Assembly (NCBI RefSeq): GCF_000143415.4 | Contig: NW_003314278.1 | Location: 1,624,362-1,688,361, forward strand | Source of the DNA: Selaginella moellendorffii | Taxonomy: Eukaryota > Plantae > Lycopodiophyta | Length of the DNA: 64,000 nucleotides | Direction: 5' to 3' | In this document: piece after piece, positions 1 to 64,000 of the stretch | How positions within the stretch are numbered: position 1 is the first letter of the stretch | Layout: every line of letters starts with the position of its first letter | Notes under the pieces: model-generated | Told to the model about the DNA's origin: nothing | Databases searched by the model: none | Seen by the model: only the letters and a program-made list of their open reading frames with translations | Position numbers and translations under genes: made by a program

Positions 1-490
1 TTTCAGGGGCGATCAGCCAAGGGGCGAGCGAACGGTGACAATGGGCAGCGGCAGCAATCAGCAACGATCAGCCCAGGGGTAAAGGTAAATTCCACACTTG
101 CTGGTCACTCCACCGCCACCATGGTTAGTGCTAATGCAAAGGAGCAGGAGACCTCTCATGCTAACTTTCGGAGGGTGTGTTTCAATGCTTGTAGATTTGA
201 CTTTGCTGGAGGACTGTGCTAGGTGCTTGTGGCAAGTGGAAAAATGCAAGCATTGGGCAGCTAGCGTTTGAGTCACTGCTAGAGCTTGGTGATGATCGAG
301 ACGTTGCAGCAGCCTATTTATTGATGGTGAAAGCCCGATGAAGATATATTGTCACGCAAGGATATTTTCCGACTTTGTCACGCTGTTCTAGCAGCGCCGA
401 TCTTAAAATACAGTATAAAAGAAGTGACATTTCAACCAGGCTGAAAGAAGGCTCTCATTTACTCTCATCCTTTCAGAAGCAGAAGGCAGT

Positions 491-1619
491 ATGGCGCCTG
501 GATCTAGCACCATGAGTGAAGATGCTCAAGGCCACTTTGATCTCAAGAGCATGATCTTCTCGCTGGTGACTCCTTTCATGCTCAAGGCTGTGGTGCTGCT
601 TGGCATTCCCGAGATGATCTCCAAGGCAGGGCCGCTCTCCCTCAAGCAGATCGTGTCACGTCTCTCAAATCCCAAGAACTGTCAGCCGGATCTCCTCGAG
701 AGAATCCTCCAGTTTCTGGTCCACAAGCGGGCACTGAGCGAGAAGATCGAGAAAGATGGAGAAACGTACTACGGCCTCACTCCAATCTCAAAGTGGCTCG
801 CGGAAGAGCACCATCTCCTGCTCTTGTGCACGCACGAGTATCCCATGGCCGCGTTCCAAAAAGTGAACGAAGCGGTGCTGGATGGAGGCCACGCTTACGA
901 GATGGTCAACAAAGTTCGTCTTTGGGAGCACGACCCCGGCCACGGCGACGAGTACGTGGAGCTGCTCAACAAGGCTACGCTCGCATGGAGCACCGTCACT
1001 ATCTCCCTCGTCCTCGAGCACTACGATGGATTCAAAGACGTGAAGAAGCTCGTGGATGTTGGCGGTGGCCTTGGAATGTGCATGGGCAAGATCGTGGAGA
1101 AATATCCCCACATCGAAGGTGTCAACTTTGATCTCCCTCACACCGTTTCGAGCGCTCCAGCCTTTCCCGGTAAGATTCAAGACACGTTTTCTTTTGATTT
1201 CTTCATGTTTTTTCTTAACAGGTGTTGCTCATGTGGGAGGCAACATGTTTGAGAGTGTACCAAGTGCTGATGCTCTTCTTATCAAGGTACTCTGTCTTCT
1301 TTTCCTTGACGTTATGATCTTCGTGGTGTTTCTTCAGTCTGTAATCATCAATTTTAGCGACGAGGATTGCCTCAGGATGCTGGCGAATTGCTACAAAGCT
1401 CTGCCACGAGGAGGCAAACTGATAGTGATCGAGCTCATATACTCCAAGGAGAGACCATTCGAGATGGATCTGGACATGATTATGATCGGCTTCACAGACG
1501 GTGGCAAGACCAGGCGATTTGAAGAACACAAAGCGCTGCTCGAGAACAGTGGCTTTGGCAACGTTTCCCTCGTGTCCGTTCCTTCCAAGGAGCAAGTTAT
1601 AGAAGCTTACAAGCTCTAA
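491..1619 (+). CDS. Class II (COMT-like) SAM-dependent O-methyltransferase family protein; exons 491-1169, 1222-1286, 1338-1619
   Basis: N-terminal dimerisation region, VDVGGGLG, NFDLPH, VGGNMF, GGKLIVIE. Two GT-AG introns join the 491 and 1056 ORFs in frame. Confidence 0.9.
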
Positions 1620-1924
1620 ACAAAGTGAATAAGATGTTTGTGCTAGTTGTATTTTAGAGTTTATTGTCACCGTTGACAATATAGACTCGAGCATCATCGA
1701 TAAAAATAAAAGAGTTCCAGGCTTGGATCATATTCTTCCTGGAGATTTTACCGCTTCAACTTTGGCAATGGGATAGGTAACTAAAACATGAGTCATGTCC
1801 AGAACTGGGGGTTGGTCTTTGACTCTACGTCCAGAGAAGACATGGTAAACTGGAACGCTCTATATAGCATATTCACAAAGTTTTCAGCCTCTTTCATACT
1901 TTCGTCTCAGTTTTACCGGTGTTG

Positions 1925-2160
1925 GGCAGCTAGCATTCAAGTCACTGCTGGAGATTGATGATGATCTAGATGTTGCAACAGTGATGGTGAAAGCCCGTAT
2001 CTTGACTTTGTCATGCAAGGATATTTTCTGACTTTGTCTGGCAGCATGGATCTTAAAATACAGTAGACAAGGAAGTGACATTTCAACCAGGCTTAAAGAA
2101 GGCTCTCATATAGTCTCGTCCTTTTAGAAACAGTAGGCAGTATGGTGCCTGGATCTAGCT
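1925..2160 (+). repeat. Diverged duplicate of the OMT upstream region and first codons (ATG GTG CCT GGA TCT AGC), truncated
   Basis: Collinear similarity to ~255-510 (gatcttaaaatacagta, gaagtgacatttcaaccaggct, ggcagtatgg-gcctggatctagc). Similarity stops abruptly at ~2160. Confidence 0.8.
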
Positions 2161-2763
2161 GTCAGAACAGATCACTATGTTACTAGAGCATGGTGGCATG
2201 ATTCTAGGAACCCCTTATGTATATCAAGATGTGAGACTTTGAAGGTGTAATACAAATCTTGTACGAGAGGAATGAATGTTCTTTTTGTTTTAGGGTTTCC
2301 TTTGGCATGAGAAGCAAGATCATGAAAACAAGTGGCAGAAGATTGGGTCATGGGTAGGGTAAGCCCATCTTTGCCCAAGCGAGGTGTTAGCCCAACAAGT
2401 TGTGAACTAGCTTAATGAGACTTACATCAGCATCGTCTAACCAAAGCTTGCCACATGTACTAAGTTTAGAGCTTGCAGTCTCAAAGTGCATTCGATCCAG
2501 CACCATAGCTTGGATTTCCTGCAGCTCATGGCACAACATTTCCATAGCTATATCAAATTTCTTACTTGGTCTAGGGTTTTTGAACTCCTCTCCTCTCTAG
2601 GTTTATCTAGAACTGACACTCATTTTTTTTAATTTCTTTTCTTAGCTCAGCTTAGAAACAGTCTTCGTTGAACTTTTTGAAAATTGGATGGATCCCTTCT
2701 CATTGTATTGCTGCCACTGCTTGAATTCCTTCATTGCCGGAGATGGGATGAAATGCAAGTGTA

Positions 2764-3120
2764 TAGTGGGTAAAAGAGGGGCCAAATATTAGTATTATTT
2801 AAATAAACCTAAAGGATGCCATAACTTTCTTGAGAGCTTGACTTTTTTAATTACACCCCTTAATATCAAATTTAATATGTGATGTGATTCCCCTAGCCAA
2901 TCAACAGAATTGGGCTTAAAAACTTTTGATTAAATTGCCAAATGTCAAATTTAATATATAGTGTGATTCCCTTAACCAACTAACAAAGTCAGACCTAAAA
3001 GGCTTGTTTTTTTTATTGAATTGTTAAATGTCAATTTCAATATATAGTAAGATTTCCCTAGCCAAATGTTAATCTCAACATATAACATGATTTTTTTTAC
3101 TAAAGACCCCTTTGACACTA
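2764..3120. mobile_element. Possible small non-autonomous element (MITE-like) with internal ~80 bp repeats
   Basis: Imperfect terminal inverted repeats (tagtgggtaaaagagggg ... gacccctttgacacta) and three internal copies of tcaaatttaatat..gtgattccc-tagccaa. No TSD seen. Confidence 0.35.
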
Positions 3121-3449
3121 AATAGAAACTTTAATTGATTGAAAAAGAGGGAGTTATTCTTTTTAATTATTTACATTAGCTTAACAAATGAGTCATTACC
3201 TATCAAAGAAAGAAAGAGGTAAGTAGATAAATCAAACACAAATAGATATTAGAATGATTAGAATGGGAAAATGGTTGAGCTTTGAGGATATTAGATTTTA
3301 AGTTTTTGTTATAGCATAATAATGTATTCAAGTGGCTTTTAATTATGGAGGTAAAACTCAACAAAAATATATTTTTTAGGAATTTTTTTAGAAGAGATCA
3401 ATCACTAGCAGTGATATCTTTAAAGGATGTAGTAAAAATGCAAAACCAA

Positions 3450-5900
3450 TTGTATCAAAAATAATATAAAGATTTTGAGTAAAAGAATATTATTGCAAAG
3501 TCAATTCTCATTTAGAGAGTGCACTAAAAAACTATTCTCAAGGTGAAGAAATATCTTAATTCATTAGAAGTAAAACACTCTTCAACAATTTTATTACAAA
3601 TAATAATAAATGATAGATATAACTATTTTTTTTTATAAATGGTGAATTGTAAGTAAAGATATCAAGAGAAAGCTTAAGATTATATTAAGAAATGACTCTT
3701 CGCAGTGATAAACTTTAAAGTATAAAATTGGATTTTTCAAGTGCTATTAGAGTTTTATTAATTTTTTTATTGAATGAAAAGTTTTAAATGGCCAAGTTGA
3801 AGCTTCAAGAAACTCAAACATGACAAAGTTTTGACCAAGTCATTACCAACATTTATCATTATGCAAGCTTAAGTGGTATTTTTGAAGTTAAAAATAAACA
3901 TAAAGATAATAATGACTAATAAAAGGAAGAGAGATATGGCTTTAGTTGTGAGAATGTCAGAGCACTTCTCCAATAATATCTAGAAGCCAACTTAGATTTT
4001 GACACTTCTCAATCTCAGCATAATCTGTATGAAAACTAGATAAGTCCTCAAAGTTTAAAGTACTTTCCAAAAAATCATCATGTTCATTATAGTGTATTAT
4101 TATAAAAGTGACAACTAATCCTTTACATTTATAATTGCTTTGTGAATTTAGAAAATTGGCTGTAACATATCCAAATCTATAACATTCATTACAACATATT
4201 TCATATGAGACTGCTCCACCGAATTCTTAGATGTTTTTGAATTATATGAAGCTACACACCATATAACATTGGACAAAACTCTCTTTTATCAAAGCAAATA
4301 TAAGAAGTTTTCAATGTCTACAAATACTAAAAGTGGTGAGGATTTATGATTAATTGCTTTTGGTACAATCTATTTTCCCATTTTCAATCTTAAGATTACT
4401 AATGTTTTGTATATCCCTAAGCTTGTTTGTCATCTTTTATATATCTCTAAGCTTTTAAAACAAGGAATCTATATGGTTTTCCATAGGACAAGAGCAAATT
4501 TCAATTTCAATAAAACTCAAATAACTTAGGCTACATATATAAATGGACTTTATTATGTTTCTTTAGATACTTTGGCAGCTCATACTATTTCAATATTTAA
4601 TGATTCTGTATTATAATTATGGCACTATGGATTAACATATGCAAGTTTTTGTCGTGTTACAAACACTAGCACTGTTAAATGGTATACCATAACTGGAAAG
4701 ACCAAGTCTAGAAGATTGCAATGCATATTTTCAAGCAAAAATGAAGAAGCCATAACCCAAAAAGGTAAGACTCAAGGTACTTTTTTATTAGCATTAGTTC
4801 ATATAGATATCTAGGGTTTATCTGATTTTAAATGAGACTAAATATTTCTTACTAATTGTGGATGACTTCAGTCATCACACTTTTGTTTACTTCCTAAAAT
4901 AAACTCCTCTCAAATTTTACAATTCCATTCAAATAGTCTCTGAATTCTTCATATTGATGGAGGCCAAAAACTACTTTTTACAAAGGTCCAAACCATCCTT
5001 GCAAATATCCACACTATACGATCACAAATAAAATGGAGTTGTAGAGAGAGATGCTCACTATTTTGGATGTTTCTCACAAAGCATATGTTTCATATAAGCA
5101 GAGGCAGTCAATACTGCAGTATATTCAGAATGTACTACCCCTTCTGAATTATGGACAGGTATGAAACCATCTTTTACTTACGTGCTTTTTGCTGTATAGG
5201 ATACTCCCATACCTTTGATGAACAAAGACAAAACAAGTGGGAAGATAGGACTATTATATACATGATGCTAGGCTATAGCAAGACCACAAAAGAAGGATAT
5301 CAAGTGTGGTTTTTAGCCAGAAGAAATTCCTAGTTTGGAGGACTCGTCTCTTTAGAGAAATGATCCCTACATACTCAACTTCTACTTCAATTGGAAGTTC
5401 TAATACTTAGGTATTTATCAGACTTCAATCTAACTGTGTCTTGGCAGCTTGAGGAACAACGATGTCACTCCCTCCATAACCACCTCCACTGATAAAAACA
5501 ACTGCCAGCAGATTTTCCTCAACTTATAGTGATTTAACTATAGGTACTCTTATGTTGAAAGTTCTATAGAAGAACAAGACGTTGAACAAACTATTCAAAT
5601 AGAGCTTGAACGAGAATGGATTCCTAGCATCACTCAACCAGAACCTAGAAGCCAACAAGAAATATTCTACAATATCATGCTTAGGTTGCTCAAGTTATCC
5701 AAGAACCTCTAACTTTACAGGAAGTACTTGGAGGACCACAAAGATTTCACTGAAAGGCTGCTATGCAAAGTGAGTATAACGCTCAGCTTGAGAATGATAC
5801 ATGGAGCCTTGTTCCTAGGGAGTCTATACCTACAGGCACATCGATTATAAAGTGTAAGTGGATCCACAACCTCAAATACAAGGAGTCAAACGAGATCGAA
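3450..5900 (+). mobile_element. Decayed Ty1/copia retrotransposon gag-pol remnant, truncated at the start of RT
   Basis: Stop/frameshift-riddled motifs in copia order: integrase LVHxDI (~4790), DDFSxxxFVYFL (4861), NGVxER (~5030), EAVNTA (5100), LRxFxC (~5180), then RT-proximal EPxTxxE..AMxxEY..ENDTWSLVP and CKWI (5700-5870). Confidence 0.85.
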
Positions 5901-5902
5901 CA

Positions 5903-6433
5903 CTAAAAGGCATGGTTAGTAGCAAAAGGATGCAGCCCGTTCTTGGAATATGCCGTTAGCATCGCATTCCAGGACGAAGAGCAATCGCGATCATCGCGTT
6001 TCAGGCGATGGTGTTGTTCCGTCGATTGGAACAGGCTCCAGAATTCTTGGAAACTCCCGCTCTGGGAATGCGCGGTGAGCAGTGCAGTCCAGGAGACGGT
6101 GTTGTGCCGTGCCATCTCGCTGGAAGATCTCTTTGGCTTGTTCCAGATGCCCGCTCTGCCAGGAGAAGGTGTTTGGCTCCTCCAGATCGTCAAGAACAGC
6201 GCGCGCGCGCGCTCCAGACTCCCGCATTTTCCATACATCTCGATGCTCTCCAGGTGCCGATTGCGGGAGTGCTTGGTTGCAAGGATCTGGGAGTGGAGCT
6301 TCTTTTCTTGGGAGAGATCTCTGGAGTGACCGCAAGATTTGACGAGCTGCAGGCAGAGCTGGAGATCGGCATGGTAGCCTTGCTGCTCGAGAAGATCGAT
6401 TGGAGCACAAATACCTTCTTCTCGCATATTCAC
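5903..6433 (-). pseudogene. PPR gene 5' fragment, frameshifted and truncated
   Basis: LVKSCG..IEMYGKCGSLERAR, VSWTALL and WNAML motifs spread over two frames; abuts the copia remnant. Confidence 0.8.
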
Positions 6434-6459
6434 GTTTTAGGTCTCCATTTGATATTGCG

Positions 6460-7943
6460 ATGCGCAGGTTGCGTTCTCTACTCGCGTTGAGAAGGGGTGA
6501 GTGGTTCCTTGTCTTGAGCGCTTTTACTCTTGACGATTGGATCAAACGTTGTGTGTAGGCTTTTGCTCCTCCAGCGGTAGTGGTGATTACATTCTTAGCT
6601 GCGTCAGCTCGAGTGAAGAGGTATGCAGTACCATTGATTGAATGAAGAACACACTAACGAGGATTTTAGATCGAGATTCATAGTGTCAAAGCCGATGCTC
6701 TCGTTCGGCAAGCTCAGAGAACGCTTCAAACTTCTCGAATGGTATGTCGAGCCTGCTCATTTCTCGGATTGGTTATTGTTTTTTCTCCTTTAGTCGTCGA
6801 TTGTTCTTGGTAATGCGATGATGGGATCGGTTCTTTTCAGCTCGATTTTTCCCGAGGCGAATGCTATCACGGTGCGATGCGTTTTGCCTTTCTCTATCAT
6901 TATTTGCAAGTGAGTTGATGATGTTTTTCGTCAGATATCAACTGTATGCGATGGACGTCTTGGATTTGTTCATGCGGCCACTACATTTGATGGTTTCACG
7001 ACGGGTCACGTCCACAATCCAAGCCACAGTTCTCATGGAAACGTAAGTCCCCGCTTTAATAAAACTATGGAACTTAATTTGGCATATCTTCAGATGATCA
7101 TGGCCACGGTAGTCAGAGAGTGTGACATGCGCCTGTCTATAAGCCTATCGAAGTCTCACAGAACATTTGTGTAAGTACGCTCCATCTAGCAAGTGATTTT
7201 CGTTTCTATTCTTCTGTTCTTTTCTCATTTTGTAGGTCCCCGATGGGACCATCTCGTGAAGTTGCAGAGAGCTTAGCATATTTTCTTTGGAAAAACCAGA
7301 AGGTAATATTGATTGGTCGCTCTGTTTTCTTCACGCATTGTCTTTCATCCTTGCAGATGGATACAGCAGCTAGCTTAGCTATGAAATTTGACGAACACAA
7401 CATTGTAAAGACTGCCCGAGGTTTCATTATTCAGGTAACCTGATTATTTTCCATGTTTTGGTATAGATAAACTCTTGTGTTTGACCGCAGGTGTATCCTC
7501 TGTCTGAAAAATTCGCCTGCCATCAGCTGCGCGAGAACATTGAAAACTCTCCTTCACTTGCTGATCTGGACGATACGGACGCAAGAGACATTATTGAGAA
7601 GCTTCTGCATGGGATTGAACCTGGCAGTTTTTCACAGCGTGATCTCAAATTCCAACCTGTTGGTGAAGAGGAGCAGCAGAGGTTTCTGGGGCAGCGAGAA
7701 AAGCTGTTTTCTTCAAACCAGGCAAGAACCTATGAGAAAATGATTAACAATCCTACATCGCAGGACTTTGAAGAAACAAAGCTCCCACCTCAGCATCCGT
7801 CCGACCTCTATAAGCTTGCCAATGGCGCGTTTACAAGCAAGATTGGAACGACTCGGAGGGGACCTCGCAGACCAGAAATAAGGATGCCGCGCATGGTACA
7901 CACACCTTCCCGTGAGCGTTCTTTCAAGGTATTCACTTTCTGA
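6460..7943 (+). CDS. Hsp33 (HslO)-fold chaperone-like protein, 343 aa, 9 exons: 6460-6496, 6559-6620, 6670-6741, 6794-6871, 6935-7042, 7094-7170, 7236-7302, 7357-7434, 7491-7943
   Basis: All eight introns are GT-AG and phase-compatible (1032 nt CDS). Spliced protein DYILSC..ALVRQAQR..IVLGNAMMGSVL..CDGRLGFVHA..DGFTTGHVHNP..EVAESLAYFL..KTARGFIIQVYP parallels the Hsp33 consensus (ALGR, GDGPLG, RGYVxNP, EIAEDLAYY, AAGGFLIQLLP). Confidence 0.8.
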
Positions 7944-9083
7944 ACTAGTTGACAGGGGAAAAACGAATGGCGCTGTTGTCATGTAAAATTGCTAAGCTAT
8001 CTTTGCGTCGTGCAGCGACATGGTGGGATCAATGAGCAGGAAATGACGGAGAATGGTTTCGAACAAAGGAAAAGGTGATTTTTCATTCATTCGTATAAGC
8101 TTTTACTTTTGGTGGAGCAAGGTGGTGAACGAAACGGGTACTGCTGGATGGTATCAGCCAGGGAGAGGACGACACGGCTGTCCATGGGCTACACCAGTGG
8201 GACGACCACGAAATCATATGTGTGGTTCCTCACACTCAAAAGGATTCGAGTATGGAATGTTGTGGCTGTTGTTGGAAGGAGCAACGTAAGGCTCGAGAAT
8301 GCGGGTCCTGTGAAAACCAGGTCAACATAGATCATAGAAGAACGTCAGAGGTGCCATCTCGTCAAAGCTTTGGATGTCAATTGTGGGAGGCGAGTCGGTG
8401 CTGCCCAAGGGGATAAAGTTGCCACTCGCCACGGTGGTAGAGCCGTATTGGATGGGCGATTCATCCTTGATACAGCAACTTCCAATGCCATCTTTCTCAC
8501 TCCAGTGTTCTTGTGTTGCTTGTAACACTCTTAAACGCAGTAAAATTGACGGGAGACAATTGTAGTAGTTAAATATTTTGGTTTATAACCTTTAGTATGA
8601 ATTTAGAGAATCTTTTAAGTCTATTTTCCGTGCAGGTAGGTAAGACCTCGACTGAAGTTTCGACTTCCGAGTGCCAGCAATTTGTAAACCGCGTGACTTT
8701 TTCACCATGGAAAAGGGGGTTGCACTCCACCTGGAAAGGGAGTGTTAAAATCATAACTTGCAACTTGTAAAATATGCTTGAACTTTGGCTAAAACTGCGT
8801 CTCCCCGACGTCTAATTGCAGTATTTCTGACTCTTTATGGAGGGCCCTGCGCATCTCGTTTCTGCATCTTTGTTTTTGAATAAGAGCCCAGAACAACAAA
8901 GAGCAGATTATAAGGGCTATAGTTGCAGTAACACTGCATATGCAATGGCAAGCTAGGAACTCATTCCATGGGATGGTTTGGAAATTGGAACTTGAGAAAG
9001 GCAGCATGGGAAAAAAAAGAGAGCATTCGAGGCCTCAAGAGCATTATTTATGTAATCTTATATGGAACATCTTGTTGCACCGT

Positions 9084-9440
9084 TCAAGGTTTAGACGGGG
9101 TCCCTTTAGGAGGTAAATAATTGTCCCCCACGCAGATGATTTTACCATTACGAATGAGAGCGCATCTACCACCACTGTACTGCTGCCTGATGGTGCAGCA
9201 ATTCTGACAGTGTTCCGGGAATATTACATCGCCGCATTGGAGGATAGAGTCGGCAAGGCATTCCTTCGTGCAAGCTGCATGAAACACGTTTAGCGAACCC
9301 CCATGAAATGGAGACTCGACTCAGATGAATAAAGATCGCTGGATTCAGCATTTTGCTTCCTTACCTTGAGCTTCTGTTTTTCCCAGCAGCACCAGCAGAG
9401 CTGCGAGCAGTAAGCAGAGCGAAAATAAGTGAGACCTCAT
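9084..9440 (-). CDS. Secreted single-domain potato type II (Pin-II/I20)-like proteinase inhibitor, copy 1 (exons 9440-9365, 9274-9084; 88 aa; loop CTKEC)
   Basis: Signal peptide MRSHLFSLCLLLAALLVLLGKTEAQ, phase-1 GT-AG intron, 8-Cys domain ACTKEC..C..CQNCC..C..IIC, upstream CTATAAAA. Confidence 0.8.
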
Positions 9441-10139
9441 TGTGGGCGACGAGGAGTAAGAAGCGATGCTTGAATGCTTGCTTTCGTGGGGATTTTATAG
9501 TCAGCTGGATTTTCTGCTGGATAGAAAGTTCCTGGCCTGTGCTTCTCTAGTGATGTGTTTGTATCTTTGCGCTCCTGGTTTAGCATGCCGTACACGGAAA
9601 GCGCATCGACGAAAGGTGAGCGATGATTTTTTATCCTGATTATCGTGTGCTTATCCTGATTTTCGTGTGCTCGGTGTTCTTGGTAGCCCAGTCAAGAAAG
9701 TACCAGAGTTGAATATGAGATGAAGCTACAGAACGTCAAAGAAACACGTGGAAAGAACGCATGAAAATTCGATGGTTAGGCTTTTGGAGGAGGCATAAAA
9801 AGTCTCTCAAAACCTGCAACTTGAGGAGATTTTACAAATTTTCCTGTCAAGGACGTAGTATCCTCGACCCCCATAGCTGCAGCCTTTAGGAGCACTGTTT
9901 CCTGGAACGCTATGCTTCACGGCTATTCTGGCGACTCATTGTTATTAAGACAAGTTATTCTTTTAAAACCAGGCCAGAACCTGTCCAACCCAATGGAGCA
10001 TTTACAAGCAAGATTGGAACAACTGCCAAGGGTCACTGTAGACCAGAAATAAGGATGCTGCGCGGGTACACATGCCTTCATCAAAGTCACGAGAAGGCAT
10101 CCTTTCAAGGTATTCTCTTGGTATTAATCATAGCCAATT

Positions 10140-10750
10140 GTGAAAGGTGTTCTGCTATCCAGCTTAGCGGCTCAAAATGCTATACATGGTATCCACAGGG
10201 AACAACCTCACTGAAGAAGCTAGAGCAGCATTTCTGGAGGAATTTAAAAGAGCAGTGTATGCAACGTGGTTGGCTTGGAATGGCATCGTGTGGAGCAGCT
10301 CTTGGGCCTCTGGTATCTTGCCGGCCCGGCCAAGGATGTCGATCATACAGCAGTAGTGATCAATTGTCTCAGCGATGGAGTGATTGAAGCTCATGGAGAA
10401 GAAGTGGTGGATTGCCAGAGCGAGCAAGCCAATGTGGTTACAGGCGATCAAGGTGGCGATGAGAGTGGTGGCATCGGGCTCTACTCCTTCACACGCCATC
10501 CTCTTGTAAAGATCCAAGGTTTCTACGGCGTGGGCGTTCTTGGCATAGCCATGAAGCATCGCGTTCCAGGAAACAGTGTTCCTCTCCGGCATTGTCTCAA
10601 AGATCTTGCGTGATCGATCAAGACGTTGCTGCTATGGCCTTGAGAGGGATCGCTCCTCAATTTCCCCATCTTGGGCATGTGCTACAAGAACAAGTTCCAG
10701 GCCAGTGGTTTTTCTGAGGGAAAGGTTTCGAGAAGATTTTGTGCTTCCTC
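10140..10750 (-). pseudogene. PPR 3' fragment derived from the 19922-21991 gene
   Basis: MPERNTVSWNAMLHGY..HYCCMIDILGRAG nearly identical to the parent; 5' part missing and deleted. Confidence 0.85.
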
Positions 10751-12131
10751 CAAACCAGGCAAGAACCTATGAGAAAATGATTAACAATCCTACATCGCAG
10801 GACTTTGAAGAAACAAAGCTCCCACCTCAGCATCCGTCCGACCTCTATAAGCTTGAGCAAGATTGGAACGACTCGAAGGGGACCTCGCCGACCAGAAATA
10901 AGGATGCCGCGCATGGTACACACACCTTCCCGTGAGCGTTCTTTCAAGGTATTCACTTTCTGAACTAGTTGACAGGGGAAAAACGAATGGCGCTGTTGTC
11001 ATGTAAAATTGCTAAGCTATCTTTGCGTCGTGCAGCGACATGGTGGGATCAATGAGCAGGAAATGACGGAGAATGGTTTCGAACAAAGGAAAAGGTGATT
11101 TTTCATTCATTCGTATAAGCTTTTACTTTTGGTGGAGCAAGGTGGTGAACGAAACGGGTACTGCTGGATGGTATCAGCCAGGGAGAGGACGACACGGCTG
11201 TCCATGGGCTACACCAGTGGGACGACCACGAAATCATATGTGTGGTTCCTCACACTCAAAAGGATTCGAGTATGGAATGTTGTGGCTGTTGTTGGAAGGA
11301 GCAACGTAAGGCTCGAGAATGCGGGTCCTGTGAAAACCAGGTCAACATAGATCATAGAAGAACGTCAGAGGTGCCATCTCGTCAAAGCTTTGGATGTCAA
11401 TTGTGGGAGGCGAGTCGGTGCTGCCCAAGGGGATAAAGTTGCCACTCGCCACGGTGGTAGAGCCGTATTGGATGGGCGATTCATCCTTGATACAGCAACT
11501 TCCAATGCCATCTTTCTCACTCCAGTGTTCTTGTGTTGCTTGTAACACTCTTAAACGCAGTAAAATTGACGGGAGACATTTTGGTTTATAACCTTTAGTA
11601 TGAATTTAGAATATACAGCTTTGTGGCTTGATCTTTTAAGTCTGTTTTCCGTGCAGGTAGGTAAGACCTCGACTGAAGTTTCGACTTCCGAGTGCCAGTG
11701 TACGCAATTTGTAAACCGCGTGACTTTTTCACCATGGAAAAGGGGGTTTACAAATTGCACTCCACCTGGAAATGGAGTGTTGGCTTTTAAAATCATAACT
11801 TGCAACTTGTAAAATGAAACGCACAAAATGCTTGAACTTTGGCTAAAGCGTCTCCCCGACGTCTAGTTGCAGTATTCTGACTCTTTGGGAAGGGCCCTGC
11901 GCATCTCGTTTCTGCATCTTTGTTTTTGAATAAGAGCCCAGAACTACAAAGAGCAGATTATAAGGGCTGTAGTTGCAGCAACACTGCATGCAATGGCGAG
12001 CTAGGAACTCATTCCATGGGATGGTTTGGAAATTGGAACTTGAGAAAGGCAGCATGGGAAAAAAAAGAGAGCATTCGAGGCCTCAAGAGCATTATTTATG
12101 TAATCTTATATGGAACATCTTGTTGCACCGT

Positions 12132-12466
12132 TCAAGGTCTAGACGGGGTCCCTTTAGGAGGTAAATAATTGTCCCCCACGCAGATGATTTTTCCATTACG
12201 AATGAGAGCGCATCTACCACCATTGTACTGCCGCCTGATGGTGCAGCAATTCTGACAGTGTTGCGGGAATATTACATCGCCGCATCGGAGGATAGAGTCG
12301 GCAAGGCATTCCCTCGTGCAAGCTGCAGGAGCGAACCCCCATGAAATGGAGACTCGACTCAAATGAATAAACAGCATTTTGCTTCCTTACCTTGAGCTTC
12401 TGTTTTTCCCAGCAGCACCAGCAGAGCTGCGAGCAGTAAGCAGAGCGAAAATAAATGAGACCTCAT
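12132..12466 (-). CDS. Pin-II-like proteinase inhibitor, copy 2 (exons 12466-12391, 12322-12132; loop CTREC)
   Basis: Same 76+191 nt exon structure, intact splice sites, 8 Cys. Confidence 0.8.
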
Positions 12467-13269
12467 TGTGGACGATCAGAATGCTTGCTTTCGCCCGCTT
12501 TTGTGGGTATTTTATAGTCAGCTGGTCCTGGAGAAAAACGTGCCTGTACGAAAGGTGAGCGATGACTGTCAGGTGTCTCCTATTGTGGGCTCTACTTGAC
12601 TTTCGTGTGCTCGGTATTACAGGCGATTGGCAGCCCAGTCAAGAAAGTACCAGAGTTCAATATGGGATGCAACTACGAAACTACTGAAAAGAACGGGTGA
12701 AACTTCGATTGTCATAGGCTTGTGGAAGGTCTTCTCAAAACCCGACTGGAAATTCGCACTACTTGGCCATCTACCAGGAGATTCGGGCGGCTCAAGCACA
12801 AGAGAGTGTAGAGAGAGAGTAGGAGGTAGAGATGATCCTTCTTCTTCTTAGTGGTCTTATGCTTCAAAAGCATAAGACTCCAAAAGCATGTATTGAAAGC
12901 ACATGCCTAAAGTGGGCAACTTTGAGGAGACTTTACAAACTTTCCTGTCAAGGACGTAATATTCTGGACCACCATACAGCATTTTCCCGCATCTTGATCA
13001 ATCACGCAAGATCTTTGAGGAAATGAACACTGCATCCTGGAACGCTGGCTATTCCCGTTGTTGAGAGAAGTTTTTTGTTCAAATCAGACCAGAACCTATT
13101 ATAACAAGAAACAGAACTACCACTCAGCATCCGTCCAACCTCAATGCAACATTTATAAGCAAAGAGAAATAAGGATACTGCGCAGGTACATATGGCTTCA
13201 TCAAAGTCATGAGGTATTCTCTTAAAACAGAAGTAAAACTTATAGCTGAAGCATGGTATATAAAGCCAA

Positions 13270-14740
13270 TAATGTGAAAGGTAGCATTTTGGGCAGCTAA
13301 GTTGGACAACAGAACATACATGGTATCCACAGGGGATGACCTCAGTGAAGAAGCTAGAGCAGCATTTCTGGAGGAGTTTAAAAGAGCAGTGTAGGCAACA
13401 TGGTTGGCTGTGGAGCAGCTCTTGGGCCTCTGGGATCTTGCCGGGGCGACCAAGGATGGAGCGAGCAAGCCTGGCGATGAGAATTGGCATCGGGCACACG
13501 CCATCCTCTTGTAAAGATCCAAGGCTTCTACAGCATGAGCGTTTTTGGCATAGCCATGAAGCATTGCGTTCCAGGAAACAGTGTTCCTCTCCGGCATTGT
13601 CTCAAAGATCTTGCGTTCGAGACGCCCAAACTGCAAACATGCTGCTGCCATGGCCTTGACAGGGATCGCGCTCCTCAATTTGGCCAACTTGGGCATGTGC
13701 TGCATGAACAAGTTCCAGGCCAGTGGTTTCTCTGAGGGCAAGGTTTTGAGAAGATTTTGTGCTTCTTCCAAGCTATCGTTTATATCATCAAAGCCCAAGA
13801 CATTCCATTTTATCTTGGAATCGAATATTTCGCGCGCTGCCATAGCACGCAAGCATGGCGTTCCAGGTGACCACGTTTCGATCCCTGGCCCCGTCAAATA
13901 CTTCCTTCTTTTAAATGCCCGCCGCGAGACGAGGATCATCCAGGAGACGACGCTCCACGCCGGCATTGCGTGGAACAATCGCAAGGTTTCGTCCACCAGG
14001 CCTCGCTCGGCGTGCGCCTTGCATGGCGCTGTTCCACGCCACGACGTCCAGTTCCGGTATTCGATCGAAGAAGAGCTCGAAGGTACGCTTGGAGCATTGC
14101 GTTCCAGGAGAAGATATCGCGGCAAGGCATGGCGCAAACAGGGAGTTCGCTTCTTGGAGCTAGCTGTGCTCGGCGTAGGCCTCGACCGCCATGTTCCAAG
14201 AAACCAGGCCCCGCGTTGGAGCGCTGTCGAAGAGGTTCTTGGCAGTGTGGAGATTTCCCGATCTGGCATGGCGGCGATCATGATATTCCAGGCGATCACA
14301 TCCTTCCCGGGCATAATCTCAAACAAGAACATTTCCTTGTCGATCTCCCAGCTCCTCGCGTGCGTGACGAGCATCGCGGTCCATGAAACCACATCTCTCC
14401 TCGGCATTCTCTTGAAGAAATGTCTCACCATGGCCAGATTTCCCTCCGCGGCATACCTCTGTGCCAAGATGTTCCAGGACACTTGATCCTTCTCCGGCAT
14501 CGCGTCAAACAGTAAGGTCGCTTGATCCAGGTCTCCACTCTGGTCTCCACTTTGCGTGTAAGCTGTGTTCTAGGCCACAACATTCCGCTGTGGCATCCGA
14601 TCGCACATCCGCCGGCCCGCCTCCAAATGCCTGGATCTCGCTAGCGGTTCTACGATCACGGTCTCGGCAATCACGGCCTTGTATGGCATCCCAAGCGACT
14701 CCGCTTCCACGCAGGCCGCGATCATCAACGTCCACGACAC
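13270..14740 (-). pseudogene. PPR pseudogene, a multiply deleted and frameshifted copy of 19922-21991
   Basis: Blocks such as MPEKDQVSWNILAQ, HAERGLVDETLRLF and MPERNTVSW match the parent but are separated by out-of-frame sequence. Confidence 0.85.
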
Positions 14741-15259
14741 AATATAACTACTACAACAGTCTCCTTTTTGGTCTCCCGTCACCTGTCTATTTTACTGCCA
14801 TGCCAAATTTCTCGTTTTGGTTTCCAGGTTCTTTGTGCAGGCGAAGTTCCGACTTCCAAGTGCCAGTGAGTGCTTCCAGGTTTTGGCCTTTAAAATCCAT
14901 TAGTCCTTTAAAAACCTTTGGGCAGGAACTCAACTTGCATCTTGTAAAATGGAACGCAGAAACCACACAAAATGCATGAACTTTGGCTAAAAACTGCGTC
15001 TCCCCGACTACTGAGAAAACCTTCTAATTGTAGTATTCTTAGAGGGCCGTGTGCAGCTGTTTCTGCATCTTTTGTTTTTGCATAAGAGCCCACAACAACA
15101 AAGAGCCTGATTATAAGGACTGCATTTGCAGCAACCCCTCATGCAATGGCGAGCTCTAGAAACTCATTCCATGAGATGGTTTGGAAATTGGAACTTGAGA
15201 AAGGCAGCATGAGCATTTCCTCATGAAACCTTATTAAAACAGCACCAAAGGAACAGGGT

Positions 15260-16140
15260 TAAAAATTGACCACTAATTACTTGAATAATAATGCTTATTA
15301 TTATTAATTATTAAAATTTTATAATTATAAACATATTTATAATTTATAAACACTGATATAGGAATACAAGAATGAATGGACCAAATTAAGTCTTAAATGG
15401 ACGACTTATAACACAAAATTAATTTTATTTAAAATAAACTAGGATATACTAGGAAGTGTTAAGGAAAAATTATAATTTATAAATAGAAGATAAATCTAAA
15501 TGAATACCAATTTGTTAGATGGTAAAATATTCTAAAATATTCAAGCATATTCTAGATATAAATTTTATAACTAAAAACCTTTTTATACAACTAATCATAT
15601 ATATTTGTATATATCTGTTATAGGTGAAGCAGTTACAACTACTTCTAATGCTCCAAGGTGTGTCCCATTTTACTACTTACACTCAAGTTAAACTTTTGAC
15701 CTATTAAGAAAAAATAGAAACAAACTACAAGTAAAAAAGATTTTTATTCTGGCTTAGTTAATGCATTAGAAGAAGAAAGCCAACAATCAATTCCTGAACA
15801 AGTTAAATTGCTAATCAGAAAATGGAGATTCAATAAGGATTGATACATCTTTGGGTTAGAGATCCTACAGGTAAAAGTTTTATATTACAACTAGTTGATT
15901 TAAGATTTTGTATTCAATACATTCATAAAATGTTTGTAGTCACATGACTAATAATAAAAACTTGGCAGTCAAAAAGAAATTCAATTTTTAACCCTGCATG
16001 ATGGTTGGATAGAAAATCCAATCCATTGCAAATGTATGTTAAGGCACCTAGTCTGCCTGCTACAAATTGATTGCATAAAGTACGTAGCAAAGACGAACCT
16101 CCTCAAAGTCCACTCGGCAGTGTGGAAACTTTGAGCATTC
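15260..16140. repeat. AT-rich repeat block (related copies at ~18085-18870 and partly at ~42490-43100)
   Basis: Shared strings aaaaattgaccactaattac, ataaacatatttataatttataaac, ttagatggta-aatat-cta-aatat-caagcatattctag, gatcctacaggtaaaagttttatattacaactagttgatt. Confidence 0.7.
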
Positions 16141-16181
16141 TTTTTATTTACGTAACCTTATGGAACATCTTGTTGCACCGT

Positions 16182-16541
16182 TCAAGGTCTAGACGGGGAT
16201 GTTCCCCAAGGAGGTAAATAATTGTCCCCCACGCAGAAGATTTCTCCATTACGAATGAGAGCGCATCTACCACCTCTGTACTGCTGCCTGATGGTGCAGC
16301 AATTCTCACAGTGTTCCGGGAATAGTACATCGCCGCATCGGAGGATAGAGTCGGAAAGGCATTCCTTCGTGCAAGCTGCAGGAAACACGTTTAGCGAACC
16401 CCCATGAAATGGAGACTCGACTCAGATGAATAAAGATCGCTGGATTCAGCATTTTGCTTCCTTACCTTGAGCTTCTGTTTTTCCCAGCAGCACCAGCAGA
16501 GCTGCGAGCAGTAAGCAGAGCGAAAATAAGTGAGACCTCAT
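16182..16541 (-). CDS. Pin-II-like proteinase inhibitor, copy 3 (exons 16541-16466, 16375-16182; loop CTKEC)
   Basis: Intact signal-peptide exon, GT-AG intron and 8-Cys domain; 89 aa. Confidence 0.8.
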
Positions 16542-17241
16542 TGTGGACGGCGAGGAGTAACAAGCGTTGCTTGAATGCTTGCTTTCGTGGGGAGTTTATA
16601 GTCAGCTGGATTTTCTGCTGGATAGAAAGTCCCTGGCCGGTGCTTCTCTAGTGACGTGTTTGTATATTTGCGCTCCGGGTTTAGCTTGCCGTACACGGAA
16701 AGCGCATCGACGAAAGGTGAGCGATGACTACGTCTTATTTTGTGGGCTTATCCTGATTTTCGTGTACTCGGTGTTCTTGGTAGCCCAGTCAAGAAAGTAC
16801 CAGAGTTGAATATGAGATGAAGCTACAGGACGTCAAAGAAACACGTGGAAAGAACGCAAGAAAATTCGATGGTTAGGCTTTTGGAGGAGGCATAAAAAGT
16901 CTCTCAAAACCTGCAACTTGAGGAGATTTTCCAATTTTTCCTGTCAAGGACGTAGTATCCTCGACCCCCATAGCTGCAGCATTTAGGAGCACTGTTTCCT
17001 GGAACGCTATGCTTCACGGCTATTCTGGCGATTCATTGTTATTGAGACAAGTTATTTTTTTCAAACCACCTACTATAACAAAAAACAGAACTAATCTGTA
17101 ACCAATGGAGCATTTACAAGCAAGATTGGAACAACTGCCAAGGGTGTCATTATAGACCAGAAATAAGGATGCTGCACGGGTACTTGCCATCAAAGTCACG
17201 AGAAGGCATCCTTTCAAGGTATTCTCTTAGCTGAATGGGTA

Positions 17242-18030
17242 TTAACAATAGCTGCCGCTAAGTTGGACAGCAGAACATACATGGTATCCACAGGGAACAA
17301 CCTCACTGAAGAAGCTAGAGCAGCATTTATAGAGGAATTTAAAAGAGCAGTGGCCGGCCCGGCCAAGGATGTCGATCATACAGCAGTAGTGATCAATTGT
17401 CTCGGCGATGGAGTGATCGAAGCTCATGGAGGAGAAGTGGTGGATTGCCAGAGCGAGCAAGCCAATGTGGTTACAGGCGATCAAGGTGGCGATGAGAGTG
17501 GTGGCATCGGGCTCTACTCCTTCACACGCCATCCTCTTGTAAAGATCCAAGGTTTCTACAGCGTGGGCGTTCTTGGCATAGCCATGAAGCATTGCGTTCC
17601 AGGAAACAGTGTTCCTCTCCGGCATTGTCTCAAAGATCTTGCGTGATCGATCAAGACGTCCAAACTGCGAAAATGCTGCTGCTATGGCCTTGAGAGGGAT
17701 CGCTCCTCAATTTCCCCATCTTGGGCATGTGCTGCAAGAACAAGTTCCAGGCCAGTGGTTTTTCCGAGGGCAAGGTTTCGAGAAGATTTTGTGCTTCCTC
17801 CAAGCTATCGTTTATATATCATGAAAGCCCAAGATTCCATTTCTCTCACACATGGAATCGAATATTTCACGCGCTGCCATACATGGCGTTCCAGGTGCAC
17901 GTTTCGATCCCTGACCCCGTCAAATCCTTCCCTGGCCTCTGAAATGCCCGCCACGCCCTAGCGCCGAGACGAGGATCGTCCAGGAGAAGAGGTTCCACGC
18001 CAGGCCTCGCTCGGCGTGCGCTTGGACGTC
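17242..18030 (-). pseudogene. PPR 3' fragment with internal deletions
   Basis: Matches the parent PPR C-terminal half, with a deletion after ILGRAG. Confidence 0.85.
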
Positions 18031-18900
18031 CCGACTTCCAAGTGCCAGTGGTGCTTCCAGGTTTTGGTATAAAATCTTTCGGCCTAAAAATTGACCACTA
18101 ATTACTTTTTATAGTCAAATACTATTATTATTAATCCAATCAACTGGAAGTTTATAATCATAAATATATTTATAATTTTATAAACACAAATTTAATCTTG
18201 TTAAATAACTTTATCCGTCCACTCCCAAAATGTAAGAAACTTGCTGTGTGTTGCATGCAGCAACACTTGTTTGCTTAATAGTACCAAAAATACTAGAAAC
18301 CAATTATAAACATGTTTATAATTATAAATAAAATATTAATCTAGATTGTAGAATATTTTATCAAATATATTCTAGATATATCCACTAAATTGTAAAACTA
18401 AACATACAACTAAAGTATATACCTGTTATAGGTGAAACAAATACATGTGTAGTCTAAACTTTTGATGTATTAGGAAGAAATAGAAACAAACCACAAGTAA
18501 AAAAAGTCAAAATAAATTTTATTTTGGCTTGGCTACTGCATTACAAGCTATTTCACTAGCAGAAGAAGAAAGTCAGCAATTGATGCCTGAGGAAGTTAAA
18601 TTATTAATCAGAAAACGGACATCTAATAAGGATATTGATACATTTTTGTGCTCAACTTGTGAAAGATCCTACAGGTAAAAGTTTTATATTACAACTAGTT
18701 GATTTTAAATTTTATATTCAAATTTACATTCATAAAACATTTGTAGTCACATCACTAATAAAGTAAACTAGGCTACCTGTTACAAATTGATTGCCTAAAG
18801 TACGTAGTAAGACCAACCTCCTCAAAGTCCACTCGGCAGTGTGGAAACTTTGAGCATTCTCTTTATTTATGTAATCTTATAAAACATCTTGTTGCACCGT

Positions 18901-19241
18901 TCAAGGTCTAGGCGGGGTTGTTCCAAAAGGAGGTGAATAATTGTCCCCCACGCAGATGATTTCTCCATTACGAATTAGAGCGCATCCACCACCATTGTAC
19001 CGCCTGATGGTGCAGCAATTCTGACAGGGTTCCAGGGATACTACATCGCCGCATAGAATGGTAGAGTTGAGAAGGCATTCCTGCGTGCAAACTGCAGAGA
19101 AATACATTTACGTTTAGTGAAATGGAGAACGACTCAAATGAACAAAGAACATTTTGCTTCCTTACTTTGAGCTTCTGTTTTTCCCAGCATCACCAGCAGA
19201 GCTGCGAGCAGTAAGCAGAGCGAAAATAGGTGAGACCTCAT
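18901..19241 (-). CDS. Pin-II-like proteinase inhibitor, copy 4, most divergent (exons 19241-19166, 19091-18901; loop CTQEC)
   Basis: Signal peptide ..VMLGKTEAQ spliced to ICTQECLLNSTILCGDVVSLEPCQNCC..GCALIRNGEIIC; 8 Cys retained. Confidence 0.8.
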
Positions 19242-19921
19242 TGTGGACGACGACGATGCTTGAATGCCTGCTTTCGCGGGGATTTTATACTCAGCTGGAT
19301 TTTCTGCTGGCCTGTGCTTCTCTAGTGACGTGTTTGTATATTTGCGCTCCGGGTTTAGCTTGCCGTACACGGAAAGCGCATCGACCAAAGGTGAGCGATG
19401 ACTATAAGGTTTCTCCGTCTTATTTTGTGGGCTTATCCTGATTTTCGTGTACTCGGTGTTCTTGGTAGCCCAGTCAAGAAAGTACCAGAGTTGAATATGA
19501 GATGAAGCTACAGGGCGTCAAAGAAACAAAACTACATGGAAAGAACGCATGAAAATTCGATTGTCATAAGCTTTTGGAGGAGGCATAAAACGTCTCTCAG
19601 AACCTGAGAACCATTAGCCTGCAACTTGAGGAGATTTCACAAATCTTCCTGTCAAGGAGAGCCCATAGCTGCAGTATTTAGGAGGAACACTGTTTCCTGG
19701 AACGCTATGCTTCACGGCTATTCTGGCTATTGAGAGAAGTTATTTTTTTCAAACCAGGCCAGAACCTACCTATAACCAGAAACAGAACTAAGCTGTCCAA
19801 CCTCTTTTTACAAGCAAAATTAAGGGTCCTTATAGGCCAGAAATAAGGAAGCCTTCAGAGAAGGCATTCCTTCAAGATATTCTGAATGGGTAAATAACAA
19901 TAATTGTCCTATTATCAATAG

Positions 19922-21991
19922 TTAATTGTGAAAAGTAGCATTTTGAGCTGCTAAGTTGGACAGTAGAACATACATGGTATCCACAGGGAACGACCTCACT
20001 GAAGAAGCTAGAGGAGCATTTCTGGAGGAATTTAAAAGAGCAGTGTATGCAACGTGGTTGGCTTGGAATGGCATCGTGTGGAGCAGCTCTTGGGCCTCTA
20101 GTATCTTGCCGGCCCGGCCAAGGATGTCGATCATACAGCAGTAGTGATCAATTGTCTCAGCAATGGAGTGATCGAAGCTCATGGAGGAGAAGTGGTGGAT
20201 TGCCAGAGCGAGCAAGCCAATGTGGTTACAGGCGATCAAGGTGGCGATGAGAGTGGTGGCATCGGGTTCAACTCCTTCACACGCCATCCTCTTGTAAAGA
20301 TCCAAGGTCTCTACAGCATGGGCGTTCTTGGCATAGCCATGAAGCATTGCGTTCCAGGAAACAGTGTTCCTCTCCGGCATTGTCTCAAAGATCTTGCGTG
20401 ATCGATCAAGATGCCCAAACTGCGAAAATGCTGCACCTATGGCGGTCCAGGATACTACGTCCTTGACAGGGATCGCGTGGAATGTCTGTAAAGTCTCCTC
20501 AAGCTGCCCATTTTGGGCATTTGCTGCAAGAACAAAGTTCCAGGCCAGTGGTTTCTCTGATGGCGAGGTTTTGAGAAGAGTTTGCGCTTCCTCCACGCTA
20601 TTGTTTATAAGACACGCTTCTATCATCAAAGCCCACGACATTCCATTTCTCTCGCCCATGGAATCGAATATTTCGCGCGCTCTGTCTAAATTGCCCCTTT
20701 TCCCGCCATAGCACGCAAGCATGGCGTTCCAGGTGACCACGTTTCGATCCCTGGCCCCGTCAAATACTTCCCTGGCATCTTTTAAATGCCCGCCGCGCCC
20801 TAGCGCCGAGACGAGGATCGTCCAGGAGACGACGCTCCACGCCGGCATTGCGTGGAACAATCGCAGGGTTTCGTCCACCAGGCCTCGCTCGGCGTGCGCT
20901 TGCATCGCGCTGTTCCACGCCACGACGTCCAGCTCCGGGATCCGATCGAAGAAGCGCATTCCCTCCTCCAGCCGGTCTGATCGAAGGTACGCTTGGAGCA
21001 TTGCGTTCCAGGAGAAGAGATCGCGGCAGGGCATGGCGTCGAAAAGGGATTTCGCTTCTTGGAGCTGGCCATGCTCGGCAAAGGCCTCGATCGCCGTGTT
21101 CCAAGAAACCAGGTCCCGCGTTGGAGCGCTGTCGAAGAGGTTTTTGGCAGTGTGGAGATTTCCCGATCTGGCAGTGGCGGCGATCATGATGTTCCAGGCG
21201 ATCGCATCCTTCCCGGGCATAATCTCGAACAAGAACATCGCCTCGTCGATCTCCCAGCTGCTGGCGTGCGCGACGAGCATCGCGGTCCAAGAAACCACAT
21301 CTCTCCTCGGCATTCTCTTGAAGAGATCTCTCACCATCGCCAGATTTCCCTCCTCGGCATACGCCTGCGCCAAGATGTTCCAGGACACCTGATCCTTCTC
21401 CGGCATCGCGTCAAACAGTAAGCTCGCTCGATCCAGGTCTCCACTCCGCGCGTAGGCTTCCAACATCGTGTTCCAGGTCACGACATCCCGCTGTGGCATC
21501 CGATCAAACATCCGCCGGCTCGCCTCCAAATGCCCGGATTTCGCGAGCGCTTCCACGATCACGGTCCCGGCAATCACCGCCTTGTATGGCATCCGAGCCA
21601 GCAGCGACTCCGCCTCCTGGATCATGTCCACCCTCGCGTAGGCCGCAATCATCGACGTCCACGACACCTCCGTGCGCTGTGGCATCCGATCAAACACGCC
21701 CTGAGCATCCTCAATATGCCCGTTTCGGGCATACACCTCGAGCAGGATGTTCCAGGAGAAAACGTTGGGCTCACGGATGGATTCAAACACCGCCACTGCC
21801 AGTTCCAAGTCACGGCACTTGCCATACATCTCCACCAGCAGGTTTCTCAGGTAGCGATTGTGGCTCTGCACACTCTTGTCGACGAGCTTGTGGATCCATC
21901 GTCCCTGTGCCAGAGTTCTAGCATCACGGATCGACCGAGCCAGCTGGGTAACCAGAGCTTCATCTCTAGAGGTAAGAATTGTTACTAGCAT
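19922..21991 (-). CDS. PLS-class PPR protein (long run of ~31-aa repeats, E-like end, no DYW)
   Basis: 689-aa intronless ORF: LVEMYGKC, repeated FDRMPxRDVVSW, HYCCMIDILGRAG. Confidence 0.92.
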   Translation of the reverse strand: MLVTILTSRDEALVTQLARSIRDARTLAQGRWIHKLVDKSVQSHNRYLRNLLVEMYGKCRDLELAVAVFESIREPNVFSWNILLEVYARNGHIEDAQGVFDRMPQRTEVSWTSMIAAYARVDMIQEAESLLARMPYKAVIAGTVIVEALAKSGHLEASRRMFDRMPQRDVVTWNTMLEAYARSGDLDRASLLFDAMPEKDQVSWNILAQAYAEEGNLAMVRDLFKRMPRRDVVSWTAMLVAHASSWEIDEAMFLFEIMPGKDAIAWNIMIAATARSGNLHTAKNLFDSAPTRDLVSWNTAIEAFAEHGQLQEAKSLFDAMPCRDLFSWNAMLQAYLRSDRLEEGMRFFDRIPELDVVAWNSAMQAHAERGLVDETLRLFHAMPAWSVVSWTILVSALGRGGHLKDAREVFDGARDRNVVTWNAMLACYGGKRGNLDRAREIFDSMGERNGMSWALMIEACLINNSVEEAQTLLKTSPSEKPLAWNFVLAANAQNGQLEETLQTFHAIPVKDVVSWTAIGAAFSQFGHLDRSRKIFETMPERNTVSWNAMLHGYAKNAHAVETLDLYKRMACEGVEPDATTLIATLIACNHIGLLALAIHHFSSMSFDHSIAETIDHYCCMIDILGRAGKILEAQELLHTMPFQANHVAYTALLNSSRNAPLASSVRSFPVDTMYVLLSNLAAQNATFHN

Positions 21992-22273
21992 TCACAGTGG
22001 TGTGACAGTGGGACGAAGGTGGCAACAAGGAAATTGGCAAATTGGACCTTTTGCCTTTTGGGGTTGTGAAAAGGTTTTGGCTTAGGAATGGCAACTTTGC
22101 AGGGGTCAGAAGAATGGCATTGGTTGAAAGGAAGTTTTGGATACACTAATGATATAGCAAGGATGGAAACCGACATTTCGAAAAAGTTCACTATAAAAGA
22201 AAAAAATGCAATAATAGAAACAAAGAAAGCTAGATCTTGGGGTGGTTTGTGTTTAATCCACTAGCTCTTTGCT

Positions 22274-23767
22274 ATGTCGGTGGACAGTAGGAATGAAGTT
22301 CATATGGTGGTGCTTCCATATCCTGCACTAGGCCATCTTCTTCCCTTGATCCATCTTGCAACAAAACTGGCTACAACAGGGATCATCGTCACACTGCTCA
22401 ATGTGAACAGCATCCATGAGAACCTCTCCCGGCAGTGGAGGTGCCCGGATGGGATGGATATCAGACTGGAGCAAGTGCATTGTGACATCTTCATTCCTTA
22501 TGGCATCGATGCCAAGGCACTGAAAGACACGGACGGGCTGCTCGAGTCTCTGGAGAGGTTGCAAGCTCCAGTAGAGGAGCTGGTGAGGGAGATGCAACCG
22601 CCTCCATGCTGCATCATTTCCGACTATTTCATGCGCTGGGCGGTGGGAATCACAAAGAAACTTGGCCTCAAAGTCGTCACGTTTTGGCCTGGAAATGCTG
22701 CCTGGAGCTCCATCCACCACCACACTCAAATGCTCGTCTCCAGTGGGGACGCGTTCCAAGGTCAGCTACAAAACTAGATTTTTTTTTTTCTTGCATGATT
22801 TTGATCGAGCAATCTAGGCCTCGACGAGAACAAGCTCATTCGCTACGTCCCAGGTCTCGACGCTTTCAAGTGCCGCCACCTCCCGAGCTACTTCCGGAGG
22901 AAGCTGGTAGGATTCATTCTTGAATTTTTTAGTGTCTCAGCAGACCGCATGAAGGATGCCGACTGGATCCTGGTGAACTCCATCTCGGAGCTGGAGACCC
23001 ACGCCTTCGATGCGATGCAGGGAGCTCTGGCCAACAAGAACTTCGTGTCTGTGGGTCCGCTCTTCCCATGCCACACCAGCCCGCGGGTGAGCCTCCGCGA
23101 CGAGAAGAGCGAGTGCCTGGAATGGCTCCACACCCAGGCCACAAGCTCTGTGCTCTACATCTCGTTCGGGAGCTTGTGCCTGTTTCCCGAGCGCCAGATC
23201 GTGGAGCTCGCGGCCGGGCTGGAGGCGAGCAAGCAGCCGTTCCTCTGGGCGGACGTCCGGCACGAGTTCGTCAGCAGCGAAGCTCTCCGGGGCTTCGCCG
23301 AGCGATCGAGGCCGAGGGGGATGGTGGTCTCCTGGGCGCCGCAGCTCCAGGTCCTGGCACACCACTCCATCGCCGGATTCCTCTCCCACTGCGGCTGGAA
23401 CTCGGTCCTGGAGAGCATCTTCTATGGCGTGCCACTGCTGGGCTGGCCGTGCCACACCGAGCAGAGCATGAATTGCAAGCTCGTGGAGGACTGGAAGATC
23501 GGGCGGCGGCTCTCGGATGATCAGGACGTGGCGCGCGGGCGAGTGGAGGAGGTAATCCGGGATTTCTTGGAAGGGCAGGGCATGGGCGAGATCCGGGCCA
23601 GAATGGCGGCGCTCAGGAGCACGGTGCGCTCCACGACCGACCAAGGGGGAACCTCTCACGGAAACCTCAAGAGATTCGTTGACGCGGTCAATGTGTCCGC
23701 CATAGCTGGCACCACTTGGCATGGCACGAGCCGCCCATGTGGCAGCCCTAAGAACGACGCCACGTAG
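22274..23767 (+). CDS. UDP-glycosyltransferase (family 1); exons 22274-22760, 22818-23767
   Basis: PYPALGH catalytic His, CIISD, PSPG box WAPQLQVLAH..FLSHCGWNS..EQ; GT-AG phase-1 intron. Confidence 0.93.
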
Positions 23768-23827
23768 CCAAAGCCACGTGGCTGTTCAGTTTGTTTTAGT
23801 AACGGGGTTAATTAACTTTAACCATTG

Positions 23828-25049
23828 CTAGTTTAACTCCAAGAGGTTTTGCGCAAAGAGGCGCTTGTGCACCCAATACACGATCAAATCCGCCGTGAGT
23901 TTCTTCTCGTCGATCAAGAATGGCTCCACGGTGCTGGGAGGTGATCCATAGGCAGACACCGAAAATCCTCTAGCACCTTTTTGTTCCAAAAGTTTTGAGT
24001 GTCGATTTTGAGTGCAAAATGGCAGAATCCATGCACGTACCTTCCAAGCTCGCGTCTGGGAAGTAGGCCCAGAATGTGTATGGAATGCCGAGCTTCGAGA
24101 AAGAGCCCCTTAGCTGCGATTGCAAAGTGGTGATTGGCAAGGATATCGCGATCTCAAGAGGAGACGAACCTGGTCGTTCTCGAAGCAAACTTCTACGTCG
24201 GCTAGGTTCTCTTCCTTCGCCAGTTTTGCTTGGAGACGCGGAGCGACGTCTTCTACCATGAGAGCTGGATAAGTCTTGGCTGCGGGCTTCTTTGGCTTTG
24301 GCTTTGGCTTTGCTGCGGGCTTTTCCGGCTTTTCCTTTGCCGGGGGAGGAGGAGGAGCCTCCTTGCCTGTGTTTTGCGAGCACACGAATGAACACGAATG
24401 AACTAGCACGAGACATGGAAGAACTTGTATCAAACCTGGGGCAGACTCCGCTACGATGAGCTCGTTGTTGAAGCCACCGGTACCATCGGATGCCATCGGA
24501 GAGTCCGGCGAGTGCATCCACTGGCCATCCACGATGAACTTGTACTTGTATGATCCCGGAGCTAGCTTCTGGAAACAATTAGACCCATGACAGTCTAATT
24601 GCAAGAACTTCGAAGTAGAACTTACTTGCTTGATCTGAAATGTACCATCCGGGCTCTTCTCAAGAGGGACTTGCTTTTGCCACTCGAGGAAGTCGCCGGT
24701 GAGCAGCACCTCGGAAGCTTGGCCCTTCCAAGCAAAGATTATATCCTGTGTCACCACTGTACGTGTCTTCCATCGCACGCACGCACTGGCATCAGCTGTA
24801 TGATGGACCAAAACTTCCTCGCAAAGTTCTAGACTTACATGTGGAAGTGGAAGTGGATGGCCCGTCCGCTACGCTCGCACGCAGCGATTGTATGCTCCTC
24901 GCCTCCTTTCTTTCTGGCAAACCAAAGCCCTTCGAATGCCGCAGCTCGAATCTGAGTAGTGTGCAGCGGCACGGCCTGATGAGCTGCGTAGCCTCGTGCG
25001 GACTAGCAAAGTACGTCAATCTGCTGCAAGCGGTGGCAGCCATAGCCAC
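23828..25049 (-). CDS. NdhV: Plastid-type protein: transit peptide + CBM48 (AMPK-beta-like glucan-binding) domain + NdhV/DUF2996 domain
   Basis: CBM48 motifs EVLLTGDFLEW and LAPGSYKYKFIVDGQW. NdhV-like LMVEDVAP..FENDQLRGSF..IPYTFWAYFP..GARGFSVS.YGSPPSTVEPFLIDEKK..YWVHKRLFAQ. Six exons with GT-AG introns; first acceptor uncertain. Confidence 0.85.
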
Positions 25050-25470
25050 ACGAGCTTCGAGGCTGGAGCTGGAGCTCCACCTCCACCTTTACGAGATAAG
25101 TCTGCACTTCCAAGTGGCAACATGTTAGCCACACTCCCAAATCAGCATTTCAGTTTATTAACCTCGTCATTACCAGACTGGTACCCAATCCAGAGGACTG
25201 GGAAATCCATCTCAGCCCGTTAGTCACGTCGAAACAAAACATCTTAGTTGCTGTGGTCCCCTTGGGATTTCCTGGCATTGATATGTGACGGTGCTTTGCT
25301 GCAAACCAGCAGCCAGCTTGTTTGCACGGTCACCGCAGAGAAGCTTGAGGCTTACCTCTTGTGTGGGATTGCAGCATGAATTCACAGTCGTAGCTAAAGT
25401 TCTAAACATCCAGCGCCAAAGGTACGCAAGCTTCTTCTCTCCCAGAGTTTGACGAACTCTTCTTCCAGCC

Positions 25471-26961
25471 ATGGGTGCTACACCACAAGATCAAACCGCA
25501 CACGTTGTTCTCGTCCCATACCCGGCTCAGGGTCACATTCCACCGATGATCCATCTCGCGCGAAAGCTAGCTGCCAACGAGATCATCGTCACGCTGGTTA
25601 ACGTGGACAGCGTCCACAAGATGCTCCTCAAGCAATGGAGCTGCCCACCGGGATCGGACATCCGGCTGGAGCAAGTCGAGTGCGGCCTCAAGCTCCCGGC
25701 CGGGGTGGACGCGTCGTGCCTCGAGAACCCGGAAGCTCTCTTTGACGCAGTTGACAGCCTCAAAGCTCCGGTGGAGGAGCTCGTACGTGAGCTCACGCCA
25801 ACTCCTTGTTGCATCGTTGCCGACTTCTTCCTTGGCTGGCCCCTCGAGCTGGCCAGGACGCTAGGCACCGGTTCCGCAATCTACTGGCCTGGAAACGCAG
25901 CATGGAGTTCACTCCACCACCATATGAAGCTGCTCGAGGCCCACGGCGATCTCTTCTGCCAAGGCAAGCCAAAGTTCTTGTCAGTAGTAGTCAACCAAGT
26001 TTGTGAAATCCATGCAGGAGAGAGGGAGGAGGACAGGATCATCACGTACATCCCTGGAGTTCCCGGCCTGGAGTACGGTGATCTTCCGGAGTACTTCAAG
26101 CGAAAGCTCGGGAGCCCGAGTCGCCGGCTTCTCTTCGACTACGACCAGGATCGCATGAAGCACTGCGAGTGGATCCTCGTCAACAGCATGGCGGAGCTGG
26201 AGCCCGAGACGTTCCACGCGATGCAAGCGGCGCTGCCAGCCAGCAAGTTCGCTGCGATCGGGCCACTCTTCCCAGTCTCCCACCACGAATCGCCAGCAGC
26301 GCTCAAGGGAGTGAGCCTCCGAGACGAGGAGCATGGCTGCCTCAAGTGGCTCGACACGCGCGCCGAGAGCTCCGTGCTCTACGTCTCGTTCGGGAGCATC
26401 AGCGTTCTCTCGGAGGATACGTTCCAGGAGATCGCCGCGGGGCTGGAGGCTAGCGAGCAGGCGTTTCTCTGGGTGAATCGCGAGGATCTGGTGAAGAGGA
26501 GCGCCACTCACGACGAGTTCTACGCGGGGTTTCTGGAGAGGACGCGCGAGCAAGGAATGGTCGTGTCGTGGGCGCCGCAAGTCCGAGTGCTAGCGCACTC
26601 CTCCATCGGAGGATTTCTCTCGCACTGCGGCTGGAACTCGACGCTGGAGAGCATCTGCTATGGCGTGCCACTGCTGGGATGGCCGTGCCACTCGGAGCAA
26701 AGGACCAACGCCAAGCTGGTGGAAGAGGACTGGCGAGTGGGGAAGAGACTGTGGCGGCGAGGCGATGGAGACACGGTGACCCGGGGTGTCGTGGAGCAGC
26801 GGATTACTGAATTCATGAGTGGAATGGACAAGGAGGAGATATGGGCGAGAGCGAAAGATCTCAAGAATGTGGCCCGCGCTACTGCCAATCCAGGCGGGAA
26901 CTCCCACGAGAATCTGGCAACGTTTGCGCGAGCAGTGAAGACGATGACGATGGGAGACTAA
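25471..26961 (+). CDS. UDP-glycosyltransferase, paralog of the 22274 gene (probable GC-AG intron 25964-26017)
   Basis: PYPAQGH and PSPG box WAPQVRVLAH..HCGWNS..EQ. Confidence 0.93.
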   Translation: MGATPQDQTAHVVLVPYPAQGHIPPMIHLARKLAANEIIVTLVNVDSVHKMLLKQWSCPPGSDIRLEQVECGLKLPAGVDASCLENPEALFDAVDSLKAPVEELVRELTPTPCCIVADFFLGWPLELARTLGTGSAIYWPGNAAWSSLHHHMKLLEAHGDLFCQGKPKFLSVVVNQVCEIHAGEREEDRIITYIPGVPGLEYGDLPEYFKRKLGSPSRRLLFDYDQDRMKHCEWILVNSMAELEPETFHAMQAALPASKFAAIGPLFPVSHHESPAALKGVSLRDEEHGCLKWLDTRAESSVLYVSFGSISVLSEDTFQEIAAGLEASEQAFLWVNREDLVKRSATHDEFYAGFLERTREQGMVVSWAPQVRVLAHSSIGGFLSHCGWNSTLESICYGVPLLGWPCHSEQRTNAKLVEEDWRVGKRLWRRGDGDTVTRGVVEQRITEFMSGMDKEEIWARAKDLKNVARATANPGGNSHENLATFARAVKTMTMGD

Positions 26962-27032
26962 CAGCGAAGCCTCTGCCACAGGGAATCTTCTCTGTCTGGG
27001 ATAGCTCCTCTTTCCTCCATAAACCCTAATCT

Positions 27033-28274
27033 ATGAGACATGAGCTTTATTTGTTTGCCCAGCTCGTGAGGAAGTGCCGTAATGCCAGGGATCTCTTGCA
27101 GGGCAAATGCGTCCACGCGCAAATCCTCGAGAGTGGGCTCATCCACGAGCGATTTCTTGCGAATCTCCTGGTTGAAATGTATGGCAAGTGCGGCAGCGTG
27201 GAGGAATCCAGAGCTGTGTTTGATGGGATACAGGAGCCGAATCTTTTCTCCTGGACAAACATGCTTGCAGTGTATGCCCAGAGAGGGGATTTGCAGAAAG
27301 CGAAGGAGATTTTTGGTAAGATGCCTGAGAAGGATCGAGTCGCCTGGAATGCGATGATTCAAGCTTACGCTCGAAGCGGCTGTTTTGGAAAAGCCAAAGA
27401 GATGTTTGATGTCATGAGCAATCGCAATGTTGTGTCGTGGACGACTGTTCTTGCAGCACTTGCCCAAGAAGGGAATTTTGAGCTTGCGAAAGACATGTTC
27501 GACAGAATGCCGCGGCGGGATTCCGTGTCATGCAACGCGATGATGGATGCTTGTGTACAAAGCCAAGATTTTGAAAGAGTTCGAGAGATGTTTTTTAGTA
27601 TGTTGGAGAAGGACATAGCATCTTGGACTACAATCTTAGCAGCAAATGCCCAAGTAGGCAATTTTTCTTTTCTGCTCCAGCTATTTCACAAGATGCCGCT
27701 ACACAACGCTGTGGCTTGGACAATTCTTTTCCTCGCTTATGCTCACAATGGCGATCTTTGCATGGCCAGAAGAATCTTCTCTATGCTTCCGGAAAAGTCT
27801 CTTGTGGAGTGGAACGCTCTCATCCAAGCATATGCCCAAAACGGGCATGCCAAGACCACGCTCGAGCTCTTTAGCTTCATGGCGATGGAGGGAATCGCCC
27901 CAAACTCCGTCACCTTTCTCACCCTCCTCGCCGCTTGCAATCACATTGGCCTCGTCGAGATTGGCCGCTGGTACTTCCTCTCGATGATCCAAGACCACCA
28001 CCTCGTCCCCAGTCACCAGCACTTTTGCTGCATGATCGAGCTCCTTGGTCGATCCGGGAGGCTTCGCGAGGCGGAAGAATTCGCTGCTTCCATGCCCGCA
28101 GTGGAGATGGCGATGTCCAGATCGCTAGTTGGAGCTTGCAACTTAAATGGCGAGAGTGATCGTGGAGAACGCATTGCTAGACGAGCACTGGAGTGTGACC
28201 CCGAGAACGCTGCTCCTTATGTGATGCTTACCAGCGTCTATTCCCTGGAAGATGGTGAGAACTTCTCTTTGTAA
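27033..28274 (+). CDS. PLS-class PPR protein with E domain
   Basis: LVEMYGKCGSVEE, tandem PPR motifs, HFCCMIELLGRSG, PENAAPYVML. Confidence 0.9.
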   Translation: MRHELYLFAQLVRKCRNARDLLQGKCVHAQILESGLIHERFLANLLVEMYGKCGSVEESRAVFDGIQEPNLFSWTNMLAVYAQRGDLQKAKEIFGKMPEKDRVAWNAMIQAYARSGCFGKAKEMFDVMSNRNVVSWTTVLAALAQEGNFELAKDMFDRMPRRDSVSCNAMMDACVQSQDFERVREMFFSMLEKDIASWTTILAANAQVGNFSFLLQLFHKMPLHNAVAWTILFLAYAHNGDLCMARRIFSMLPEKSLVEWNALIQAYAQNGHAKTTLELFSFMAMEGIAPNSVTFLTLLAACNHIGLVEIGRWYFLSMIQDHHLVPSHQHFCCMIELLGRSGRLREAEEFAASMPAVEMAMSRSLVGACNLNGESDRGERIARRALECDPENAAPYVMLTSVYSLEDGENFSL

Positions 28275-28356
28275 AATTAATCGATCACTTCTTGTTGATA
28301 AATAATGGATACATGGTACAAATGGTACACTATATACCTTCTTCAAGCTCTCTTCT

Positions 28357-31300
28357 CTAGAGGTGTGAAGAGCTTGTCGATGGATGATCGTGAAGAAAGA
28401 CGGTGGAAGTCTCGATGGGCTGGGAGCTGTGCACTTCCAGCTCCAAATGATCCGGTGACGACTGGCTGAGGAGATCCTGCTGCTGCTGCTGGTTCTTTGT
28501 CCGGAGGAGATTTCTCGAAGACGACGAGAGGAGCGCCACTTCTCTCGAGCTCAAGTTCCTATGCCTCAGGCTGGATCGCGGGGACTCTTGCTGGCTCTCA
28601 GAAACTTCTACAATGTTTGGATTGCACTGTGACGACGCAGTTCTTGTCTTTGTTTGCTGCTCAGCCGCTGCCTCGAAAGCAGAGATGACGAGCACGCTTC
28701 CACAGCGCTTGGCTTCATCATAAGGAGTACGGCCCCATCTGTCAGTAGAAGCGTGAGTGATCGATCGCTTGCCAGAGGAGCGGACGTTCGAAAGTACCTG
28801 TCCTTGTAGAAGATGCTGGCCCCAGCATTGATAAGGAACTTGACAAACGAATTCAAGCCTTCGGCCGCAGCGACATGCAATGCGGTCCTTGAGTAATAAT
28901 CTGCCGCATTTGGATCCACTCCATGGTTTATTAGACGCTTGAGGAGTTCTAAGTTGTTCTTTACCACCGCGCGGATGAGCATGTTTCCGGGGTAAGTTAA
29001 GTTGAGCCTGGCTCCCCTCTCCACAAGGATGCTTGCTGTGTAGTCGTGTCCACCTTTGATGGCTTCGAGCAACGGGCTGTTGCCTAGATTATCTGCGCAC
29101 CCAAATGATCGTTTAGATTGGAAGTACGCTGGACTGAGAAGAAAAATACCAAGAGCGTTTATGTCTGCTCCTTCTCTCAACAGCAACGAGACGATGTCGT
29201 CGTAGCCTTTAGAAGCTGCAAGGTGCTGCAAGACTTGATCCTGATGAGCACACAACAAAGAATCAGCGTCAATGATTTCTTACGAGAGGCGTTTTCCCAA
29301 CGTAGTCGGACTTCACAGGATCTGCTCCCGTTCGTATCAGGCTGCGCAGATAATACAAGTCGCCTTGAAAAGCAGCGTTGTTCATTCTCAACGTCAGCTC
29401 TGACTGCTGGTGCCCCAGTTGCGATTGAATCTCGTCAGTGAGCTGACTTACTCGAAAGTCTCCAGTTTGTTGCTAAGAAACAGATAAAGGAAAACACCTG
29501 AGGAACATGCTTGGATAATGAAGGTTTTCGTACCTTGAGCAGATTGTTGAGAACTTGGCGACTGTCGACGGCATAGATTTGCATTATGTTTGTAAGCACA
29601 TGCTTGTCCAGCCTTAGTAGCGCGCTCAGCTCCGACACACGGACAGTATACGGCTGAGGGATGTTGCAAAGCACAGCAACTTCCCCGAAAATGTTATGGT
29701 CCTCGACTGTAAAGACTTCCTCAGAGCCATCTTCTGCAACAGAAACAACTTCCTGAGAAGGAAGTTTTTAAAACGAGAAAAACTTGTTTAGTCAAAAAGC
29801 ACAGGCCAGAAATCCAAAACCACTTGCCAGCAGTCCATGCGACACAATGTAGAGCCTATCTGCAGCACTCCCTTGCTCCATTATCATTTCTCCTGGCAAA
29901 AAGTATTCCTTGTGTACGTTGCTTACCTGCGTCAGTGGTGAACGAACAAAATCCTATCAGAATCCAAGAGTCAGAAGCGAAACAAACTTACAATCTGGTT
30001 GATAAACTCGTTTGAGCAGCTTTTAAAAAGTGGCACGTCCGCAACCGTATCAAGGTACAGGGCCTGAGAGACCTGGAAGCTCACAGATTCTTTTTAGTAT
30101 CAAACAAGTTGGTTTTGTTTTGACTACCTTGGCACGAATAGAAGCAGGGAATTCCTTCATCACTGTCCGTTCTGCAAGCTGCCCTTCAAACTCGAGCCGG
30201 ACGTGAGCTTTCATTTGCTGCCTCAGGTCCCTTGGAAGGCTGTGCATGTTCATAAACTTGATAATCCCCGCCATCCGGTCCCGAAACTTCTCGGTGCTCG
30301 ACCCTCTCACTATCAATCCCGTCATGTTTCCAATAAGATATGCTCCCAGGATCATGTCAAACGAAACAAAGATCATAACGAAAACCATCTCCCTGACGTT
30401 CACGGCATGAATATCTCCATAGCCTTGCGAAACAACGAATAATTAATCACGAAACTTTGCAACGATCACAGAAAAGAATCCACGTACCAACAGTCGCCAT
30501 GGTGAGAATCGCCCAGTAGAGCGCGGTGACGTAACGCTTCAAAAGATCAATCTCGTGGAAGTTGTGGTAGGAAAAATCGCCAAGCGTGAGGCTGCCGATC
30601 CAGGTGTAGGATTCCTGCGAGTGTGCCATGGTTGTTGCGAGGTAGTAGAAGATGCAAGCAGCCGTGTGCGTGCAGTAGAGCTCCACCGTTAGCAGTTTCG
30701 CAATCCTCGCCACAAAGTAGTGGACGCGAATGTCCTTCTCCAGCCTCTTAAAGAAACGCTCCACTTTGCGAACTCTATACAGCCGGATCCACAGCATGTA
30801 TCGGATCTCCTCGTGTCTTCCACAAGCCTGAGAAAAAAAGAAGAAAAAAAACGAAAAAAAAAAGAGAAAAGTTTTGAGCGATCTTCGCGAAGAAACTCCT
30901 GGTGTGGTGTGTGGAGTGAGCCATTGGTTACCTTGTACAGTGCATCCCAGGGCAGGCACGCCAGGAAATCTGGGATGAGATCCGTCTTTCCATACCTGCC
31001 AAGCGATTCACCATCCAAGAACACTGGAAGGAAATATCTTTTTACCTCAAAGCGATCTTCTTGTGGTCCGTGATCGTCTTGTAGGTGTGGGAATCCTTGA
31101 AGGCCACGAAGAAATTGATGACAATGTCGGCCAGGAAGATCACCTGGACGACCATGTCGAAGACCCCGACGCGCCAGGGCAGGCCGCGAAAGAAGCCGAA
31201 TTCCATGGGCGTGAAGAAGGAGGAATACGCCGCCGACACCAGGATGAAGGTCGTCCACCAGTGATGCCATCTGCGAGTCGCGCCCACTCAGTGAGTGATC

Positions 31301-31520
31301 CTCGCCGCGATCCACCGATCGGTATCGATCGATCGGGAGTGGAAGAAATATTTCCAAGAAAACGCTCTTACCGCGACTCGGGCAGAATGACATGGAGCCT
31401 TAGGGCTTTAAGCGCCGAGCTACTGGCTTGCCATTCCCTGATGTATCGCGACACTCGCGATCGATTGCTCCCATTGCCCTCGTACCCCTCCCGCTCGAGC
31501 CTCGGTTCGTCCTCGTCCAT
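28357..31520 (-). CDS. Shaker-type outward-rectifying K+ channel (SKOR/GORK-like), multi-exon
   Basis: YSSFFTPMEFGFFRGLP, VELYCTHTAACIFYYLAT, TMATVGYGD pore, VSFDMILGAYLIGNMT (outward-rectifier S6), cNMP domain FGEVAVLCNIPQPYTVRV, ankyrin repeats. Confidence 0.93.
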
Positions 31521-32408
31521 GGGCGATACATTCCAATCGCTGGAGCTCCAGGATCACAAATTCCCCTCTTTGGAGGATCGACACTATTGATCGATCACAA
31601 GATCGTGAGCTTCTCGAGCTCCAAGCGCCGGATTCATGTGTGGCGCACAAGTACGAGATCACGGGGAAAGCCTTCCAGCCCGTTTCAGTGCTTTGTCGCA
31701 AATTAAGTAGACAATGCCATGAAAGCTTAGCTGGACGCTGATGTGGCACGTGCGTGGAGCTTGCGTGGCATGGTCGTTATTAGCCGCGAGGTTAAGACTA
31801 AACAGGACTGTATCATTTGACTTCCCGTACCAATCATGCGCGAGGGAATCTACGGATCCAGTGGACTCGGCGGACAGAATCTCCTTGTGCTAGATATCTT
31901 AGTCGAGAATCTCGTGACAATTCGACACCCACTTTCTAATTTTTCCACTCGGCTGAAGTTGAGGTTGATCGATTGAGATAAACGGCTTGTCGATCCCTGC
32001 AAGGGCCAAAGCTTACAAAATCACGCCAATCATATGCCAATCGTAATCATGGTTTGAGCATAGATGTTACAAAGTACAAACCCAACTTTCAACTAACAAT
32101 GATGTGTGATTCGTAGAAAGCATGAACTGAAAATCAAAATCGGCAAGCTTTGTCCATGAATGCCACTTCGTATTTCATTAGAAACTCTAGAATGAATTAT
32201 GTAAAGGTTATTAACTTATTTGTTGAATGATTAATAATATAGCTGTTAAAACCATTTGGATCATTATGTAGAATATACTTAAGATTTAATCATTTAAACA
32301 TTCAAAGAGCACTAATTATTTATTTATTTATTTATTTATATGCATAGCTAGCTCCAAATTTACAGATACTTAGCTATAGCTATAGCGAGCAACCTTGAGC
32401 TCAAGCTC

Positions 32409-33498
32409 TTAAGACTTCGGAATGATCACACGCAAAAACCCGTCGCTGCAAAGCACACGAGAGAGCATTTAGATCAGAGAGGAATTGAGCCAAAACTTTC
32501 TTACATAAACTCGGCAGTGGCTCCATTCAAGTTGGCGTTCTTGGGCACACTCCACACCGAGCGGTAGGGGCCGTAGGAAATATCTCGCCGGTGATAAACC
32601 CTGCAGTCGCTCTCGGAACTCTGAGTGAAAGACTGGGAGCTCGACCACCACTCCCTGGAGCGAAATCCAGTCACTACAAGCCTGTCCATCCAGCGTTTGG
32701 TAAAACGATGAAACGAGAAAGAAGAAACTTAGAGAAGAGCATCACCTTCCACGGTCGATCTCCACTCGAATTCCTTCGGCGTTTACACCTGGTAGCTCCA
32801 CCGTCACAATGTGCTCGGAGTCGGACTCCGTGACATCCATGCGAGGAGACCACTCAAAGCCTCGGATGGAAGTCTCGCGTTTTTCTTCTTCGTGCAAAAA
32901 AGGAGGAAGAGACCATTGCAACTTATGGATCGAGAAGAACCAGATGGAAGTACCTGAAGCCTCGGTAACAGGACGAGAGCTCTTGATTTGTGCCGCATGC
33001 TTGGACGCGGGCCTCGCAAAGAGTGGAGTTTCATCTTCACGAGACTTCACTACTTTGCTGCTGGAGAACTCCTCGTCTTCTTTTTTGGCACAGTCGCCAC
33101 TGATTTTGCTAGTGTTCTTGGAAAGACTCGCTCGGCTCTCGCCATCCGGCATCACCTGAAGAAAGAAATTCACGGAATCATAGAACGGAAATGGAAACAA
33201 AGGAAGAACATCGCATTTTTTTCTACGTACCTGTTTTAACTCGGCAGGTCGCATGAATTGTCCTCTTGCTTCGGCCCCTTGCCTCGCAAACATGAGCATG
33301 CTATCGCGACGATTTCCCGAAAATGCGGGGGTGGAGGAACATTCCTGCGAAGAAATTCCCAATTCCAATTTCCACATCCAATTCAGCCTAAAGACTCACC
33401 GATCTAACGATCAAAGGGCCCGATTGAAGCCGCAACCCGTCCTCGAGATGGCACGCCAGGTGATACATCCTCGCGCGCGCCTTCTCATCGAGATCCAT
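32409..33498 (-). CDS. Alpha-crystallin-domain (HSP20-like) protein, multi-exon
   Basis: WSPRMDVTE..VTVELPGV..IRVE, YHRRDISYGPY..W.VPKN, DGFLRVIIPK. Start codon less certain. Confidence 0.8.
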
Positions 33499-33821
33499 CT
33501 CAAATTTTCACCGCCAGAGAGATCGATCAGCGAGCTAGAGTGCTTACACCGGAGAGAAACCTAGCGAAGATCTTCCAGATATTTAGGGAAGATCATATGA
33601 GCCACGTGGAAGTGTTTTATTAACGCATTTTTAGGGTTCTTCGTCCATAAACCCTAGCTCGTCTTATCACAAAAAAATGAGGGGTTCACAAATAGATCCT
33701 CGCGATCGCTCTTTGCCGGCGCGCATTGGCTCGAATTCTAGGACTCGACAATTCATCGCGAATGTCCTCTTGTCTCGGATCGCGCTGGCGGTAAGCTGAT
33801 TCGCGGCATTGCGAGATTTTG

Positions 33822-35510
33822 ATGGCGAGCGCAATGGCGTTTGGCTGGCCATACCAATGGCAGTCCGGAGGAGGAGGAGGGGTGGATGTAGTCGTCTCTT
33901 CGCAGCAACATTCTCGCAGGCTCAGGATTTTCTCTCCGGCATTTAGAAAAGGAGCCGAATTGCTGGTCACCGAGGACCAGATTTCGCTGGAGAACACGTT
34001 TGTAGCACTGGAATCGTCACTGGAAGGCCTGGAAGTGCCTAGGCTCGGGGAAGCTCCCGTGGAGGCCGAGATAGCTTCCACGAGCTCAAATGGTTCCACT
34101 CAGGTGATCGAAGAAAAAACTCCCGAAAGAAGAAAGAAGGAGTGGACTGGTCCGATCAGACCTCGCAAACATCCTCCACTTCCGCCATGGACGGAAGCAC
34201 AGTGCCGAGAGAAGCAAACGGAGATTCTAAACGAGCTCCTCGCCAACGATCAGCTAGAGGGAGGCGGGCTTCCAGTGGCGACCATCCTCGATGGATGGCT
34301 GGGAAAAGTTTCCAGAGTGGACCTCGCCAACGTTATCAAGGATCTGGACGCTCAAGGCAAGCACGCACTGCTGCTCGAGGTGTTCTACTGGATGCAAAGA
34401 TGCAAAGGAAGGCTGGTTCCAAAGGCACACCTTTGCAACATGGTGCTGGGCATTTTGAGCCGGGCTAGATTGATAGAGGACGCCGAGGAGCTCTTCCAGT
34501 GGATCAAGCTCCAGGACTGGGATAAGCTACGTCCATACAATGCGATGATAGCAGCATACTACCAGGCAAAGAGGCCCAAGGACGCCTGGGATGTTTACTA
34601 CCAAATGCTCGCGGAAGGCATCGATCCAGACGACGTTACTTACGACATTCTTGTAAGTGGGAGTGGAAAGAATGGCTATCCGATCGACAGGCTCTTCTTG
34701 GAGATCAAGTCTAGAGGGGTGGCGCTCACGTTACGATCATACAACGTCGTGATCTGCGCGTTCACGAAGGAAGGAAGCATTGACAAGGTGGAGGAAGTGA
34801 TCCGCGAGATGATACGGCAAGAGCTCCGGCCGGATTTGTTCTCGTTCAACGCCTTGATCGCCGCATACGCCATGTCCAGGAAGCCGGAGAGGGGACTACA
34901 GGTTTTCAGCAACATGAAAGCCGCGGGTGTTCTTCCGGACATCGTGACTTACACCACGCTGATACAGATGTTTAGCCGGAGCGCCATGCACAAGGAAGCG
35001 ATCGAAATGTTCGAGGAGATGGTGGTGAACAAGTGCCAGCCGGATTTCTTCGTCTACAGCCTGCTCGTCAGTGTCTACGGCAAAGCTGGTCTTGTGGCGG
35101 ACGCTCTCCTGATATTCCACAGGCTTCAGCTGGAAGGACACAGGCCGAATATCGTCACCTACACGTCCCTAATCTCCGCGCATCTCCACAAAGGCTTGCT
35201 CGAGGAGTCACGCAAGCACTTCTCACAGATGGAAGCGTATGGATGCCGAGCCGACGTCCATCTTCTAAACACAATGATTGACGCGTATGCCAAGGCCGGG
35301 ATGGTGAACGATGCTGCTAACTTGCTGCACAGACTCACGGCTCAGGGAGTCTGTCCGAACAGAGCCTCGTATGCCATTATCGTGGAGGGATTTCTTCATG
35401 CCGGACATGTGGATGAGGCTCTTGCGGCATACGCATCGATGTCCGAGGCCGGTTTCAAGGATGAGAAGATGAGCTCCAGGATCTCCAGAAGAAGCAGTCC
35501 GAGGAGATGA
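33822..35510 (+). CDS. P-class PPR protein
   Basis: Tandem 35-aa repeats (PDIVTYTTLI, PDLFSFNALI, PNIVTYTSLI) after a long N-terminal extension. Confidence 0.9.
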   Translation: MASAMAFGWPYQWQSGGGGGVDVVVSSQQHSRRLRIFSPAFRKGAELLVTEDQISLENTFVALESSLEGLEVPRLGEAPVEAEIASTSSNGSTQVIEEKTPERRKKEWTGPIRPRKHPPLPPWTEAQCREKQTEILNELLANDQLEGGGLPVATILDGWLGKVSRVDLANVIKDLDAQGKHALLLEVFYWMQRCKGRLVPKAHLCNMVLGILSRARLIEDAEELFQWIKLQDWDKLRPYNAMIAAYYQAKRPKDAWDVYYQMLAEGIDPDDVTYDILVSGSGKNGYPIDRLFLEIKSRGVALTLRSYNVVICAFTKEGSIDKVEEVIREMIRQELRPDLFSFNALIAAYAMSRKPERGLQVFSNMKAAGVLPDIVTYTTLIQMFSRSAMHKEAIEMFEEMVVNKCQPDFFVYSLLVSVYGKAGLVADALLIFHRLQLEGHRPNIVTYTSLISAHLHKGLLEESRKHFSQMEAYGCRADVHLLNTMIDAYAKAGMVNDAANLLHRLTAQGVCPNRASYAIIVEGFLHAGHVDEALAAYASMSEAGFKDEKMSSRISRRSSPRR

Positions 35511-36433
35511 TATCATTTTTGACACAGGTACGAGCTTTTCTTTCTTTTTCTCTCATTTCTGGCGAGCATTTGCTCTAGGATAACTCTCGACTCAAGAGCC
35601 CTGCGAGTTTGTCTAGCTTGTTGGTACCACCAAAGCTTACCGGTAGACCGAATTTTGTTTGTTCATCGGAGACAAGAGTACTAACGCTAACACTTTCAGG
35701 TCGATCGTCTGGGATTTACTCCCTGCTAAGGATATGGTCCAGTGACATTGCCGGATTGTCGAGCCTATGGTGTCGTTTAAAAGCCGCTGGACGCATCGAA
35801 AGACTCTCCAGGTACTCGGAGGCTCTTTTCTTTTTTTCCTCCTTGTTAGGCACAGCGTTCTTTTCCTTTTGGAAAAAGATCTAACCTTTGCTACTACTGA
35901 TTTTGGCTTGCCAGAAGCTCCAGAAACATCATTCTTTGAGAGCTCGTGCTTGTCAACCATGTAACGATCAAACTTTTACATTTTCTTTGCAAGAATCGAT
36001 TCAACGAGCGCTGTAGCCGGAGTTGTTTTCATTCCAGAGAAAGCACTCGATCGTTATCAATCATCCAGAGCCCAGATTAGCAACGAAACAGCGGCCAAAC
36101 TATATATTATTTCCTGCCTGCTCTTTCGTCCACTCAGGCCCAATCCATCCACGTCTGGAACACTCTCGAATTTCAAACCTCACGTAAAGAAGCATAGAAA
36201 GATGGAAGTATTGTCATCAAATATATGATTCTTAATGCTCGAGAAACCCGTCATCTTGCACAGGGGTGGTGGTAATTGCTTGCATCCCGGGAGAGAAGAA
36301 ACAAAAACATTATCTTAGAGAGGTGGAGGGGAGGAGGGAGAGATTCATGTGTGTGGGCACAAAGACGACGTCGATCGATCCATTAAGCTTGCTCGGCTCG
36401 CGCGCTGGAGCTGGAGCTGGAGCTTCTAGAGCT

Positions 36434-37173
36434 CTAGGTTGGCTTGAAGACGATGAATCCCGCGCATTGCACTTGCCTGACCCGGTCGAATCCCAGCACT
36501 CGAATGAAGCTAGTGGGGAAGTCCTTCTTGCACTCCTCGATCTCCCTCAACACCTGGGCGGAATCTTGGCAGCCAAACATGGGGAGCTTGTACATGGTCC
36601 AGTAGCGGCCATCGTAGCATCCCGGGCTCTTGTGGCATTCGCGGTACACGTATCCTTTCTGCAAAGAGAAAGAGAGACAGAGATTCGACCGAATCCTCGC
36701 GATTTCAGTGCTTGTTCTCGCCAAAAACCAATGGAGTTTGATGGCGAGAGGAGCTTACGTCGGAGAATTCCAGGCAGGGGAACCATCCCTTCTTCAACAT
36801 GTAGTCGATCTCCTTGGCGATCTGGTCGGGCGAGAGATCCGGGAGGTACGACAGCGTCTCAAACCTGGGATTGTTGTAAGGCGTCCATGTCTGGGGAGGG
36901 GGTCAAGGAGGAGGAGATCAGTTCTCTCTCTTGCTTGGGAATGTGGAGCTCCAAGCTTGGAGCGATTGATCGCGCGCGAGAGAGGCTACTCACCAGCATG
37001 CAGCTCACACGGCTCCCATTGGCGACGGTCTTCTGGCTCCATTGGAGTCCTCCCTTGTTGGCAGTGAGAGCCGTGGTGGCCTTGAGACCTGTGAATCCGG
37101 GGACCTTGGGAGCCATCGGGGTGGAGAGCGCGGCCATTGGGATCACAGCGGACGATGCAGCCCCCGCCACCAT
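36434..37173 (-). CDS. rbcS: Rubisco small subunit; exons 37173-36994, 36890-36759, 36658-36434
   Basis: Transit peptide ..[37 protein letters not shown]. Confidence 0.98.
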
Positions 37174-37371
37174 GGTGGATTAGAGGATTGGGAGCTCGAG
37201 ATAGGGAGGGGGAGAGAGCAAAGCCAAGAGCAATGTAGGGCTCTTGGGAGATGGGTATAGATAAATACTTCGAGAGAGGGATGCCACGAACCACACACGG
37301 GAATCCTCTCCAGGGCCAGATAGAAAGTGGAGGGAGAGGAGAGAAGGCTGGCGCGCCCACCGCAAGAGGAC

Positions 37372-37401
37372 GATAAGACGCGCCAATGAACGCCACGTGG
37401 C
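37372..37401. promoter_or_regulatory. I-box (GATAAG) plus palindromic G-box (GCCACGTGGC) upstream of rbcS
   Basis: Motifs at 37372-37377 and 37392-37401, ~200 bp upstream of the rbcS ATG. Confidence 0.7.
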
Positions 37402-37739
37402 GGGGTGCCTAGGCCGCATATTCAGGATATAGCTGAAGGCTGATCAAGTCCATGAAAGTTGACTAGGGCAGGCGTGGCACGGGACCTTGATTGACTTGGT
37501 CAACAAGGGTCAAGGCAATCATGTTGACTTTGTTTGCACAGCAGGGCTGTTGTGTTGCCGCCCAGCGCACATTATCACCCCGGATTTAAAATCCTGAAGC
37601 TTAAGCCTGCTGGATCTATAGATTGCGGAACAAGGGGAAGAAAGATTGGATTATATCTCTACTGTTCTTTCGTGATCGATTCAACTCTCTCTACTTCTGT
37701 TCTTAATTTACTCCAATTGTGTTCTTTCGTGATCTTCAA

Positions 37740-38291
37740 ATGGAGAGATCGAATTCTCGTCGGGCATTTGCTGCTCCTTTCATCGTCTTGGCAGTGGTGG
37801 TGATGGTGAGCTCGGCCTCGCAGGAGCCCAAGCGCCCATCGTCCGTGAGCTTCTACATGCACGACACGCTCCAGAACAAGACCCATCCATGGACGGACAC
37901 GGCGGTGGAGGTGGCCGGACCACACCACAACCTCACGGGCCTCGGCTTTGGCAAGATCATCGTCTTCAACGATTCACTCACGGATGGGCCGTCGCTGGCG
38001 AGCTCCAAGGTCGTGGGAAAGGGTCAGGGCGTCTACATCTACGACCACACTCAGGCCGGGGTGGCGTTCAACGCTCTGCTCCTCTTCTCGGCGCTCATCG
38101 AGACGGGCGAGTACAACGGGACGATCAACTTCATGGGCGCGGACGTAATCTTGGCGCCATCGCGGGATATCAGCGTCGTGGGCGGGACGGGCGACTTTGA
38201 GATGGCTCGCGGCATCGCCACGATCACGACGCACTCGATCGATGGGGACACTTTCATCGTCCTGTTCAAGATCAAGCTCATCTACTGGTAA
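37740..38291 (+). CDS. Dirigent protein (secreted)
   Basis: Signal peptide, FYMHD, FGKIIVFNDSLT, VGKGQGVY, RDISVVGGTGDFEMARGIA. Confidence 0.93.
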   Translation: MERSNSRRAFAAPFIVLAVVVMVSSASQEPKRPSSVSFYMHDTLQNKTHPWTDTAVEVAGPHHNLTGLGFGKIIVFNDSLTDGPSLASSKVVGKGQGVYIYDHTQAGVAFNALLLFSALIETGEYNGTINFMGADVILAPSRDISVVGGTGDFEMARGIATITTHSIDGDTFIVLFKIKLIYW

Positions 38292-38771
38292 GCGATTTGT
38301 TTGTACTAATCAAGTTTGGGTGTTTTCTGGTTGTACGAAAGTTACATTCTCAAAACAATTTTTTCTTCCCTCTCGAGAGTTCTAATAAGGAACGCTAGAT
38401 TTTTTGACCTTGCGTCTCCACCTACAACATAGATGATGGCGAGCGTGCACGCTCACTCCTTTTCTTAAAAGTCAAGCTTTTACGTCAGTGTGAGCGAAGC
38501 TCAAATGATAACCCAGTGTGAGCAAAGATCCATGATAGCGCATTCATCCAAGAACGAGCAAACCGGACACTCACTTAAAATCCAAGCAAAGCCAAGCGAT
38601 CACCCATCCATGTCACAGCTACAAATTTTCCACCAAAGTTATTATCAAGTGTTACAACCATAGGAGAGGAAGACCTGTGCTTTAGCGCCGGCGTGAGGAT
38701 CTACACGCCAAGCAAACACACGCCTCCATATTAGCCATAGTAATCTTTCAATTCCATGAGCGATCTTCTCC

Positions 38772-39352
38772 TTAGTTCTTGCCGCAAGTGCACACGCCCG
38801 TCTGTGCGCACTTGTCGCAGGTATCGGTACCCACGGTGCGGTTCTTGCCGCAAGTGCAAACCCCGGTTTGAGCGCACTTGTCGCAAGTGTCCACGCCCTC
38901 CACGCGGTTCTTCCCGCAGGTGCAAACCCCGGTTTGGGCGCACTTGTCACAGGTTGCCACTCCAACCGGGGCGGCAAAGTTCGCACCGCTGCGAGAGCAA
39001 ATCACCTTTTCAGTGAGGGATGCATGGAGAGATTCGCGAGAGTTTCACCTGAAGTCTCCGGCGGTGCTCAGGAACGCAGCATCAGCGATCCTCTTGCCGC
39101 ATCTGCAAGTCACAGCTCGAGTTAATTCGATCGCCCTTTTAAGAAACTCTGTTTGTGATTGTGACTAGGAGTCCTGGAGTGGAACAGGAGTAACAAGGAT
39201 GTGATCCGAGAGAGCGAGAGAAACAAGAGCTAGAAAACAAAAGGTTCCTCTCAATCGAGGAAGAAGTTTGACAAGAATGAGACGTCAATCACTTACGAGC
39301 AGCTGGCCTTGCAGCCACACTTCGGGCAGCAGTTGCATGATCCGCAAGACAT
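38772..39352 (-). CDS. Metallothionein-like protein, 108 aa, 20 Cys; exons 39352-39297, 39102-39049, 38988-38772
   Basis: MSCGSCNCCPKCGCKASCSCGK, a Cys-free spacer, then 3x TCDKCAQTGVCTCGKN; both introns GT-AG phase 2. Confidence 0.85.
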
Positions 39353-40029
39353 TTTCGATCAATAGGGAGGATTGAACTTCTTGCGCTTCCAAATCAGACA
39401 CTATCACTACGAGCTCGGCTATGGCTTCCAGCCTAGAGCCCTCGCTAACAAGTTATAGTCGCGGTCTTGGGGCCACGAGATCCCCAGTCCCAAGAGCCAG
39501 TCACAATCTGCCACGTATTTTTATTCGTCGGGCTCCACCCGAGGTGATTTTTCTTGTCACAGACTGAAATAATGCATCGATTTTTTTCTCGGCTATGGCA
39601 TTGATCGATCAAAAGGTTACAAACTTTGATAGCTAGCTAGCTTCACTCACTACTGCCACCACCGCCACCATCCTTACAACAACAAAAATGACTGTATGAT
39701 TTTGCTGGCTGGAGTGTAGATGTACTCTTCTTTTTAAAAAGGTACCTGTGCATACGGATGCCAACTTTGAATGATTCGCAGCAAACGAGAGGAAGAGAAA
39801 TCAAGGGAAAAAAGAGGAAGAAGCCCCACAAAGAAGGGACGATCTTAAGCGCAAAAACCATAGAACACACACTTGTTCACGCGAAATTCTCATCTAGGCA
39901 CGCACCATATCCGATCGAATTGCGTCCTTTTTCCGTCCGGGCTAAAGTCCTGTCAACCACGACAAGATTGACAGCGACACTGGAGTGTAGCCGCAAGTAG
40001 TGCTGATTGCTTTGACTAATCTAGAAGAG

Positions 40030-41817
40030 TCAGCATCCGTTGACCACCACTGACTTGGTCAACGACTGGTTTTGTTCTATGTACAGATTCGACAGCAGGA
40101 AGTATGGAGCCTGGGAGGCCGGATCCAGCAGGAGCGCTTGGGCGGCGGCCGTGGCTCCCTTTCCAACGTCTCCTTGAGTCTTGGAAGAACCCAGCAGAGT
40201 TGTCCAAGCGGACAAATCCGGGACGAATGGCATTGTGTTCATGAGTTCCTCCGCTTGCTCCAAGTGCCCTCCTCGCGCCAACACGTCGATCATGCAGTAG
40301 TAGTGCTCCGGCAAGGGATTCCCCAGCATTCCAAAGTGGTCTCTGGCTTGATCCACGAAACCCGCGCGGCTGCAAGCAGTGAGAATCCCCAGAGTTGTCA
40401 CCGCGTCGGGAGCAAAGCCTTGGAGCTCCATCAGTCTGTAATGATGGATCGCGAGCTCGCCATGGCCTGTGTTGGCGTAAGCGTGGACCATGGCTGTCCA
40501 AGACAAGGAGCTCCAGCTGTGCGGCGCGAGCTCGTCAAAGAGCGCTCGAGCTTCATGAAGATCCCCAGCTCGGGCATACCCAGCGATCATTACGTTCCAG
40601 GACACAACGTTTTGCAGCGGCATCACTTGAAACAAATGTCTTGCTTCCCGCATATTCCCGCTATGGACGTAGGCAGTGACCATGCATGTCCACGAAAAGA
40701 TGTCATGCTGGGGCATCTTTTGAAACGCTACTACTGACTGCTGTAAATTTCCACTTGCGACAAATGCTTGAATCGTCGCGTTCCATGATAGCGAGTTTCG
40801 TCTTGGCATCTTGGTGAAGGTTTCAATCGCCTCCTCTGCAGCGCCAACTTGGGAAAAAGCCGCAATGATAGCGTTCCAGGACGTGAGATTTCTCGCTGGC
40901 ATGGAATCAAACAGAGCTCTCACTTTGAGCAAATCCCCGCCATTAGCATAAGCCGTGACCATGGCGTTCCACACCACGGCGTCCTTGCCGGGCATGCTCA
41001 CGAACAGGCTCTCGGCCTCGCGGGGCTGGGCATTGTCACTGTAGACCTGGAGCATGACGGTCCAGGCAACTACATCGCGCTCAGGAATTCGATCAAAAAC
41101 ACGCCTTGCAGCATCCACTGAAACGCAGCTCGCGTGAACGATGATCATAGCTGTCCATGAGACTGCGTCTGTGTGTGGGATCTTTGCAAACATGAGCAGA
41201 AATTCTTCTAGCTTGGCGTGATCAGCGTATGCCTGAAGCATCGTGTTCCACGACACGAGATCTTGCCCGGGCATTTCGTCAAACACGCGCTTGGATTCTG
41301 AGAGATGCCCGGTTTGGGCATACACTGTCACCATTGCGTTCCAAGACACCATGTTTGGATTTGGAATCCGATCAAACATTTCCTTAGATGCATCAATGTC
41401 GAGCCTCAAAACGTAAGCGCCCAGCATCATATTCCACGAGACAAGATCCTTGTCTGGCATCAGCTCAAACAGTTTCCGCGCTTCGTCGATATACCCGTTT
41501 TGGGCATAGGCTGATACAATCATCGTCCACGAGAAGACATTGGGATTGCTCAGGCGATCAAACTCCACTCTTGCGTCCTCCACACTTCCACATTTTCCAT
41601 ACATCTCGATCACCAGGTTCGCGAGATACAGGTTTCTCTTGTAGATGCTGTCTTGAATCCAGGCGTGCGCTTGCTTCCCACGCTCCAAGTTGTGCGAATC
41701 TCCGCATGATCGAAGCAACAATGCGTAGAAGGCAACACTGCCCTCGAGAGCTTGCGAGCCCGTCTTCCTTTTCCTGGATTGCTGTCTAAACGCTCTGCCC
41801 AGAAGCTCTCTAAACAT
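40030..41817 (-). CDS. PLS-class PPR protein with E domain
   Basis: IEMYGKCGSVEDAR, ~31-aa repeats, HYYCMIDVLARGG, MPFVPD. Confidence 0.9.
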   Translation of the reverse strand: MFRELLGRAFRQQSRKRKTGSQALEGSVAFYALLLRSCGDSHNLERGKQAHAWIQDSIYKRNLYLANLVIEMYGKCGSVEDARVEFDRLSNPNVFSWTMIVSAYAQNGYIDEARKLFELMPDKDLVSWNMMLGAYVLRLDIDASKEMFDRIPNPNMVSWNAMVTVYAQTGHLSESKRVFDEMPGQDLVSWNTMLQAYADHAKLEEFLLMFAKIPHTDAVSWTAMIIVHASCVSVDAARRVFDRIPERDVVAWTVMLQVYSDNAQPREAESLFVSMPGKDAVVWNAMVTAYANGGDLLKVRALFDSMPARNLTSWNAIIAAFSQVGAAEEAIETFTKMPRRNSLSWNATIQAFVASGNLQQSVVAFQKMPQHDIFSWTCMVTAYVHSGNMREARHLFQVMPLQNVVSWNVMIAGYARAGDLHEARALFDELAPHSWSSLSWTAMVHAYANTGHGELAIHHYRLMELQGFAPDAVTTLGILTACSRAGFVDQARDHFGMLGNPLPEHYYCMIDVLARGGHLEQAEELMNTMPFVPDLSAWTTLLGSSKTQGDVGKGATAAAQALLLDPASQAPYFLLSNLYIEQNQSLTKSVVVNGC

Positions 41818-43532
41818 CAATCAAAAAGTAGTAAAAGAACAACATTAGGAGCATTTGACAAATGCAGGGACGTGATCTTTGGCAAGCAGGCAAGATGAAG
41901 TCTCGGCTGGAGGCTTGGAGTATAGGCCCAGGGAGTTGGGGTAGAAATTACACGAATAAGAAGATAGTGCTTTGGGATAAAATGAACTCAATTGTAACTC
42001 TTCTAATAATTGTCTAAATCAAAATTATCTATATCAGTAATCCTGCTTACTTTTGACATTGACATTGTTAACAAGTAAATGTTCCTCCAACTGAAGCATG
42101 AAGGGCAAGGGACGAAGCCCGAGATTGGATGATGAAGGGCCATGATTGTCACCATATTTGAACCCATTGGTTTTGGGGGGTTCTATAAGACTTTGTAAAC
42201 AGTATAGAGTATATGAATGAATGAATGAATATTACTTTGTCTCGAGAGCACTTTAAGCTGAATAGCATTTTACTATTAAAGTAATGCCTTTCACAGCTTT
42301 AGAATACCTGTCACAACTTGCCTCAAAACTATAAAAACCATAAGTAATTTATACATATATAACAACATACTTCATTCAAAGCCACTACACCAAAAACAAA
42401 AATAATAACAAGCTGTAAGAAATTCATTCAATAGAATGGATGATGAAGTTAAATATGATTATTTTGTTAAGAAAATCATACAATTTCTAAAATAAATTAT
42501 GATGCATTGCATGTAGCAATGCTTGGTTTGTTTAATAGTAATGTTATTCTTACTTATTAATCCAATTGATCAAGTAAAGTTTATAATTATAAGCATGTTT
42601 GTAATTTATAAACACGATTAAATTTATTGCATATCAACCACTAGATAATAGAATAAAAAAGAATATACTAGAAAGGGTTTAAGAAATTTTTAAAGTTATA
42701 AACATGTTTATAAATTATAAATAAAAGATTAATCTAAATGAATAACAACCGTTAGATGGTAGAATATCCTAGAATATCCAAGCATATTCTAGGTATATCC
42801 ATTACCATCTAGCCTACAGGTTTGCTTAAGCAAACTAAAAATCTAACATTTTATAAATATTAAAAAAAGTTAAAATACAAGAACAATTTTAATTAATTTA
42901 AGATATTTGTTATTGCTTGTTTTATTTAATTGTAGCGTTATTCATGTTTAGTTTTATTTATTAATTCAATTGATCAATCAGAATATATTATTATAAACAT
43001 ATTTATAATTTATAACGACTAATTTAAAAAAATTATAAATTTTATAAATTATAAACATCTTTATAAACTATATGGTAAAATATCCAAGAATATTCTAGAC
43101 ATTTCAATGATAAGAATCTAGTTTTTTAAAGTTAGAGTTGGTATGTCTACTATGAGATTCATTAAAGTAGCATAGTTTTTAAAAATTAAAAACTTCTAAT
43201 AACATCTTGATTGAATTTAATCTGAGGGCTAACAAGACCCTATTATTTATAATTGTAGTTTACGGTTCTCACGGTTTAATGACTACATAGTAGTTTAATT
43301 ATGTTTTCTCGTTATTCTGAAAATAATAGTATATGGTAATTGGTTTATACTTTAATTCAATATCAAAAGCTAAAGAAAAATACGACAAATATTTTTTAAA
43401 ACTGGGTTGAACTTTATTCATTGACAGATTACAATGAGCTGGATTTAGGTTCTTCAGTCAATACTTAGCTTATTACGAAATGGCATGATTTGAGCAAATT
43501 GGAGCTCTTAATTCCTGCTTGTATATTTCTCT

Positions 43533-45732
43533 ATGGGATTTTCATTTGTTTCAATAGTGATTGTACTACAGTTTTCTCCTGTGATAGGTTTTGGATCTAT
43601 GGCCACAATCGGTTCTATGTGGACTGGCTATCCTTACATAGATGTAGGTGATTATTCCATTTGTGTTTTACAAGCAAATTCCTTACAACCAATATACTTG
43701 GGAAAATTTATATCGCCAGTAGGAGTACCTAAAGACAAGAAGCTCTTGGCTATTTCAGGAGGATCCGGGTTTGTATGTGGGCTGCTTTATGGTTCACAGT
43801 TTCCAATATGCTGGGGTGACATAGAATTGCCACAGTCTCTAGAAAACATAAGCTTTACAAGCTTGAATTGTGGCAGGAGCCACTGTTGTGCGATCCGGAG
43901 TGACGACAGTAAAATCAACTGCTGGGGTATATTCATCTACAAATCTCCAGACCAGCCATTCGTGTCAGTCTCATTGGGAATAGATTTTTCCTGTGGCCTG
44001 ACCCAAGATGGAAATATTACTTGTTGGGGTCATCTCTCTGATGCTATACCACAACCAGATCGAGGCACTGGAACCTTTGTATCTCTATTCGCGGGAGGTT
44101 ACTCCATATGTGGGATAGAAAGCTCCACAAGGGATATACTTTGCTGGGGGGAAGATGCTTCTTACACTTATGCTCCATCTGTTTTTCAATTCTCTAGCGT
44201 AACCGGAGGACGCTATCATATGTGTGGCATTAGAGCGGATAATCACCAAGTGGTGTGCTGGGGACAAAACAATGTTTATCAGCTTAGAGCTCCAAAGAAT
44301 GTCTCATTCACAGCCATTTCAGCTGGCGACTTTTATACTTGTGGTTTCACGCGGGATGGGCGTTTAAGAGTTCTTTGCTGGGGAGGATACAAGGAAGAGT
44401 ATTGGGAAGTTAACATCACTGGCATTCATGTTAGTCAGGCGATATGCTCAAGCCGGTGTCGCAAGGATCAATACCAGACTTCTAAGTATGGGTGTCCATC
44501 GCTAACAGATCGGGTGTGCTTGGATTGTTCAGTGTGTACTGGTGATGATATTGAGCTTGTTCCGTGTGGGATCAACACTGATCGTGTGTGTGGGAAGCCA
44601 TCTTTGGCTTCTCATCAAGGGGATATTAAGAACCTGAGGAAACTCTTCCTTGTGCTGTTGTATTTGATCATCACGTTGTCTTTTGGGCTCATTCTCATGG
44701 CTACGTTTTCGTATTTTACTTATATGAAGAAGAGGAAGCTAGAAACACTTGCTAACATTGTGAGCTTTTCCAGGAGCGACATACTTTATTTCTCCTCGGC
44801 AGAGCTGAGAGAGGCGACCAACAACTACAGCGATGAAATGGTTTTGAGCAAGAGTGCTTCTGGAAATGTTTACAAGGGACTGCTCCAAAATGGTCAGGAG
44901 GTTGCTATCAAGCAAGCGAAGCTGTTTAACAGGTACTTGAAACTTATAAACTCCGTGTATGCCTCTCAGTGATGAAAACAGGTCGGAGAAAATGTTTGAG
45001 AAGGAACTGCATCTTCTCGGGAGAGCTCACCACTCATGCCTGGTGAATTTGATTGGATACTGTGAGGTGGACAAGCTTTTGGTCTTTGAGTTCATGCCCA
45101 GAGGAACTCTTTCTCAAAATATATATACCAAAACGCCACCATTGGACTGGGTAAGCCGGATAAGAATCGCTGAACAGGCTGCCCGAGGCCTTGAGTATCT
45201 TCACAGGTATGCATCGCCAAGCATCATTCACAGGGACGTGAAATCATCGAACATCCTTCTCGACTACAACTGGAATGCTCACGTCTCGAATTTTGGCCTT
45301 TGCTCGCTTGAAGAAACTCAAGCCAGTGGAACAACCATCACAACACCCGGTTACTTGGATCCCGAGTATGGTTCCTGTCTCCGCCTCACAGCCAAGAGCG
45401 ATGTTTACAGCTTTGGAGTGGTTCTTCTAGAGTTACTCTCCGGTGAGAAGCCGATTGATTCTTCGAGAAATATCCAGGACTTGGCAGCTTGGGTGCTTGA
45501 TCTCGTCGGACGTGACGAGTGGAACTCGGTGCTCGATCAAAAGTTGGCACTGCCTCCACAGCCGGAGCCTTTATACAATGCAGTGAAACTTAGTTTGGAG
45601 TGTACCAAGGTCAGAGGCAAGGATAGGCCAACTATGAGTGAGGTTGCTCAGAGGCTAGAAGAAATATTGGAAATGATTCTAGTACCTTCTTCCTTGAGTT
45701 CCATTACAAATACAACGGTGTCTCTCGTCTAA
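43533..45732 (+). CDS. CRINKLY4/ACR4-related receptor-like kinase, probably catalytically impaired; exons 43533-44932, 44982-45732
   Basis: Crinkly repeats (AISGGSGFVCGL, ISAGDFYTCG, CWG), TNFR-like Cys region (TDRVC x2), TM helix, kinase VAIK/HRDVKSSN. Confidence 0.88.
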
Positions 45733-45779
45733 CAAATGGTAATCACATGGTACCTTTGTCTACCGAGAGATTTTTCACC

Positions 45780-46300
45780 AGCACTGGTTTTCCCGGTCTG
45801 GTCCACTCCAAGTCTGACACCAAGTCAACTCATTCGTCGACTAGTCAACGCAAGTAATACCACGCTAGACAACAGTAAGTATGGTCAACCCTGACACTTA
45901 TCTCGCAGCTCTCTCCCCAGGCGTCGCGTTCCCGTGGATCTTGGAGCAGCCCAGCACATTGTCACATGGCACGAGGACGTCCCCAGCGTGATCATGCAGC
46001 AATAGTGTTCAATTGATCTGTCCGGCTTCACCGATTGAAATTGGCCCTGGCTCTCGTCCAGTAGCCCCATACTTGAGCACGCCCAGCATTGTCGTAGAAT
46101 TGGCCTCCAATCACTCCTCATCGGAAGACTTTAGCCAGATTCTTGAGGTTCTCATGGTGTTTCATCTCACGATATTGCGTTCTGGCATTTCATCGAAGAG
46201 TCTCCGGCCAATCCGCAAATGGCCTGTCTGAGCATAACAATAGCTGTTCAGAAGAGCGTTGAAGACTTCTCAAGGTCGCCACCAAATATAAACCACGCGT
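45780..46300 (-). pseudogene. Degraded copy of the 3' part of PPR 48603-50270
   Basis: MGLLDESQ..KPDRSIEHYCCMITL matches the downstream PPR, with many deletions. Confidence 0.8.
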
Positions 46301-46589
46301 CATTGAAAAACTTACCTCGCTTCTTCATAAGATGACATTTGATCTAGCATTGATTTATCCGCGATCTCAACCATAGCTGGCAGCCGCTGGCCAGAGCGCT
46401 CCTAGAGGAATGGCCCAGAAAAAACGTCACCCCGGCCAGAGGAAGCTCCGCGACGCAAGCGCTGGCCATGGCGGCAAATTTTTAACCTTTTTAACGTTTT
46501 CTTCACATATTTATTAGAATAAAAGTATTGGGTTTGTTAAAGGTTTTTCAGCCAATTTTTAAAAAAACTGCCATTTGGTGTATGCGTCT

Positions 46590-48540
46590 CTAAATTTGTT
46601 TCATTAGTAACTTTGCTCCATTTTTCTCCTCTGATTGGCCACAATCAGTTCTATATGGACTGGCAATTGCTCCATACAAGCCAATTCCTTACAACCAATC
46701 TTCTTAGGAAAATACTAATGGCACGGACAAGAAGCTCTTGGTTACCTCCGGAAGATCTGGATTTATATCTGGGCTGCTCTGTGAGCTTTACAAGCTTGAA
46801 TTGTGGCAAGAGCCACTGTTGTGCGATCCGGAGCGACGACAGTAAAATCAACTGTTGGGGGCTGTTGACCTAGACCAGCCATTCGAGTCAGTCTCATCGG
46901 GAATAGATTTCGACCCAAGATGGGAAGATAACTTGTTGGGGCCATCTCTCTCCTATACCAGAACCAGATCAAGGCTTCGCATCTCTGTTCGCGGGAGGCT
47001 ACTCCATATGTGGGATAACAAGTTCCACAAGAGATATACTTTGCTGGGGAGTAGATGCTTCGTACACTTACGCTCCACCTGTTAGGATGCTACCATATGT
47101 GTGGCATACGAGCGGATAGTCACCAGGTGGAGTGCTGGGGACAAAACAATGTTTATAAGCTCAAAGATGTCTCCTTTGCAGCCATTTCAGCTGGCGACTA
47201 TTATACCTGTGGTTTGACGTGGGATGGGCGTTTAGCAGTTCTTCGCTGGGGAGGATACAAGCAAGTATTGGGAAGTTAAGTCGGTGTCGCAAGGATCAAT
47301 ACCAGACTTCTAAGTATGGGTGTCCATCGCTAACAGATCGGGTGTGGTTGGAGTGTTCAGTGTGTACTGGTGATGATATTAAGCTTGTTCCGTGTGGGAT
47401 CGGCACTGATCGTGTGTGTGGGAAGCCATCTTTGGCTTCTCATCAAGCAGAAGTTAAGAACCAGAGAAAACTATCCCTTATGCTATTGTGTGTGATCATC
47501 ACGTTAATAATGTTGCCGTTTGCGCTCATTCTCATGGCTACGTTTTTGTGTTTTACATACATGAAAAAAGAGGAAGCTAGAAATGCTTGCTGACATTGAG
47601 AACGTCTCCAGGAACGAGATACTGTATATCTCCTCAGCAGAGCTGAGAGAGGCAACTAACAACTACAGCGATGAAATGCTTTTAAGCAAGGGTGCTTTTG
47701 GAAATGTTTACAAGGGAATGCTCCAGAATGGTCAGGAGGTTGCTATCAAGCAAGCGAAGCTGTCTAACAGGTACTTGATTAAACTCAAAGTTGATATCTC
47801 CCTGATGAAACCAATTTATCAGGTCAGAGAAAATGTTTAAGAATGAACTGCAGATCCTCCCGAGAGCTCACCACTCATGCTGAACTGGATTGGATACTGT
47901 GAGGTGGACAGCTTTGAGTTCATGCCCAAAGGAACTCTTTCTCAAAATATGGGTAAGCCGGATAAGAACCGCTGAACAGGCAGCTCGAGGCCTTGAGTAT
48001 CTTCACAGGTATGCATGACCAAGCATCATTCACAGGGACGTGAAATTATCAAACATCCTTCTCGACTACAACTGGAATGCTCATGACTCGAACTTTGGCC
48101 TTCCCTCACTCGAATGAAGCCAGTGGAACAACCATCACAATCGCTGGCAAACCCGGTTACTTGGATCCCGAGTGGTTCCTCTCTCCGCCTCACAGCCAAG
48201 AGCGATGTTTACAGCTTTGGAGTGGTTCTTCTAGAGTTACTCTCCTGCAAGAAGCCGATTCTTCGAGAGATATCCAGGACTTGGTAGCTTGCGTGCTTGA
48301 TCGCGTCAGACGTGACGAGTGGAACTCGGTGCTAGATCAAAAGTTGACACTGCCTCCACGGCTGGAGCCTTTATACGATGCAGTGAAACTTAGTTTGGAG
48401 TGTACCAAGATCAAAACCAAGATTAGGCCAACTATGAGCGACGTTGCTAAGAGGCTAGAAGAGATATTGGAAGTGATGCTGGTCACTCCTTCCTTGAGTT
48501 CCACTGGAACTACAATGGTGTCCCTTGTCCAAGTAATGGG
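46590..48540 (+). pseudogene. CRINKLY4-like RLK pseudogene (tandem duplicate of the 43533 gene)
   Basis: Collinear with 43533-45732 (SLNCGKSHCCAIRSDDSKINCWG, SAELREATNNYSDEM) but with many frameshifts and stops. Confidence 0.9.
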
Positions 48541-48602
48541 AGTTTTTGGAGATTGCAACGTCTGGTCAACTCTGGTCCGACACCTCGACTGGTCAACGTC
48601 AG

Positions 48603-50270
48603 TCAAGACCCTGTCTTGGTTTGTATCATGCTAGACAACAGCAAGTACGGAGAAGAGTTTCTTGGGATCAACCCAGACGCTTGTCTCGCAGCTCTCTCCC
48701 CAGGCGTCGCATCGCCGTGGATCTTGGAGCAGCCAAGCAGCGACGTCCACATTGTCACATCCGGCTGGAATGGCATTGTATCCACGAGCTCCTCCGCATC
48801 CCGGATTTTGCCCGACGTCCCTAGCAGCGTGATCATGCAGCAATAGTGCTCGGACCCCGGCTCGATCGATCTGTCCGGCTTCATCGATAGAAACTGGCTT
48901 TGGCTCTCGTCCAGCAGCCCCATATGGCAGCACGCCGTGAGTACGCCAAGCATTGTCGTGGAATTGGGCTCTAATCCCTCTTGGTCAATCTTTCGGAAGA
49001 GCTCCAGCGAGAATCTTGACTTTCGATTCTCGGCGTAGGCGTAGATCATGGTGTTCCAAGTCACGATATTGCGTTCTGGCATTTCATCGAAGAGCCTCTG
49101 CCCGATCCGCAAATGACCAGTCTGAGCATATGCTGCAACAACCGCTGTCCAGGAGACGATGTTTCGATCAGGCATTGCGTCAAAGACTTCTCTCGCCTGC
49201 TCAAGCTCGCCACAGAACACAAATCCAGTGATCATTGTGTTAAACGCCACCAGACTCTTCTCTGGCATTCCATTAAAGAACTTCTTCGCTTCTTCAATAT
49301 GCCCATTCTGGGCATAAGATGACATTAGTGCCGTCCATGCCACTATGTCTCTCTCTGGCATCTTCTCAAACAGGCGTTTACATTCCTCTAGCTGCCCGTA
49401 CTCTGCGTACGACACGATCATAGTCGTCCACGTCACGATGTTTTTGAACGGCATCGCGTCGAAAGCATCTCTAGCCCGTGAGAGATGCCCGGCTTGGGCA
49501 TATGCTTGGACAATGGAGGTTGAAGTTATAACGCTCGCCTCTGGTGCCTTCTCAAACATCGTCACGGCATCATGGAGCTCGCCAAGGTTGGCATAAGCGG
49601 TGATCATCGTCGCCCACGAGATTAGATCGCGCTGGGGCATCCGATCGAACACCTCCTTGGCATCGGCCAATCGCCCACCAAGAGCAAACGCCTGGATCAT
49701 CGAGTTCCAGGTGACAATGTCGCGGTCGGGCATTGTCTCGAAGAGATCTCTCGCGTTTTCCAAGTAGCCATTCTCCGCGAGAGCCGTGATCACGGTGTTG
49801 CAAGTCACAACCGAGTGCTCGGGCATCCGAGCGAACAGGGCCTTGGCCGCTTGCAAATGCCCGTTTTGGACGCTCGCGTTCAGGATGATCCCCCAGGAGA
49901 ACTCGTTCGGGGATTCGATGGCGTCGAAGACGCGGCGCGCAGATTCGATGCTGCCACACTTGCCATACATCTCGATGAGGAGATTATTGAGGTAGAGGCT
50001 GCTCTTGTGCTTGGTCGCAAGGATCTTGTCGTGGGCTCGCCGGGCCGCTGCCAAATCCCTGGAAGCCCCACACGATCTGATGATCCGAGCGTAGAGCGCG
50101 AGATCTGTGAGATCCAAGGGGTCTGTGACGCCCGTGAACTCGAGGTTGTAGTTCCCAGGAGGCATTCGCACGCCCACCGCCATTGGAGCATGGCTTAGGG
50201 CAAAGTGTTGTCTGATGTGGCGAGTACGTGTCAAACGGAGTTGACGTGGATCAAGGAAAGTCTGCCACAT
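48603..50270 (-). CDS. PLS-class PPR protein with E domain (start may be 50183)
   Basis: LIEMYGKCGSIESAR, repeats, MPFQPDVTMWTSLLG. Confidence 0.9.
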   Translation of the reverse strand: MWQTFLDPRQLRLTRTRHIRQHFALSHAPMAVGVRMPPGNYNLEFTGVTDPLDLTDLALYARIIRSCGASRDLAAARRAHDKILATKHKSSLYLNNLLIEMYGKCGSIESARRVFDAIESPNEFSWGIILNASVQNGHLQAAKALFARMPEHSVVTCNTVITALAENGYLENARDLFETMPDRDIVTWNSMIQAFALGGRLADAKEVFDRMPQRDLISWATMITAYANLGELHDAVTMFEKAPEASVITSTSIVQAYAQAGHLSRARDAFDAMPFKNIVTWTTMIVSYAEYGQLEECKRLFEKMPERDIVAWTALMSSYAQNGHIEEAKKFFNGMPEKSLVAFNTMITGFVFCGELEQAREVFDAMPDRNIVSWTAVVAAYAQTGHLRIGQRLFDEMPERNIVTWNTMIYAYAENRKSRFSLELFRKIDQEGLEPNSTTMLGVLTACCHMGLLDESQSQFLSMKPDRSIEPGSEHYCCMITLLGTSGKIRDAEELVDTMPFQPDVTMWTSLLGCSKIHGDATPGERAARQASGLIPRNSSPYLLLSSMIQTKTGS

Positions 50271-50323
50271 GGAATGCCAGACGTGTTAGGAAGTTTGCCA
50301 CATGGAATGCTAATTGGGCGCCA

Positions 50324-52039
50324 ATGTGGCGCCCATGTTTTAGGGTTCTTGAGAATGTGGATTTCTTCGCGAGGGCGGTGCGGCTGTGTGGCGATGTTAG
50401 GGATTGCCTCCAGGCGCAATGGCTGCATCGCCGGATTCTCCAGAGCGGCCAGATCAAGAACAGGTACCTCGCAAATCTGGTGGTGGAGATGTATGGCAAA
50501 CTTGGCATGGTGGAAGAAGCGCGCGGCGTCTTTGACGCCATCGCGCAGCCGAATCTCTTCTCCTGGACGATCATCTTGAATGCCTACGCCCAGAACGGAT
50601 TCGTGGAGGCAGCGCGAGAGATTTTCCGGGAGATGCCTCAGAGGGATGTGGTGGCGTGGAACGCGATCGTCCAGGCGCATGTTCTTGACGGGAATCTGGG
50701 CGATGCGCGGCGGCTGTTTGATCTGATGGAGAGGAGGGATGCCGTGTCCTGGACGATCATGCTTGCGGCATACTCGGAGCTGCGTGACGCTAGTAAATCC
50801 GAAGAGATCTTCGAGAGGATGCCGGAGTGGACGAGATCATCCACGAATGCGATGCTTGCAGCATATGCCCAGACTGGGCATTCCAGAGAAGCGAGGAGCT
50901 TCTTTATAGCTATGCCTGAGAAGGACGCTATCTCCTGGGACACGCTCCTCTCGGCGTATGCTTACGATCGATACTGGAGGGCGGTGCTCGCTACTTTCGA
51001 TCGCATGCCACAGCACTGCGAGTTCTCGTGCTCGCTGTTGATCGGGGCCTTCGCGCAGACGAAACGAATCGAGGAGGCGCGAGGCCTCTTTGATCGCATT
51101 CCTGCGAAGAGCGTGGTGATCGAGAGCGCGATGCTGGACGTCTATGCCCAGAGTGGGAACCTGGAGGAAGCGAAGATCTTCTTCGATGGAATGACGCAGA
51201 GGAATGTGGTGTCCTGGAACACCGTCTCTGGAGCGTATGCCCAGTTCGGGTATATGGATCTGGCAAAGGTGGTGTTTGAGAAAATCCCAGCTTGGAGCAT
51301 CGTTTCCTGGAACGTTTTTCTGCAAGGATTCTCCTCGGCTGGAAAACTCGACGAGGCCATGGAAGTTTTCGAGACCATGCCGCAACGCAACGCTCTTTCG
51401 TGGGTTGGCGCGATCATGGCCTATGCGCAGCTCGGGCATATCAAGAGGGCGATGCAAGCTTTCGAGGCGATGCCGCTCCAAAACATGGTTTCGTGGATGA
51501 TCATGGTGGTGGCCTACGCCGAGAAGGGACACATATCCGAGGCGAGGAGATTGTTCCAGACGGTTCCTCGGCAGGAGAGCCTCTCCTGGAGCTTCGTGGT
51601 GGTGGCTTACTCGTTCATCGGAGCTGGAAGGGAGGCTCTCGAGGAGTTTTACAGGGTCGATCTGGAAGGGATCAAGCTTGACAGCGTGATGTTCTGCCGG
51701 ATCCTCCACGCTTGCTCCCACACGGGGCTCGTGGACGAGGCACTCTACTTCTTTAGTGTCATGGTGGAGCGTGGAGTGGCAGTGGAACAGGAGCACTACA
51801 ACTGCATTGTGGATATCTTGGGACGAGCAGGAAGGCTGGAGGAGGCCGAGGAGGTGCTAAACAGCTTGCCTCGCCTGGCTCCACACCTGGCGGGATGGCA
51901 GAGCTTGCTGAGCTCTTGTAAGATCCAAGCCGATGCCAGGCGTGGAGCTAGAGCTGCGCTGCGTGTGATCCAGTCCAGCCCCGGCTGCTCGTCTGGATAC
52001 TCGCTTCTCGCAAACGTTCTCAAGTTTTCTTCCAGTTAA
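50324..52039 (+). CDS. PLS-class PPR protein with E domain, divergent from the previous PPR
   Basis: VVEMYGKLG, repeats, HYNCIVDILGRAGRLEEA; first in-frame ATG at 50324. Confidence 0.9.
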   Translation: MWRPCFRVLENVDFFARAVRLCGDVRDCLQAQWLHRRILQSGQIKNRYLANLVVEMYGKLGMVEEARGVFDAIAQPNLFSWTIILNAYAQNGFVEAAREIFREMPQRDVVAWNAIVQAHVLDGNLGDARRLFDLMERRDAVSWTIMLAAYSELRDASKSEEIFERMPEWTRSSTNAMLAAYAQTGHSREARSFFIAMPEKDAISWDTLLSAYAYDRYWRAVLATFDRMPQHCEFSCSLLIGAFAQTKRIEEARGLFDRIPAKSVVIESAMLDVYAQSGNLEEAKIFFDGMTQRNVVSWNTVSGAYAQFGYMDLAKVVFEKIPAWSIVSWNVFLQGFSSAGKLDEAMEVFETMPQRNALSWVGAIMAYAQLGHIKRAMQAFEAMPLQNMVSWMIMVVAYAEKGHISEARRLFQTVPRQESLSWSFVVVAYSFIGAGREALEEFYRVDLEGIKLDSVMFCRILHACSHTGLVDEALYFFSVMVERGVAVEQEHYNCIVDILGRAGRLEEAEEVLNSLPRLAPHLAGWQSLLSSCKIQADARRGARAALRVIQSSPGCSSGYSLLANVLKFSSS

Positions 52040-52972
52040 GGCGCGGTTCCTTCTTCCTTCTTGGATGCGCGTGAGGCCGCCGACTTCAAGCCGCCAGTTT
52101 TGAAGAGGTGAGTGTTTTCACTTCTTTTCTTTTCCATTTTGTTGTCGAAATGATCGGTGATGGTGCTCTGGCAGATTTGGACGACAAAGGCAACGAGTGG
52201 GACGTTTTGATGGTGATGACCACTTCATCGACGTCTGGTACTTTTATCACAGCTGCACAGGGTCGGCCGATGTCCAAAGTGACTCATGACTTTCGAGAAG
52301 AACACCAGGTATTCAAAGAGCACACGAGTACTGACCTTTTCTTTCCAGATCTTTGTAGGGTCCTAGTGATGCAAGAAGAAGATGGACGCAATCCATCCCA
52401 CAGACAACCAGAGCAGCAGGCAATCTCTTTCGGGTAAGGAAACCAAAGATTCGCTTGATTCTTTTAAGACACTCGTCCAGTCAGGAGGCACGACCATTCC
52501 AAACTTTGAAACGACGCAAAACTGGTGATGCGCGGGCTGACGAAACAACCGAGTAGGATATCCAGTCCTCGCAGAACAAGAAAAGAGAATTTTTTCTGTA
52601 CGGCGCCATATGTACGACGCGTTTTTCTTCTTTTTGTGAACCACACAAACACTGTAAACTCCTGCGGCCGCACACCACAGCTGGTCGTCACAGGCTTGTT
52701 TCTCGTTTCGTAGCGCTTGGGTGTCGCTCGTTTTTTATTCCTTTTCGTTGCGATCTTTCCTTCGTCCCGGTGACACATAAACACAAGCACTTAAAAGCTC
52801 TTCGAGATCATTTCGAGTTCCCCACATCTTCGCCCTTCTCAACACCTCGCAAAGGGAGATCCCTTTCCTCTTGCGATCTTGGAGGCCGATCCAGCGACCC
52901 TTTGGAGGAATTTGGGAGCCCATCATCGTTTCCCAGCAGCCCAGTTCCGCGATCCGCCGATCCAGCCTGGTC

Positions 52973-54660
52973 ATGCGCACGCGTTTCAAGGGGCTGGTCA
53001 AGAGACTGCTCTTGAGATCGTCGAGAAAGGACCAGATCGTTGGCTCGTTCAGGGACAGTGGTCTTCTCAGGCTGGCCTCGTCCTCAACGGGGAACAACGC
53101 GAGGATGATCCTCGTCCAATCCCAGGAGCTTGGAGACATGGAGGAGAACGACGCGGTATCGGATCAACCTCTGGAGGACAATTCCTTGGATAGTTTCCAC
53201 TCGTGCAAGACTTCCATCTCCTCGAGCGATCACCTCCCGATTCATGGTCATCCAGCGGCAGTAGAAGATTCAACAGCATCCTTCAATCTCCGGATTTATG
53301 CCGTGACTTGGAACATGAATGGCAAGGTATGAATATCGAATCTCTCAACGTTCCTTTTTGTTCTTACACTGTGACTCCCAGATCCCACACGACTCTCTTC
53401 CCAAGCTTCTAGAAAACGGGAGAGGTGACTACGATTTATACGTGATTGGGATCCAAGAATCGCCAGTTTCTTCGCTGAGGCGTGTTCTTCATCCCATTCT
53501 CGGCAAACAGTACAGGTATGCTTTCTCGAGTCTTTCTTTCGTAGGTAGTGTGATCTTTCCCATTTCTAGCCATAGCGTAGCAATGTTTTCGGTTCTTTAG
53601 ATTTGTGTGACACATTTTCGTGAAATGTCAACTGAATTCTCGAGAGATGGGATTTTGACTTGGTGGCTCTTTTCTGCACAGCTTTGTGGCAAAGTCAGTG
53701 ATGGGCTCGCTGCAGCTCTACGTGTTCGGGAAATGTTGGCTGCAACATCACATATCCGGTAAGCTTTGCTGACTTTTTCCGCGAATGAATCTATTTTTCA
53801 TTCTTTTTTCCTGAACTCACTGGAGAGTTTGTTTATTTTTCTTGCTCCCCACGGGCAAACAGCCAAGAAAGTTGATAAAGTTCGATTCAAGGGCTTTGGT
53901 GGAGTTGTAGGAAGGCAGAAAGGCGCTGTAGCCGCGTCCTTTTGTATCGGCAATTCATCCTTCCTCTTCATTGCGTCCCACTTTGCCGGTAAGAAAGAAG
54001 AACTTGCTTCCAAAAACTGTTTCTAAACACGAAAACACAGCTCACGAGAAGAAGGTGAACGAGAGGCACGTTCAGTACTCGCGAACCCGGCAAAAGATCT
54101 TTTCGCGGCCGAGCACCTCACAAGAACAGCCCGGCAGCAACTTCATGGACGAGTCCGACGTTGTGGTCTGGCTCGGAGATCTAAACTATAGAATCGAAGG
54201 CAGCAGAGGTCTCGTCAAATCGTTCGTGAAACAAAACCTTGAGAAGGTACGATACAAAATCTTTCCTTTTTGGTTTTCATGGTTTCTTCCTTGTGGATCA
54301 CAGCTGCTATGGAAACGCGATCAGCTCTTCAACGCAGTGGACAAAGGCGAGGTCTTTAATGGATTCGTGGAAGGACCTCTCGAGTTTAAGCCAACTTACA
54401 AGTACGATGTTGGAACGGACGACTATGATACGAGTGGCAAGGTTTGTGAATATTTCTGCTATGGATATTTGCAGCTCACAGTTTCGTGTGTTGTCTACGA
54501 TCAGGAAAGGGTTCCATCCTGGACAGATAGAATTCTTCTCAAGATTAGAGATGAGAGCTCTATCAGCCTGGATGTTGTCAACTATCAGTCAATCGATTCT
54601 TTGCGGAGTTCCGATCACAGGCCTGTCAAGGCACTTCTTCGCGTCACCAATCTCAGCTAG
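52973..54660 (+). CDS. Inositol polyphosphate 5-phosphatase (5PTase11-like), multi-exon
   Basis: VTWNMNG, WLGDLNYRI, FKPTYKY, PSWTDRIL, SDHRPV. Confidence 0.92.
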
Positions 54661-54991
54661 AGCAAGTCCCCGACTCTCCAAAGTTTTGACACATACTTGT
54701 GACATAAAAAGGTTGTAATTTTCTATACGTCCATATCTCTCCCATGCTGAAGATCATGGGAGGTGGATTTTAATGAGATTTCACTTTCAACTTTAGTCGT
54801 GAGGGGATACAAATCGTTCTTGAAGGCATGAATGTCCGAGCTCGTGACTCTCGTGGGAAGAAAAAGCTTTGTTTTTTTTCCCTCTGTTTGTGTAAGGGAT
54901 GGAAGCCCAGACAGAGCTCACATTTCTCGCGTGGGCATACGAAGCTCTAGTATAAATCCAGTGTGGATAACTTGGATCATTCATTGGAGGC

Positions 54992-56597
54992 ATGGAATCG
55001 TCCTGTGGAGTACTTCTCCTTGTACTCATCGCTGCCGCGGCGAAAGCTTTCGCTGCTGCTCCAGCGTCCATCGACTGGCGAGCCAGGGGTGCCGTGACGC
55101 CAGTGAAATCCCTTGGAAACAACTGCTCAGGTGAGCTTCTTACAAGAGTTTCTCATGGATTTGATTCATGGGTCGAGTTCCAGATGGGAGCTGGGCATTT
55201 GCAACCGCTGCTGCCGTGGAAGGAGTCCACTACATTGCGACTGGACAGCTCGTGGACCTCTCGGCCCAGCAGCTCCTCGACTGTGACACGGCCTATGGGA
55301 ACTCAGGTTGTAGCAAAGGCTTCCCCCAGAACAGCTTCCCCTATCTCGAGGAGGGTGCCGGCTTGCACAAGGAGGCCGACTATCCTTTCACTGGAAGCTC
55401 TGGCTCTTGCAAGAAGAAGGTTGCCCTCGATCGAAAGCTATCCATGATCTCGATGATGGTATCTTATTTTGTAGGATGGTCTCGTGGTCACTATCGACGG
55501 CTTTGACAACCTCTGGGGTTCCAGCAGCGACGCCGAGATGGTCGAGCGCGTAGCCAAGCAGCCAGTGACAGCTCTAGTGGACGGAGACGCTGACGCTTTC
55601 AAGAAGTACAAGAGTGTAAGTTCCTACTTTCGATTCATCCAAAGAATGTGAGTCGAGAACTTGTTCTTCGTTCTTGCAGGGCATTTTCAAGGGACCTTGC
55701 TCGGAGGACAAGCCCCGGCTGGCGGTCCTCATCGTCGGCTATGGCTCGGAAAAGGGCGAGGACTACTGGATCATCAAGAACTCCTGGGGGACTTCGTGGG
55801 GCGAGAATGGCTACATGAGGATCCAGCGCGGCAACCACGGTCTCCCCTATGGGCGATGCGCGATTAACTCGTTCGTCTACTACCCGACCAAAGCTCCCTC
55901 CACCACCGGCTCTACCGACGGCCTCGTCGGCTGGTGGGAAATGAACGAGAGAAGCGGCAGCGTCGCCAAGGATTCCTCGTCCAGCAACGCCGCGGGAACC
56001 ATCTCCGGCGCGTCGTGGAGCTCGAGTAGCGGCCTCACTTTCAGGGGCTCGGGGAGAGTTTTCTGCGGTGGCGGGGCATCGCTGTGCGGCAAGACGCCAT
56101 TCACGCTCGTTGCATGGGTGAAGATCGCCGCGTCTTTCAGATCCAAAGGCGTGATCATGCAGCAGCGAGGCCCCGGGAACTGGAACGGGAAGGTGACAAC
56201 CGATGGCTATAATGGCGAGTACCAGCTCTACGTCCAGGGTGGCAAGCCGAGCTTCTGGGTGTACGGCGATTTCGCCGACCAGTTCCGTTTCTCGGCCTCG
56301 GCGTCCGTGAATGACGATCGGTGGCACCAGGTCGTGGCGGTGAGGCAGGGAAACCAGGGTCTTCTCTACGTGGATGGAGAGCTCTCCGGATCGGCCAGCG
56401 GCGAAGCGAAGAACTTGGTGTCCAATCTCCCGGTTTACCTTGGGTGTGACTGCCGGGACAACGTTGACTTCTTCACTGGATCTCTCTCGGGCTTGAGGAT
56501 TTATAACCGAGCTCTCTCGGCTGACGAGATCAAGCAGCTCAAGGCAAGCAGTGCACCGAGTGCTAGCGATACCACGTTGCTCCACTCAACTGGTTGA
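54992..56597 (+). CDS. Secreted papain-fold (C1A) pseudoprotease fused to a LamG/ConA-like domain, 477 aa; exons 54992-55130, 55184-55419, 55475-55615, 55680-56597
   Basis: [38 protein letters not shown], then [39 protein letters not shown]. Confidence 0.9.
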
Positions 56598-56763
56598 GAA
56601 CACTCTTTTTTGCCTTTCAATCAAAAAGTTGACCGCCTTTTGAAGTACAATAACCTTTAGTTGACAAAGTTTATCTTGAAATTTCTTAGTTCCATTTCAT
56701 TAGATTCAAATCTAAATAAAAATTAAATGCAGATATGAAGATCACACACAATTAGTTTACATT

Positions 56764-57528
56764 TCAAAACATGGGTGATCTTATTGGGATACCTTTCCTT
56801 GCCCGCTTTCTAAATCCTTGAAGAGCAGGAGCTTGACGCTTGTCATGCTCGACAGTATTACAAGGGGCACTAAACACATGTACTGCCTCGTCCATTATCC
56901 TCGCACGAACTTGCTCAATGGAGCTTTGCTCTGGCTGCTTTCGTTTCCTGTTGGATGGAGCCTTTTTCGCCTTGGGAGCCCTAGGTCGATCCTTTGGCTG
57001 GACCTTAACGACCCGGGCTTGATGATCGTTGAGCTCACTTCTCGGTGGGGCGACCTCGCCAAAAGGTGGCGGAATGTTCTTCTCCTGACCCTGATCGACT
57101 TGGGCTTGCTGATGCGCGACGAACCCTTCACACTGGAGCTTGCAGTAGAGCGAGCAGTAGAGAGCTCCGTGCAGCACCCTCTTGCAGTGGCGGCATAGTA
57201 CCGAGTTTTGCACCTCTATTCCTCGGGGCCTGGCGTGGAGATAAAAGATTGGGCCTCCGTTGATGATAAACGTCTCCAGCCCCGACGTATCGATGAGGCG
57301 CTCCGCCTCATACGCCTTGAGTGCAGTAAGGCGGCCTGAGATTACGATCTGCAAAGCGTTTCGGGGATCGCAAGTCCGGTGATCCTTTTTGCATTCTTGA
57401 CACAGGGACACTAAGCACTGCTTGCAGAAGAAGCTCTTCTTGCGTTTCCCGGATGTGCAGTTGGCGTGGAGTTCACACACTGTGAAGAAGTCCGTCACGT
57501 TCAACAGAGCTTGCAACCACGACGCCAT
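56764..57528 (-). CDS. PLATZ zinc-binding transcription factor, intronless
   Basis: WLQALL..FFTVCELH..FCKQC..LCQEC..H, ETFIING, CRHCKRVL..YCSLYCK, RKRARKGIPIRSP. Confidence 0.9.
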   Translation of the reverse strand: MASWLQALLNVTDFFTVCELHANCTSGKRKKSFFCKQCLVSLCQECKKDHRTCDPRNALQIVISGRLTALKAYEAERLIDTSGLETFIINGGPIFYLHARPRGIEVQNSVLCRHCKRVLHGALYCSLYCKLQCEGFVAHQQAQVDQGQEKNIPPPFGEVAPPRSELNDHQARVVKVQPKDRPRAPKAKKAPSNRKRKQPEQSSIEQVRARIMDEAVHVFSAPCNTVEHDKRQAPALQGFRKRARKGIPIRSPMF

Positions 57529-57751
57529 AACTCTCGTAAAGGAAATGTGTCTTCCTTTAGCTCTCCACTATTTACATACTATGTAAAATACACTTTCTAA
57601 ATTAAAACACCTTTTCAAATATTCTTTAGAATATTTGAAAAGGTGCTTTAATTTATATTTTATGGTGGTTAAGAATATTAACAATAAAAAAATCTTTACG
57701 TAAGCGTAGCATTTCCACTGCATGCTGGACATCTTGTCGAGGGGGATGGTC

Positions 57752-58957
57752 CTAGAAGCCAATGAAGTCTTGAGAGAGTGAAACATAGGGTGCGTCATCC
57801 ATTGGATTCAACTCCAGAGCTCTTGTTGCAGCCCAAGTTCCAATGCTATAGTCTAGCTTCGAGGCAGCCAGTAACAATGTCTTCCAGGTGACACAATCTG
57901 GACCAAGCGGCATCTCCTCCACGGCCTCACGCACTTGTCGCAGCAAACCAGCTCGTCCCAGCGCATTTGAAACGCAATTGTAGTGATCCAAGCATGGCGA
58001 GAGACCGTGATCCTCGATCATCGAGGAGAAAAGCTTCAGTCCTCGCCCCAGATCTCCCCTCGAGTTGCACGAGCTGAGGATCCAAGTGAAAGTGGTGCCG
58101 TCCGGTGGCACGTCTTCCATCCTCATTGAGCTCAAGAGCTCGACAGCGCTATCGTTTTGGAACACTGCACAGGCTTGAAAGATGGAGTTCCAGGACGGCA
58201 CTGACTTCTCCGGAACTCGATCAAACAAACGCTTGGCTTCCAAAAGTTGGCCTCTCCTCACGCAAGCCGCGATCAAAGTGTTCCACGAGACAGCATCTCG
58301 CTGGGGCATAGCTCTGAAAATGTCAGCTGCTTCGCTCGATTCCCCATTCTCCGCAAACGCATCCAGAACTATGTTCCACGAAACCAAGTTGGTTTCTGGC
58401 ATTTCATCGAAAACCTTCCGAGCTTCGTATGGATGCCCGTTTTGTGCATACGCAGCAACCATGGCAGTCCAGACCACAACGTTTCTCTGAGGCATTTGAT
58501 CGAACAAAGCTTTGGCCTGGTCCATATAGCCAAACCGGGCATAAGCAGTGATCATAGTGCTCCATGAAACAAGGTCTCTTTCCTGCATAGATTCAAACAG
58601 AGCTATGGCTTCGTCAAGATTCGCTGCGTCTGCGCAAACAAGAATCATGGCATTCCAAGACGCCAGGTCTCGCATCGGCATTTGATCAAACAGTTCCCGT
58701 GCGTGTAATGGATGCCCATTACGGGCATATGCTGCGATCACCATGGTCCAAGAAAAGAGATTTGGCCTTCGAATGTGATCAAACACGTACTTGGCATCTT
58801 CGACGCTGCCACACTTGCCATACATTTCCACCACAAGGTTGGCGAGATAGACAATGTTGAGATAGTTGCCTTGTCTCAAGCAACTACATAGATCCCGAGC
58901 CTGGGATAAATCCCTGCAACTCTTCACTCGCTCGGCTAAAGAAGAGATCAAGACCAT
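57752..58957 (-). CDS. PLS-class PPR protein with E-like domain
   Basis: VVEMYGKCGSVEDAK, repeats, HYNCVSNALGRAG. Confidence 0.88.
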   Translation of the reverse strand: MVLISSLAERVKSCRDLSQARDLCSCLRQGNYLNIVYLANLVVEMYGKCGSVEDAKYVFDHIRRPNLFSWTMVIAAYARNGHPLHARELFDQMPMRDLASWNAMILVCADAANLDEAIALFESMQERDLVSWSTMITAYARFGYMDQAKALFDQMPQRNVVVWTAMVAAYAQNGHPYEARKVFDEMPETNLVSWNIVLDAFAENGESSEAADIFRAMPQRDAVSWNTLIAACVRRGQLLEAKRLFDRVPEKSVPSWNSIFQACAVFQNDSAVELLSSMRMEDVPPDGTTFTWILSSCNSRGDLGRGLKLFSSMIEDHGLSPCLDHYNCVSNALGRAGLLRQVREAVEEMPLGPDCVTWKTLLLAASKLDYSIGTWAATRALELNPMDDAPYVSLSQDFIGF

Positions 58958-60277
58958 CTGTCACAGATTGCTGATAACGTAAAGAAAACGAGGAAAAACC
59001 ATCGATCCAAAAACCATGCAGAGGATCGAAACACAGGAAGCCCGTGACGATCAAAAGCCCGAGCTTCTTACGAGCTTCATCGCCACGAGCAAAAGAACTG
59101 GCGGTGGCAGAAAGACGTAGCCCGAGAGAAAGCTTCCTCGCAGCCAAATCCCAAAGACGAGCGTGAAGACGGCAGCGTCGCAAGCTCCTCCCCACAGCGA
59201 GCTCGCTTGCATCACCAAGTAAGCCACAAGCATGCCTCTGCCACCTCCAATCAGCCATGCTACTGCGAGTGCCAGTTTGTACCACGTCGAGAGCTTGGTC
59301 CGGAAAGACATCGCGACGCCAAGAGCTGCCAGAGCTGCCCGGATTCCAAACCTGTAGAAGATCACTGCCAGCGTCCAAGTTGCTAGAAAGATCATGTTTC
59401 GGGAGCTTTGCCACTCCGCCAGCCAGTCTTCTCCGTCATCCTGTGATTCCTCGGCCATGTTTGAGCTATCGAATTCGTCGTCCCTGGCCCCGGTCCTGTG
59501 CCTCCTCACCCAAGTCGGCTCAAACTTTCGTCTCCTACGAGACGAGCGTCCGGACCTTCTCTCGTAGTCACTGGTATCGAAATCCACCTGAAAAAAGGAG
59601 CAAGGTGATTTTCATCGTATCGCGAGTCCGAACGAAGCACTTACGCGTTCATAGTATCTATAGCTTTGAGAGCGTGCATATCTGAAAGAATTGTAGTCCG
59701 TCCCCTCCGGAGAACTGGTTGTCCTGGTTCTTTGGTGATGAAGTGTTTGATTGTATTCTCTTCTGCTAGTCTCGTTGGACAAAACCTGGAAAAAAAGAAG
59801 GATCTATGGCCACGAAGGAAAAAAAAAACAAAGAACTTCACCTCATACGCTACTCGAACAGACTTGAAAATCTCTTCCGCGTCCGCGGCCTTGTTTACAT
59901 CCGGATGGTACTGCACACAGCAGCCTGCCATTGTCAATACTAACGCTCAGTCACAACCATGGAGGAACAAAGAAAGAAAAAACAAGAACCAAGGAAGAGA
60001 TGAAAGAACGAAGGAAAAAAGAAATCACGAAGAAACAATGCACTCTCACCTTGTGCGCAAGCTGCCGGAACGCTTTCTTGATCTCCAGCGGGCTCGCATT
60101 GTAGTGCAGCCCAAGAATCTCGTAGTGATTCTTCTTCCCGCCGCTGATAGCTCTTGGGATCCACAGCGCCCGCTTCCCGGTGAGGCGCGACGAGCGATTG
60201 AACCGCGAAAAGACCTGTGCAGCGCCGAAATCACAGCGAAGCGATGGCGATGGCGCTGCATTCTTCCCCAAAACCAT
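58884..60277 (-). CDS. J-domain (DnaJ type C) protein with probable transit peptide and C-terminal hydrophobic helices, multi-exon
   Basis: NHYEILGL..EIKKAFRQLAHK|YHPDVNK; hydrophobic C-terminal exon. The 3' end is either 59051 (unspliced) or 58884 (spliced). Confidence 0.82.
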
Positions 60278-60339
60278 CGACTGGTTTTTAGGGCTCTTGG
60301 AGAGATAAGCCAAACCCCTGGTTTTAGGGTTTTGGCGTG

Positions 60340-62367
<2,028 letters not shown>

Positions 62368-62586
62368 CAAAAGGTGAAGATCATCCCAAGCTTCGCAAAG
62401 CACTTGAGGGAGGAGATGGAATCACTCCCAAAGTTTTGCTCTCATGGCTGGAACGCTATGAATTTCATTCGGATAGAATCATATTAAATTTGCTTGTTGA
62501 CAACAGAGATTATGCTAGAACATAAATCATTCCTCGTGTTAGCTTTGGGAGTTGAAATTATCAACAATCACGAATTTCATTTTTTA

Positions 62587-63436
62587 TCAGCTCAGGAGCT
62601 TCTCCAGAGCGGCGTTCTCGTCTCCACCGCAGCACTCGAGGGCAGCAGTCGCAACTTCATCCGTGAAGCCCATTTCTACCAGCTTTGCTACCTGTGAAAG
62701 AACCAAGAGCTATGAGTTTACGCTAAACATCACTGTATACAAGTACCTTTTCTTCCATGCCAAGCGAAGATCTCTTCGCAAACGATTCAGTCCAGTATCT
62801 TGCAGTGCTCTCGAAGACTGGATACTCACGCAAGTACTGGATCAAGCAAACAAGCGAAGTTGTCAAAAACTTCTAGCACGAAACGTTTTTTTCGCTCTTT
62901 ACCTGCTTTGCGACCACTGCGTCTTGAGGATCACCCGGCTCGGGCGTGGAGAGGAGCGCTTGGAGAGAAAGTAGAGCCGTCTTGAGAGTGAGAGCCGGGC
63001 TCCACTGGTCTTTGAGAATGTCTAGGCAAATGGCTCCGTTTTGGCTGCTGATATTGGGATGCCTGGGCAAAGTAAAAGGAGACAAGATCAGCATCAAAGA
63101 AAAAAAAAAAACTAGATTTTTTGTTCCTCTTTTCTCGTGCTCTCACTCACCAGACTTTGGTAATGAACTGCATTTTGGGGGGCTCGAAAGGATACGCAGC
63201 TAGAGAAGAACAAAATAAAAAGTAAGAGTTTGAGAAGAAAGGGAAAATTTACACTTACAGGGTAACTGAATGTCGACAGTGAAGATACCGCCCTCGTAGG
63301 GAGTGCCGATAGGACCAGTGATTGTCCCTCGCATTCTACTCAGGCCATCGTCAAATACCTGGATGCTCACGCCTGACAGCTTCTTATCGCGCTCGATCTC
63401 CACAAGCTCCTTCTGCACACGAGAAACATCGAGCAT
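62587..63436 (-). CDS. UBC27: Ubiquitin-conjugating enzyme E2 with C-terminal UBA domain
   Basis: [39 protein letters not shown] motif KLVEMGF..ALEKLLS. Confidence 0.93.
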
Positions 63437-64000
63437 CTTCGCTTCCTCTCTGGCGCGCCCCCGGCGCCCGCAAATCCCTGCGGTGTCCCTCTCTACCTTT
63501 CCCCTCGCGTTGATCTGACCTAAGCGACCACAAGCACGGCTTGCCGTGCCTTCGCCATGAGCCCTTTCTTTGCCCACTTTTGATGCCACAAATAGCCATG
63601 ATTCGAACCGCTCACCTTTTCAAAGGATACAATTTTTTTATTTTCTTAAGTAAAAGAGGTTATTTTATTATTTTATCCATTTTATAAAACATATCTGAAT
63701 AACAAATTTATAAAAAACTTGAAATCCATATATATACAAGAAATTGCTAACAAATGCTGGGTGGTTGGCAAATTTTATGCCATTTCAAAAGGTTTGCTGA
63801 GTTTAGCTATATTTGCTGTTTAATTAACTCCACAATTGAAAGATATTCTCTTGACCGAACATGAATGTCTTAACTATAATTTAGTGTGTGTTAACGTGCT
63901 GGACATTTCAAAAAAACTAAGCTGTGGTGGCTGTGGTTATTGGTCAGCTCTTGCATCATAGCTGTAATCATTAAATAATAATGCATTTACTATACTAGGT

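What the first reader, a model, noticed from the sequence alone, without database searches (positions are those of the whole stretch)
23828..25049. NDH subunit NdhV carries an inserted starch/glycogen-binding CBM48 domain
Seen: one gene encodes a transit peptide, a complete CBM48 with its aromatic residues (GDFLEW, YKYKFIVDGQW), a Pro/Lys linker and an NdhV/DUF2996 domain. The 24110-24811 ORF links CBM48 and the start of NdhV even unspliced, so the fusion is not a gene-model artefact. Known: NdhV is a loosely bound subunit of the ferredoxin-binding module of photosynthetic complex I, and the Arabidopsis and cyanobacterial forms I know have no CBM. Inference: a physical link between plastid glucan status and cyclic electron flow, for example starch sequestering NdhV or tethering granules to thylakoids.
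Basis: partly seen in the sequence, partly recalled or inferred. Interest (0 to 1): 0.78.

Follow-up and report, generated by a model that had tools for sequence, protein, structure and literature searches.

The report
NdhV subunit with starch-binding module
This spikemoss gene encodes NdhV, a small helper of the chloroplast NDH electron-transport complex. The protein also carries an intact starch-binding module that is found from early streptophyte algae to ferns but in no seed plant sampled. That hints at an untested link between starch and cyclic electron flow.

Summary
Window 23828-25043 (minus strand) holds a six-exon gene. It is identical to Selaginella moellendorffii LOC9639981 isoform X2 (295 aa).

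**Architecture:**
- a disordered N-terminal presequence;
- a complete CBM48 (PF16561, 86 bits);
- a Pro/Lys linker;
- a DUF2996 domain (PF11210, 57 bits).

**Transcript evidence:** spliced contigs from four studies join the CBM exons to the DUF2996 exons.

**NdhV identity:** the DUF2996 part matches only the NdhV chain of cyanobacterial NDH-1L. This holds by sequence (E 6e-14) and by fold (TM 0.80).

**Distribution:** an exhaustive profile search found a small family of 211 representatives.
- On the tree, eukaryotic members form one clade.
- Fusions run from Chlorokybus and Klebsormidium through zygnematophytes, bryophytes and lycophytes to ferns.
- Ginkgo, Taxus and the 120 best-scoring angiosperm proteins lack the CBM and nest among the fusions.
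- So the CBM is probably ancestral in streptophytes and was lost in seed plants.

**State of the CBM:** its four glucan-contact residues are kept in essentially every fusion. The CBM is as conserved as the NdhV domain.

**The CBM as an exon cassette:** the CBM sits on a two-exon, in-frame cassette. Annotated isoforms of Diphasiastrum skip exactly this cassette.

Glucan binding, NDH association and any regulatory link are inferred, not shown. The scan found this before on the other haplotype copy (s1-374938). I found no paper describing it.

The parts
24839..25043 (-). Exon 1. It holds the start ATG (25043-25041) and about 68 residues of presumed chloroplast presequence ending in an S/T repeat. 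It ends in phase 1.
   Evidence: Searches give the gene model, which equals P0001. Contigs cover 24841-25114. pLDDT is below 50 for residues 1-67. N-terminal pairwise identity among orthologues is 0.27.
24626..24756 (-). Exon 2, the first half of CBM48 (includes W94). An alternative in-frame acceptor at 24795 would add 13 residues (308 aa form).
   Evidence: Contigs end at 24756, and a loose end fits the 24756 acceptor. Pfam PF16561 covers it. Marchantia paleacea has the same intron position.
24436..24568 (-). Exon 3, the second half of CBM48 (K122, W129, N146). Exons 2+3 total 264 nt and form a phase 1-1 cassette.
   Evidence: The joint 24568/24626 appears in all four runs. Skipping exons 2+3 leaves an open 207-aa frame.
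24170..24366 (-). Exon 4, the Pro/Lys/Ala linker (residues 153-186) and the first helix and strand of DUF2996.
   Evidence: Joints 24365/24435 and 24113/24170 are seen. The linker has low pLDDT and helix 189-206 is modelled. Linker length among orthologues is 34-163 aa.
24041..24113 (-). Exon 5, the central strands of DUF2996.
   Evidence: Joints are; the model is.
23828..23976 (-). Exon 6, the C-terminal part of DUF2996 with the K271-K272 pair, plus the stop TAG at 23830-23828.
   Evidence: Pfam PF11210 on this exon alone gives E 4e-10. The joint 23974/24039 is in four runs.
23700..23827 (-). 3' untranslated region, at least this far.
   Evidence: The 1335-nt contig of run X6 reaches 23700 and runs over the end of the stretch laid.

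Best explanation
This is the Selaginella orthologue of NdhV, the loosely bound subunit that helps ferredoxin dock on the chloroplast NDH complex. The form found here appears to be ancestral for streptophytes: presequence, CBM48 alpha-glucan-binding module, flexible Pro/Lys/Ala linker of variable length, and NdhV (DUF2996) domain.

**Shown here:**
- the architecture;
- a single spliced transcript;
- homology of each domain to its solved counterpart;
- retention of the four glucan-contact residues and of the basic pair that touches ferredoxin;
- the distribution from Chlorokybus to ferns;
- absence of the CBM in seed plants;
- the two-exon, in-frame nature of the CBM cassette.

**Inferred:**
- The protein enters the plastid.
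- Its C-terminal domain sits beside NdhS and NdhI as in cyanobacteria.
- Its N-terminal module binds starch or soluble alpha-glucan.
- A substoichiometric, exchangeable activator of ferredoxin-dependent plastoquinone reduction is therefore partitioned between glucan and NDH, or holds NDH-bearing stroma thylakoids near granules.
- NDH-dependent cyclic electron flow is thereby tied to carbohydrate status.

Seed plants lost the cassette. In at least one lycophyte, splicing may produce forms with and without it.
For: **Gene model and transcript**
- The model equals P0001.
- Spliced joints appear in contigs of four studies, and one contig bridges the CBM and DUF2996 exons.
- Transcriptome-derived orthologues (Trinity ORFs P0015 and P0016, Klebsormidium P0043) show the same fusion.

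**NdhV domain**
- Pfam scores for both domains are above cut-off.
- The DUF2996 part hits 6khi_V (Tlr0472, NdhV) at E 5.7e-14.
- The domain model matches only 6khi_V and 6l7o_V: TM 0.80, rmsd 2.1 A over 104 columns.
- Arg122-Lys123 of T. elongatus NdhV contact ferredoxin (PMC7021789). They align with K271-K272.

**CBM48 domain**
- The model lies on the AMPK beta1 CBM 1z0m_B at TM 0.94, rmsd 0.9 A.
- AMPK beta1 W100, K126, W133 and N150 are the critical glucan-contact residues (PMC4032982).
- They correspond to W94, K122, W129 and N146. K122 and W129 are kept in all 23 aligned fusions. W94 is kept in the 21 whose model reaches it. N146 is kept in 22 of 23.
- Mean pairwise identity is 0.59 for the CBM, 0.60 for DUF2996 and 0.29 for the linker.

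**Family and phylogeny**
- The exhaustive profile search gave 211 representatives.
- Eukaryotes form one clade (100/97). Seed plants form a nested clade (97/95).
- Holding all fusions together as one clade costs 14.4 lnL, p-AU 0.045.

**Taxa and cassette**
- The 120 best angiosperm hits carry PF11210 only.
- Marchantia paleacea has the same intron positions.
- Diphasiastrum isoforms skip exactly the cassette.

**Known biology of NdhV**
- It is transient and substoichiometric, and it stimulates Fd-dependent PQ reduction in a dose-dependent way (PMC7021789; PMC4916593).
Against: - No binding, localisation or complex-association data exist for any fusion protein.
- The moss PSI-NDH proteomics did not look for it because NdhV had 'no record' (PMC11629750). 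Presence in NDH of a non-seed plant is therefore unproven.
- AMPK L146 and T148, which also affect glycogen inhibition of AMPK, are not kept (T and G here; alignment).
- The tree has only 110 columns and is poorly resolved inside the eukaryote clade. The AU result is marginal, and the group was named after a first tree.
- Arabidopsis At2g04039 itself was not retrieved.
- Representatives are clustered at 50% identity and the word searches are incomplete. A second, stand-alone DUF2996 gene in Selaginella is therefore not strictly excluded.
- A CBM-less transcript (P0037) groups with Closterium. Haptophyte-labelled DUF2996 proteins exist in lineages thought to lack plastid NDH.
Confidence: 0.6

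Rival explanations
1. The protein is NdhV, but its CBM48 no longer serves glucan binding. It acts as a protein-protein anchor, for example holding the otherwise loosely bound subunit on NDH or PSI. Later chloroplast-specific subunits took over that role in seed plants, allowing loss of the cassette.
For: - CBM48 of AMPK beta also makes protein contacts. Binding of the debranching enzyme to beta1 residues 68-123 is independent of the glycogen-binding residues (PMC6274970).
- NdhV is easily lost from NDH.
- Seed plants gained extra NDH subunits (PMC11629750).
Against: - All four glucan-contact residues are kept from Chlorokybus to ferns. A pure protein-docking role would not obviously require that.
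- The long, variable, low-confidence linker (34-163 aa) suits a tether to a distant partner rather than a fixed interface.
- AlphaFold gives no confident interdomain packing (pTM 0.43).
Confidence: 0.15
2. In non-seed streptophytes the protein is mainly a starch-granule or glucan-metabolism scaffold, comparable in logic to PTST proteins. Its DUF2996 domain recruits a partner other than NDH. The NDH role of DUF2996 in seed plants and cyanobacteria would not carry over.
For: - DUF2996 proteins occur in records labelled Diacronema lutheri and an unnamed MMETSP alga (P0044, P0046). To my knowledge haptophyte plastids lack NDH.
- DUF2996 proteins distinct from NdhV exist in thylakoid-less cyanobacteria (PMC12038448).
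- No proteomic detection in moss NDH has been reported.
Against: - There is a single eukaryotic clade with seed-plant NdhV nested in it, and no second paralogue was found that could supply NdhV.
- The ferredoxin-contact basic pair is kept.
- Domain identity to angiosperm proteins is 55-57%.
- Green-algal hits outside streptophytes are Pyramimonas and Nephroselmis. Nephroselmis plastomes carry ndh genes; for Pyramimonas this rests on my own knowledge.
Confidence: 0.12
3. The fusion is an artefact: two adjacent genes or two transcripts merged by gene prediction.
For: - Short introns 2 and 3 happen to be in frame, which could mislead an ORF-based reading.
- Some database models of relatives are plainly wrong, for example Closterium P0038 with a retroelement N-terminus.
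Against: - Spliced contigs from four studies carry all four joints, and one contig spans the CBM and DUF2996 exons.
- The same architecture occurs in more than 20 proteins, including de novo transcriptome ORFs.
- Marchantia has the same intron positions.
Confidence: 0.02

Closest known systems
NdhV (DUF2996, PF11210): Tlr0472 of Thermosynechococcus elongatus (PDB 6KHI/6L7O chain V), Sll0272 of Synechocystis, At2g04039 of Arabidopsis
   Same: The C-terminal 110 residues share the same Pfam family. The sequence match to 6khi_V is E 5.7e-14. The predicted fold matches at TM 0.80. The basic pair is at the ferredoxin-contact position. The domain lies in the same clade as seed-plant proteins.
   Different: It carries an N-terminal CBM48 and a long Pro/Lys linker between presequence and NdhV domain. 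No described NdhV has a carbohydrate-binding module.
CBM48 of AMPK/SNF1/SnRK1 beta subunits (PF16561; PDB 1Z0M, 4YEF, 2F15)
   Same: Identity is 34-38%. The model superposes at rmsd 0.9-1.4 A. The W, K, W and N glucan-contact residues are kept.
   Different: There is no C-terminal AMPKBI domain (PF04739 was not hit, and the fold search of the C-terminal domain found no AMPK beta match). The likely location is the plastid rather than the cytosol. The partner domain comes from photosynthetic complex I.
Plastid CBM48 proteins of starch metabolism: SEX4 (3NME/4PYH), LSF1 (8J5D), PTST family
   Same: It is a plastid-directed protein with a CBM48. Sequence hits are LSF1 at E 1e-12 and SEX4 at E 1e-6. 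The logic is the same: a CBM brings a non-enzymatic or enzymatic partner to starch (PTST: PMC4339375, listed).
   Different: There is no phosphatase domain and no helical region other than the two helices of the DUF2996 domain. The CBM is N-terminal, not C-terminal as in PTST (the PTST layout is from my own knowledge). The attached domain belongs to electron transport, not glucan metabolism.

Membership tests
NdhV / DUF2996 (PF11210) | Pfam PF11210 match above the gathering score | tested here: met
   57.1 bits against a cut-off of 27, residues 187-292 covering profile positions 5-119 of 120.
NdhV / DUF2996 (PF11210) | Homology in sequence and fold to an NdhV chain seen in an NDH-1 structure | tested here: met
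   6khi_V at E 5.7e-14. Foldseek found only 6khi_V and 6l7o_V, at TM 0.80 and 0.75-0.80.
NdhV / DUF2996 (PF11210) | Two consecutive basic residues at the ferredoxin-contact site (Arg122-Lys123 in T. elongatus; PMC7021789, PMC12038448) | tested here: met
   K271-K272 align with them. The position holds K/R-K/R in 17 of the 23 aligned fusions.
NdhV / DUF2996 (PF11210) | Orthology to the functionally studied plant NdhV (At2g04039) | tested here: inconclusive
   There is one eukaryotic clade (100/97) with seed plants nested in it (97/95), including a Zostera protein named NdhV. The Arabidopsis sequence itself was not among the rows returned.
NdhV / DUF2996 (PF11210) | Physical association with the NDH complex; accumulation dependent on NdhS | not testable with these tools
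   This needs BN-PAGE, cross-linking or proteomics. The moss study did not search for it.
NdhV / DUF2996 (PF11210) | Chloroplast targeting | not testable with these tools
   No targeting predictor was available. The N-terminal 68 residues are S/A/R/T-rich, unconserved and disordered in the model.
CBM48 (AMPK1_CBM, PF16561) | Pfam match above the gathering score and a complete beta-sandwich | tested here: met
   86.1 bits against a cut-off of 26.8. pLDDT is above 90 over residues 70-152. TM is 0.94 and rmsd 0.9 A to 1z0m_B.
CBM48 (AMPK1_CBM, PF16561) | Glucan-contact residues W100, K126, W133 and N150 (AMPK beta1 numbering) | tested here: met
   They correspond to W94, K122, W129 and N146 here. 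They are conserved in all fusions that cover them, apart from one N-to-A change.
CBM48 (AMPK1_CBM, PF16561) | Measured binding to starch, glycogen or cyclodextrin | not testable with these tools
   This requires a binding assay.
AMPK/SnRK1 beta subunit | C-terminal AMPKBI domain (PF04739) that bridges the alpha and gamma subunits | tested here: not met
   There was no PF04739 hit. The C-terminal domain model finds no AMPK beta chain.
PTST (PROTEIN TARGETING TO STARCH) | Coiled coil followed by a C-terminal CBM48 (layout from my own knowledge) | tested here: not met
   The CBM is N-terminal. The only helices in the model are the two of DUF2996.

The most novel reading that the evidence does not exclude
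Plastid starch or soluble glucan reversibly captures NdhV through its CBM48. This sets how much of this limiting ferredoxin-docking factor is available to NDH. Carbohydrate sink status would then directly gate NDH-dependent cyclic electron flow and chlororespiration in streptophyte algae, bryophytes, lycophytes and ferns. Skipping of the two-exon cassette would be a developmental or environmental switch between a glucan-responsive and a free form. Seed plants would have fixed the free form.
Probability: 0.2. Interest if true: 0.85.

Novelty: new variant of a known kind. Interest (0 to 1): 0.68.

Why it matters
NdhV is the exchangeable, rate-enhancing subunit at the ferredoxin site of photosynthetic complex I. 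How NDH-dependent cyclic flow is regulated is still poorly understood. A conserved glucan-binding module on this subunit, across all non-seed streptophyte groups sampled, gives a concrete and testable route from carbohydrate status to electron flow.

It would also explain why NdhV was reported as having 'no record' in the moss PSI-NDH study. The orthologue is annotated there as an AMPK glycogen-binding-domain protein. Finally, it dates a clean domain loss to the seed-plant stem.

Tried and rejected
1. **AMPK/SnRK1 beta relationship.** Foldseek aligned the whole model to full-length AMPK beta chains over about 217 columns. I asked whether the whole protein is related to these subunits. The extra columns do not superpose (rmsd above 20 A). 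The DUF2996 domain alone finds no AMPK beta chain, and PF04739 is absent, so I rejected this.
2. **Plant NdhV in solved structures.** None is deposited. Spinach NDH lacked NdhS, NdhT and NdhV.
3. **Genomic loci for Diphasiastrum.** Exact look-ups of P0005 and P0171 found nothing. I used Marchantia paleacea instead.
4. **Last word search.** I used a profile of CBM-less forms to name Arabidopsis NdhV and to look for stand-alone genes in non-seed plants. Only the best 120 of 415 hits were listed, all angiosperm, so it settled neither point.
5. **ESM Atlas look-up.** Scores were 0.80 or lower, which is uninformative.
6. **Taxon-name literature search.** The search combining NdhV with taxon names was swamped by the taxon names.
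7. **Gene-model artefact.** Rejected on the RNA contigs.

Full report
**What is in the sequence**

Reading the minus strand of 23700-25200 gives a gene with five short GT..AG introns.
- The exons are 25043-24839, 24756-24626, 24568-24436, 24366-24170, 24113-24041 and 23976-23828. The stop is TAG at 23830-23828.
- A second in-frame acceptor at 24795 would add 13 residues, giving 308 aa.
- The 295-aa translation is identical to a database protein named 'uncharacterized protein LOC9639981 isoform X2 [Selaginella moellendorffii]' (P0001).
- A 98% identical protein, P0002 (LOC9631897), is most likely the other haplotype copy. That reading rests on my knowledge of this assembly, not on a test here.
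- Only one copy lies in the window.
- The gene sits between two UDP-glycosyltransferase ORFs.

**Domains**

- Pfam gives AMPK1_CBM at residues 74-153 (86.1 bits, cut-off 26.8) and DUF2996 at residues 187-292 (57.1 bits, cut-off 27). Exon-wise scans had already shown both.
- AlphaFold2, on an alignment of 23 fusion proteins, gives two confident domains: residues 70-152 and 187-295, mostly above pLDDT 90.
- Residues 1-67 are below pLDDT 50, and the linker 153-186 is low. That linker is 12 Pro, 9 Lys and 7 Ala out of 34 residues.
- The CBM part superposes on the AMPK beta1 glycogen-binding domain 1z0m_B (TM 0.94, rmsd 0.9 A over 82 columns) and on the CBM of SEX4.
- A separate model of the C-terminal 110 residues matches only two chains in the PDB at E below 0.001. 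Both are NdhV in cyanobacterial NDH-1L: 6khi_V (TM 0.80, rmsd 2.1 A) and 6l7o_V.
- By sequence the same chain, Tlr0472, is the best PDB hit of the whole protein (E 5.7e-14).

**Is it one transcript?**

Contigs of four runs from four studies were laid on 23700-25200.
- They carry joints that skip exactly introns 2, 3, 4 and 5, each with GT..AG on the minus strand.
- One 1335-nt contig runs from exon 2 through exon 6 into the 3' UTR. It has a 6-nt deletion and a few other letters, so it is the P0002-like copy.
- Contigs with no mismatch cover exons 2-3 and exons 4-5-6 of this copy.
- Contigs ending at 24756, and a loose end, support the 24756 acceptor. One contig shows an out-of-frame 24766 joint.
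- Some contigs retain intron 3, which is in frame.
- No contig joins exon 1 to exon 4. Contigs show presence, not absence.
- De novo transcriptome ORFs of other species show the same fusion.

The gene-model-artefact reading is therefore rejected.

**Who else has it**

*Word searches.* These found PF16561+PF11210 proteins in Diphasiastrum, Marchantia paleacea, Calypogeia, Ceratodon, Physcomitrium, Adiantum, Mesotaenium and Spirogloea. They found PF11210-only proteins of about 200 aa in angiosperms.

*Exhaustive search.* An hmmsearch with a profile of the DUF2996 domain, over 1.84 billion representatives, returned only 211 proteins at E of 0.001 or better and 30 at 1e-30 or better. My own CBM HMM marked which of them carry the module, and cluster look-ups named them.
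- Further fusions occur in Chlorokybus atmophyticus, Klebsormidium subtile, Closterium and Sphagnum.
- Ginkgo, Taxus, many angiosperms, Pyramimonas and Nephroselmis have no CBM. One of the angiosperm proteins is a Zostera protein named NdhV.
- The nearest outgroups include a DUF2996 protein of Synechococcus PCC 7336.
- The 120 best hits of a last word search were all angiosperm and all PF11210 only.

*Tree.* A careful tree of 43 domains places all eukaryotes in one clade (100/97). A seed-plant clade (97/95) is nested among the fusions; a 93-row tree agrees.
- Forcing all fusions into one clade, as an ancient-paralogue scenario would need, costs 14.4 log-likelihood units (p-AU 0.045).
- That rejection is weak. 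There are only 110 columns, and the group was chosen after the first tree.

*Gene structure.* Marchantia paleacea has the same five intron positions, with the CBM on two exons.
- In Selaginella those two exons total 264 nt between two phase-1 introns, so removing them keeps the frame.
- In Ginkgo, the conserved S/T motif that ends exon 1 is followed directly by the linker.
- In Diphasiastrum, one locus tag has three annotated products: one with the CBM (320 aa) and two that lack precisely that segment (238 and 212 aa).

*Simplest history.* The module was gained once, at or before the base of streptophytes. Whether the ancestor of all green plants had it cannot be told from this tree. The cassette was then lost once on the seed-plant stem. 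A CBM-less transcript that groups with Closterium (P0037) is either another loss or another skipped isoform.

**Does the module look functional?**

- W100, K126, W133 and N150 of AMPK beta1 are the critical carbohydrate contacts. Changing W100 or K126 abolishes glycogen binding (PMC4032982 and PMC6274970).
- Their counterparts here are W94, K122, W129 and N146. They are kept in every fusion whose model reaches them, apart from one N-to-A change.
- Mean pairwise identity among 21 fusions is 0.59 for the CBM, 0.60 for the NdhV domain, 0.29 for the linker (34-163 residues) and 0.27 for the N-terminus.
- The module has therefore been under the same constraint as the NdhV domain since the streptophyte radiation.
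- AMPK L146 and T148 are not kept.

**Does the NdhV part look functional?**

- Arg122-Lys123 of T. elongatus NdhV extend the ferredoxin interface. NdhV is transient and substoichiometric, and adding it raises Fd-dependent plastoquinone reduction in a dose-dependent way (PMC7021789).
- These residues align with K271-K272. The pair is basic in most fusions.
- NdhV is easily lost from the complex, and its accumulation depends on NdhS (PMC4916593).

**Mechanism proposed**

*Shown:* the two-domain protein, the flexible tether and the conserved contact residues on both ends.

*Inferred:*
- plastid import;
- docking of the C-terminal domain beside NdhS and NdhI;
- binding of the N-terminal module to starch or soluble alpha-glucan.

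NdhV is limiting and exchangeable. Glucan capture could therefore lower or localise NDH activity, or the tether could hold stroma thylakoids at granule surfaces. I put about 0.9 on 'NdhV orthologue with an ancestral CBM48', about 0.7 on real glucan binding, and about 0.2-0.3 on a regulatory coupling.

**Rivals**

- The module is a protein anchor only.
- The protein is a starch scaffold that does not work at NDH.
- The fusion is an artefact.

The second rival draws some support from DUF2996 proteins in records labelled Diacronema lutheri and an unnamed MMETSP alga, and from non-NdhV DUF2996 proteins in thylakoid-less cyanobacteria (PMC12038448). Against it stand the single clade, the kept ferredoxin pair, and the green-algal hits outside streptophytes. 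Those hits are Pyramimonas and Nephroselmis. ndh genes are documented for Nephroselmis and some other prasinophyte plastomes in PMC4194372. For Pyramimonas I rely on my own knowledge.

**Novelty**

- No paper in the library holds NdhV together with CBM48, starch-binding or related terms.
- Only nine papers hold DUF2996, PF11210 or At2g04039, and none concerns a fusion.
[quoted passage not shown] The moss orthologue found here is named an 'AMP-activated protein kinase glycogen-binding domain-containing protein'.
- The architecture is visible in precomputed Pfam annotations, so it is a new variant of a known subunit rather than a new kind of thing.
I treated it as a lead and tested the claims independently.

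**Limits**

- No targeting predictor was available.
- No Arabidopsis sequence was in hand.
- The rest of the Selaginella genome could not be searched for a second DUF2996 gene.
- The run contigs cannot show rare isoforms.

Noticed in passing
Diphasiastrum complanatum proteins P0005, P0171, P0027 (locus tag O6H91_04G031500): One gene has three annotated products: 320 aa with the CBM48, and 238 aa and 212 aa that lack exactly the CBM segment. This suggests cassette skipping in a lycophyte.
   Followed up: partly
window 24367-24435 (intron 3): Several contigs in runs X1 and X2 run unspliced through intron 3. It is 69 nt, in frame and without a stop. Retention would add 23 residues between the CBM and the linker.
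   Followed up: no
window 24766/24839: One contig of run X7 uses a third acceptor that skips 72 nt. This would put exon 2 out of frame and is probably a minor unproductive splice.
   Followed up: no
window 25471-26961 (+) and 22949-23767 (+): The gene is flanked by a 496-aa UDP-glycosyltransferase ORF and by a 272-aa UDPGT ORF. Both match PF00201. They look like members of a local UGT cluster.
   Followed up: partly
P0044 (record labelled Diacronema lutheri) and P0046 (MMETSP transcript): These are short DUF2996 proteins that group with green-lineage sequences. They come from a haptophyte-labelled record and an unnamed alga, lineages not known to me to have plastid NDH. They could be contamination, a relic of gene transfer, or an NDH-independent role.
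   Followed up: no
P0037 (203 aa, Logan contig of 919 nt): This is a presequence-linker-DUF2996 protein without a CBM that groups with Closterium. It is either a separate loss of the module or a skipped isoform in a zygnematophyte.
   Followed up: no
P0038 (Closterium sp. NIES-53, 670 aa): The gene model joins about 380 N-terminal residues, which look retroelement-derived by eye (not scanned), to the CBM48-DUF2996 protein. This is a likely annotation artefact.
   Followed up: no
P0205, P0211, P0228 (Melia, Citrus, Theobroma): PF11210-only proteins of about 200 aa are named 'Glyceraldehyde-3-phosphate dehydrogenase A' in source records. This is apparently a propagated misannotation of NdhV.
   Followed up: no
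P0111-P0140 (proteins of 230-370 aa from metagenome sources): This is a well-supported clade of long DUF2996 proteins with large N-terminal extensions and no CBM48. Their origin and extension are unknown.
   Followed up: no

Follow-up and report, generated by a model that had tools for sequence, protein, structure and literature searches.

A transcribed Selaginella moellendorffii gene joining a prodomain-less, non-catalytic papain domain to a LamG domain of probable bacterial ancestry

Introduction

Papain-fold proteins that no longer act as proteases are already known in plants and elsewhere. SPE31 and soybean P34, the latter a related case, are single-domain seed proteins not known to bear a LamG; both are made with a propeptide and carry Gly rather than Ser at position 25. 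In Plasmodium, SERA5 is a pseudoprotease in which Cys25 is replaced by Ser; it has a non-proteolytic role, large flanking regions and a setting that is intracellular to the parasite vacuole, and it is not known to contain a LamG domain. A further concept is that of the protease-type immune decoy, on the model of Rcr3 and Pip1, which binds pathogen-secreted protease inhibitors and is guarded by, or competes with, active PLCPs.

The pairing of a papain domain (PF00112) with a LamG_3 domain (PF13385) appears to occur elsewhere in nature too, on a lead from the ESM Atlas. Within plants, wild Hordeum species hold C1A pseudopeptidases that arose from the grass-to-grass transfer of an entire C1A gene; expressed copies show Cys>Ser and other catalytic substitutions and have been discussed as possible binding or decoy proteins (PMC13520124).

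Here we describe a gene of the lycophyte Selaginella moellendorffii in which a dead papain domain and a LamG domain share one reading frame. We searched the literature on Selaginella PLCPs, on LamG and HGT in Selaginella and on plant papain pseudoproteases, and found no paper on this gene. What is new is a plant protein that joins the loss of the prodomain, catalytic death and a LamG domain of probable bacterial ancestry, with the intermediates surviving as paralogs.

Results

The gene lies in a window of 64,000 nucleotides, which is the whole stretch of DNA analysed; positions are counted from its first letter, and all features given below are on the forward strand. An exhaustive search over GT/GC..AG sites in 54992-56597 gave one sensible open model of 477 codons. 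Its product (477 aa) is letter-identical to RefSeq XP_002971529.2 (P0001 hereafter), which is labelled 'cysteine proteinase 7'. This label is misleading; the product is better classed among the non-peptidase C1A homologs, here one that bears a LamG domain. The protein runs from a signal peptide into a mature papain domain without I29 and, after an 8-aa linker, into LamG_3. In the original genome annotation, EFJ27278.1 ended after the papain domain, at 220 aa. The neighbours are an inositol-phosphatase-like gene upstream, with its end at 54660, and a PLATZ gene downstream on the opposite strand.

Sixteen runs labelled RNA contain 60-80% of the sampled words of the stretch, and contigs from four RNA runs, belonging to four studies, were placed on 54600-57000. 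A TATA-like box (TATAAAT, 54951..54957) can be read in the sequence ~35-40 nt before the ATG, and in two runs the RNA contigs begin ~20 nt downstream of it, at 54974/54975; overall, contig starts fall at 54940-54975. All three GT..AG introns are spliced out exactly as modelled. Intron 1 (55131..55183; 53 nt, phase 1) sits directly before the former nucleophile, and its joint appears as 55127>55181 (cut +3) in runs X1, X2 and X5. The joints of intron 2 (55420..55474; 55 nt, phase 0) and intron 3 (55616..55679; 64 nt, phase 0) are present in 4/4 runs. Single contigs span exon 1 to 56269, deep in the LamG part, and beyond a heterozygous bubble other contigs, from runs X1 and X8, reach 56733, which sets the 3' UTR at 56598..56733. 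The preliminary description of this locus, made from the letters alone, had proposed an intact frame with three introns and a last exon that runs on into LamG without an intron. Both points are borne out, since the RNA is spliced as modelled and its contigs are seamless from 55680 to 56269 and onward to 56733.

In the four runs, every difference between RNA and genome is a site that differs between the genome haplotypes. Both alleles are therefore transcribed, and neither the catalytic Cys nor the His is restored. RNA editing that would restore them was considered and rejected, as the RNA differences are all known allelic sites and codons 49 and 186 read as in the genome. In the three runs with complete coverage, word depth exceeds that of both neighbour genes, depth being a poor measure of expression; the fourth run is without the 5' end.

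Exon 1 (54992..55130) encodes the signal peptide (~residues 1-21) and passes straight into the mature N-terminus APASIDWR. On the strength of a hydrophobic N-terminal core ending A-F-A, read by eye, and of its secreted relatives, the protein would be secreted. As the preliminary description had noted, there is no I29 prodomain in between: Pfam gave no Inhibitor_I29 match, the RNA contigs joined no upstream exon to the transcript, and tblastn with I29 prodomains and granulin tails detected no relic of either around the gene (every match E >1). Exon 2 (55184..55419) holds the central helix and L-domain, exon 3 (55475..55615) the middle portion of the papain domain, and the first part of exon 4 (55680..55895) the R-domain. 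Peptidase_C1 (PF00112) is matched on exon 2 (79 bits, 7e-22) and at the start of exon 4 (77.6 bits, 1.9e-21, residues 1-70 of the exon translation), the Pfam cut-off being 20.7 bits, and the papain part aligns to ficin with E 2e-57.

The catalytic positions were assigned by aligning the protein with ficin and 45 further C1 domains, and the three replacements first read by eye were upheld. The oxyanion-hole Gln19 is Leu41 (codon 55112-55114), the nucleophile Cys25 is Ser49 (AGC, 55189-55191) and His159 is Leu186 (CTG, 55719-55721). Asn175 is retained as Asn206 (55779-55781), Trp177 is retained too, and the loop preceding Ser49 has two additional residues. The Q-C-H-N set is found in 179 of the 196 C1 domains retrieved, and all the exceptions are S. 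moellendorffii proteins. As nucleophile, general base and oxyanion Gln are all missing, the sequence predicts a protein that is unable to act as a papain-type protease.

The cleft is altered as well, with Gly65>Lys, Leu67>Phe and Met68>Pro in the alignment. The sole N-glycosylation sequon of the protein, Asn44-Cys-Ser, falls within the former active-site loop; the paralogs with Arg/Ser/Leu at the catalytic positions have an Asn-Gly-Ser sequon instead, whose Ser is the former nucleophile. The six disulfide cysteines, which occupy invariant or near-invariant columns, are all kept, as had been proposed (45/89, 80/122 and 179/232, equivalent to C1A 22-63, 56-95 and 153-200). A separate model of the papain part, built with 46 sequences, reached pLDDT 89 and pTM 0.87 and superposes on actinidin, ervatamin and a ginger protease with TM 0.92-0.96 and rmsd ~1.4 A. 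In a full-length AlphaFold job, fed with paralogs and LamG segments, the papain half stayed at pLDDT ~30 and the packing of the two domains is not readable. The LamG half of the same job is all-beta, with pLDDT >90 over residues 250-465 save for a ten-residue block at ~341-350 (mean 66). Taken over both jobs, each domain is predicted to fold.

The gene is not a one-off: its sequence places it as one member of a clade of dead, mostly prodomain-less papains restricted to S. moellendorffii. Paralogs without I29 are the P0003 and P0004 clusters and P0437, called 'zingipain-1/2' and 'mexicain' in RefSeq. They carry Arg/Ser/Leu or other non-catalytic residues, and in most of them the C-terminus consists of a Pro-rich linker followed by a short Cys-rich tail. 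A Pro-rich and Cys-rich tail is retained in P0004, P0124 and P0437, and a granulin in P0174. The latter paralog still has both I29 and granulin, with Ile/Ser/Thr at the catalytic positions. A further paralog seems, by eye and unaligned, to carry Thr at the Cys25 position.

In the tree the dead papains are monophyletic (98/98), the papain of the fusion has the R/S/L family as its sister, and P0174 is the sister of the prodomain-less group (98/92), although P0174 sits on a long branch and its sister place could be long-branch attraction. The three introns of our gene are introns 1-3 of the P0174 gene in both position and phase. In P0174 the signal peptide, the prodomain and the beginning of the mature part are all encoded by the first exon (457 nt), which runs as far as the same phase-1 break ahead of G-x-S-W. 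Word-seeded database searches, with the best 8000 candidates scored, gave among the matches listed no ortholog of the dead clade and no close LamG-bearing homolog outside S. moellendorffii.

These findings bear on the order of the losses. A coordinated loss of catalysis and prodomain, as had been suggested, is contradicted by P0174. Since this paralog is dead yet keeps I29 and granulin, is sister to the prodomain-less group and has the three introns in common with it, catalysis would have died before the prodomain went. Since its first exon spans everything from the signal through the prodomain to the common break in the mature part, the prodomain was probably lost through a deletion within exon 1. 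One genome still has three states side by side as paralogs: a dead papain that keeps prodomain and granulin, a dead, prodomain-less one with a Cys-rich tail, and a dead, prodomain-less one with LamG.

Exon 4 as a whole (55680..56597) joins the papain C-terminus to linker, LamG_3, tail and stop. The linker is short and rich in Ser/Thr (residues 245-252, 55896..55919; low pLDDT), at the point where the last exon of the paralogs runs on into a Pro-rich linker and a Cys-rich, granulin-type tail. The Pro-rich linker and granulin tail of the RD21/XBCP3 type are absent here, and LamG_3 occupies their place. The second part of the exon (55920..56561, ~residues 253-466) encodes a LamG_3/ConA-like jelly-roll; Laminin_G_3 (PF13385) matches the remainder of exon 4 with 97.8 bits (8.5e-28; Pfam cut-off 27.6), and the gene model closes with a C-terminal tail and stop codon (56562..56597). 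With the LamG model, Foldseek retrieved ConA-like lectin domains (E ~1e-10). Of the solved structures, those closest to the model come from trypanosomal trans-sialidases (their lectin-like domain) and from clostridial toxin binding domains (their N-terminal jelly-roll); we read these matches as generic ConA-like fold likeness only.

A search over 1.84 billion representatives returned 43,419 relatives of the LamG part. Besides the protein itself, the closest are a resident S. moellendorffii family of 850-960 aa (P0249 and four paralogs, P0398-P0401; 47-50% identity) and proteins of the liverwort Calypogeia fissa (54%), followed by metagenomic and Verrucomicrobial proteins, e.g. of Rubritalea (43%). 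Of the representatives with a traced source, the ten closest include plant relatives from Selaginella and Calypogeia only. In a GTDB pattern scan, the matches listed were mostly from the PVC group (Verrucomicrobiota, Planctomycetota), with one Candidatus Achromatium (Gammaproteobacteria) and a few other phyla; their identity is <=40%, and the genome of the bacterial protein P0287 is not among them.

The resident family consists of a Reprolysin-like metzincin with an intact HEXXHXXGXXH motif, a bacterial Ig domain (Big_9) and two LamG_3 domains. P0287 has the identical Reprolysin_5-Big_9-LamG_3 layout, and the core of the metzincin-LamG gene is one exon of 2533 nt; for these two reasons the resident family looks like a bacterial transfer. 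In the best tree the two LamG domains of this family together form the sister group of the fusion LamG (91/85), a grouping that is moderately supported, and P0002 comes next (82/58). A clade with 100/99 support takes in the fusion LamG, the resident family, P0002, bacterial P0287, P0330 and the sequences from the liverwort, and Rubritalea falls in the sister clade; the tree is unrooted as to the direction and number of transfers.

The main rival concerns this step: the LamG segment may have come straight from a bacterium into the 3' end of the gene, separately from the transfer that founded the resident metzincin-LamG family. P0002 speaks in its favour. It is the closest single LamG (54% identity, 242 bits versus ~200 bits for the resident family) and is probably bacterial, given that its pre-LamG domain and that of a bacterial-type multidomain protein share 69% identity and that same-strand ORFs crowd the P0002 contig. 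An AU test leaves a clade of the fusion and P0002 standing (p 0.10), as another does a single plant clade (p 0.22), and a small insertion is common to P0001, P0002, P0330 and the resident family. Against a direct transfer, the best tree unites the fusion LamG with the resident family and leaves P0002 outside, and borrowing from a gene that the genome already has is the simpler route. We therefore regard direct transfer as rather unlikely, though clearly the strongest of the competing explanations. Of the earlier suggestion that the LamG part was horizontally acquired, the bacterial type stands, and direct acquisition by this gene appears less likely. On our reading, the LamG domain would ultimately be of bacterial origin, probably by horizontal transfer, and probably reached this gene through duplication and shuffling within the genome, from the resident family.

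The second haplotype scaffold (L001) carries the same 1606-nt gene between the same neighbours, with zero indels, an intact 477-codon frame and no premature stop. The haplotypes differ at 31 sites: 6 in the 172 intron bases (3.5%), 15 synonymous and 10 non-synonymous. Over only 25 coding differences, dN/dS (Nei-Gojobori) is 0.20 overall, 0.10 in the papain part and 0.27 in LamG, with a binomial p of 1e-4 against neutrality from the same two haplotypes. Both modules look constrained, in a small sample.

This bears on whether the gene could be a transcribed but functionless relic, that is, a dead protease gene with a captured LamG that is now drifting. The loss of catalysis and the lack of an ortholog beyond S. 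moellendorffii among the matches listed would fit such a relic, and plant C1A pseudopeptidase copies can be many and of uncertain use (PMC13520124). However, both haplotypes hold the complete frame despite the divergence of their introns, dN/dS lies well below neutrality, every disulfide Cys is retained, splicing is exact, and word depth, poor measure of expression as it is, exceeds that of the neighbours in three runs. Drift is thus an improbable account. The same data, namely splicing in the RNA of four studies, two intact and transcribed alleles and the low dN/dS, support the proposal of the preliminary description that a non-enzymatic role has been under selection. The outcomes it had listed as speaking against that proposal (an early end of the transcript, restoration of Cys or His, lack of expression along with a neutral dN/dS, an architecture already common and characterised in plants) did not occur.

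Discussion

We propose that this locus is a transcribed nuclear gene for a secreted non-protease of two modules, assembled step by step and acting as a binder, and we hold this account, taken as a whole, to be probable. The first module is a papain fold derived from granulin-bearing (RD21/XBCP3-like) plant cysteine proteases, keeping the fold and three disulfides, with Leu/Ser/Leu at the catalytic positions and no autoinhibitory prodomain. The second is a LamG_3 jelly-roll whose subtype occurs elsewhere chiefly among PVC-group bacteria.

Three steps may be envisaged. An RD21-like gene would have lost catalysis, a stage at which P0174 may have remained. An in-frame deletion in exon 1 would then have taken out the prodomain, a dead enzyme having no need of an inhibitor. 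Lastly, within the last exon, a copy of LamG would have replaced the Pro-rich/granulin tail, its likeliest source being the resident, intronless metzincin-Big_9-LamG family.

The product would be an extracellular, non-catalytic binder. In the remodelled papain cleft a peptide or a protein might be bound as partner. The LamG domain might attach to a glycan or protein ligand in the wall or on a microbe, and in function the product would be a tether, a sponge or a recognition protein rather than a hydrolase. A decoy role is possible and is weakened by the changes in the cleft. Because of Gly65>Lys, the two-residue insertion and the sequon in the former active-site loop, inhibitor binding is not to be assumed. 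Judging from these same residues, the former cleft may even be blocked rather than used, perhaps by glycosylation. A more specific version, which we put forward tentatively, is a bivalent recognition or sequestration factor, in which the pseudo-cleft would take a peptide, an inhibitor or an effector and LamG would anchor the complex to a wall or microbial glycan. If it were true, the protein would be a pseudoenzyme-lectin of immunity or of the wall without a seed-plant counterpart, made of a prodomain-free protease shell and a LamG whose ancestry lies in a bacterial transfer.

The two remaining rivals fare worse than drift. The protein could still be an enzyme: Ser49 might serve as the nucleophile, paired with a different general base in the manner of silicatein-like or other Ser-substituted papain folds, or the activity might be new and of a non-protease kind. 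The Cys>Ser replacement does leave a potential nucleophile, Asn175 and Trp177 are kept, and the sequence matches include silicatein alpha, itself a papain homolog with Cys>Ser. On the other hand, His159 and the oxyanion Gln19 are both Leu, and two extra residues precede Ser49. The paralogs, moreover, differ among themselves at the catalytic positions (R/S/L, I/S/T, one apparently with Thr at Cys25), which suggests no conserved new set, and we judge enzymatic activity very unlikely. That the fusion is an assembly or annotation artefact, or that a whole papain-LamG gene came from a bacterium already with both domains, can be set aside in spite of the original annotation stopping past the papain domain (EFJ27278.1, 220 aa) and of a Bacteroidota ESM Atlas cluster with PF13385 and PF00112 (a lead only, score 0.82), given that single RNA contigs from independent studies run from exon 1 to 56269 inside LamG, that gene and neighbours recur on the second haplotype scaffold, and that the papain part nests among plant enzymes beside the Selaginella paralogs, with three plant introns in common.

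With the stepwise account preferred, the locus would be a record of the birth of a pseudoenzyme. It bears on whether the C1A fold can mature without its prodomain chaperone, on the role of expressed plant pseudopeptidases and on whether domains brought in with bacterial genes by horizontal transfer can be put to new use through shuffling within a plant genome. To date the family is known from one species, S. moellendorffii.

Among described systems, the granulin-bearing plant PLCPs (RD21/XBCP3-type, MEROPS C1A) come closest to the first module. Their papain domain is 45-49% identical, and the best canonical matches carry both I29 and granulin. The three disulfides and Asn175 are held in common with them, as are the intron positions, seen through the RD21-like paralog P0174. 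Unlike them, the gene is without I29, granulin, Cys25, His159 and Gln19, which makes it a non-peptidase homolog.

Other papain folds with an altered catalytic centre resemble it in part. SPE31 of Pachyrhizus erosus (PDB 2b1m/2b1n), a plant papain fold without the catalytic cysteine, matches our papain model with TM 0.88 and 42% identity, but is a single-domain seed protein without LamG. The Hordeum pseudopeptidases are, like our gene, expressed plant C1A copies with Cys>Ser, whereas no LamG or other added domain is reported for them (PMC13520124). Sponge silicatein alpha (PDB 6zq3) combines Cys25>Ser with a papain fold and a non-proteolytic role, yet it has kept His159 and has no LamG.

For the second module, the resident metzincin-Big_9-LamG x2 family and bacterial P0287 offer the nearest comparison, with LamG domains that are 47-50% identical and group with that of the fusion. 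In that family, however, a pair of LamG domains follows a metalloprotease with its motif intact and a bacterial Ig domain, whereas our gene has one LamG, placed behind a dead cysteine protease. Both domains meet in one protein in the Bacteroidota 'LamG-like jellyroll' proteins (an ESM Atlas cluster of 76 members), which combine PF13385 and PF00112 as our gene does but are bacterial, measure ~723 aa and match through language-model features only (0.82). As the papain part of the Selaginella protein is clearly plant-derived, its pairing with LamG would have arisen independently of theirs.

Discussion

The only N-glycosylation sequon of the papain-LamG_3 fusion protein, Asn44-Cys-Ser (window 55121-55129), falls within the former active-site loop. 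In P0004, P0124 and P0130, the prodomain-less paralogs with Arg, Ser and Leu at the papain catalytic positions (R/S/L paralogs), an Asn-Gly-Ser sequon is completed by the Cys25-to-Ser change itself. Any glycan carried there would fill the former cleft.

Another S. moellendorffii papain homolog, the 331-residue "mexicain" P0437, is more divergent than the R/S/L family and ends in a Pro-rich and Cys-rich tail. Since it lacks the prodomain and, judged by eye without alignment, appears to carry Thr at the Cys25 position, the non-catalytic clade extends beyond the R/S/L family. The RD21-like paralog P0174 (L003:10001-11495, S. moellendorffii scaffold GL377565.1) retains its signal peptide, I29 prodomain and granulin domain, has Ile, Ser and Thr at Gln19, Cys25 and His159, has also lost the Cys153-Cys200 disulfide, and sits on a very long branch of the tree.

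The fusion gene is preceded by an inositol-polyphosphate-phosphatase-like gene (Exo_endo_phos2; window 53971-54660, forward strand) and followed, on the reverse strand, by a PLATZ zinc-finger gene (56764-57528). Both neighbours lie in syntenic positions on the scaffold of the second haplotype. No transposon remains adjoin the fusion gene.

Among the ten closest representatives whose sources were looked up, the only plant proteins outside Selaginella with the LamG subtype of the fusion were P0331, P0402 and P0403 of the liverwort Calypogeia fissa (51-54% identity), in which an N-terminal region of about 317 residues, without any Pfam match, precedes one or two LamG domains. A Bacteroidota cluster in the ESM Atlas (76 members, about 723 residues), matched through language-model features, is annotated with both Laminin_G_3 and Peptidase_C1 and would represent an independent instance of this pairing.

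S. moellendorffii also encodes a secreted metzincin-LamG family, P0249 (L004:6001-8533, scaffold GL377695.1) and its paralogs P0398-P0401, in which a Reprolysin-like metzincin with an intact HEAGHNWGSSH motif is followed by a bacterial Ig domain (Big_9) and two LamG_3 domains, all within one 2.5-kb exon. This layout matches that of the bacterial protein P0287 (Reprolysin_5-Big_9-LamG_3), and the family looks like a PVC-type bacterial gene that moved into the Selaginella lineage and expanded afterwards.
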